Part shown: one piece after another, positions 1 through 32,177 of the stretch | Numbering within the stretch: the first letter of the stretch is position 1 | Layout of the letters: every line of letters starts with the position of its first letter | Sequence record: DRR378314_1160 | Strand: one strand, 5' to 3' | Length of the DNA: 32,177 nt | Made by a program: the position numbers and the translations under genes | The notes under the pieces: generated by a model | The model's database searches: none | Told to the model about the DNA's origin: nothing | The model's input: only the letters and a program-made list of their open reading frames with translations

Positions 1-30
1 CAGGCGCTCTCCCAGCTGAGCTAAGGCCCC
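1..30 (-). tRNA. tRNA-Ala, 5' portion (truncated by window start; anticodon not visible)
   Basis: Reverse complement of 1-30 is GGGGCCTTAGCTCAGCTGGGAGAGCGCCTG, the typical acceptor stem and D-arm of bacterial tRNA-Ala. It lies downstream of the TIGR02300 gene. Confidence 0.85.
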
Positions 31-227
31 GTTACACACCCCAGAGCGATGCTCTGTTTGGTGTGAGCGCTGATCTAAGGGAGGAGAAGGCGGGCTGCAA
101 GAGGAAAATGAGACAGAAACCTCATTTTTTTCAACTTCGCCAACTGAACTGCGCGATCATCGTGCCGACCCCGAAATCAGCACCCCGCGCAACCCGATCG
201 GGCACGCGGGACTGCTATCGAACATCT

Positions 228-554
228 TCAGGATTCCTCATCCTCGGAAGCCACGTCAGCGATTTCGTCGAGGGATACATCATCCTCTTCGTCATCTTCC
301 AGAACGTCATCGCCGAGATCCATGTCAACGGCATCATCATCGTCTTCCAGAGCCGCGCCGTCACCATCGGTATTCTGCTTCGCCTTCACGCTTGCAGCGT
401 CCTCGGCGTCGGCTGCGATCATGCGGCTCTTGGTGTTGTCAACTTCGACCACATCGCCCGTATAGGGACTAATGATCGGGTTCTTGTTCAGGTCGTAAAA
501 GCGCTTGCCGGTGGTCGGGCAGACGCGTTTCGTACCCCATTCTTCCTTGGGCAT
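228..554 (-). CDS. TIGR02300 / FYDLN-acid domain protein
   Basis: MPKEEWGTKRVCPTTGKRFYDLN motif and a very acidic C-terminus. Start trimmed to the ATG at 554. Confidence 0.92.
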   Translation of the reverse strand: MPKEEWGTKRVCPTTGKRFYDLNKNPIISPYTGDVVEVDNTKSRMIAADAEDAASVKAKQNTDGDGAALEDDDDAVDMDLGDDVLEDDEEDDVSLDEIADVASEDEES

Positions 555-664
555 GTGGATCCCCTTCAAAAATAGCGTGAGTCGGTGAGACGATTCAGGT
601 GCCTTGCCATAAGCGGCAGACCCTGTCAAAGCCTTTGCAGCCTTGCATCCGAAGTGGGGAAACC

Positions 665-1366
665 ATGTCAGAACTGAGCCTGCCCGGAGATCCGGAGGTC
701 CGTGTCACACTGCGCCGCTCGGCGCGCGCGCGCCGTTTGTCGCTCAGGATCTCGTCGCTGGATGGCCGAGTGACCCTGACGTTGCCGAAACGGGTCTCGG
801 AACGCGAAGGACGCGCGTTCCTTCTGGAGAAAGCAGACTGGATCCGGACCCACCTCGACAAGCAACCAGAGCAGATCTTCGTGGCCCCCGGTACACGCCT
901 CCCCGTCGACGGCGACATGCTGGAGGTTCGCATCGGGGCCGGTCGCAGGGTTCTTCGTGAGGAGGGCGCATTGCGCGTGCCCGGCCCGGCCCCGATGCGA
1001 CGCCTGGAGCGCTACCTGCGGGAACTGGCACGGGACAGGCTGGCGTCAGCATCAGATTCCTATGCCGCCCGCCTAGGGCGGACGTACAATAGTCTATCCC
1101 TGCGAGACACGCGCTCGCGCTGGGGGTCCTGCTCGTCCGCAGGCGGGTTGATGTACTCTTGGCGACTGATTCTCGCCCCCGCCGAAGTGCTGCACTACGT
1201 TGCCGCGCATGAAGTGGCGCATTTACAGGAAATGAATCACTCCCGTGCATTCTGGCGCGTCGTCGAGGACCTCTATGGTGACTACGACGCGCCACGCCGC
1301 TGGCTGCAGGCCGAAGGCAACGCATTGCATCGGTATCGTTTTGAAGGTCAATCCGAAAAGGATTGA
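665..1366 (+). CDS. M48-like (YgjP/DUF45) zinc metallopeptidase/hydrolase
   Basis: RSRWGSCS motif, HEVAH zinc motif, NHSRAFW. ATG at 665 follows a GGGGA RBS. Confidence 0.88.
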   Translation: MSELSLPGDPEVRVTLRRSARARRLSLRISSLDGRVTLTLPKRVSEREGRAFLLEKADWIRTHLDKQPEQIFVAPGTRLPVDGDMLEVRIGAGRRVLREEGALRVPGPAPMRRLERYLRELARDRLASASDSYAARLGRTYNSLSLRDTRSRWGSCSSAGGLMYSWRLILAPAEVLHYVAAHEVAHLQEMNHSRAFWRVVEDLYGDYDAPRRWLQAEGNALHRYRFEGQSEKD

Positions 1367-1379
1367 TCTTCCGGCCATT

Positions 1380-1389
1380 TGTGATCACA
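1380..1389. promoter_or_regulatory. Palindrome TGTGATCACA, candidate GntR auto-operator
   Basis: Perfect 10-bp palindrome ending 9 nt before the GntR ATG and downstream of a TTGATC -35-like hexamer (1363-1368). Confidence 0.4.
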
Positions 1390-1398
1390 TAAACTCTC

Positions 1399-2061
1399 AT
1401 GGACAAGCTGCTCACGGGCAACCGCCCCACTGCCGAAAACACGGGCTCTGCCCATGATCGCGTCTACCGGGCGCTACGTACCCGTATCATGCATGGGGCG
1501 ATCTCGCCGGGCGCAGCCCTAACTCTGCGTGGCATTGGCAAGGAATACGGTGTCTCGATGACCCCCGCCCGCGAAGCGGTTCGTCGTTTGGTCGCAGAAG
1601 GCGCACTGTTTCTATCATCCTCAGGCCGGGTCTCGACCCCGGAACTGTCCAATGAACGCATCGAGGAACTGGCGGCACTGCGCGCTCTGATCGAGGTCGA
1701 GCTGGCCTCCCGCGCCCTTCCCCGCGCCCATATGGCGCTGATCGACAGATTGCAGGCCATCAATGGGACAGTGGCTGAAATGATCTCCAAACGCGATGCC
1801 GTCGGCTACATTCGCACCAATCTCGAATTCCACCGAACACTCTATTTGCGAGCTCAAGCGCCGGCCATGCTGGCAATGGCGGAAACTGTCTGGCTGCAGC
1901 TCGGCCCCACCATGCGCGCGCTCTACGGTCGCCTCGGGCGCACCGAGCCGCCCCATAACCACAAGCTGATAATTGCCGCGCTCAAGGCCGGTGACGAACC
2001 AGGTTTACGACTGGCACTGCGCACCGACGTCACCCAGGGATTGCGATTGCTAGCGGGGTAA
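1399..2061 (+). CDS. GntR family transcriptional regulator (FCD domain)
   Basis: N-terminal wHTH (YGVSMTPAREAVRRL) and FCD motifs (NLEFHRTLY, HKLIIAAL). Confidence 0.92.
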   Translation: MDKLLTGNRPTAENTGSAHDRVYRALRTRIMHGAISPGAALTLRGIGKEYGVSMTPAREAVRRLVAEGALFLSSSGRVSTPELSNERIEELAALRALIEVELASRALPRAHMALIDRLQAINGTVAEMISKRDAVGYIRTNLEFHRTLYLRAQAPAMLAMAETVWLQLGPTMRALYGRLGRTEPPHNHKLIIAALKAGDEPGLRLALRTDVTQGLRLLAG

Positions 2062-2255
2062 CCACCGGGCGGTTTCTCGCATCATTCTCGATTTACGAAA
2101 GATAGTGCTTGCAATTCACGTGAAAGAAGCGCATTCAAGGCCTGCAAAGCTGCTTCCTACGATCTACTGTTTCCTTACGGCCCAGTTGTTCTGATGAGAC
2201 ACTTAGGCCAGGCCATCGCATGTTGCGGATGGTATTTTTTTCAGGAGACAACACG

Positions 2256-2462
2256 ATGGCTAATGGCACCGTGAAATGGTTCAACTCTCAAAAAGGTTTT
2301 GGCTTCATCGCACCGGAAAGCGGATCCAAGGACATCTTCGTCCACATTTCCGCTCTGGAGCGTGCCGGCATTCACCATCTTGACGATGGTCAAGCCGTGA
2401 CCTTTGACATCGAAGCCGGCCGTGATGGCCGCGAGTCCGCCAGCAACCTGGCACTCGCCTGA
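2256..2462 (+). CDS. cspA: Cold-shock protein (CspA family)
   Basis: GTVKWFNSQKGFGFI (RNP1) and DIFVHISAL (RNP2). AGGAG RBS before the ATG at 2256. The exact paralogue name is uncertain. Confidence 0.95.
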   Translation: MANGTVKWFNSQKGFGFIAPESGSKDIFVHISALERAGIHHLDDGQAVTFDIEAGRDGRESASNLALA

Positions 2463-2489
2463 GCCTCTTTCGGCTTCACGAGAAAAACG

Positions 2490-2519
2490 AGAGCATCCTT
2501 TCGGGGGTGCTCTTTTTTT
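2490..2519 (+). terminator. Intrinsic terminator after csp gene
   Basis: Hairpin AGAGCATCC...GGGTGCTCT followed by a run of T. Confidence 0.8.
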
Positions 2520-2574
2520 ATTCGCCGGGTCAGCAGCGGCGACAGAAAATAATGAACAAGAATGGAAAATCCAC

Positions 2575-2841
2575 ATGATGGAAGTTTATTGGGGTAGCCC
2601 GATGACATTGGAGTCATCCACCGCGGGCACCCGACGCAAAGTCACCACGATAGAAGAAGCCCAGTATTACCTGCAACACGCCTGGCCCCTGGCCGACACA
2701 ACCCGTGACAGTGCGCTGGAGCAGGTCGAAGCCGCGATGGTCTGTATGGTGTCAGTTGGAGAAGCCCGCGCGGCCTTCCTGTCCGCTGCACGGGCCGCCG
2801 GCTTCCGGGCCCGGCACGACGGGGATGTACAGTCGCTTTGA
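2575..2841 (+). CDS. DUF982-like small protein
   Basis: MEVYWGSP...VTTIEEA...L...WP...EARAAFLSAARAAG pattern typical of DUF982. Start trimmed to the ATG at 2575. Confidence 0.75.
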   Translation: MMEVYWGSPMTLESSTAGTRRKVTTIEEAQYYLQHAWPLADTTRDSALEQVEAAMVCMVSVGEARAAFLSAARAAGFRARHDGDVQSL

Positions 2842-2974
2842 TCTTGAATAGATGGCTGGGTGAGAGGTTCACCCGGCTTGGAGGTGTGGCGCGGAATATC
2901 GGCGCCGATCCGAGCGCAATTCACGCGCGCCTCTCGAATCCGAAGGTGCGCCCGCAAAGTAGGAGCGCGTCCCG

Positions 2975-3190
2975 ATGACCAAGATCACCCCAGAAGAGCT
3001 CGACAAGGCAGGTCAACAACCCCGGCGTGAAACCGCGCTGGAAAAAACCTCGCGCGCAGCCCGCGAAATCATGGATGACGAAGCGGAAGAGCGGCGCGAA
3101 AAAACCGACAAGCTGCGCAAGGCCCGTCTTAAAGATTCAGGCCGCGCCCGCTCCGTCATCAAAGCCACGGAAGACACCGACAACGGCTAA
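2975..3190 (+). CDS. Small charged helical hypothetical protein (71 aa)
   Basis: AGGAG RBS. ETALEKTSRAAREIMDDEAEERREKTDKLRKARL resembles a small alphaproteobacterial protein family often seen near csp genes. Confidence 0.7.
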   Translation: MTKITPEELDKAGQQPRRETALEKTSRAAREIMDDEAEERREKTDKLRKARLKDSGRARSVIKATEDTDNG

Positions 3191-3331
3191 AGGCGGGAGC
3201 GCTCCCAGCCCCTGAGGCTGCGTCACGACACCAGAAACCCTTGATCCGTCTTCGACCTTGTTTGGTTGGGGGCACGAGAGAGACCTCTGTGCCCCGCCCG
3301 ACAGGCAAACTTCTCCGTCCGACTTTTTAGC

Positions 3332-3952
3332 TCATGCTGGCAGTTTTTGCAGGACAAGGAATGTCATCAGCCCAAGCGGCGGCAACTTGCGCCGATCTGC
3401 AGGTTGCAGCGTTGGTTCCTGCAAGACGGTCTCGATCCGAAAATCCGAATGCCAGCCAATCAGGTTTGCCAATGGCGCTGCTACCTTCTCGATTCCGGCC
3501 ATAACGCCGGTCGTGCGGGCAAAGTGATTGGTAATCACCACCTTACCGCCGGGCTTCAGAACACGAGCAATCTCGGACATCACCTTTTCAGGTTCCGGTA
3601 CCACCGACAGCACATGCATTGCTGCGACAGTGTCAAAGGTTGCATCCTCGAACTCCAGTGCCCGTGCGTCCATCCGTTTCAGGTTGATCCGGCTCTCGAG
3701 GTTCAGGCGCTGCACTTTCTGTTGGGCCTTGGCCAGCATCTCGGCACTGAAATCGACGCCCGTCACCTGCACGCCCGGCCCGTAGTGCGGCAGCGATAGC
3801 CCAGTGCCGACACCAACTTCCAGAACATGGCCCTGCCGCTTATTGATGAAATCAACGGCATTGCGGCGACCGATGTCGGTGATCGCACCAAAGGTCCGAT
3901 CATACACCGGAGCCCAGCGCGCATACGACGTTTCGACGGCCTTAATTTCCAA
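3332..3952 (-). CDS. pmtA: Class I SAM methyltransferase, likely phosphatidylethanolamine N-methyltransferase (Rhodobacter-type PmtA)
   Basis: YARWAPVYD, VLEVGVGTG SAM motif, LSVVPEP, RVLKPGG. Last gene of an operon with psd and pssA. TTG start after AAGGA. Confidence 0.8.
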   Translation of the reverse strand: MEIKAVETSYARWAPVYDRTFGAITDIGRRNAVDFINKRQGHVLEVGVGTGLSLPHYGPGVQVTGVDFSAEMLAKAQQKVQRLNLESRINLKRMDARALEFEDATFDTVAAMHVLSVVPEPEKVMSEIARVLKPGGKVVITNHFARTTGVMAGIEKVAAPLANLIGWHSDFRIETVLQEPTLQPADRRKLPPLGLMTFLVLQKLPA

Positions 3953-3953
3953 A

Positions 3954-4718
3954 TTAATGTCCTTTCTTGTCTTCGGTCATCCGGTGGGACAGAACGCTCC
4001 AGACAACTACAATCAAGTATGCGAGGCACAGGACGACAAGGGTAATCCAAGCATAAATCAGCACGGCGGACCCAAGGACGGCAAACCCCACGAGGAAAAA
4101 TTTTACGTTGTTGCGCGAAATGCGTGCAGTCTTGAAGGACCAGACTGGAAAGCGGGCGATCATCGCCCAGCCTACCAAGATCAAGTGCAGACAGATGACG
4201 AGATCCGGTAGCAACCGTGCATCCGAAAAGGCAAACGACAGGAACATCGGCAACATTGCCAGCAAGGCGCCTGCTGGTGACGGAATACCCGTGAAATAGG
4301 CCCCTGCGGCTTCGCGCTCTTCTTCGCTGTCTGCTTTGGCCGCAACGTTGAATCGAGCCAGCCTTACCACGCAGCAGATCGCAAAGATCAGCACGGTGAT
4401 CCACGCCACGCCACGCAGATCCTGAAGCGCCCAGAAATAAATGACCAGTACCGGGGCGACCCCGAAGTTCAGGAAATCTGCCAGAGAATCGAGCTCTGCG
4501 CCCATCTTGCTGTCACTGTTCAGCAGGCGAGCCAATCGCCCGTCCAGACCGTCAAGCACACAGGCCGCAAGGATCAGCTGCACGGCCAGCACATAGTTCC
4601 CTTCGACGCCGAAACGAATAGCCGACAGACCGGCGCAAATCGCTGCGATCGTCAGCATGTTGGGAATGAGCTGGACGATGGTCAAATGTGTGGATGCATT
4701 CTCGGTATCTTCAGGCAT
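3954..4718 (-). CDS. pssA: CDP-diacylglycerol--serine O-phosphatidyltransferase
   Basis: IPNMLT and the CDP-alcohol phosphotransferase motif DGLDGRLAR...GAELDSLAD, plus RLARFN and FTGIPSP. Overlaps the psd stop; start at 4718 or 4721. Confidence 0.9.
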
Positions 4719-5412
4719 CATCGGTCGCCTGATCATCGCCCACAAAAGGGACTTCCGACAGATCTGCCAACACGGTTTCACCTGCAACCATGGTCTGGCC
4801 GATCGCAACAAGCGGCGCCACGCCTGCAGGCAAGTAGACATCGAGACGAGATCCGAAACGGATCAGACCAAAACGCTCGCCCCCGACAAGTCCGTCACCA
4901 GGCTTGACAAAACAGACGATGCGCCGTGCCACCAGCCCTGCGATCTGCACGACAGCAAGATCACGACCATCGGCCATACGAATCGCGAGCCCGTTGCGCT
5001 CGTTATCGACACTGGCTTTGTCCAGCGATGCATTCAGGAACTTACCCGGTCGATACGCGACTGCCGTGACCTCACCAGCCACCGGCGCGCGGTTGATGTG
5101 GCAGTTGAACACGCTCATGAACACGCTGACTCTTGTCAGTGGCGTGTCCGGCAGCCCCAGTTCGGCCGGGGGCACAGCCGGCTCGATCAGCGACACGATC
5201 CCATCGGCTGGAGAGATAACCAGCCCCGGTCTATGCGGCGTCACCCGTTCCGGATCGCGGAAGAAATAGTAGCACCAGACAGTCAAGCCGACGCCGACCC
5301 ACCCGAGAATGGGGGTCAGCACGAACAATCCCACCGTCACAGCGGCGAAGATGGCGACAAACTTGCGCCCTTCCGGATGCATGGGTTTGATGAAGGTCCC
5401 GATCATGTTCAT
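4711..5412 (-). CDS. psd: Phosphatidylserine decarboxylase proenzyme
   Basis: [33 protein letters not shown], and the RFGS self-cleavage (pyruvoyl) motif. Confidence 0.95.
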
Positions 5413-5726
5413 TGTTTTTTCCTTTGTCTTGGGACGGTCAATCCAAATATATGCGCTGCAGTCCCTGACCTGCATTGCGCATCTGACCATTTACGTCCCC
5501 GTAACATGTCCTGACGTTCATCGCTACTGACCGCGATGCGGAAACCACTGTACTTCGGTGTTTGTCTGCCTATTCCCGGCGCTCGGGATGCCTGACTTTC
5601 CCGGTGGAGCACACTGCATATCCGGAAGCGGCTTAGATCACCGCTCCGGTTCACTCATGCACTGAGGTGTGTGCGCTCGTTGGGGCTGGAGCAACCCGAT
5701 CCCCTTATCGCCGGTGTGGCGGCCAC

Positions 5727-6452
5727 TTAAACGGAGAGAAAACCACCGTCCACAGGAAGCACCGCGCCGGTGATCATGCCCGCTGCACCCGACAGCAGCA
5801 GCGCAGCGGCGCTGGCGACCTCTTCAGCTTCGGCAAAACGTCCGGCGGGATGCCGCACCATCATGGGATCTGCCTTCTCCGGATCGGACCAGGCCTCCGC
5901 CGCCAGTTCGGTCAGGGTAATGGTTGGGGCCAGACAGTTAACACGGATGCCATGCGGCCCCAGCTCCTTGGCCAGAACCCGGCTCGCGCCCTCCAGCCCT
6001 GCCTTGGATGCTGCGTAGCACAGGTGTTCTTCGAACCCCCGATGCCCGGCGATAGAGGTGATGTTCACGATGGCGCCCCCACCGCCCGCCGCAACCCGTG
6101 CGCGCGCGAAATCCCGGCAGGTCAGCAAGGCGGCCCGCAGGTTGATATCCATGAGCGACTGATAGGCATCCTCTGTCACCTCCAGGCAGTGCTCAAGAAT
6201 ATTGATCCCGGCAGAATTGATCAGGAAGTCAGCAGGACCGGCTTCTGCCATTGCGGCAACAGCAGCGCGCCCATCAGACAGATCTGCCTGTATCACCCGA
6301 CACCCGATCTGCGCATGTAGTGCTTCCAGATCGGCGATGGTACGCGAGATGGCGATGACATCCGCGCCCGCGGCGTTCAGTTGCAGGGCACAGGCGCGGC
6401 CGATGCCCTTGCCTGCTCCGGTGATGATGACGGTTTTACCAGTGAAATCCAT
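5727..6452 (-). CDS. SDR oxidoreductase, L-xylulose reductase/DCXR-like
   Basis: TGAGKGIG, YAASK, ELGPHGIRVN, VLPVDGG. Last gene of the polyol cluster. Confidence 0.8.
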   Translation of the reverse strand: MDFTGKTVIITGAGKGIGRACALQLNAAGADVIAISRTIADLEALHAQIGCRVIQADLSDGRAAVAAMAEAGPADFLINSAGINILEHCLEVTEDAYQSLMDINLRAALLTCRDFARARVAAGGGGAIVNITSIAGHRGFEEHLCYAASKAGLEGASRVLAKELGPHGIRVNCLAPTITLTELAAEAWSDPEKADPMMVRHPAGRFAEAEEVASAAALLLSGAAGMITGAVLPVDGGFLSV

Positions 6453-6468
6453 GCGATCTCCGATGGGG

Positions 6469-8085
6469 TTATTGCGATTGTTTCATGTCCGTGCGGATGT
6501 TGCGCGCAGTATCCTGCAGCGTCCGGAATGCGCCGTAGCGTGCGTCGTGCAGCTGTCGCAGTGCGCCGGACGCGGGGCTGCAACGCATTGCTACCCGAGA
6601 CATGGCAGGCATCGCAGCCCCTACTCCATCGAATTGACCGGAAGCCACGGACGCCAGCATTGCGGAACCAAGGAGAACAGGTTCTGGATTTTCCGTCACG
6701 ACAACAGGATAGCCCGTGGCATCGGAGAGAATTTGACGGGACAAAGTGTGCGCTCCGGCCCCGCCGGACACCGAGATCACATCAATCGTCACCCCATGTG
6801 CCGCCTGAGCCTCGATGATTTGCCGCAGCCCGTACCCCAGACCGCAAAGACCCGCGACATAAAGTGCCACCAACGCATCGACTCCATCCTCTAATCCAAG
6901 GCCCAGAACCACAGCGCGGGCCTCCGGGTCGGCAAATGGCGCGCGGTTCCCCATGAACTCTGGCACCACATGCAGCGCCTCAGCCAGCCGTACGGCATGC
7001 GACGGGCCTTCCACCCGCTCCAGAGCGCGATCTGCAAGCCACTGGGGAACCGAGATCCCGTCAATGCCCGCGCGCGTTGCCACCTCCGCCGCGGCGGGAT
7101 GAAGCTTTACGAGGTGTTCCATGGCCGCACCGGCGACTGATTGTCCGCCTTCGTTGAGCCACTTCCCCGGTACCATCGCAGAGAAATATGGCCCCCAGAT
7201 CCCAGGCACAAACGCTGGCTCTGAAGTGGTCGTCATGGTGCAGGAGGATGTCCCAAACACATACCCAAGGCAGCGTTCCGGCCGCCCGGCAGCCGCTACG
7301 GTACCAATACCCCCAGCATGCGCATCGATCAGACCGGCTGCCACCGCAGTGCCGGGGCGAAGTCCCAGATCCCGCGCGGCAGGGCCGGTCAGCCCCTGCC
7401 CCAGCGCCGATCCCGGCGTTCTGATGCTGCGACCGATACGAACAAAGGCCTCATCCTCCAGTTGCCCCAAACCGATATCGCGAAAAAAACCTGCATCCCA
7501 GCGATCCTCGTGGGCAAGGTAGGTCCATTTGCAGGTCACGGTACAGGCAGAGCGCGCGGTGTCGCCAGACGCCTTCCAGGTGAGAAAATCGGTCAGATCA
7601 AAGAAGTGCCGCGCCGCTTCAAACACCTCCGCGCGATGCTCTTTTAACCAAAGAAGTTTTGGTATCTGCATCTCGGGCGAGATCCGCCCGCCCACGTAAC
7701 GCAAAACATTGTGATCGCCTGCATTGATCCGCTGTGCCTGCTTTGTGGCACGATGATCCATCCAAACGATAACATCCCGGTCTGGCCGCCCTGCATCCCC
7801 GACTGGCAAGCCTCCCGCTTCTCCTTGCACGACCATGGAACAGGTGGCGTCGAAGCCGATACCCGCCACGTCGGTCGGCGCAACCGCGGCACGTTCCCGT
7901 GCCCGGCGGACGGCTGCACAGACAGCCGCCCAGATCTGTGCGCTGGACTGCTCCACGCGCCCGTCATCCGTGCGCCATATCCGCAAGTCCTCCTTTGCAG
8001 CGCTCAGAAGAGTGCCCCGACCATCAAAGACGCCCGCCCGAGCCGACCCGGTGCCGACATCCACACCGATAAAAAACGCAGTCAT
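6469..8085 (-). CDS. rbtK: FGGY-family pentulose kinase (D-ribulokinase-like)
   Basis: IGVDVGTGSARAG, GFDATCS, WMDHRA, SPEMQIPKLLW, CKWTY, GTSSC, GNRAPFADP. Adjacent to the ribitol dehydrogenase. Confidence 0.85.
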   Translation of the reverse strand: MTAFFIGVDVGTGSARAGVFDGRGTLLSAAKEDLRIWRTDDGRVEQSSAQIWAAVCAAVRRARERAAVAPTDVAGIGFDATCSMVVQGEAGGLPVGDAGRPDRDVIVWMDHRATKQAQRINAGDHNVLRYVGGRISPEMQIPKLLWLKEHRAEVFEAARHFFDLTDFLTWKASGDTARSACTVTCKWTYLAHEDRWDAGFFRDIGLGQLEDEAFVRIGRSIRTPGSALGQGLTGPAARDLGLRPGTAVAAGLIDAHAGGIGTVAAAGRPERCLGYVFGTSSCTMTTTSEPAFVPGIWGPYFSAMVPGKWLNEGGQSVAGAAMEHLVKLHPAAAEVATRAGIDGISVPQWLADRALERVEGPSHAVRLAEALHVVPEFMGNRAPFADPEARAVVLGLGLEDGVDALVALYVAGLCGLGYGLRQIIEAQAAHGVTIDVISVSGGAGAHTLSRQILSDATGYPVVVTENPEPVLLGSAMLASVASGQFDGVGAAMPAMSRVAMRCSPASGALRQLHDARYGAFRTLQDTARNIRTDMKQSQ

Positions 8086-8124
8086 TCCAGTGAGCTCCTG
8101 TTCAAGGTCGGGGGACGAGGTCGG

Positions 8125-8856
8125 TCAAACGCGATCGAAGTTCGTCGGAAGCACGATCATATCGCGGATGGTCACCGTCCGTTTGCGGGTCAGAATATAC
8201 ACCACGGCGTCGGCAACGTCTTCAGGGTCGATCAAACTGCCACTTTCCTTCGCCTTGCGCAGGTTCTCCTCAGGCCAGTCCGCCAGCAGAGCCGACAATA
8301 CCGGTCCGGGCGACACCTGGGCCACACGCACACCATGTGGGATCATCTGACGCCGCATGTTCTGCACAAACGATGTTACCGCCCATTTAGATCCGGAATA
8401 CACGGGCTCCCAATATGTGGGAAAATGCCCTGCCACCGAACTGGTCACGACAATGTCGCCCGTCTTGCGCTCTCTCATATGCGGCACAACCGCGTGCACA
8501 TTCTTCATCACGGCGTTGACGTTGAGATTCAGCATCCGGTCGATCGCCGCAGGTGTGGTCTCGGTCAGATCACCACCGATATAGCTGCCAGCGTTGCAAT
8601 ACAGGATATCGATCTGACCGACCTTGTCCAGAATTTCGGGAACCATCGCGTTGCAACTGTTCTCATCCAGCAGATCGGTTACCTGAGGGATGGCCTGCTC
8701 ACCCAGAGCAGCGACGCACTCACGCAACGCCTCTTCGTTGCGGTCGACCATGACAACGGTTGCGCCCAGGCCCAGCAGGGCTTCTGTGGTGGCATATCCA
8801 ATACCTGACGCTGCGCCCGTGATCACGGCAACCTTGCCGTCCAGCTTCTGTGTCAT
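8125..8856 (-). CDS. rbtD: Ribitol 2-dehydrogenase-like SDR
   Basis: TGAASGIG, NAGSYIGG, GDIVVTSSVAG, WEPVYSGSK, PGPVLSALLADWP and TIRDMIVLP closely resemble Klebsiella RbtD as recalled. Confidence 0.85.
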   Translation of the reverse strand: MTQKLDGKVAVITGAASGIGYATTEALLGLGATVVMVDRNEEALRECVAALGEQAIPQVTDLLDENSCNAMVPEILDKVGQIDILYCNAGSYIGGDLTETTPAAIDRMLNLNVNAVMKNVHAVVPHMRERKTGDIVVTSSVAGHFPTYWEPVYSGSKWAVTSFVQNMRRQMIPHGVRVAQVSPGPVLSALLADWPEENLRKAKESGSLIDPEDVADAVVYILTRKRTVTIRDMIVLPTNFDRV

Positions 8857-8911
8857 ATTGCTTCTCCTTGAAAGTGTGGTGGCAGGCACGTCACCCGCCA
8901 CTCCGGCATGA

Positions 8912-9898
8912 TCAGCGCCAGTCGCGCCCGATATAGATGGCAAGCAGGATGATGCCGCCCTTGATGACGTCCTGCAGATAGGGGTTGATCCCCATGAGAT
9001 TCAGCCCGTTGTTGAGAATGCCCAGCAGCACCGCGCCGATCAGAGTGCCGAGCACCAGACCGCGCCCGCCAGCGATCGCCGTGCCACCAAGCACCACAGC
9101 CGCGATGGCATCGAGCTCGAACCCGACACCAGCATTCGGCTGACCGGACAGCAAACGCCCCGTCAAGATCAGCGCCGCAAGTGCCGCTGTAAGGCCAGAG
9201 ATGCCATAGACCGCAAGCTTTACCCGTTGCGTTTTGACACCGGAAAGCTTGGCAGCGAGCTCATTTCCACCAATGGCATAGACATGGCGACCAAAGGCCG
9301 TGCGCTGTAGCAAAAGCCAGGCCAAGGCGTAGATCACCACCATGATGATCACCGGAACCGGAACAATGCCCACCCGGCCGTTGCCAAACCAGGCAATCCA
9401 GGACGGCAAACCGGAGATCGGATATCCGCCGGAGTAGATCAGACCAAGACCACGTGCGATGCCCATAGTCGCCAGCGTGACGATGATGGCAGGCATGCGC
9501 CCCCAGGCCACGAGGAACCCGTTGAACAGGCCAAGCCCCACTCCGACGCCAAGCCCCGCCAGCAATGCCACTCCGCCAGGCAGCTCCATATTGACCATCA
9601 GCCCTGCTGCAATGGTCCCAGCAAGAGCCATAACCGCCCCCACCGAGAGGTCAATGCCGCCAGTCAGGATCACAAAGCTCATCCCTACGGCCAGCACACC
9701 GACGATGGCCACCTGTCGCAGCACGTTCATGATATTGGAGACCGAAAAGAAACTCTCGGACGCGAACCCCATCAGCGCGGAGACCACAACCAACCCGATC
9801 AATGGCAGCGCGAGGGGCGAGTGCAAGACCCAGGACAGGCTGAACCCTCCGGGTCTGGAGGCACCAACGGCGCCCGTGGATTTGGCATCATGCGACAT
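8912..9898 (-). CDS. Sugar/polyol ABC transporter permease (RbsC-type)
   Basis: [31 protein letters not shown] and multiple hydrophobic segments. Confidence 0.93.
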
Positions 9899-11390
9899 TC
9901 TGAACCCTCCCGGTCGTTGCATGGGTCATGATGTTCTCAGACGTGATGGCCGCGCCTGCGACGGTGGCAACGATGCCCCCCTGGCGAAAAACACAAACCC
10001 GGTCGGACATGCCGATAACCTCCGGCAACTCTGAGGAGATCATGATGATTGAATAGCCCTGCGCGGTGAAATCGCGCATCAGCTGATAGATCTCGGCCTT
10101 GGCGCCGACGTCGATGCCACGGGTGGGCTCATCAAATATGAGCACCTTCATCTGATGGTTCAGCCAGCGCGCGATCACGACTTTCTGCTGGTTGCCACCC
10201 GACAGTGTATCAACGCGATCCATCGGGCTCTGAGCCTTTACACGGACCGCCTGCATTACATCGGCCGTTGCGGCGCGCTCAGCCTTGAGATCGATGAACC
10301 AATGCGCCTTGCGGTATTTTCTGTAGTTGTTCACCGAGACATTCTGGAGGATCGAAAAAGAGGTCATCAGCCCCTCGTCCTTGCGGCTTTCCGGCAGTAA
10401 ACCAATACCCCGCGCCAGCCCGTCCGACGGATCGCGCAGACGGGTTTGTTGCCCCTCAAGGCTCAGATCACACTGTACGGAGGGGTGCGCCCCAAGCAAA
10501 GCGAGCGCTGCTTCGGTACGCCCGGAGCCGACCAACCCGGCAAAACCGAGGATCTCACCTCTGCGCAACGCAAAGTGAGACACCGGACCTTTTCCACGCA
10601 GTTGCAAAGCAGAACACTCAAGCACGACCTCGGCGTCCGGCGCGATCTCCGGCTTGGGCGGAAAGGAGTTCTCGATCCGGCGGCCCACCATCATCTCGAC
10701 CAAATGGTCCGTATCGGTATCGCAAACGGCGCAATCGCCGATGCATACCCCATCGCGCAGAACGGTGATCTGGTCGCAAATCTCGAAGATTTCCTCCAAA
10801 TGGTGCGAAATGAAGACAATGGCCACGTCCTGTTTGCGCAGCTCTCGCATGACCTTGAACAGATGCTCTACCTCCGATGGCGTCAGCGTCGCAGTCGGCT
10901 CGTCAAGGACGAGAATGCTGGCCTCCAGCGACAGGGCCTTGGCAATCTCGACAAACTGTTGCTCTGCCACCGAAAGACGGTTCACCGGAATATCGAGCGG
11001 TATCTCCACGTCGAGATCGGTCAGGATGTCGCGCGCCCGTGCCCGCATTGCCTTGCGATCAAGAAATCCCAGCGGGCCGCGTATCTCGCGAGCAAGAAAC
11101 ATGTTCTCCACCGCTGTCAGGTAGGGGATCAAAGAAAACTCTTGAAACACGATACCGATCCCGGCCGTGATCGCCGCTTCATAGCTCGCGAACTGCCGCG
11201 GTTGGCCGTCCAGAAAGATTTGTCCTTCGGTCGGCTGCAGGATACCGCAGAGGATCTTCATCAATGTCGACTTGCCAGCACCGTTTTCGCCGAGCAGCGC
11301 GTGGATCTCACCTGGCCGCACTTCAAGGTCGACACCATGCAGGACCTGCACGGGACCAAAGCGTTTCTTGATGCCTTTGAGTTCCAGCAT
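9888..11390 (-). CDS. Sugar ABC transporter ATP-binding protein (RbsA-type, two NBDs)
   Basis: [34 protein letters not shown]. Confidence 0.95.
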
Positions 11391-11461
11391 GAGAACCTCC
11401 TGTTCATTGAAAAGGCCGCCCCCGCCAGCCAAGGATCTGACGGAAGCGGCAGGGGAGCGCG

Positions 11462-12364
11462 TTACCAGGAGAACCCTTCGGCGTTTTCGCTATCCACAAC
11501 GCGCACATCGATCGGCACCTCGGAAGGTACCACTCGGGCGCCCCACTTCTGAGCAAGCGCCATAGCGAGGCCAACCCGCACCTGATCGCGCGGGAATTGC
11601 GCGGTGGTTTCGATGAAAGCGCCACCCTTGGCGATGGCATCAACGGCCTCTGGCGCGCCATCCACCGAAGTCAGCTTGATATCGCGACCAGAGCCGTTGA
11701 TGGCAGCCAGTGCCCCCATCGCACCGCCGTCATTCACCGAGAAAATGCCTGAAAGGTTCTGGTGTGACTGAATCATGTTCTCGACCACACCGAGCGCGAC
11801 CGAACGGTCTTGGCGCCCGTTCTGCACATCGACCAGTTCGATTCCCTCGAACTCCGCCAGTGCCGCTTTGCAGCCCTCAACCCTCTGGAGGATCGGTACA
11901 ACCGGGATGCCGTCGAGAATGGCGACTTCGCCCGCGCCGCCAAGCTCTTCGGCGAGATACTTGCAGGACATGTAACCTGCGTCGCGGTTCTTGGAGCCGA
12001 CAAAGGTATCGACCGGACCGTTGGCGTTGGCATCCACCGCGATGACGATGACATCATTTGCCTTCGCCATATGTACTGCGGCCTCGATACCGGCGGAGTC
12101 GGTCGGGTTCAGCAAAAGGATATCGATGCCCTGCTGCAGCATGTCTTCCACGTCGGAAATCTGTTTCACGACGTCATGACCCGCGTCCGTCACCACGACC
12201 TCGGCACCGAGGTCCTTTGCCGCGTCCATCAGTGCTTCCTGCATCGATACGAAATACGGGTTGTTCAGCTCCTGAAAGGTCATGCCGATCTTCAGCTTAT
12301 CCTGAGCCATGGCAGGCAATGCCATGGTCAGCGCAAGCGCGGTGGTCACAAGTGTCTTTTTCAT
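11462..12364 (-). CDS. Sugar ABC transporter periplasmic binding protein (RbsB-type)
   Basis: Signal peptide [45 protein letters not shown]. Confidence 0.93.
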
Positions 12365-12463
12365 TGGATCAGATCCTCCCTCTGAGTGTTTCGGGCACAG
12401 CCCGACTGTGTCCGGATGGCGTTCCGTCATCCGAATTCGTGAACTCTACGTATGTGCTTTGGT

Positions 12464-13351
12464 CTATTCCGCGGCGGCTGTGATCGCCCCGTTGGCAGCA
12501 AAGGTCGCGCGGAACTGCGACGGTGACATGCCCTTGAGTTTCAGGAAATGCCGATTGAAATTCGACAGGTTCGAAAACCCGACATCAAAGCAGATATCGG
12601 CAACTTTGGCGTCCGGCTGGGTCAGCAGCATCTGGCAAGCCAGATCAACGCGCAACTGGTTCTTGTAGCGCACCAGCGTGGTTCCGGTGTGACGCTTAAA
12701 GGCGCGGGAAAACACGCTCTGGCTCTGCCCGACAAGGTCGGCGAGGACCTTTTCATCTACACTTTCGGTCAGATGCTCCCGCAGATGGGCGATGGCCCGA
12801 TTGACGCCCCCCTCCTTCAACCCTTCAAGATCCAGTTCGTAGCTAAGGCTAGCGAGCACCTCCGGCTCCGGTGCGGTCACCAGCACGTTCATAATATCCC
12901 AGAACAGCGACAGGCGACGAATGCCCCGCGCCTCGATCAACCGAGCCAACAGCGGCTTCACCCGGGCACTGGTCTCGTCGTCGAACAACAGCCCCCGGTG
13001 ACTCCGTTCCAGCATCGGGCGCAACTCGTCAAGTTCCGGCATGGAGGCCAGCGCATCGGCCATGAAACGTTCCGGAAACTGAACCACCATGGAGCGGGCC
13101 GGCACACTTTCCCCCGGCGCAATGTCCGAAATCCAGTTCTGCGGCAGGTTAGGACCCGTCAGGATCAGTTGACCGGGACCGAACTTGCCGATGAAGTCAC
13201 CGATGTAGAAGGTACCGGATGTATCCACGACAAGGTGAACCTCATATTCCGGGTGATAATGCCAGCGCACAGTCCGGAACGGATAGCCATGCATCCACGC
13301 TGCAAAGCTCTCGCCCTTGCGGATGTGGACCAGTTCCAGATCAGGTTGCAT
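12464..13351 (-). CDS. AraC family regulator (cupin + HTH) of the polyol cluster
   Basis: WHYHPEYE cupin motif and C-terminal GFSNLSNFNRHF...GMSPSQFR. GGAG RBS before the ATG at 13351. Confidence 0.92.
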   Translation of the reverse strand: MQPDLELVHIRKGESFAAWMHGYPFRTVRWHYHPEYEVHLVVDTSGTFYIGDFIGKFGPGQLILTGPNLPQNWISDIAPGESVPARSMVVQFPERFMADALASMPELDELRPMLERSHRGLLFDDETSARVKPLLARLIEARGIRRLSLFWDIMNVLVTAPEPEVLASLSYELDLEGLKEGGVNRAIAHLREHLTESVDEKVLADLVGQSQSVFSRAFKRHTGTTLVRYKNQLRVDLACQMLLTQPDAKVADICFDVGFSNLSNFNRHFLKLKGMSPSQFRATFAANGAITAAAE

Positions 13352-13754
13352 AGCAGTCTCCTCCGCCCCCGGCAGCTTCTCCTCCAAGAGTGTGCCGAAG
13401 TCCGTCCAGCCTACTCCTGTCGTATTTGCGCCTCCACCACGCCACTGCCGAAAAGACGATACTTTTTTGCAGGTGTGTTTGGATTTTCTGGGCAGGGAGA
13501 CCTAGCCGCAATGCTGCGGCGCACGAACGGAAATGCGGCGACGCGGAATGTTATCCCGCTATACTCGCATTTTCAGATGGTTATCGAGCACACAGATCAA
13601 ACTCGCACTCATGTGGAAGCGTCAATTTATCGATCTCTACGATTATACTTTTTTAACCGCACACTCCCGACATCTGTACATTGCACCCCTCCTCCACACA
13701 TTCATCTCGGCCCTACGGCCCCACGAGCGGGTCGAACAGATTCGCCGAAGCGAC

Positions 13755-13775
13755 CGCTTAACAGCCTGTTAAGCG
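13755..13775. promoter_or_regulatory. Perfect inverted repeat containing TTAA-N7-TTAA (CtrA-box-like) upstream of rsbR
   Basis: CGCTTAACAG-C-CTGTTAAGCG: 10-bp perfect arms, with TTAA at 13758-13761 and 13769-13772. Confidence 0.55.
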
Positions 13776-13844
13776 ACTCTGCGTAGGCTTCTTGGGGTAA
13801 TGTTGCCCCGCGTATTCTGCGGGATGTGTTTAGAGGGTTTCCGC

Positions 13845-14762
13845 GTGCGTGAAGTGATTTCATCGTCGCTCTCCGAGTCCGAGGGCAAGCCAGATCTCGA
13901 TCATGACCTTAAAAACGCGATGCGATGGTTCGATCTGTCGAATCATGATCGCACTCAAACCTCGGAACTGAGCGAAATCGCAGAAGACGTGGGAGAGCGC
14001 ATCATCGAAGCGTTCTACACACACTTGCTGGCGGATGAGAGCGCGTCACGGCATTTCCGCGACGACGCTCATATCGCGCAGGTCAAGAAAGGCCAGATGC
14101 GCTATTTCCGCGAACTGATCAGCGCCGATCTGGACAACAGCTACATCACCGATCGTCGACGGATCGGCAGCATTCATGAACGCACCGGCGTGACCCCTAC
14201 GCTTTATATCGGAGCCTATGCGTTCTACCTGAACAAGCTTGCAAGCGTCGTCCTTGAACGCATGAAGGACGACCCCACCAAAGCGTTTCGCATGGTTCTG
14301 TCGCTGTTCAAGATTGCGCATTTCGACATGGCTCTGGCGCTGGAAACCTATGTCGACGCGCGAGAAGAGACCATCAAGGCGCGTGAAAGGGAGCTGAGCG
14401 AACTTCCCACCCCGGTTCTGCAACTGCGTCCCGGATTGCTGCTGATCCCCGTGGTGGGCACCCTGGACAGCTATCGCGCCCGTACCCTGACGGTGCAGTT
14501 GCTGGAAGGCATCAAGGAGCATCGCGCACGCGCCGTGGTTCTGGACATCACTGGCGTGGCGGCGGTCGACAGCGCCGTCGCCAACCATCTGATCCAGACC
14601 ATGGCTGCCGCACGCTTGATGGGGGCTCGACCGGTCCTCACCGGCCTGTCCGCAGAGGTGGCACAATCTCTGGTCAAGGTTGGCGTCACCGCCGAAGCCC
14701 TGAGCACCGCGGGCGACCTGCAACGCGGCATAGAGCTGGCAGAACACCTGCTGCGGGAGTGA
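13845..14762 (+). CDS. rsbR: Stressosome sensor RsbR: N-terminal protoglobin/sensor-globin domain + C-terminal STAS
   Basis: Globin part: FYTHL, RIGSIHERTGV..TLYIGAY. STAS part: ELPTPVLQL, LIPVVGTLDS..A, VLDITGVAAVDSAVANHLI, LTGLSAEVAQSLV. Start uncertain (13800, 13824, or GTG at 13845 after GAGGG). Confidence 0.9.
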   Translation: MREVISSSLSESEGKPDLDHDLKNAMRWFDLSNHDRTQTSELSEIAEDVGERIIEAFYTHLLADESASRHFRDDAHIAQVKKGQMRYFRELISADLDNSYITDRRRIGSIHERTGVTPTLYIGAYAFYLNKLASVVLERMKDDPTKAFRMVLSLFKIAHFDMALALETYVDAREETIKARERELSELPTPVLQLRPGLLLIPVVGTLDSYRARTLTVQLLEGIKEHRARAVVLDITGVAAVDSAVANHLIQTMAAARLMGARPVLTGLSAEVAQSLVKVGVTAEALSTAGDLQRGIELAEHLLRE

Positions 14763-14766
14763 ACCG

Positions 14767-15120
14767 ATGACAGTGACGGTTCCGATCCTCCGGCAAGGCT
14801 CTGCGCTGATTGCCTCCATACAGGAAGATCTTTGCGACAGCGACATTCTGAACCTGCAGAGTCGCATACTCGAAGATGTGATCAGATGCCGGGCACATGC
14901 GGTTATCGTGGACGTCAGCGCCATCAGCATTCTGGACAGCTTCGGCACCAAGACCCTGATCGAAATCGCATACTCGGTGAAGCTGCGCGGCGCCCAAATG
15001 GTTATCGTCGGCATTCAACCCGAAGTGGCAATTTCGATGGTATTGCTTGGCCTCACCCTGAAAGACATCCCGACCGCGCTTGATCTCGACCATGGCCTCG
15101 CCCTGATCGGCGACACCTGA
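14767..15120 (+). CDS. rsbS: Stressosome scaffold RsbS (single STAS domain)
   Basis: VPILRQG..LIASIQ, IVDVSAISILDSF (conserved phospho-Ser), VGIQPEVAISMV..GL, TALDLD.GL. Confidence 0.93.
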   Translation: MTVTVPILRQGSALIASIQEDLCDSDILNLQSRILEDVIRCRAHAVIVDVSAISILDSFGTKTLIEIAYSVKLRGAQMVIVGIQPEVAISMVLLGLTLKDIPTALDLDHGLALIGDT

Positions 15121-15121
15121 G

Positions 15122-15541
15122 ATGCAGTTTCCGGCCCCACTCGATGCAATGGTTCAGGCCATTCGGCGCGATGCCGACGTCATCTCCGCCCGTCAGGTGG
15201 GGCGCGCATTGGCCGAAGACCTCGGCTTCAGCCGCCCGGATCAGGCGCTTGTGGCAACCGCAATTTCAGAACTGGCCCGCAACATCGTCGTCTACGCCGA
15301 TCATGGCAAGATCGAACTGACTGCCGTACAGCAGGGAGACAGGCAGGGCATCCGCATCGTAGCCCGAGACAATGGCCCCGGAATCGCAGATCTTGAGCGC
15401 GCGCTGTCGGACGGGTTTTCGACTGGCAACAGCCTTGGCCTTGGCTTGCCCGGCACTCGCAGAATCGTGGATGAGTTCGACATTCAGTCGACATCCGGCG
15501 AAGGAGTAACTGTCATCGCTGTCAAATGGCGACTGCAATGA
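15122..15541 (+). CDS. rsbT: Stressosome switch Ser/Thr kinase RsbT
   Basis: ATAISELARNIVVYA, DNGPGIADL..ALSDGFST, LGLGLPGTRRIVDEFDI, and C-terminal KW. Confidence 0.94.
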   Translation: MQFPAPLDAMVQAIRRDADVISARQVGRALAEDLGFSRPDQALVATAISELARNIVVYADHGKIELTAVQQGDRQGIRIVARDNGPGIADLERALSDGFSTGNSLGLGLPGTRRIVDEFDIQSTSGEGVTVIAVKWRLQ

Positions 15542-16155
15542 CCGAGCGTATCATCACCCAGCCCGGAGCGTCCCACGCGCTGTCATGGGGCATATCACAG
15601 TGCTCCAAGTTCGCCGGCAGCAGTGGTGATGGCTACATGCTGCTGCGTGAAGGGCCGAATATCCGTATCTACGTTGTCGATGGGATGGGAAGCGGGACCG
15701 AGGCCAATGCTGCCGCCGACACGGCGTTAGCCAACCTCAGGGAGTCGGATTGTAACGACATGGAAATGGCGTTTGGAAAGGTACATTCGGCCCTGCATGG
15801 TATACGGGGCGCAGCGCTGGCCGGAGCCCAGATAAATCTCGAACAGATGACTTTGTTTTGGACCGCGGTCGGAGACATAGATGGCGCACTCGTGCGCAAC
15901 GGCAAGATCGCCGAAAGCCTGATCCAGTCGAGTGGAACGCTCGGACTGATCTACAATGGTGTGTGCCTGGCGCGCGTGCCGCTGCAAGTCAACGACATGA
16001 TCGTCATGGCCACGGACGGCATCAGCCGCAATTACCGCTCCGACCTCCACACCGATCTCCCAATCATCGATATCGTCACAGGCATTCTCAGACACCACGG
16101 GCGCCGCGCGGATGACCGGCTCGTCCTTGGTCTCAAGGTGGTGACATCGCCATGA
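15538..16155 (+). CDS. rsbX: PP2C/SpoIIE-family feedback phosphatase RsbX
   Basis: SGDGY, VVDGMGSG, RGAA, VGDI, ATDGI, ADDR PP2C motifs. ATGA overlap with rsbT. Confidence 0.85.
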   Translation: MTERIITQPGASHALSWGISQCSKFAGSSGDGYMLLREGPNIRIYVVDGMGSGTEANAAADTALANLRESDCNDMEMAFGKVHSALHGIRGAALAGAQINLEQMTLFWTAVGDIDGALVRNGKIAESLIQSSGTLGLIYNGVCLARVPLQVNDMIVMATDGISRNYRSDLHTDLPIIDIVTGILRHHGRRADDRLVLGLKVVTSP

Positions 16156-17357
16156 TTGACCACGACAACAAGAGCCGCATCAATGCTGCCCGATCCTTTG
16201 ATCAAAGCTATGCAGCGGCGCTCGCAGCCTATGTTTATGACGGCAACGAAGAGGATCTGTCCCGAGCCTACGATTGCGCCAGGCAGGCATTGCAGACCTC
16301 GATTTCGATCGGGGAGCTTGGCGAGCTCCACTTTCGTGCGGCGCAGACGTTGTGCAGTGGATCACAGTCCCCCTCACCCGAGACCGTACGGACCGAGGAG
16401 TTTTTTCTCGAGGCAATTTCCGTCTATGATATGGCATTGCGCGGCTATGGCGAAAGCGTGACCCAGCTAACCGCAGAGGTGCAGGAGCGCAAGCGCGTGG
16501 AATATGAGCTGCGCGACGTGACCTTCGAACTGGCCCGACAGCGAGACAGCTTGGATCAGCAGGTCAAGACGCGCACACGCGAGCTGCAAAGGGGACTGGA
16601 AGAACTACGCCAGCTCAACAGCCAATTGCAGCAGGCCAATCAGGAACAGGCGCAATTCACCTATGCCATTTCCCATGATTTGAAATCGCCAATAAATACG
16701 ATAGCAATGATGTTGGATATCCTGTCGGTTGATCACCAACGACACTTGGATCCCGAAAGCTTCGAGCTCATTGACGCTGCCCAAGCGACCGCGTCCCGCA
16801 TGTCGCGGATGATCAACGATATCCTGCAGTATGCCCGGCTTGTCGGCCAGGAGGCGGAATTTGAGACCGTATCGCTCGATAGGCTGTGCCGCGAAGTTCG
16901 CGATGACATGCGCCATGAAATCACGGATGGACAGGCCGCGATCGACATCTCTCCCCTCCCCGATGTGCGAGGAATGCCGTCACAATTGCGCAGCCTGTTG
17001 CAGAACCTGCTGTCCAACGCGATTAAATTCCGCGACCCGGCACGCCCCTGCCGCATTACCGTATCCGCCGTGTCGCACCCGCACAATTGCGCTGCTGAGA
17101 TTAAGGTCAGCGATACTGGAATTGGCATACCAGAAGCCTATCGCACCCGAATTTTCTCACTGTTTCAGCGACTACACACCTACGACCAATACTCTGGCTC
17201 CGGGATCGGACTGACACTTTGTCAACGCATCGCCGGATACCATTCCGGGGACATTCACGTCGTCGAGAATGCAAGACAGGGAAGCACTTTTATCGTCAGA
17301 TTCTGGGTCAAAGAAAGGGAGCCTGACAATGACACTCAACCGCGTGATGATCATTGA
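16152..17357 (+). CDS. Cytoplasmic histidine kinase with N-terminal RsbU_N-like (RsbT-binding) domain, coiled coil, HisKA and HATPase
   Basis: H-box FTYAISHDLKSP, N-box QNLLSNAIKF, G1 DTGIGI, F-box RIFSLFQRLH, G2 GSGIGL. No hydrophobic transmembrane stretch. ATGA overlap with rsbX. Confidence 0.9.
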   Translation: MIDHDNKSRINAARSFDQSYAAALAAYVYDGNEEDLSRAYDCARQALQTSISIGELGELHFRAAQTLCSGSQSPSPETVRTEEFFLEAISVYDMALRGYGESVTQLTAEVQERKRVEYELRDVTFELARQRDSLDQQVKTRTRELQRGLEELRQLNSQLQQANQEQAQFTYAISHDLKSPINTIAMMLDILSVDHQRHLDPESFELIDAAQATASRMSRMINDILQYARLVGQEAEFETVSLDRLCREVRDDMRHEITDGQAAIDISPLPDVRGMPSQLRSLLQNLLSNAIKFRDPARPCRITVSAVSHPHNCAAEIKVSDTGIGIPEAYRTRIFSLFQRLHTYDQYSGSGIGLTLCQRIAGYHSGDIHVVENARQGSTFIVRFWVKEREPDNDTQPRDDH

Positions 17358-17721
17358 CGATGATCGTTTTGATCAACTGGCGTATCGGCGCATATTGAGA
17401 AAAGCGAATGCGGAAATCGACCTATTGCCCTTTCAATACGCGATCAAAGCGCTGGAATACCTGCAATCCCCCGCGCGTCAGCATGTGGACGCAATTCTTC
17501 TGGACATCAACATGCCACGCATGAACGGGTTTGAGTTTCTGGAGGCAGCGCAAACGGAACTTGAAAACCAGATCGTGATCATGGTGACAACCTCTCTGGA
17601 TCCTAGAGACCGCAACCGAGCCGAGGCCTTTGCTCCAGTACGCGGTTTTTTCAGCAAACCTCTGTCGACAGACGATATTTCCAAGATCAATTCGCTGGTG
17701 ATGCAGCAGGCCGCTGTCTAG
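17329..17721 (+). CDS. Single-domain response regulator (receiver only)
   Basis: IIDDD, LLDINMPRMNGFEFL (phospho-Asp), MVTTS, SKP. No output domain. Overlaps the kinase end; GGGAG RBS. Confidence 0.9.
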   Translation: MTLNRVMIIDDDRFDQLAYRRILRKANAEIDLLPFQYAIKALEYLQSPARQHVDAILLDINMPRMNGFEFLEAAQTELENQIVIMVTTSLDPRDRNRAEAFAPVRGFFSKPLSTDDISKINSLVMQQAAV

Positions 17722-17923
17722 GGCGACTTTTTGTACCACTGCTTGAATTCACATCGCGATAGGGCGCCGTCGCTCCAGCGTTTCGCAACTCCGAAAAGTG
17801 TTCCATGGCCTCCAAAAGATAGGCAGATTCTTGCTTGTGTTATTTAGACGCCTTGGCACACACGGCATTTTGACAGAATGTAACGGCGCCTCACGACCAT
17901 AAAAAAAGATATCAGAGTGTACC

Positions 17924-18466
17924 GTGCAGAACCTCATCCGATTCTTCCGCCTGAACCCGCTTGTCAGTGGACTTCTTCTCATTGCAACGCTGGGCCTAAC
18001 GGCCTGCGGCCAGGCTCCTGGACGTGATGAAAGCGCAATTGACCCGAACCGCCGCGCCTTTGCCATGCGGGAGGCGGAAAGCCTGCGATCCCGTGGCGCG
18101 CGCGTGTGGTGCGTTCCATTTGCGCGCAATCTCTCGGGCGTCGAAATTCGCGGCAATGCCCGGACATGGTGGCGTCAGGCACAGGGCGAGTTCGGTGTCG
18201 GAAACGAACCGACCGTTGGCGCAGTGATGGCATTCAGCGCCACCCCGTCAATGCCATTGGGCCATGTAGCCGTGGTTTCCGAGCTGGTGGATGATCGCAT
18301 GCTGCGCGTGGATCATGCCAATTGGCGACGCAACAAGGTCTCACTTGGAATGTCAGTAATCGACGTCTCCAAAGACAATGACTGGTCGCGCGTCCGACTG
18401 GAAAGCAATCCCGGCGCTTATGGCAGCGTCTATCCGATCAATGGCTTCATCCGGCCGCATTCTTGA
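17924..18466 (+). CDS. CHAP-domain lipoprotein (putative peptidoglycan amidase/peptidase)
   Basis: Lipobox LTAC, WCVPFAR (catalytic Cys), GNARTWW, GHVAVV (His), DHANW. Confidence 0.88.
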   Translation: MQNLIRFFRLNPLVSGLLLIATLGLTACGQAPGRDESAIDPNRRAFAMREAESLRSRGARVWCVPFARNLSGVEIRGNARTWWRQAQGEFGVGNEPTVGAVMAFSATPSMPLGHVAVVSELVDDRMLRVDHANWRRNKVSLGMSVIDVSKDNDWSRVRLESNPGAYGSVYPINGFIRPHS

Positions 18467-18506
18467 TCCAAGGCGGGCATGCGATCGACCATTGTGTAGT
18501 GTGTTG

Positions 18507-18536
18507 GGGGCCTCTCTTGGGGCCCCTTGTTACTTT
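18507..18536 (+). terminator. Probable terminator hairpin between convergent genes
   Basis: GGGGCC...GGCCCC stem followed by T-rich TTGTTACTTT. Confidence 0.5.
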
Positions 18537-18555
18537 GAGCGCCGGGCGCTAACAG

Positions 18556-19728
18556 TCAGTCACCCTCGCTGCATTTGTAAGTGGACCTAGACAACCATTC
18601 GGGACAGATCTCGACACCCCAGCCCGGCAAGGCGCTGACACGGACCTGACCCTCGGAAATCGTGAAGGGGTCGTTGCGAAACAGGCCGCGCTGCCACGGG
18701 TAGTAGTCGTCGCCTTCGATCGAAAATTCGAGGTAGCGCCCGGGGTTCGGCACGGCCCGCATCAGATGCATGGTGAACAGCGTCACCAGTGACAGATTCG
18801 CTGCATGGGGCGTGCAGGGCAGCCCTGCCGCGTGCCCCATACGCGCCACATCCATACTGCGCACCATGCCGCCCAGATACAGAATGTCTGGTTGGATTAT
18901 ATCGACCACCCGATTCTCGATCATCCGTTTCCAGTGCTGCATGTCGCAGTCCTGCTCACCGCCCGCGACGTCGATCTTCAACGTGCGGGTAACCTCGGCG
19001 GTCTGTTCCTGCTCCCAATAGGGACAGGGCTCCTCAAAGTGTTCATAGCCGCTGGCCTCCAACATCCGGCCCACTTCAATCGCACGGGAGGGGCTGAAGC
19101 CTGAGTTTCCATCCACCAACACCGCGGCATCCGGCCCCATGGCCTTTCGGAGGGCCGGAATGATGGCCTCGGTCCGTCCCTCCCATTCATCGCGATCCTG
19201 GCCACATTCGGCGCCAACGCGCACTTTGAAAGCATCGAACCCGTGCTGGTCCCGCAGTCGTTGCATCCGGTCCGCTTCGTCTTCAGGCGTGATGTCGCGA
19301 CGCATCGACGAGGCATAGGCGCGCACCGGACCGGCAGAGCCGCCGAGCAATTCCGCCACAGGCTTGCCCGCCACTTTGCCGCGCCAATCCCAGACTGCTG
19401 TATCCAGCCCAGCCATGGCACGGCGTAGATAGGTGCCGGGAAATTTGTGCTCGCGCATCGGGATCTCGGCGATGACCTCTTCCAGTGCATCCATTCCGCG
19501 ACCCAGCGCCCAAGGGGCCACCTGACGATGCAGAATCTCGCAGGTCAGGTCACTGTTGTAGGTGGAGACCTGCCCCCAGCCCGTCGTTCCATCCTCTGCC
19601 GTCACCCGGACAAAACCGATCAACGGGGTGCAGAATGTTTCCACCTTGGCGATGCGAGGGCCGGTGTCATGTCTGCCACGCGCAGTTGTAACCGGGACAG
19701 CACCGGATGTGGAATATGGCGTACTCAT
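18556..19728 (-). CDS. Mandelate racemase/muconate lactonizing enzyme (enolase superfamily) protein
   Basis: GWG, AGLDTAVWD, AFKVRVG, metal ligands in VDGN, FEEP and GGEQ, QPD, and PH. Confidence 0.9.
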   Translation of the reverse strand: MSTPYSTSGAVPVTTARGRHDTGPRIAKVETFCTPLIGFVRVTAEDGTTGWGQVSTYNSDLTCEILHRQVAPWALGRGMDALEEVIAEIPMREHKFPGTYLRRAMAGLDTAVWDWRGKVAGKPVAELLGGSAGPVRAYASSMRRDITPEDEADRMQRLRDQHGFDAFKVRVGAECGQDRDEWEGRTEAIIPALRKAMGPDAAVLVDGNSGFSPSRAIEVGRMLEASGYEHFEEPCPYWEQEQTAEVTRTLKIDVAGGEQDCDMQHWKRMIENRVVDIIQPDILYLGGMVRSMDVARMGHAAGLPCTPHAANLSLVTLFTMHLMRAVPNPGRYLEFSIEGDDYYPWQRGLFRNDPFTISEGQVRVSALPGWGVEICPEWLSRSTYKCSEGD

Positions 19729-21335
19729 GCGTCCTCCAGGATCAGATCAGCGGCGCGATGGGCCAGCATCATGGTGGGGGCATTGGTATTGCCCGAAGTC
19801 AGGTTCGGAAACACCGAGGCATCGACCACCCGCAGCCCCGCCACTCCATGCACCTTCAGGCGTGGCGAAACAACGGAGTGTCTCGCGTCCGGTCCCATTC
19901 GACAGGTGCCGGTCGGGTGAAAGACGGTTCCGCACCGCTCGCGAAAATCGGCGAGGATCTGTTCCGGCGTCAAACACCGCAGATCAGGCGCCATCGGCCC
20001 CTCTATCAGGCGCGTCAGGGCGGAGGTCTGCGCCAGTCGCTGACACAGCAGTCCCCCTGCAATGACCTGCGCCTGATCCTCCTCGGTCGCCAAAGAGTTC
20101 GGACAGATACGCGGCGGCGCGGACGGATCTGCGGCGCTGATGTCGATACGCCCGCGGCTGGTGGGACGCGCCGGCTGAAAGCCGAGGATGAACCCCGGAA
20201 AGGGATCCGGTTGCACCACGGTCCGCTTGCCGTTTGGCGTGGTGGTATAGGTGACGGGGTTGAAATAGAGCTGCTGATCCGGTGCGCTCATATTGGGTGA
20301 GGATCGGAAATAGCCGCCGCATTGGTTCACAGATAGCGACAGCGGGCCGCGCCGGGTCAGCACATATTGCAGCGCGACGCGTAGCTTGCCATGCAATGGA
20401 CGCAACAGAGTGTTCAACGTCGGCTCGGTCGCACGAAAGTAGTAATTGATGCCCAAGTGGTCCTGAAGATTGCCACCGACATGGGGCGCATCCAGCAGCG
20501 GTGTGATGCCATGCGCCTGCAGGTCCTGCGCAGGCCCCACCCCGGAGCGCTGCAACACGCAAGGCGAACTGACTGCACCGGCTGCAAGAATGATTTCCCG
20601 CCCGGCGCGCAGGCTGAGGTTTCGCCCCCTGTGCTGCAGCTGCACCGATACAGCCCGCTTGCCATCGAACTCGATCCGCTTGACCAAGGCCCCGGTCATG
20701 AGCGTCACATTCGGTCGTTTCAATGCTGGCGCGAGATAGGCACGGGCAGAATGCATTCTGCGGCCACCGCTGGTGTTGATGTGGTAGGCTGCGGCCCCCT
20801 CACATGCCTCGCCATTGATATCGGAACTGCGCGGCAGCCCTAGCTCCTGAGCCGCGTCAAAGAAATGACGGGTGGCCGGGTGAATTTGGTCGGACACATC
20901 CTGCACGGTCATTGGCCCATCCCCGGTTCGGGCGCCGGATGGGCCGATGCGGGTTTCCATCTGATCATAGCTTTCACGGACGGCATTCCAGTTCCAGCCT
21001 GTGGCGCCCGCAGCCTCCCAATCATCAAAGTCGCGCGGCAATCCACGGGCATAGACCAAGGCGTTGATCGCGCCGGAGCCGCCGACGCCCTTGCCGCGTG
21101 GCCAGTAGCTTCTGCGCCCGCCCAGCGCAGCTTCGGACTCGCTCTCGTATTTCCAGTTCACCGACGGATCAAAAAACGTCTTGCCATAGCCCAACGGCAG
21201 CGCAATCCAGGGCGAGCGCCCGCGCCCGCCAGCTTCGAGTATCAATATCTTGTGCCGTCCCGATGCGCTCAACCGTTCCGCAAGCACGCAGCCCGCCGAT
21301 CCCGCGCCGATGATGATGTAGTCAAATGTCGCCAA
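19725..21335 (-). CDS. GMC family FAD oxidoreductase (choline dehydrogenase-like)
   Basis: FDYIIIGAGSAGC, PRGKGVGGSGAIN, GGNLQDH, HPTGTCRMG, VVDASVFP, GNTNAP. Start probably the TTG at 21335 (ORF open to 21398). Confidence 0.9.
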   Translation of the reverse strand: MATFDYIIIGAGSAGCVLAERLSASGRHKILILEAGGRGRSPWIALPLGYGKTFFDPSVNWKYESESEAALGGRRSYWPRGKGVGGSGAINALVYARGLPRDFDDWEAAGATGWNWNAVRESYDQMETRIGPSGARTGDGPMTVQDVSDQIHPATRHFFDAAQELGLPRSSDINGEACEGAAAYHINTSGGRRMHSARAYLAPALKRPNVTLMTGALVKRIEFDGKRAVSVQLQHRGRNLSLRAGREIILAAGAVSSPCVLQRSGVGPAQDLQAHGITPLLDAPHVGGNLQDHLGINYYFRATEPTLNTLLRPLHGKLRVALQYVLTRRGPLSLSVNQCGGYFRSSPNMSAPDQQLYFNPVTYTTTPNGKRTVVQPDPFPGFILGFQPARPTSRGRIDISAADPSAPPRICPNSLATEEDQAQVIAGGLLCQRLAQTSALTRLIEGPMAPDLRCLTPEQILADFRERCGTVFHPTGTCRMGPDARHSVVSPRLKVHGVAGLRVVDASVFPNLTSGNTNAPTMMLAHRAADLILEDA

Positions 21336-21456
21336 CGTCCGAGCCACCCGTTCACTGTCCTGTCGCAAAGTCGTTACAAAGCGGGCATGCAAATCCAAAA
21401 CGAAAAATAATTCGTCACACCCTTAAAAATTTTCGCAGCATATCTATGATCCGCGC

Positions 21457-22395
21457 ATGTATAATGATCTGCCTCCCCTCCCCTGGCTGCGCGCGTTTGA
21501 TGCGAGTGCTCGGCTCGGAAATTTCACACTCGCTGCCAAAGAGCTTGGACTGACGCCCTCGGCCGTCAGCTATCAGGTGCGGGGGCTGGAGGCGCAACTT
21601 GGGCATCAACTGTTCCACCGTGAGCACCGTGTGCTGACCCTCACCCGGCTTGGCCAAGCCTATTTGCCGATCGTCACCAGAGCCTTTGCGGATCTGGATG
21701 CAACGACCTCCAACCTGTTCGGCAAAACCGCTGAAGGCGAGGTGTGTCTGCGCTGCCTGAGTTCGCTCAACCTGTTGTGGCTGGTGCCCCGCCTCGACGC
21801 CTATCGACGTCGCCATCCGGACAGCCGGTTGCGCGTTCTCTCAGCGTCCTGGTCCGAAATGGCCGCAGGTGAGGAAATTGATATCGACATACGATTTGGG
21901 GACGGCACCTGGGCGGACGGCGAGGTCCTGCCGCTCATGCATGATGCCATCATCGCGGTTTGCGCCCCTGAACGGCTGACGGATGGCACCTTACAGGGGC
22001 TGGCGGAAGGTCCCTTGATCGAGTTGGCAGGAGTGGTCGATACGTGGCAGCATTTTTTCACCTCACATGAGGTGACAACTCCGATCACCGCCCCATCGCT
22101 CAAGGTGGATCAGTCGCTGATGGCGCTGGAGCTGGCCAGCAGGCAACTCGGGACCGCTCTGGTCGCGGAAACTCTCGCGCAACCCTATCTGGACAGTGGA
22201 AAACTGGTGCGTGCGACGGATTTGTCCCTGCCCGCCCGGCAGGGGCATTACCTGGTGCTGCCCACGGCGCGCAACAGCCGGCGACCGGAGGTCGAGACGA
22301 TGGTCCTGTGGTTATTGGCAGAATCCGCGGCCAGTCCACAGGCGCCGACCACGCACGCGACAGAAGGCCCGCCTGTGACAGGCGGGCCTTGGTAA
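21457..22395 (+). CDS. LysR family regulator (GcvA-like)
   Basis: LPPLPWLRAFDASARLGNFTLAAKELGLTPSAVSYQVR, WLVPRL, IRFGDGTW. Divergent from the GMC gene. Confidence 0.92.
   Translation: MYNDLPPLPWLRAFDASARLGNFTLAAKELGLTPSAVSYQVRGLEAQLGHQLFHREHRVLTLTRLGQAYLPIVTRAFADLDATTSNLFGKTAEGEVCLRCLSSLNLLWLVPRLDAYRRRHPDSRLRVLSASWSEMAAGEEIDIDIRFGDGTWADGEVLPLMHDAIIAVCAPERLTDGTLQGLAEGPLIELAGVVDTWQHFFTSHEVTTPITAPSLKVDQSLMALELASRQLGTALVAETLAQPYLDSGKLVRATDLSLPARQGHYLVLPTARNSRRPEVETMVLWLLAESAASPQAPTTHATEGPPVTGGPW
22364..22390. terminator. Perfect 13-bp inverted repeat, likely terminator between convergent genes
   Basis: AAGGCCCGCCTGT-G-ACAGGCGGGCCTT, lying inside the last codons of the LysR ORF. Confidence 0.6.
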
Positions 22396-22446
22396 ACTTC
22401 AGATGACAGAACTGACATCAGTACGCTTTAACAGCTGTGTCTCGCA

Positions 22447-23367
22447 TCAGCTTTCGTAGGCTTCCATCGACTTCAGCTTGTCCTCGGTCATCGGCAGGTA
22501 AACGCGAACGTCGTTGCCGTCGGTTTCATGCAGAATATCAAGCTTGTTCAGATCAAGTTTCACCGGCTTTTCACCAATCCCAAGGAAACCACCAACGTCC
22601 ACGATTGCGTGGGTCAGCTCGCCCTTGTCGTTCAGAACCAGTTCAGACACTTCGCCGATCCACTCATCCTTGGTGTCATAGGTGCGCGCACCAGTCAGCA
22701 TTTCTGTCGTCAGATCGTTGCTGTCCAGCTGGGCATAGCCTTCGCGCATCATCGGTTCGCGTCCCATGTCACCGTCGGTGGCCTCATCAGCCATCTGCTG
22801 CACGTCCTCGGACGTATTCTCCGCCGCGTCGCCAAGTTCAGCAGCCACGGTCTCCGCAGAGGCCTTTACGTCAGCAGCCGTATCCTTGGCCGCCGCTGCG
22901 GTGTTCTCCGCCGCCTGCTCAACGCTGTTGGTCAGGTCATTGGCAGCAGTGTGCTCATAGGCTGGTGCATCCTCAAACTCCGATACATTCGCCTGCATCA
23001 CCAGGAAATAATCTGCGTCATCTTGCTCAGTGGCGCTGTCAGAGACCAGCTTCAGGGCGTTCATGTCGACAGCAATTTGACGCTCGCCGATACCCAGGAA
23101 ACCACCAATATCGACCAGCACCGACTGGATCTTGCCATCGCGGGTCAGCACGATGTCATGCACCTCACCGATATTTTCCCAGCCGTCCTGAACACCATTC
23201 GAGCTGGTGTTCTCAACACCAGTTTCGGTGCTGTAGATGTTTTGCCCGATGAAGTCGGACGCTTGAATCGCCATCGGATCTGCTTCGGTCATGAACTTGT
23301 GTTCATCGGCAAATGCCATGGTGGAAGTGGCGGTAAGAAGTGCGGTAGAAATCAGAAGATTTTTCAT
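22447..23367 (-). CDS. Secreted acidic protein with two PRC-barrel domains
   Basis: Signal peptide. Two IGEV....L...G.....VD.GGFLGIGE repeats separated by an Ala/Asp/Glu-rich linker. Confidence 0.88.
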   Translation of the reverse strand: MKNLLISTALLTATSTMAFADEHKFMTEADPMAIQASDFIGQNIYSTETGVENTSSNGVQDGWENIGEVHDIVLTRDGKIQSVLVDIGGFLGIGERQIAVDMNALKLVSDSATEQDDADYFLVMQANVSEFEDAPAYEHTAANDLTNSVEQAAENTAAAAKDTAADVKASAETVAAELGDAAENTSEDVQQMADEATDGDMGREPMMREGYAQLDSNDLTTEMLTGARTYDTKDEWIGEVSELVLNDKGELTHAIVDVGGFLGIGEKPVKLDLNKLDILHETDGNDVRVYLPMTEDKLKSMEAYES

Positions 23368-23417
23368 CAGTACTATCCTTGTTCAGTTGAAGCTCGTATC
23401 GTCGCTCTCGGCCAAAC

Positions 23418-23442
23418 AACGGATACACCGGGGGAAAGTTCC
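23418..23442 (-). promoter_or_regulatory. Sigma-EcfG (RpoE2/SigT-type general stress) promoter for the PRC-barrel gene
   Basis: Minus strand reads GGAAC-TTTCCCCCGGTGTATC(16 nt)-CGTT, about 50 nt upstream of the ATG. Confidence 0.75.
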
Positions 23443-23631
23443 TATATTTTTTCGAACCTTGCGAATTTTCACGAGGGTTGCCCGCCGCTGCACGCAACCA
23501 CAGACCTTTTCAATGTACGACGGAATTTTGGCGGAAGAGGGTGTGTTGCCATCCCCGAAAATTCTCTATCGAAGAGCGTCATGAGGACAGGTTGGCCAGG
23601 CAAGACCGGTGCCCCTGCGTCAGCTTTATTG

Positions 23632-23656
23632 GGAACCACATTCAAAGCCGGGCGTT
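23632..23656 (+). promoter_or_regulatory. Sigma-EcfG (general stress) promoter for the AI-2E gene
   Basis: GGAAC-CACATTCAAAGCCGGG(16 nt)-CGTT, 30 nt upstream of the ATG at 23687. Confidence 0.75.
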
Positions 23657-23686
23657 GTACATGTATCAGCAAAAAGGCAGACCCAC

Positions 23687-24892
23687 ATGACCGTTTCTCC
23701 GGTGTCGCAGGACGTGGCCTCAGATCGTGTAATTGATACACCCCGAACTGCTGCGGCGATGTCAGGTCAGGGCTCGCCCGATCGAGACCGCCGGACGATC
23801 CGGCAAAATGTCGTCGTCATCCGGAACTTCCTCGGCGTGATAGTGGCAATCGTGGCGGCAGCGCTTCTGTTCTTTGCGAAGGATGTTGTTCTGCCATTTG
23901 CCCTGGGCATGCTGATTGCCCTTACGCTCAGCCCGCTGACACGGGGCGTGACCCGATACGGAGTGCCGCCAATTGTTTCCGCCGTCTGCCTGATCTTGGC
24001 GATGGCGCTGACAACAGCCGGAGGTCTCTACCTGCTGAGCGGCCCGGTCTCCGAATGGATTGATCAGGCCCCACAGGTACGGCTGGAGCTCGAGAACCGG
24101 CTTCGGGACATCTCGGCCTCATTGGAAACGGTACGTGAAGCCTCTGAGCGGGTTGAGGACATCGCAGAGGCCGCCAAGGATAATGACGTTCTGAAAGTGG
24201 CGATCGACCAGCCCGGTATCGTCACGTCGACCGCGCTCGACATGGTGACGCTTGCAACCACCGCCCTGGTCGCGCTGGTCCTGGCGCTGTTCCTTCTGGC
24301 CTCCAACGATATTTTCTACGTGAAAATCGTCGAGAGCTTTCCCAATCTCACGGAAAAGACCCGTGCCCTGCGGATTGTCTACAGCATCGAGCAACGGATC
24401 TCGCGCTACTTGCTGTCGATCACTCTCATCAATGCCGGGCTGGGTGTTACGGTTGGCCTCAGCATGTGGGCCTTGGGCATGCCGCAACCTGCACTCTGGG
24501 GCGCGATCGCGTTCCTGTTCAACTTCTTGCCCTATATCGGTGCGCTGACCGGCATCGCGCTGTGCGCCGCCATGGCGCTGGTCACCTTCTCCTCGCTGCC
24601 CTACGCGCTGCTGCCACCGCTGGCCTATCTGTTGGCCAACATGATCGAGGGACAGTTCGTGACACCCGTCTTTCTCGGGCGACGGCTGAACCTGAATGCC
24701 GTCGCGGTGTTTTCTGCTGTGGTCTTCTGGGCCTGGATGTGGGGCATTGCCGGGGCGCTGATGGCGGTGCCGCTGCTGGTCTGCTTCAAATCGATGTGTG
24801 ACCACATTCCGGCGCTGTCCGTGGTGGGGAATTTCTTGAACTCGCACGTGCCACTCCAAGAGGAGCTGAACCGCAGCGATCACCCGGAGTGA
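23687..24892 (+). CDS. AI-2E family transporter
   Basis: Multiple TM segments, LFNFLPYIG, IEGQFVTP..LG..LNLN, FWAWMWGIAGALMAVP. The start could also be a downstream ATG. Confidence 0.9.
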   Translation: MTVSPVSQDVASDRVIDTPRTAAAMSGQGSPDRDRRTIRQNVVVIRNFLGVIVAIVAAALLFFAKDVVLPFALGMLIALTLSPLTRGVTRYGVPPIVSAVCLILAMALTTAGGLYLLSGPVSEWIDQAPQVRLELENRLRDISASLETVREASERVEDIAEAAKDNDVLKVAIDQPGIVTSTALDMVTLATTALVALVLALFLLASNDIFYVKIVESFPNLTEKTRALRIVYSIEQRISRYLLSITLINAGLGVTVGLSMWALGMPQPALWGAIAFLFNFLPYIGALTGIALCAAMALVTFSSLPYALLPPLAYLLANMIEGQFVTPVFLGRRLNLNAVAVFSAVVFWAWMWGIAGALMAVPLLVCFKSMCDHIPALSVVGNFLNSHVPLQEELNRSDHPE

Positions 24893-24901
24893 CCCCGCAC
24901 C

Positions 24902-25693
24902 TTAATCAAGGATCTCGGTCGCCAGTCTCGTGTCGCTCAATTCCTGATCGAGCAGCACGTAGATTTCCTCGGGTGGGGTATTCAGGGAATGCACCATCAC
25001 GCCGGGGTCCACTCCCATCTCGATCAGATACTCCATGGTGCGGCCCTGACCATGCTGGATTTCCTCTACAGCGAGAAAGGCAGGCAGGTAGCCGGGAGTA
25101 TTATAATAATGCTGATGCATCCCGACTGAGGCGGCACTCGACACGCGGCGCGCGATGCCGCCCGCCAGCAGATAAGGGCAGCTCGACAGGCAGATCGTAC
25201 CCGGCAGAACTGCTGTTTCCATCTCCATTCGCCGTATGGCACGGCCCAGCGCCAATGCCTCTTGCACCACGCCGCCGGGACTGTTCAGGGCGACGCCCGC
25301 CGGAACCTCGTCCATACTGTCGAGATAGGTTTGAAACTGCTCTGCATCCCCTTCGGAAATTTGACCGGTCACTAGAAGCAAGGACCCCAGATCCTCCGTC
25401 TCCATCACACTGAAGTTCAACCTCGAGGGCATGTTTGCCGGCGTCTCCACACCTGGCGCAGGGTCGCGCCGCACATAGCTTGGCGACACGGTGGCCGGAT
25501 CATACTCCCGCCACTGGTCCCCGGGCGAAACCGGCCCCTGCGGCAGATCCCGGCGGCTTGCCCCGCCCGTTGGCCACTGCCCCAGCAAATCGGTGGCCAG
25601 GACCGCCGCGGCAATAGCGCATTGCCCCAACAGCGCATATCGCAGACTGCGCGCAAGCGTGATATCGGCGAACCACTGACCGCGTGAAGACAT
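24902..25693 (-). CDS. Membrane-anchored ClpP/crotonase-fold hypothetical protein (putative Ser peptidase)
   Basis: N-terminal hydrophobic anchor. GQISEGDA, LNSPGG, CLSSCPYLLAGG..R and VGMHQH parallel ClpP motifs. Confidence 0.65.
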   Translation of the reverse strand: MSSRGQWFADITLARSLRYALLGQCAIAAAVLATDLLGQWPTGGASRRDLPQGPVSPGDQWREYDPATVSPSYVRRDPAPGVETPANMPSRLNFSVMETEDLGSLLLVTGQISEGDAEQFQTYLDSMDEVPAGVALNSPGGVVQEALALGRAIRRMEMETAVLPGTICLSSCPYLLAGGIARRVSSAASVGMHQHYYNTPGYLPAFLAVEEIQHGQGRTMEYLIEMGVDPGVMVHSLNTPPEEIYVLLDQELSDTRLATEILD

Positions 25694-25696
25694 GCG

Positions 25697-27007
25697 CTAC
25701 TCCGCGGCCTTGTCAGAGCTGGGCGCCAGCGGCGCTGATCGCCCCGGATCTGATCGGCGGTCGAGATCGGTGTCTGCAGCTGCCATCGTGGTCTCTACGT
25801 CGCGCATCGCATTGAGGGCTGCCTTCAGATCCGACAGTGTGAGCGTCTCCTCGACACTGATCCCATCACGCCCACTGCGAATTGCCGCCTGTGTGATCGC
25901 CAATACAAAGACAAGAATGGCCGGCAACAGATCAATGGCAATCGCCCCGGCCCACGAGGGGACGAAATTACCCGCATACCGGATCACCGCATCGGCGCTG
26001 GAGATCGGATTATAAACCGTCTCGGCGGGTGGTTCGAGCGCCAGCACCTCATCCGCCGCCCGCTTCAGGGTCTGACTGCGCTGATCCAGAGCACTCAACA
26101 CCGACGCAATCGTAGAGGACTGAGCCGCGCGCACGTCGGAGTTTCGCCCATCCAGTTCCGGCAGGACCACGGACGCAGGCAGATCCTGTGCCGCCCGTGT
26201 CACGAGCGTGGCCACCGAATACTGGTTCAAGCTCGCGATCACCCCGGCAAGCCGCACGCTTTCCTCAGCAAACAGGACCGAACGCTGATCAACCGGTCCC
26301 GGAGCCACGGTCAATTCACGCATCCGTCCAAGGATCCGGTTTCCTTCTTCAAACGCCGCCGTGATCAGGGGGGACTGCGCGGCGATCTGCTGTTCGAGGT
26401 TCGAGAGTTCCTCTGTCTTCTGGGTGAGGACACGAAACACCGCCCCCTCGCCCGCCGCACCGGAGAGATCACCCGAACGTTCCTGATCCGCCAGCGCCTC
26501 AAACGTTTGCCGGGCACGCTCAACCTCGCGGCCCAGCGCCTGCCCCGACAGTGCGATTTCATGGGCGCGTTCCAATCCGCCCTGATAGTCGCGCACGGTG
26601 TTTTCCAGATGTTGTTCCACTGCGGCCGACCCGGCCAGCGCCGCCGCGTTCAACCAGCTCGACATGGCAATGATCGCAAACGATCCGATGATCGTGGACA
26701 GGACCAAACCAACCAGCCCGGACGCTGTCCGCATCGCGGGCAGCAACCGCATCATGTAGCTCCAGAACACAAAGATCCCGACAGACACCGCGACCGAATA
26801 GGCCACCGCCGCAAAAAAGCTCATGGCGCCGGTGTCCTCCAGCAGAGAGCTGACACCAAGATAGGTATAGATGCCGGACGCCACCGCGAGCACACCCAGC
26901 GCCGCGGGCGTGAAGGACTCCAACCACTTCACATGGCCCTCAAGCTCCCGCGCAGCACGGAGCCCCTTTGTTTCTGCAGCAGTCAGATGAGGGTCAGAAC
27001 GGGCCAT
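25697..27007 (-). CDS. Hypothetical membrane protein (N-terminal TM bundle, long helical/coiled-coil region, C-terminal TM)
   Basis: 436-aa ORF with about 3 hydrophobic segments in aa ~33-125, an Ala/Glu/Gln/Arg-rich helical middle, and a TM at WAGAIAIDLLPAILVFVLAI. GGAG RBS. 3 nt from the downstream gene. Confidence 0.75.
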   Translation of the reverse strand: MARSDPHLTAAETKGLRAARELEGHVKWLESFTPAALGVLAVASGIYTYLGVSSLLEDTGAMSFFAAVAYSVAVSVGIFVFWSYMMRLLPAMRTASGLVGLVLSTIIGSFAIIAMSSWLNAAALAGSAAVEQHLENTVRDYQGGLERAHEIALSGQALGREVERARQTFEALADQERSGDLSGAAGEGAVFRVLTQKTEELSNLEQQIAAQSPLITAAFEEGNRILGRMRELTVAPGPVDQRSVLFAEESVRLAGVIASLNQYSVATLVTRAAQDLPASVVLPELDGRNSDVRAAQSSTIASVLSALDQRSQTLKRAADEVLALEPPAETVYNPISSADAVIRYAGNFVPSWAGAIAIDLLPAILVFVLAITQAAIRSGRDGISVEETLTLSDLKAALNAMRDVETTMAAADTDLDRRSDPGRSAPLAPSSDKAAE

Positions 27008-27129
27008 ACAATCTCCGAAACTAGGTTAACGCTTTTAACTATTTGTATCGAGCGCCCAAGAGTCCAGTGCCATCGCGCTCCGGTCTTGGTCCATCACTGC
27101 TCAAGGTGTGATGCTGACCTGCTCTTTTC

Positions 27130-27990
27130 CTAGGCGTCACCGCCTTTGTGTGCGACAGGCGCGACCCCGCCGATAGCCTGCGTCAACTGTTCAGCGGCCT
27201 CGATCACCGGGCGGCTCAGCTCTGCAATCTCCTGCTCGCTGATGCGGCTGGTGGGGCCGGAGACCGAAATCCCGGCAACCGCCTCGCGGTTCATGTCGAA
27301 CACCGGCGCCGCGATACAGCGCATGCCGGCGTTCTTTTCCTCGTTGTCGACCGCAAAGCCCTGCGTGCGGATCGCTGCCAGATCCTGTTTCAGCGCATCG
27401 CCGTCGGTGATGGTGTGGTCGGTAAAGACCTCCAGCCGGGTCGCCGTCAGCAAGCGATCCAACCGGCTTGCTTCCATCTGCGCCAGCAGGGCCTTGCCGA
27501 TACCGGAGGCATGCATTTGCGACAGGCTGCCGGGCGGAAAGAAGGCGCGGATGCTGGCGTGGGTTTCCACCTGGCTGACAAACAGCACATGGCCCTCTTT
27601 CTCGATGCCGAGGTTGGCGGTTTCGCCCGTCTGCTCCATCAGCCGGCGCAGGACCGGACGCGCCCGGTCCACAAGGCTGGTGCGGCGCAGGAACCGCGCG
27701 CCGATCACGAAGGCCTGCGCGCCGATGTGCCAGAGCTGTTCCTCGGTGTCGAACTCCACCAGCCCGCGCCCCTCCAGCGTCACCAAGATGCGGTAGACGG
27801 TGGCGGGCGACTGGCCCATGTCCTCGGCGATCGACGTCAGGGGCTTGCCCTGCGCCTCGCTCAGGAACTCAAAGACCTCCATCGCCCGGTCGAGTGATTT
27901 GATGGTGTTCTGCGCCGTCTTGTCGTGCCAGTCCCGGGGCCGCCCCCGGGCCCGTCGGGTGGTTTTGGGGCCAGTTTCTTGCGAATCCAT
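27130..27990 (-). CDS. bhcR: IclR family regulator of the beta-hydroxyaspartate cycle
   Basis: RRARGRPR N-terminus, IKSLDRA wHTH, GETANL, HASGIGKALLA, GMRCIAAP, ISVSGP. Divergent from bhcA. Confidence 0.9.
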   Translation of the reverse strand: MDSQETGPKTTRRARGRPRDWHDKTAQNTIKSLDRAMEVFEFLSEAQGKPLTSIAEDMGQSPATVYRILVTLEGRGLVEFDTEEQLWHIGAQAFVIGARFLRRTSLVDRARPVLRRLMEQTGETANLGIEKEGHVLFVSQVETHASIRAFFPPGSLSQMHASGIGKALLAQMEASRLDRLLTATRLEVFTDHTITDGDALKQDLAAIRTQGFAVDNEEKNAGMRCIAAPVFDMNREAVAGISVSGPTSRISEQEIAELSRPVIEAAEQLTQAIGGVAPVAHKGGDA

Positions 27991-28078
27991 CAGATCCCTC
28001 CGGTATTGCGCGAAATTCGAATTCACGATATGAAAAACTCAAACACCTGACAAGGAACGATATTTCTGGTCACTTCCA

Positions 28079-28088
28079 TTTTCGAAAA
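28079..28088. promoter_or_regulatory. AT-rich palindrome TTTTCGAAAA in the bhcR-bhcA intergenic region (candidate BhcR site)
   Basis: Perfect 10-bp palindrome in an unusually AT-rich divergent promoter region. Confidence 0.3.
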
Positions 28089-28158
28089 ACGATTTCAAAA
28101 AAATTTCACTCGATGCCTCCCCTGCCTATGCTGAATTTCAGACGGAAGGAGACATTCC

Positions 28159-29349
28159 ATGAGCTTTCAAAACCCCGTATTCATCCCGGGTCCGACCAAC
28201 ATCCCCGAGAGCCTGCGCAAGGCCTGCGACATGCCGACGATCGATCACCGCTCGCCGCTGTTCGGGCAGATCCTGCATCCAGCCCGCGAAGGTGTGCGCA
28301 AGGTTCTGAAAAGCACCTCCGCCGAAGTTTTCATCTTCCCCTCCTCCGGCACCGGCGGCTGGGAAACCGCGCTGAGCAACACGCTCTCGGCGGGCGATAC
28401 CGTGCTTGCGGCGCGCAACGGCATGTTCAGCCACCGCTGGATCGACATGTGCCAGCGCCACGGGCTCGACGTGCAGATCGTCGAGACCCCCTGGGGCGCG
28501 GGCCTGCCCGCCGACCGCTATGAAGAGATCCTGAGCGCCGACAAGGGCCACAAGATCAAGGCGATCCTGGCCACCCACAACGAGACTGCCACGGGCGTGA
28601 AATCCGACATTGCCGCGGTGCGCCGCGCGTTGGATGCCGCTGGCCACCCGGCGCTGCTGTTTGTTGATGGCGTCAGCTCCATTGCATCAATGGATTTCCG
28701 CATGGACGAATGGGGCGTCGACGTGGCCGTCACCGGTTCGCAAAAGGGCTTCATGCTGAGCGCTGGCCTCGCCATCGTCGGCTTCAGCCCCAAGGCGATG
28801 GAGGCGACCAAGACCGCCCAGCTGCCGCGCACCTTCTTTGACGTGCATGACATGGCCAAGGGCTATGCCAACAACGCCTATCCCTACACGCCTGCCGTGG
28901 GCCTGATGAACGGGCTCAATGAATCCTGCAAGATGCTGCTGGCTGAGGGGCTGGAGAACGTCTTTGCCCGCCACCACCGCATCGCCGAAGGGGTGCGTGC
29001 CGCCGTGGGCGCCTGGGGGCTGGAGCTCTGTGCCGCGTCGCCGGAGGTCTATTCAGATACCGTCAGCGCCATCCGCACGCCCGAAGGGTTCAACGCCACC
29101 GATATCGTCACCCATGCCGCCGACAAATACGGCGTCGCCTTTGGTGTGGGGCTGGGCGAGGTCGCAGGCAAGGTGTTCCGCATCGGCCACCTCGGCAGCC
29201 TGACCGATGTGATGGCGCTCTCCGGCATTGCCACCGCCGAGATGTGCATGGTCGACCTCGGCCTTGATATCCGGCTCGGCTCCGGTGTTGCGGCGGCGCA
29301 GGACTATTATCGCGGCAATGCGGCCTCAGCGCAGCAGGATGCCGCGTGA
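28159..29349 (+). CDS. bhcA: Aspartate--glyoxylate aminotransferase (class V PLP)
   Basis: FIPGPTN, SGTGGWE, HNETATG, DGVSS, GSQKG (PLP Lys), FRIGHLG. First gene of a bhcABCD order. Confidence 0.92.
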   Translation: MSFQNPVFIPGPTNIPESLRKACDMPTIDHRSPLFGQILHPAREGVRKVLKSTSAEVFIFPSSGTGGWETALSNTLSAGDTVLAARNGMFSHRWIDMCQRHGLDVQIVETPWGAGLPADRYEEILSADKGHKIKAILATHNETATGVKSDIAAVRRALDAAGHPALLFVDGVSSIASMDFRMDEWGVDVAVTGSQKGFMLSAGLAIVGFSPKAMEATKTAQLPRTFFDVHDMAKGYANNAYPYTPAVGLMNGLNESCKMLLAEGLENVFARHHRIAEGVRAAVGAWGLELCAASPEVYSDTVSAIRTPEGFNATDIVTHAADKYGVAFGVGLGEVAGKVFRIGHLGSLTDVMALSGIATAEMCMVDLGLDIRLGSGVAAAQDYYRGNAASAQQDAA

Positions 29350-30314
29350 TGAAGGACAGCGCCATGTATATCCCCACCTATGAGGACATGCTGGCGGCGC
29401 ATGAGCGGATTGCCCCGCACATCCGCCGCACGCCGATCCGCACCTCGGCCTATCTGAACGAGCTGACCGGGGCGGAGCTGTTCTTCAAGTGTGAGAACTT
29501 TCAGGAACCGGGCGCCTTCAAGGTGCGCGGCGCCAGCAACGCGGTGTTTGGTCTGGATGAGGCGCAGGCGGCCAAGGGCGTGGCGACGCATTCCAGCGGC
29601 AATCATGCCTCCTGCCTGTCCTATGCGGCGATGCTGCGCGGCATTCCCTGCAACGTGGTGATGCCGCGCACCGCGCCGCAAGCCAAGAAGGACACTGTGC
29701 GCCGCTATGGTGGCAAGATCACCGAATGCGATCCCTCCACCTCGTCGCGCGAGGAGACCTTTGCCCGCGTGCAGGCCGAGACCGGCGGTGATTTTGTGCA
29801 TCCCTACAATGACCCGCGTGTGATCGCGGGCCAGGGCACCTGCGCGAAGGAGTTCGTGGAACAGACCGATGGGCTTGATTTTGTGCTCGCTCCGATCGGC
29901 GGCGGCGGCATGATCTCCGGCACCTGCCTGACCCTGTCGACGCTGGCGCCCGAGACCAAGATCATCGCGGCGGAGCCTGAGCAGGCCGATGACGCCTACC
30001 GCAGCTTCAAGGCGGGCCACATCATCGCCGATGATGCGCCCAAGACCATCGCCGACGGGCTTCTGGTGCCGCTTAAGGATCTGACCTGGCATTTTGTGTC
30101 GAACCATGTGTCCGACATCTTCACCGCCTCCGATCCCGAGATCATCGACGCGATGAAGCTGATCTGGAAGCACCTGCGCGTGGTGATGGAGCCCTCCTCT
30201 GCTGTGCCCCTCGCCACCATCCTGAAAAACCCCGATGCGTTCAAAGGCAAACGCGTCGGCATCATCATCACCGGCGGCAATGTCGACCTCGACAAACTGC
30301 CCTGGACCCTGTGA
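29349..30314 (+). CDS. bhcB: beta-hydroxyaspartate dehydratase (serine racemase/threonine dehydratase family)
   Basis: KCENFQEPGAFKVRGA, HSSGNHA, PIGGGGM, EPSSA, TGGNVD. Confidence 0.92.
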   Translation: MKDSAMYIPTYEDMLAAHERIAPHIRRTPIRTSAYLNELTGAELFFKCENFQEPGAFKVRGASNAVFGLDEAQAAKGVATHSSGNHASCLSYAAMLRGIPCNVVMPRTAPQAKKDTVRRYGGKITECDPSTSSREETFARVQAETGGDFVHPYNDPRVIAGQGTCAKEFVEQTDGLDFVLAPIGGGGMISGTCLTLSTLAPETKIIAAEPEQADDAYRSFKAGHIIADDAPKTIADGLLVPLKDLTWHFVSNHVSDIFTASDPEIIDAMKLIWKHLRVVMEPSSAVPLATILKNPDAFKGKRVGIIITGGNVDLDKLPWTL

Positions 30315-30337
30315 GACCCAGTAAGGGAGTGACCAAA

Positions 30338-31501
30338 ATGAATGCACCCGTGAATTTCGACAATCTCGAAGTTGGCTACGACGTCCCTGCCCTGCCCGGC
30401 ATGGACGAAGCCGACATCCAGACGCCCTGCCTGGTGCTGGATCTGGATGCGCTGGAGCGCAACATCAAGAAGATGGGCGACTATGCCAAGGCGCATGGCA
30501 TGCGGCATCGCGTGCACGGCAAGATGCACAAATCGGTGGATGTGGCAAAGCTACAGGAATCCCTAGGCGGCGCGGTCGGCGTCTGCTGTCAGAAAGTCTC
30601 CGAAGCCGAAGTCTTTGCCCGCGGTGGCATCAAGGACGTGCTGGTCTCCAACCAGGTGCGGGACTTGGCGAAGATCGACCGTCTGGCGCGGCTGCCGAAA
30701 CTGGGCGCGCGCACCATCGTCTGTGTCGATGACATCGCCAATGTCGCCGATCTGTCCGCCGGCGCGACCAAGCACGGCACCCAGATCGAGTGCTTTGTCG
30801 AAATCGACTGCGGCGCCGGGCGTTGCGGTGTCACCACGACCGAGGCGGTTGTAAAAATCGCGCAGGCCATCGACGCCGCCGACGGCCTGAAGTTCACCGG
30901 CATCCAGGCCTATCAGGGCGCCATGCAGCACATCGACAGCTATGAGGGCCGCAAAGAGAAACTCGACATCGCCATCGCGCAGGTGACCGAGGCCGTCGAG
31001 GCGCTGAAAGCTGCGGATCTGGAGCCCGAACTGGTCTCCGGCGGTGGCACCGGGTCTTACTACTTTGAGTCGAACTCAGGCGTTTTCAACGAGTTGCAGT
31101 GCGGCTCCTACGCCTTCATGGACGCGGATTATGGCCGCATCCTCGACAAGGACGGCAATCGCATCGACCAGGGGGAATGGGAAAACGCGTTCTTCATCCT
31201 GACCCAGGTGATGAGCCACGCAAAATCCGACAAGGCGATTGTTGACGCTGGCCTCAAGGCACAATCGGTGGACAGCGGGTTGCCGTTCATCTTTGGCCGC
31301 ACGGATGTGGAATACGTCAAATGCTCCGACGAGCATGGCGTGGTTGCCGACCCCGACGGCGTGCTCAAGGTCGGCGAAAAGCTGAAGCTGGTGCCGGGCC
31401 ACTGCGACCCCACCGCCAACGTGCACGATTGGTACGTCGGCGTGCGCGGCGGCAAGGTCGAGACCCTGTGGCCGGTGTCGGCCCGCGGCAAAGCCTACTG
31501 A
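30338..31501 (+). CDS. bhcC: beta-hydroxyaspartate aldolase (D-threonine aldolase family, fold III PLP)
   Basis: TPCLVLDLD, RVHGKMHK, GGGTG, ELQCGSY, DAGLK, SDEHG, PGHCDPT. Confidence 0.92.
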   Translation: MNAPVNFDNLEVGYDVPALPGMDEADIQTPCLVLDLDALERNIKKMGDYAKAHGMRHRVHGKMHKSVDVAKLQESLGGAVGVCCQKVSEAEVFARGGIKDVLVSNQVRDLAKIDRLARLPKLGARTIVCVDDIANVADLSAGATKHGTQIECFVEIDCGAGRCGVTTTEAVVKIAQAIDAADGLKFTGIQAYQGAMQHIDSYEGRKEKLDIAIAQVTEAVEALKAADLEPELVSGGGTGSYYFESNSGVFNELQCGSYAFMDADYGRILDKDGNRIDQGEWENAFFILTQVMSHAKSDKAIVDAGLKAQSVDSGLPFIFGRTDVEYVKCSDEHGVVADPDGVLKVGEKLKLVPGHCDPTANVHDWYVGVRGGKVETLWPVSARGKAY

Positions 31502-31516
31502 CGATCAACCCCGAAC

Positions 31517-31559
31517 TGGCGGAGGTGCGCATCGCCGCCCTCCGCCAACTTTTTATTTT
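31517..31559 (+). terminator. Intra-operonic intrinsic terminator-like hairpin after bhcC
   Basis: TGGCGGAGG...CCTCCGCCA stem followed by ACTTTTTATTTT. Confidence 0.6.
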
Positions 31560-31578
31560 GCCTCGCGGCCCCGACAAG

Positions 31579-31644
31579 CGGGTCGCGCCCAAGCCTCGAT
31601 GAGTGCGTCAGCGCCTTCTCGGGGGGAGGGTCGGGCGCGGCCCG
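31579..31644. repeat. REP-like imperfect inverted repeat in the bhcC-bhcD spacer
   Basis: Arms CGGGTCGCGCCCAAGCCTC (31579-31597) and GAGGGTCGGGCGCGGCCCG (31626-31644), complementary at 16 of 19 positions. Confidence 0.5.
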
Positions 31645-31679
31645 GGCATTCAGCCTGCGCCAGACGAATGGAGACACAG

Positions 31680-32177
31680 ATGTATATCGTACCCGAACGG
31701 GCGATTGCCGACCTGATGACCCGCAAGGCCGCCTTTGACGCGGTGGAGCAGGTCTTTGCCGCCATGGCCGCCGGTGATGCCTACAATTTTCCGGTGGTGC
31801 GCGAGGCCATCGGCCATGAAGACGCGCTCTATGGCTTCAAGGGCGGCTTTGACCGCGCGGGCTTGTCGCTGGGGCTGAAGGCCGGTGGCTACTGGCCCAA
31901 CAACCTGGAAAAGCGCAGGCTGATCAACCACCAGTCCACCGTCTTTCTGTTTGATCCCGACACCGGCAAGGTGCGCGCCATGGTGGGGGGCAATCTCTTG
32001 ACCGCTCTGCGCACCGCTGCCGCCTCCTCGGTCTCGATCAAGCATCTCGCGCGCGAGGACGCCAAGGTGATCGGCATGATCGGCGCAGGGCATCAGGCCA
32101 AGTTCCAGCTGCGCGCCGCGCTGGAGCAACGCGAATTTGACAAGGTGATCGGCTGGAACCTGCATCCCGAGATGCTG
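31680..32177 (+). CDS. bhcD: Iminosuccinate reductase (ornithine cyclodeaminase/mu-crystallin family), partial at window end
   Basis: Not in the ORF track (no stop in window). ATG at 31680 after GGAG reads MYIVPERAIADL...GLKAGGYWPNN...GNLLTALRTAAAS...GAGHQAKFQ. Confidence 0.9.
   Translation, partial: MYIVPERAIADLMTRKAAFDAVEQVFAAMAAGDAYNFPVVREAIGHEDALYGFKGGFDRAGLSLGLKAGGYWPNNLEKRRLINHQSTVFLFDPDTGKVRAMVGGNLLTALRTAAASSVSIKHLAREDAKVIGMIGAGHQAKFQLRAALEQREFDKVIGWNLHPEML

Follow-up and report, generated by a model that had tools for sequence, protein, structure and literature searches.

The window investigated here, a stretch of DNA of 32,177 nucleotides, holds between positions 13845 and 17721 of the plus strand six consecutive genes, in the order rsbR, rsbS, rsbT, rsbX, a histidine kinase (HK) gene and a response regulator (RR) gene, all six with intact open reading frames (ORFs). 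Together with two short elements at their 5' side the features are:

13757..13773, no strand assigned: palindrome CTTAAC-N5-GTTAAG with the CtrA-box core TTAA-N7-TTAA at 13758-13772; 87 nt 5' of the rsbR start
13832..13837, plus strand: Shine-Dalgarno-like AGAGGG, 7 nt 5' of the rsbR GTG, in a region conserved in close relatives
13845..14762, plus strand: rsbR, globin + STAS co-antagonist by Pfam, 305 aa from GTG
14767..15120, plus strand: rsbS, single-STAS antagonist, 117 aa, Ser58 in a DSF motif (Pfam STAS 3.9e-14)
15122..15541, plus strand: rsbT, small GHKL serine kinase/switch protein, 139 aa (Pfam HATPase_c_2)
15538..16155, plus strand: rsbX, single-domain PP2C feedback phosphatase by Pfam, 205 aa (209 aa from 15526)
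16152..17357, plus strand: HK gene, soluble histidine kinase, 401 aa, with RsbU_N, long helical linker, HisKA and HATPase_c (Pfam)
17329..17721, plus strand: RR gene, receiver-only response regulator, 130 aa (Pfam Response_reg 3.3e-15)

Read directly from the sequence, the rsbR stop (14762) is followed after 4 nt by the ATG of rsbS (14767), and 1 nt lies between the rsbS stop (15120) and the rsbT ATG (15122). The end of rsbT and the start of rsbX have an ATGA in common (15538-15541), as have the end of rsbX and the start of the HK gene (16152-16155), and the latter overlap implies translational coupling. The RR gene begins with an ATG at 17329, upstream of the HK stop at 17355-17357, which makes an overlap of 29 nt. 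Second possible starts are in-frame ATGs at 15526 for rsbX and at 17269 for the RR gene. The GTG at 13845 agrees with the N-termini of 18 homologues. An earlier note on this DNA had described six tightly coupled genes with these gaps and overlaps, forming a full RsbR-S-T-X set that is followed directly by genes for a histidine kinase and a receiver; ORFs, junctions, Pfam domains and gene order all bear this out. The operon is real and intact, and the functional residues (catalytic, haem-ligand and phospho-acceptor) are present in all six proteins. The note was also right to see neither rsbU, rsbV, rsbW nor sigB in the window. A phmmer search over the 186 window ORFs of at least 60 aa gave no further STAS, RsbT-like or RsbW-like kinase, PP2C, HK or REC paralogue, and no sigma factor appeared among the 48 window ORFs run against Pfam. 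Within the 32 kb, a Bacillus-type SigB cascade (RsbU-RsbV-RsbW-SigB) is thus not found next to rsbRST.

The genome had been called roseobacter-like, in agreement with the best related locus, that of Tritonibacter scottomollicae DSM 25328 (Rhodobacterales), where RsbR is 90% identical. Gene order was compared across 24 fetched Rhodobacterales loci, and in 18 of them the full order R-S-T-X-HK-REC is complete. Of the other six, two run off the end of their contig, one contains a gap, in one the kinase is truncated, and two gave no REC hit. An HK with an RsbU_N-type N-domain occurs in 23 of the 24 loci (22 found by phmmer and one, L016, by tblastn).

RsbR combines an N-terminal sensor globin (Pfam Protoglobin, 1.9e-35) with a C-terminal STAS domain (1.6e-13). 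Its closest solved relative is RsbR of the Vibrio vulnificus stressosome (7o0i_B, E 5.4e-37, residues 38-313 of the 320-aa ORF). The distal Tyr58 and the proximal His111 can be assigned, as can putative phosphosites at Ser209, Thr236 and Ser243. Among 81 aligned RsbR sequences, the proximal His is kept in 72 and the distal Tyr in 74. In V. brasiliensis, RsbR binds haem and the kinase activity of the stressosome is lowered by O2; the phosphosites mapped there lie in the linker, away from the Bacillus sites (PMC4976288), and the acceptor residues of RsbR and RsbS are therefore named here by homology only. The conservation of His111 and Tyr58 makes a gas-sensing globin input likely, as the earlier note had supposed.

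RsbR might instead sense NO, CO, the redox state or something other than a gas, or the binding of O2 might activate instead of inhibit. The case for O2 comes from residue conservation, Heinz et al. (PMC9237108) allow for additional signals being integrated by the pathway of V. vulnificus, and Asn replaces the proximal His in 7 loci of a sister clade within Rhodobacterales that has this operon too, so that haem is dispensable in some versions of RsbR. However, RsbR of the window keeps both residues, as do most of the aligned sequences, and for the Vibrio clade Jia et al. tie this His and Tyr to haem and to the reversible binding of O2 (PMC4976288). We regard this reading as a possibility to be taken seriously, though not a probable one.

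Over its whole length RsbS can be aligned with two solved chains, 6jhk_A ('RsbS negative regulator of sigma-B'; E 4.3e-21) and the RsbS chain of 6qcm (E 9.1e-20). Its LDSF, with Ser58, falls on the DSF of both, the variant chain 9o4r_a having DAF, and we take this serine to be the phospho-acceptor. RsbT matches HATPase_c_2 at 9.7e-11 (42.2 bits, cut-off 27.4) and has an N-box (E50/N54), a G1 box (D83-G87) and a G2 box (G106-G111) which are invariant in 31 homologues; no solved chain resembling it by sequence was found. In RsbX (Pfam SpoIIE/PP2C, 1.6e-08) the metal-binding residues are Asp31, Asp48, Asp160, Asp192 and Asp193, and the Asp motifs align with those of 3zt9_A (E 1.3e-08), presumably the stressosome phosphatase of Moorella thermoacetica, and of RsbX 3w40_A (E 1.5e-05).

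The point at which this module may meet its output is the N-terminus of the histidine kinase. There, RsbU_N (PF08673, 6.5e-08) covers aa 18-95 (nt 16203-16436) over the full profile, scoring 33.1 bits where Pfam requires 25.5, and it is the only sensor domain that Pfam detects in this protein. A profile of the N-terminal region collects 1420 cluster representatives at E <= 1e-10. The AlphaFold2 model of residues 1-165 (pLDDT 92.3) predicts three short helices and then a single helix of 89 residues (76-164, pLDDT 93-98), which would run continuously into HisKA, beginning at residue 166. A Foldseek search with the N-domain model gave no PDB match at E <= 0.001; the RsbU N-domain structures 2j6y, 1w53 and 2j6z come 4th, 6th and 9th (probability 0.91-0.93, target TM-score 0.63-0.66), but with E of only 0.36-0.49. 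The kinase core (HisKA 1.1e-13, HATPase_c 8.3e-23) has His175 (nt 16674-16676), N289, D321 and G349, and the RR has Asp10, the phospho-acceptor Asp59, Thr88 and Lys110, so that the two proteins carry the full motif set of a classical HisKA two-component pair. Pfam detects no output domain in the RR, and no target for it is visible in the window. Its closest solved chains are single-domain receivers, one of them fused to a bacteriophytochrome (6xvu_A, 3.4e-12; 8avv_A, 7.2e-11), with LLDxNMP aligned. The 29-nt overlap and the pairing conserved in 18 of 24 Rhodobacterales loci point to phosphotransfer from HK to RR.

That RsbT binds the RsbU_N domain of the kinase is supported by a model that combines HK 1-165 in two copies with one RsbT, which reached an ipSAE of 0.76 (runs 0.77, 0.76 and 0.74) against 0.02 for the best of three controls. 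Among solved complexes, 51 of 78 attain the mark of this tool, and among mismatched pairs 2 of 108, counts that hold only roughly for a 2+1 job. Of 44 blind pairs of neighbouring genes, 7 attain it too; the tool works without the alignments of this analysis. RsbT is placed on the RsbU_N dimer with 86 contacts, at least 97% of them in agreement between runs, and a partner pLDDT of 82. In the N-domain alignment six columns are invariant, and four of them (R44, E87, M94, G98) fall into the modelled interface, as do the invariant RsbT residues R24, R28, A45, T46, S49 and E50. Since no solved chain resembles RsbT by sequence, it is less likely that the high score reproduces a known structure. The conversion of Ser/Thr partner switching into His-Asp phosphotransfer, put forward in the earlier note, gains support from the RsbU_N domain and from this model, both of which had gone unnoticed there.

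Instead of docking stably and ordering the linker, RsbT could touch the HK transiently, as an enzyme does its substrate, and phosphorylate it at Ser/Thr, a reading for which its intact ATP-binding motifs speak. Yet Heinz et al. made this proposal for downstream proteins without RsbU_N, whereas the HK has this domain, the modelled interface is large and confident, and in B. subtilis it is binding by RsbT that activates RsbU (PMC12143880); we hold transient phosphorylation to be improbable. Still less credible is that HK and RR form an independent two-component system on a shared transcript, without a link to the stressosome at the protein level, for although gene adjacency is weak evidence, as the blind neighbouring pairs show, and the Rhodobacterales loci L014 and L017 have an HK without a detectable adjacent REC gene, the HK lacks any sensor domain besides RsbU_N, the ATGA overlap with rsbX implies translational coupling, and the linkage of RSTX to an RsbU_N effector recurs across phyla with various effector domains, namely HK, PP2C, GGDEF-EAL and a sigma-54 activator. 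By hand count, Pfam detects RsbU_N in the first gene downstream of rsbX in 32 of 66 cases across phyla.

Returning to stable docking, we consider it probable that the operon encodes a globin-coupled stressosome of the Vibrio type with a dedicated two-component pair as its output, working as follows. RsbR, with its haem globin and STAS domain, and RsbS would form a core that holds RsbT. Upon a change of the haem ligand, most likely the loss of O2 as in Vibrio, RsbT would phosphorylate Ser58 of RsbS and the Ser/Thr sites of RsbR and quit the core. The freed RsbT would dock on the dimeric four-helix RsbU_N domain and on the point where the HK's long linker helix starts, and the linker, becoming ordered, would alter autophosphorylation at His175. 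Released RsbT most likely switches the adjoining HK on, as we infer for the direction of this effect. From His175 the phosphoryl group would pass to Asp59 of the receiver-only RR, which may act on its target by protein contact, and RsbX would reset the system by dephosphorylating RsbS and RsbR.

Judged by its domains and residues, the module is of the globin-coupled Vibrio type: a globin-STAS RsbR that has both the proximal His and the distal Tyr and is homologous to that of V. vulnificus over its full length, the RsbS serine, the RsbT boxes and the adjoining RsbX. With the stressosome of V. vulnificus and V. brasiliensis (RsbRSTX + D1/D2; 7o0i) it also shares the order R-S-T-X with RsbX right after RsbT, the lack of a sigB cascade and the two-component-type genes downstream. 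The two differ in that RsbS of the window is nearer to RsbS of 6jhk and 6qcm (4e-21, 9e-20) than to that of V. vulnificus (4e-11), the DSF serine being kept, and in the kinase: according to PMC9237108, D1 of V. vulnificus has a PAS domain, no RsbU_N was detectable in it and an RsbT-D1 interaction was not found, whereas the HK of the window begins with RsbU_N. In the RsbT-RsbU switch of B. subtilis, RsbU_N is likewise followed by a helical linker, together the proposed docking site of RsbT, and the interface modelled here, comprising the N-domain and the linker start of the dimer, agrees with the published RsbU model (PMC12143880). Unlike there, a HisKA/HATPase_c kinase core takes the place of the PP2C phosphatase as effector, the output would be His-Asp transfer to a receiver in place of RsbV/RsbW/SigB, and RsbX directly follows RsbT instead of standing at the operon end.

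Moorella thermoacetica presumably provides, with 3zt9_A, the best solved relative of RsbX. Its RsbR is not known to be a haem globin. The GGDEF-output stressosome of this species (MtG) likewise has an RSTX-type module and a non-sigma output through an RsbU_N effector, but that output is c-di-GMP synthesis (PMC12143880) and not a two-component pair.

The earlier note had ranked the operon as the best candidate for an undescribed system, which does not hold. Globin-RsbR RSTX modules with HisKA/REC phosphorelays behind them are on the list of Heinz et al. 2022, who name Ruegeria and report RsbU_N on downstream proteins of some alpha-, beta- and gammaproteobacteria (PMC9237108). Their 'Dogia, Ruegeria' type (Fig. 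3) has, according to the figure legend and as a likeness at class level, a globin RsbR, S, T and X and then HisKA + REC. For RsbU_N histidine kinases, Baral et al. 2025 put forward control by RsbT via a coiled-coil linker, as predicted for the kinase dimer of their Fig. 5E (PMC12143880), and the gene order is common in Rhodobacterales (18/24). For such kinases, these sources offer catalogue entries and structure predictions only. That there is no characterised alphaproteobacterial example holds within the literature searched, where no experimental work on an alphaproteobacterial stressosome of such kind was found. The operon belongs to an architecture known from genome surveys and experimentally uncharacterised in its bacterial group.

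The new point of this analysis is the upstream TTAA-N7-TTAA palindrome; neither it nor the sister clade with Asn for His is mentioned in those parts of the text of Heinz et al. 2022 and Baral et al. 2025 that were consulted. A simple scan of the 458-nt upstream region gave no sigma-70-like promoter. TTAA-N7-TTAA is present as a single copy in the 32-kb window, with 0.01 expected, and one match was reached in 1 of 100 shuffles. The consensus of the CtrA box is given as TTAA-N7-TTAAC (PMC3692519, PMC4046655), whereas the base following the second TTAA at 13758-13772 is G instead of C. The palindrome is a candidate operator of the operon promoter, and transcription is probably under its control, with CtrA as the candidate regulator whose binding we infer from the box core. 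In an alignment of the upstream regions, which have diverged elsewhere, it is the sole block to be conserved. TTAA-N7-TTAA is found exactly at -63 to -87 in 7 of the 24 Rhodobacterales loci and, with at most one mismatch, at -45 to -88 in 14 of them.

The operon is genuine, intact and conserved. The six open reading frames described in the earlier note are real and lie at the positions at which it had placed them; they are given here with the start signal, an upstream element and the Pfam families of the products.

13757–13773, upstream of rsbR: palindrome CTTAACAGCCTGTTAAG, which holds TTAA-N7-TTAA
13845, + strand: GTG start codon of rsbR, 7 nt past AGAGGG
13845–14762, + strand: rsbR, globin-STAS protein (Protoglobin and STAS)
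14767–15120, + strand: rsbS, STAS protein (STAS)
15122–15541, + strand: rsbT, small GHKL kinase (HATPase_c_2)
15538–16155, + strand: rsbX, PP2C phosphatase (SpoIIE/PP2C)
16152–17357, + strand: soluble histidine kinase, 401 aa (RsbU_N, HisKA and HATPase_c)
17329–17721, + strand: receiver-only response regulator, 130 aa (Response_reg)

Gaps of 4 nt and 1 nt separate rsbR from rsbS and rsbS from rsbT, respectively. ATGA overlaps join rsbT to rsbX (15538–15541) and rsbX to the kinase gene (16152–16155), and the last two genes share 29 nt, from the receiver ATG at 17329 to the kinase stop at 17357. The GTG start at 13845 agrees with the N-termini of 18 RsbR homologues. That rsbU, rsbV, rsbW and sigB are missing from the window also holds: among 186 ORFs of at least 60 aa there is no second STAS, RsbW-like kinase or PP2C, nor a second histidine kinase or receiver, and a sigma factor is absent from the 48 ORFs scanned. 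According to Pfam, the operon has an ordinary set of neighbours, among them an AraC regulator, a sugar ABC transporter, dehydrogenases and a CHAP-domain protein. The CHAP-domain gene (17924–18466) is next 3' of the operon, as it is in the five closest loci from other genomes (L001–L005); its product has a weak lipoprotein-type signal match and no evident functional link to the operon. An antisense ORF over rsbR and rsbS (14046–15014, - strand, 322 aa) belongs to no Pfam family; the region being GC-rich, it is probably a shadow ORF. It would fool a gene caller based on GC3, which is 0.69 here versus 0.70–0.71 in the real genes.

The products carry the residues expected of their families. RsbR is homologous over its full length to the RsbR chain 7o0i_B (E 5.4e-37) from the solved stressosome of Vibrio vulnificus, and its Ser209, Thr236 and Ser243 presumably occupy the positions of the Bacillus/Listeria RsbR phosphosites. 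It retains distal Tyr58 and proximal His111, a pair which in the Vibrio clade is tied to haem and reversible O2 binding, according to parts of Jia et al. (PMC4976288). Two solved RsbS chains can be aligned with RsbS over its whole length, and the serine of its DSF motif, Ser58, is retained; the N, G1 and G2 boxes of RsbT are invariant in the homologue alignment, and RsbX aligns with 3zt9_A and with the RsbX structure 3w40_A, metal-binding aspartates included. In the kinase, His175 and the ATP-binding boxes are in place; the receiver, which lacks an output domain, has Asp10, Asp59, Thr88 and Lys110. Overlooked in the earlier note was an RsbU_N domain at kinase residues 18–95 (33.1 bits versus a Pfam cut-off of 25.5), the domain which in Bacillus RsbU binds RsbT, as passages of PMC9237108 and PMC12143880 state. 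One database homologue of the kinase, P0001 (353 aa), matches residues 1–268, diverges at 269 and continues in the +1 frame of the window; this points to a 1-nt indel in the CTCTCCCCTCCCC run of that other record, corresponding approximately to the C-rich stretch 16953–16965 (about codon 270), at which the window copy is intact.

The earlier note had proposed an undescribed system. This does not stand, as the architecture has already been published, and so has the idea of how it works. Heinz et al. 2022 surveyed RSTX modules with globin-RsbR and catalogued eleven downstream architectures; in some alpha-, beta- and gammaproteobacteria, they state, the downstream protein has RsbU_N (sections of PMC9237108). 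Baral et al. 2025, who cite them, present a model of a dimeric RsbU_N kinase whose linker is a coiled coil, and propose that linkers of this kind are ordered by RsbT (sections of PMC12143880). The absence of a characterised alphaproteobacterial example, on the other hand, was borne out: our literature search turned up no work on a stressosome from Roseobacter, Ruegeria, Rhodobacterales or Alphaproteobacteria, and nothing relevant on globin-coupled sensors with STAS in Alphaproteobacteria. RsbRST output modules were reportedly first surveyed by Pane-Farre et al. 2005; the genus may be listed explicitly there, or in the figures or supplementary material of Heinz et al. The nearest literature concerns the RbaV/W/Y partner switch of Rhodobacter capsulatus, an unrelated system (parts of PMC3999984).

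RsbR has 1264 homologues at E ≤0.001 in a word-indexed search, the best named ones all from Rhodobacterales. A scan for rsbR loci, in which each species was represented by one genome, produced 535 pattern matches; 501 of them passed confirmation, and the best 80 of these were analysed. Closest among these 80 is Tritonibacter scottomollicae (Rhodobacterales) with 90% identity. Twenty-four of the best 80 are Rhodobacterales-like (L001–L018, L025, L055, L059, L063, L065, L070; L016, which we count here, is titled only "bacterium"). The order R-S-T-X-HK-REC is conserved in 18 of the 24. The six-gene set is incomplete in L008 (gapped, 14 N), in L013 (kinase truncated), in L014 and L017 (no REC match) and in L016 and L063, where contig ends cut the locus. 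A kinase with the N-domain type of the window is found in 23 of the 24, 22 by phmmer (E ≤5e-23) and L016 by tblastn. Over the best 80 of 501, an RsbX-like gene is present in 74 loci and an ORF was called directly 3' of it in 66; by hand count, 32 of these 66 ORFs have Pfam RsbU_N (E ≤1e-4), fused to a kinase core (27), PAS-PP2C (3), PAS-GAF-GGDEF-EAL (1) or a GAF sigma-54 activator (1). With a profile built from the 165 N-terminal kinase residues, 2569 cluster representatives are retrieved at E ≤0.001 and 1420 at ≤1e-10. The operon is one more instance of a known, experimentally untouched architecture. Because this architecture is catalogued and widespread, the sequence finding alone is ordinary, and the operon by itself would not surprise a specialist.

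Several variants were seen among these loci. In a sister clade of Rhodobacterales RsbR (L018, L025, L055, L059, L063, L065, L070, and the proteins P0091 and P0101, named Tritonibacter mobilis) the proximal haem His is replaced by Asn while the distal Tyr is retained. Identity is about 47–52% and the downstream gene order is the same where the contig allows, L063 stopping inside the kinase gene; this clade may be a non-haem variant. Among loci from outside the Alphaproteobacteria, a second RsbT-like gene follows rsbX in many, namely L020, L023, L029, L035, L036, L042, L044, L047, L071 and L079, mostly MAGs of Myxococcota and Acidobacteriota, and precedes the gene of the RsbU_N-bearing effector where one was found. 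Eight Actinomycetota MAGs (L038, L041, L043, L045, L056, L072, L073, L074) have a gene of 355–392 aa that matches the N-terminal region of the window kinase; it is encoded on the strand opposite to rsbR and upstream of it, not after rsbX. The locus of Novosphingobium sp. MW5 (L076, 6869–10541) looks degraded, with a short RsbR of 235 aa, no rsbX detected and the kinase split into ORFs of 169 and 212 aa.

Structure prediction supports binding of RsbT to the kinase N-domain. The AlphaFold2 model of kinase residues 1–165 (pLDDT 92.3) has three short helices, then a single helix, 76–164, leading into HisKA. When the N-domain model was searched with Foldseek, the fold received modest support: RsbU N-domain structures ranked 4, 6 and 9 (probability 0.91–0.93, target TM-score 0.63–0.66, E 0.36–0.49), and there were no matches at E ≤0.001. 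A complex of two copies of kinase 1–165 with one RsbT, predicted without the alignments made in this analysis, reached an ipSAE of 0.76 (runs 0.77, 0.76, 0.74) versus 0.02 for the best control, with contacts agreeing to at least 97% between runs and a partner pLDDT of 82. Of 78 solved complexes 51 reach the mark for complex models, as do 2 of 108 mismatched pairs; these counts are only roughly valid for a 2+1 job. The modelled interface comprises residues 33–48 and 82–102 of one kinase copy and 52–58, 100 and 103 of the other, facing RsbT residues 17–28, 37–50, 97 and 104–115. Of the six columns that do not vary in the N-domain alignment, four fall within it (R44, E87, M94, G98), and so do invariant RsbT residues. 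No solved chain resembles the RsbT of the window by sequence in a phmmer search of the PDB; the sole match, a designed repeat protein hit by low-scoring repeats, is spurious.

Because of this model and the invariant interface residues, we favour the following sequence of events. A change of the haem ligand at RsbR would release RsbT from the core; free RsbT would dock where the RsbU_N dimer passes into the linker, contacting both, and kinase activity would change. The receiver would become phosphorylated at Asp59, and RsbX would reset the stressosome core. The direction of the signal is taken from V. brasiliensis, in which activity falls with O2 (parts of PMC4976288). Passages of PMC9237108 report that no RsbT partner was found in V. 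vulnificus; for downstream signalling of Gram-negative stressosomes, histidine kinases with RsbU_N offer a direct, testable link. The operon is a clean, intact example of this class in a culturable group and suits tests of communication between stressosomes and two-component systems. A demonstrated effect of RsbT on the kinase would test, for an effector that is a kinase, the "exchangeable toolkit" put forward by Baral et al. 2025.

A fresh lead is the conserved palindrome upstream of rsbR. TTAA-N7-TTAA occurs once in the window versus 0.01 expected, and one match was reached in 1 of 100 shuffles. In an alignment of the regions upstream of rsbR in four relatives, among whose loci the genes upstream of the operon vary, the palindrome is the sole conserved block besides the ribosome-binding site and start region. 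Exact copies at -63 to -87 from rsbR are found in 7 of the 24 Rhodobacterales-like loci (L001, L002, L003, L004, L006, L016, L025) and account for 7 of the 9 exact copies in these loci as a whole. With up to one mismatch the motif is present at -45 to -88 in 14 of the 24, the background rate being 0 to 0.29 per kb. The other 56 of the best 80 of 501 loci have no exact copy within 100 nt upstream of rsbR; two have one further upstream (L048 at -126, L069 at -312). The element has a CtrA-box core, and CtrA is a regulator of the swim-or-stick lifestyle switch. The full CtrA site, TTAA-N7-TTAAC, served to predict roseobacter sites (sections of PMC3692519 and PMC4046655), whereas the palindrome has G instead of C after the second TTAA. 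As a hypothesis, CtrA might control the operon through it; our literature search found no paper linking CtrA to a stressosome operon. Should this candidate operator prove real, oxygen sensing would become part of the regulatory network by which marine Rhodobacterales govern motility, attachment and the production of gene-transfer agents. That all parts combine, an O2-sensing roseobacter stressosome transcribed under CtrA whose RsbT docks on the RsbU_N kinase, so that a CheY-like receiver becomes phosphorylated and acts on motility or attachment, we consider unlikely as a whole. If true, it would be the first demonstrated stressosome route to His-Asp signalling and would link oxygen to lifestyle choice in an abundant marine group.

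The search for promoters and terminators between 13300 and 18100 was uninformative: there are 3 promoter-like sites versus 2.4 expected, all of them outside the intergenic region upstream of the operon, and 4 terminator-like sites versus 4.4 expected. Because an Rfam scan of 13000–18600 at gathering thresholds gave 0 matches, the long leader is one without a known riboswitch or sRNA. FNR/FixK control was rejected: TTGAT-N4-ATCAA with up to two mismatches has 13 matches versus 10.3 expected, none upstream of rsbR. So was control of the EcfG type, as GGAAC-N15-18-CGTT has 2 matches versus 0.92 expected (2 are reached in 20 of 100 shuffles), a count no higher than chance, with neither match near the operon. 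These two GGAAC-N16-CGTT motifs, which we take to be of the EcfG general-stress promoter type, are located at 23418–23442 (-) and 23632–23656 (+), one on each side of the intergenic region that separates a PRC-barrel gene from an AI-2E transporter gene.

Follow-up and report, generated by a model that had tools for sequence, protein, structure and literature searches.

A histidine kinase with a predicted RsbT-docking RsbU_N domain in a globin-RsbR stressosome operon of the Ruegeria/Tritonibacter lineage

Introduction

The first survey of the output modules of RsbRST loci is reportedly that of Pane-Farre and colleagues from 2005. One point of reference among these outputs is Bacillus subtilis RsbU, whose N-terminal domains and linker are bound by RsbT, which makes the linker rigid (Baral et al., 2025; PMC12143880). 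The same work cites the RsbU residues E24, Y28, I74 and I78 as implicated in RsbT binding. RsbU consists of an N-terminal four-helix domain and a helical linker of about 30 aa, which leads into a dimeric effector, in this case a PP2C phosphatase.

The N-terminal domain of RsbU, RsbU_N, is also found on histidine kinases. Kinases of this kind in stressosome operons have been described, with Ruegeria named among their hosts and an ordering of the linker by RsbT proposed, in two papers (Heinz et al., 2022, Commun Biol, PMC9237108; Baral et al., 2025, eLife). Heinz et al. (2022) surveyed the RSTX modules that contain a globin-RsbR and noted that the N-terminus of the downstream signaling protein resembles RsbU_N in some alpha-, beta- and gamma-Proteobacteria, which in their words "strongly suggests" stressosome-dependent signaling. 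Baral et al. (2025) reported RsbU_N kinases in operons with rsbT, presented an AlphaFold2 dimer of one of them, and drew RsbT as ordering the linker of "proteins with RsbU NTD". The searchable text of the supplement to Heinz et al. (2022) does not name Ruegeria, Tritonibacter, Epibacterium, Leisingera, Phaeobacter or RsbU_N. A literature search, in which few subscription journals were covered, found no published experiment on RsbT acting on an RsbU_N histidine kinase.

Another effector other than a phosphatase is MtG of Moorella thermoacetica, an RsbU_N-GAF-GGDEF protein encoded together with RsbR, RsbS and RsbT (reported by Quin et al., 2012, as cited in later work). MtG places the synthesis of c-di-GMP under stressosome control and has an additional GAF domain between dock and effector, whereas the kinase described here would work through a His-Asp phosphorelay. 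The globin-RsbR stressosomes of Vibrio vulnificus and Vibrio brasiliensis are related in gene content, with a homologous globin-STAS RsbR, the same RSTX order and a two-component protein downstream. In the account of Heinz et al. (2022), however, the downstream proteins of both Vibrio systems have no detectable RsbU_N, the domain that is present in the kinase described here. The same account reports no detectable interaction of V. vulnificus RsbT with its downstream two-component protein, which is one of those without RsbU_N.

Here, a locus of this type is described from a window of 32,177 nucleotides (sequence record DRR378314_1160; by the window, the whole stretch of DNA analyzed is meant). 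Its kinase shares both architecture and gene order with the proteobacterial RsbU_N kinases published as lying behind globin-RsbR rsbRSTX genes, and nothing substantive differs. The RsbT-dock kinase architecture and the idea of its coupling to RsbT are thus already in print. The original prediction for this DNA, in which RsbT released from the stressosome would directly switch His autophosphorylation, amounts to that published hypothesis, since such kinases and the proposed action of RsbT on them are described in those two papers. What the window adds is a further member of a known architecture, from the Ruegeria/Tritonibacter lineage.

Gene content of the locus

Six co-oriented genes encode, in this order, a globin-RsbR, RsbS, RsbT, RsbX, the histidine kinase as fifth gene, and a receiver-only response regulator (Table 1). 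A gap of 4 nt separates rsbR from rsbS and one of 1 nt separates rsbS from rsbT; rsbX overlaps rsbT at the stop codon of the latter, and the ATG of the kinase gene overlaps the rsbX stop codon (ATGA). The start of the response regulator gene is preceded by AAAGGGAG and lies within a 29-nt overlap with the 3′ end of the kinase gene. Judged by these junctions, the six tightly packed genes are a single putative operon. With an alternative ATG at position 15538, rsbX would likewise start in an ATGA overlap with the stop codon of rsbT.

Table 1. Genes of the putative stressosome operon and domains of its histidine kinase, in window coordinates
Feature	Position	Strand	Domains and evidence
RsbR-like co-antagonist, 320 aa	13800..14762	+	protoglobin aa 35-189 (Pfam E 1.9e-35) and STAS aa 205-297
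RsbS-like antagonist, single STAS, 117 aa	14767..15120	+	Pfam STAS E 3.9e-14
RsbT-like switch kinase (GHKL), 139 aa	15122..15541	+	Pfam HATPase_c_2 and HATPase_c
RsbX-like single-domain PP2C feedback phosphatase, 209 aa	15526..16155	+	Pfam SpoIIE/PP2C aa 45-169, E 1.6e-8
Histidine kinase, 401 aa	16152..17357	+	soluble, class I
RsbU_N domain, predicted RsbT dock, aa 18-95	16203..16436	+	Pfam PF08673
Long helical linker between RsbU_N and HisKA, aa 96-165	16437..16646	+	AlphaFold2 model
HisKA, dimerization and phospho-acceptor domain, aa 166-230	16647..16841	+	Pfam PF00512, E 1.1e-13
HATPase_c, catalytic ATP-binding domain, aa 276-385	16977..17306	+	Pfam PF02518, E 8.3e-23
Receiver-only response regulator, 130 aa	17329..17721	+	Pfam Response_reg aa 6-119

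The first four genes have the components of an rsbRSTX module, namely a sensor-STAS protein, a STAS antagonist, a GHKL switch kinase and a single-domain PP2C phosphatase, adjacent and co-oriented. The best sequence match of RsbR in the PDB is chain B of entry 7o0i, which is matched over its full length (E 5.4e-37); this chain is a 306-residue "anti-anti-sigma factor", and the same entry contains an RsbS chain. The globin of RsbR is N-terminal and of the haem-type sensor class. RsbS matches the RsbS chains of 6jhk, 6qcm and 7o0i (best E 4.3e-21), and its DSF serine motif aligns with theirs. The RsbT of the window retains the ATP-binding motifs of HATPase_c_2.

The flanks are unrelated to the module: an AraC regulator and a sugar ABC system lie upstream, and a CHAP-domain protein, an enolase-family enzyme and a GMC oxidoreductase lie downstream. 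The CHAP-domain gene (17924-18466) was considered as a member of the system and rejected; among the related loci, only the five closest (L001-L005) have it downstream, and it is therefore treated as a neighbor. No RsbV, RsbW or sigma-B module is present in the window, and no Hpt protein, PhyR, sigma factor or anti-sigma factor was found among 28 other ORFs of the window.

Domain make-up of the kinase

The segment at positions 16194-16450, which had drawn attention to the locus, corresponds to codons 15-99 of the kinase ORF, and the residues quoted for it are present there. A Pfam scan of all 401 aa returned RsbU_N, HisKA and HATPase_c, and neither PAS, GAF nor any other sensor family above its cut-off. 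Other matches between aa 71 and 255, each well below cut-off, are coiled-coil noise. The highest Kyte-Doolittle mean over a 19-residue window is only 0.71; the kinase is therefore taken to be soluble, with no membrane helix.

An AlphaFold2 model of aa 1-165, built from a 57-row alignment, has a mean pLDDT of 94.8 and places helices at residues 2-30, 33-48, 53-68 and 76-164. The last of these runs unbroken to the HisKA boundary with a block pLDDT of 96-98. By Pfam, this model and hydropathy, aa 1-165 hold RsbU_N and the linker and no further domain. The original prediction had described a domain like the N-terminus of RsbU as the sole sensor of a kinase devoid of transmembrane, PAS or GAF segments, with a long coiled coil leading into HisKA/HATPase, and this description agrees with the domain make-up in every part.

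The catalytic half has the features of a class I (HisKA) sensor histidine kinase, with the phospho-acceptor histidine in the H-box and the N, G1 and G2 boxes of HATPase_c. In an alignment of 16 sequences, the H-box SHDLKSP, which contains H175, is conserved along with the other boxes; H175, N289, D321/G323/G325 and G349/G351/G353 vary little or not at all. Neither SpoIIE nor PP2C is matched by Pfam anywhere in the 401 aa, where HisKA and HATPase_c are found instead; by its domain content, the kinase is not an orthologue of RsbU. A near-identical public copy of the gene carries a frameshift after residue 269.

Relationship of the N-terminal domain to RsbU

The assignment of the N-terminal domain rests on profile comparisons. 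Pfam RsbU_N (PF08673) matches aa 18-95 with 33.1 bits (E 6.5e-8; gathering cut-off 25.5 bits), and the alignment covers profile positions 1-75 of 75. A family profile made from 57 N-termini matched the B. subtilis RsbU N-domain (N-RsbU) entries 2j70, 2j6z, 1w53 and 2j6y in the PDB (E 1.2e-7 to 4.5e-6), over chain residues 7-86. These structures were reached only through the 57-row profile; single-sequence phmmer of aa 1-165 against PDB chains returned nothing even at E <= 10. When 1.84 billion cluster representatives were searched exhaustively with aa 1-105 by phmmer, 261 matched at E <= 1e-3, and 145 of the best 150 of these are RsbU_N proteins by Pfam. The RsbU_N match, as judged from these comparisons, is more than chance, and the likeness to the B. 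subtilis domain that had been noticed by eye is borne out at the level of the family profile.

A structural comparison was less decisive. In a Foldseek search with the N-terminal model, the N-RsbU entries 1w53, 2j6y and 2j6z occupied ranks 2-5, with target-normalized TM scores of 0.63-0.67 and probabilities of 0.92-0.96, but with E-values of 0.35-0.39 and an rmsd of 5.6 Å. No match reached E <= 0.001, and KaiA C-domains ranked beside N-RsbU. The fold search, which is without a statistically significant match, is consistent with an N-RsbU-like fold but is not taken as proof of it.

In the family-profile alignment to N-RsbU, the RsbU residues E24, Y28, I74 and I78 fall on E33, S37, L86 and S90 of the kinase. 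Among these RsbT-contact positions, E33 is identical and is at least 90% conserved among relatives, L86 is a conservative exchange, and S37 and S90 differ from B. subtilis RsbU, where Tyr and Ile stand in place of the two Ser residues. The kinase resembles RsbU in a homologous N-terminal domain, predicted to have four helices, and in the helical linker that leads from it into a dimeric effector. It differs from RsbU in the effector, which is HisKA plus HATPase_c, and in a linker of about 70 aa.

Predicted complex with RsbT

A 2:2 model of kinase aa 1-165 with the RsbT of the window reached an ipSAE of 0.83 (0.82, 0.83 and 0.83 in its runs), whereas each of three controls scored 0.00. In a calibration, the ipSAE mark used for such models was attained by 51 of 78 solved complexes and by 2 of 108 mismatched pairs. 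The kinase-RsbT job is unlike this calibration because each chain was present in two copies. Alignments were not used, and the score refers to the RsbT partner alone. The runs had at least 95% of their contacts in common, with 162-166 contacts each and a partner pLDDT of at least 83. No RsbT chain was found in the PDB at E <= 0.001, the best matches being SpoIIAB chains, which makes it unlikely that the model passed by reproducing an RsbT complex already solved.

On the kinase, the predicted contacts comprise residues 32-34, 36-37, 40, 44, 47-48, 52, 54-55, 57-58, 82-83, 86-87, 90-91 and 93-95, together with linker residues 97-99 and 101-103. E33, S37, L86 and S90 all lie inside this interface (4 of 4), which accordingly uses positions homologous to those of RsbU together with the beginning of the linker. 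On both partners, the interface is enriched in residues that are invariant within the family. In the kinase, 10 of 15 invariant residues fall within 29 of 105 positions (p 7.5e-4); in RsbT, 17 of 47 fall within 25 of 139 positions (p 1.2e-4). Such residues could equally be conserved for folding or dimerization. R24 and R28 of RsbT may correspond to R19 and R23 of B. subtilis RsbT, a correspondence that we offer as a lead only.

The modeled complex supports binding of RsbT by the RsbU_N domain of the kinase. Both computational checks proposed with the original prediction, a profile search with RsbU_N and a multimer model with the cognate RsbT, came out in its favor, and its interpretation of a coupling to RsbT is supported by the sequence comparisons and by the model.

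Conserved gene order among relatives

A word-indexed search returned 17 homologues of the kinase, the named ones from Phaeobacter, Arenibacterium and Leisingera. A DNA-level scan of genome_contigs, which comprises isolate genomes and MAGs, yielded 80 related loci, and their gene content was scored by tblastn with six window proteins. The closest locus is that of Tritonibacter scottomollicae, with 84% identity; Ruegeria scottomollicae is another name for this taxon.

By tblastn, the N-domain is present in 20 of the 80 loci. RsbR, RsbS, RsbT and RsbX lie directly upstream of the kinase, in the same order and on the same strand, in 18 of these 20, and a receiver homologue follows the kinase in 17. 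This synteny is maintained though the kinases are only 42-84% identical to that of the window; the identity of RsbT over the 18 syntenic loci is 59-89%. RsbU_N matches every one of the 20 N-domain kinases at E <= 0.01, and 12 of these matches exceed the cut-off. Of the three loci where a receiver is missing, L030 and L049 are at contig ends and the third is L015. The two kinases with no stressosome genes upstream are those of L013 and L014, and the L013 ORF is truncated at its N-terminus, with the first helix missing and no start codon before it.

Exchange of input domains

A further 36 loci match the kinase core alone, from about residue 100-165 onward. Their ORFs have CHASE5 (17 loci), GAF (7), SBP_bac_3 (3) or other sensors as input domains, but never RsbU_N (0 of 36), and in 30 of these loci the kinase is closely followed by a receiver homologue. 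RsbU_N, for its part, is varied in its outputs: among the 150 nearest RsbU_N proteins, a set biased to relatives of the kinase-borne domain, at least 53 have HisKA, at least 15 HisKA_3, at least 10 SpoIIE and at least 1 GGDEF, all of them lower bounds because many of these proteins are fragments. As read from these domain combinations, the fusion of RsbU_N to a kinase is a common modular exchange.

The original prediction had posited a domain shuffling in which a kinase core replaced the phosphatase of RsbU. The modular fusion itself stands, whereas the replacement of a phosphatase is only one of two equivalent descriptions. The sequences can equally fairly be read as RsbU_N having taken the place of the sensor in an existing two-component pair, because the closest kinase cores sit in cassettes of a kinase and a receiver-only protein with other sensors. 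A shared dock was also considered for Chitinophagaceae loci, where RsbR-S-T-X genes stand upstream of a related core, and was rejected; in the two that were scanned (L061 and L073), the kinases begin with HATPase_c_2.

Proposed mechanism and alternatives

The observed architecture, operon packing, conserved synteny and N-RsbU homology, taken with a predicted RsbT-kinase interface, are consistent with a simple route of signaling. RsbT released from the haem-globin stressosome probably docks on the RsbU_N domain of the kinase and changes its His-Asp output. At rest, RsbT would be held on the RsbR/RsbS core. We infer that it is released on a signal, which by analogy with the globin-RsbR of Vibrio would probably be the loss of O2. 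Free RsbT would then bind the putatively dimeric four-helix RsbU_N domain and the first turns of the kinase linker, and its binding may order or re-register the long coiled coil that runs into HisKA. The change in the coiled coil would alter how H175 is autophosphorylated and how the phosphate passes on to the receiver-only regulator, and RsbX would reset the core. That RsbT activates the kinase is an assumption made by analogy with RsbU.

The opposite sign is rather unlikely. Here, RsbT would bind RsbU_N and switch the kinase off or into phosphatase mode, with the regulator phosphorylated at rest and dephosphorylated on the signal. Such a scheme draws on the very same binding evidence, namely synteny, the N-RsbU profile match and the 2:2 model. 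Many HisKA kinases are bifunctional. The linker of about 70 aa, against about 30 in RsbU, also means that the signal may be read out differently. The sequence, however, offers no argument for an inversion, and in the one case that has been characterized, bound RsbT switches the effector on in that it orders the linker and brings the catalytic domains together as a dimer (Baral et al., 2025).

RsbT might also act as an enzyme and not as a docking partner, through transient Ser/Thr phosphorylation of the kinase, with RsbU_N serving mainly as a dimerization module. RsbT-dependent phosphorylation of downstream sensor kinases has been proposed for loci devoid of RsbU_N (Heinz et al., 2022), the Moorella diguanylate cyclase has been described as phosphorylated by an RsbT homologue (Jia, 2016), and the RsbT of the window keeps the motifs for binding ATP. 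This kinase does have RsbU_N, however, the modeled interface is large and confident, and no phospho-acceptor site for RsbT was identified in the kinase; moreover, the title of Kang et al. (1998) states that RsbU is activated with no need for the kinase activity of RsbT. Phosphorylation by RsbT is accordingly improbable as the main route.

It is more improbable still that RsbU_N is a relic or a plain dimerization domain on a kinase that is constitutive or under other control and merely co-transcribed with the stressosome genes, for although two of 20 N-domain kinases stand apart from such genes, two of the four residues implicated in B. subtilis are exchanged here and a frameshifted copy hints at a dispensable gene, the synteny of 18 of 20 loci has outlasted wide divergence of the kinases, invariant residues concentrate at the predicted interface on both proteins, and the kinase-RsbT model passes all three controls.

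Docking of released RsbT on the kinase can be extended to a more specific scheme, which is unlikely to hold as a whole. Release of RsbT controlled by haem and O2 would set the register of the coiled coil of about 70 aa, and thereby His-Asp signaling to the receiver-only regulator, by a transduction possibly unlike the disorder-to-order switch of RsbU. The regulator might feed into a broader pathway, for example the switching of motility or attachment, or the alphaproteobacterial general stress phosphorelay. In this scheme, a protein partner would have been swapped in at the site of a small-molecule sensor, because the cassette of core and receiver elsewhere has CHASE5, GAF and solute-binding sensors. 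If this were true, a Gram-negative stressosome could, in this operon, be read out directly by biochemical means for the first time.

Significance

The locus touches on the question of what Gram-negative stressosomes control and how RsbT passes its signal there, where no sigma-B cascade is present. Loci of this kind combine a recognizable RsbT dock, a simple soluble kinase and a single cognate receiver, and with these three elements they are the cleanest place for an in vitro test of the "exchangeable toolkit" model of Baral et al. (2025). The value of the window lies in a compact, well-defined test system from a marine bacterium that is harmless, and not in a new concept.

Genomic surroundings and gene boundaries

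Downstream of the receiver-only response regulator, and separated from it by a gap of 200 nt, lies a gene for a CHAP-domain protein followed by a strong terminator-like hairpin (see table). This gene is conserved in the downstream position only in the five closest related loci, L001-L005. Two long, adjoining ORFs are encoded further along on the opposite strand, and neither has a Pfam match at E <= 1e-5. Within the operon, the start of rsbX is ambiguous: two in-frame ATG codons are candidates (15526 and 15538; window 15526-15541). The first gives a 16-nt overlap with rsbT, and the second would give an ATGA stop-start overlap like that found at the junction of rsbX and the kinase gene.

Features of the window and kinase genes of related loci
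Feature	Position	Strand	Size
CHAP-domain protein	17924-18466	+	180 aa
Terminator-like hairpin	18506-18527
Long ORF	24902-25693	-	263 aa
Long ORF	25697-27007	-	436 aa
RsbU_N kinase, L013	7962-9074
RsbU_N kinase, L014	924-2087
Kinase, L061	7479-8759
Kinase, L073	7485-8756

Truncated or fragmentary homologues, and kinases without upstream stressosome genes

A public homologue, P0001, is a protein of 353 aa encoded on a 4.4-Mb contig. Its residues 1-269 are identical to the window kinase (16152-17357), beyond which it diverges, ends early and lacks HATPase_c. It appears to be a frameshifted version, or else a product of misassembly, from a nearly identical genome. In Novosphingobium sp. MW5 (L056:5614-9154), operon homologues were detected as fragments only (RsbR 39-226, RsbS 74-115, RsbT 10-107 and kinase 205-375), suggesting that the operon has decayed there. 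Two RsbU_N kinases have no stressosome genes upstream. In that of Mangrovicoccus (L013) the first helix is missing, no start codon lies upstream, and the gene sits downstream of FAA-hydrolase-like and GntR-like ORFs. The other (L014) has a complete RsbU_N domain and is found on a contig of 2.4 kb.

Related kinase cores that carry other domains

The closest relatives of the kinase core are found in 36 loci (L018-L055 and L071), in 30 of which they are part of a cassette that encodes a homologue of the receiver-only regulator immediately downstream. Sensors of these kinases include CHASE5 (17), GAF (7) and solute-binding domains. In loci of Chitinophagaceae and Puia (L061, L073, L066, L068, L076 and L078), homologues of RsbR, RsbS, RsbT and RsbX precede a kinase core that is related as well. 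In the two kinases scanned (L061 and L073), the N-terminal domain fused to HisKA-HATPase_c is not RsbU_N but an RsbT/RsbW-like HATPase_c_2, and the N-terminal sequences of the other four start similarly. This HATPase_c_2-HisKA-HATPase_c fusion is a putative stressosome-to-histidine-kinase coupling different from that through RsbU_N.
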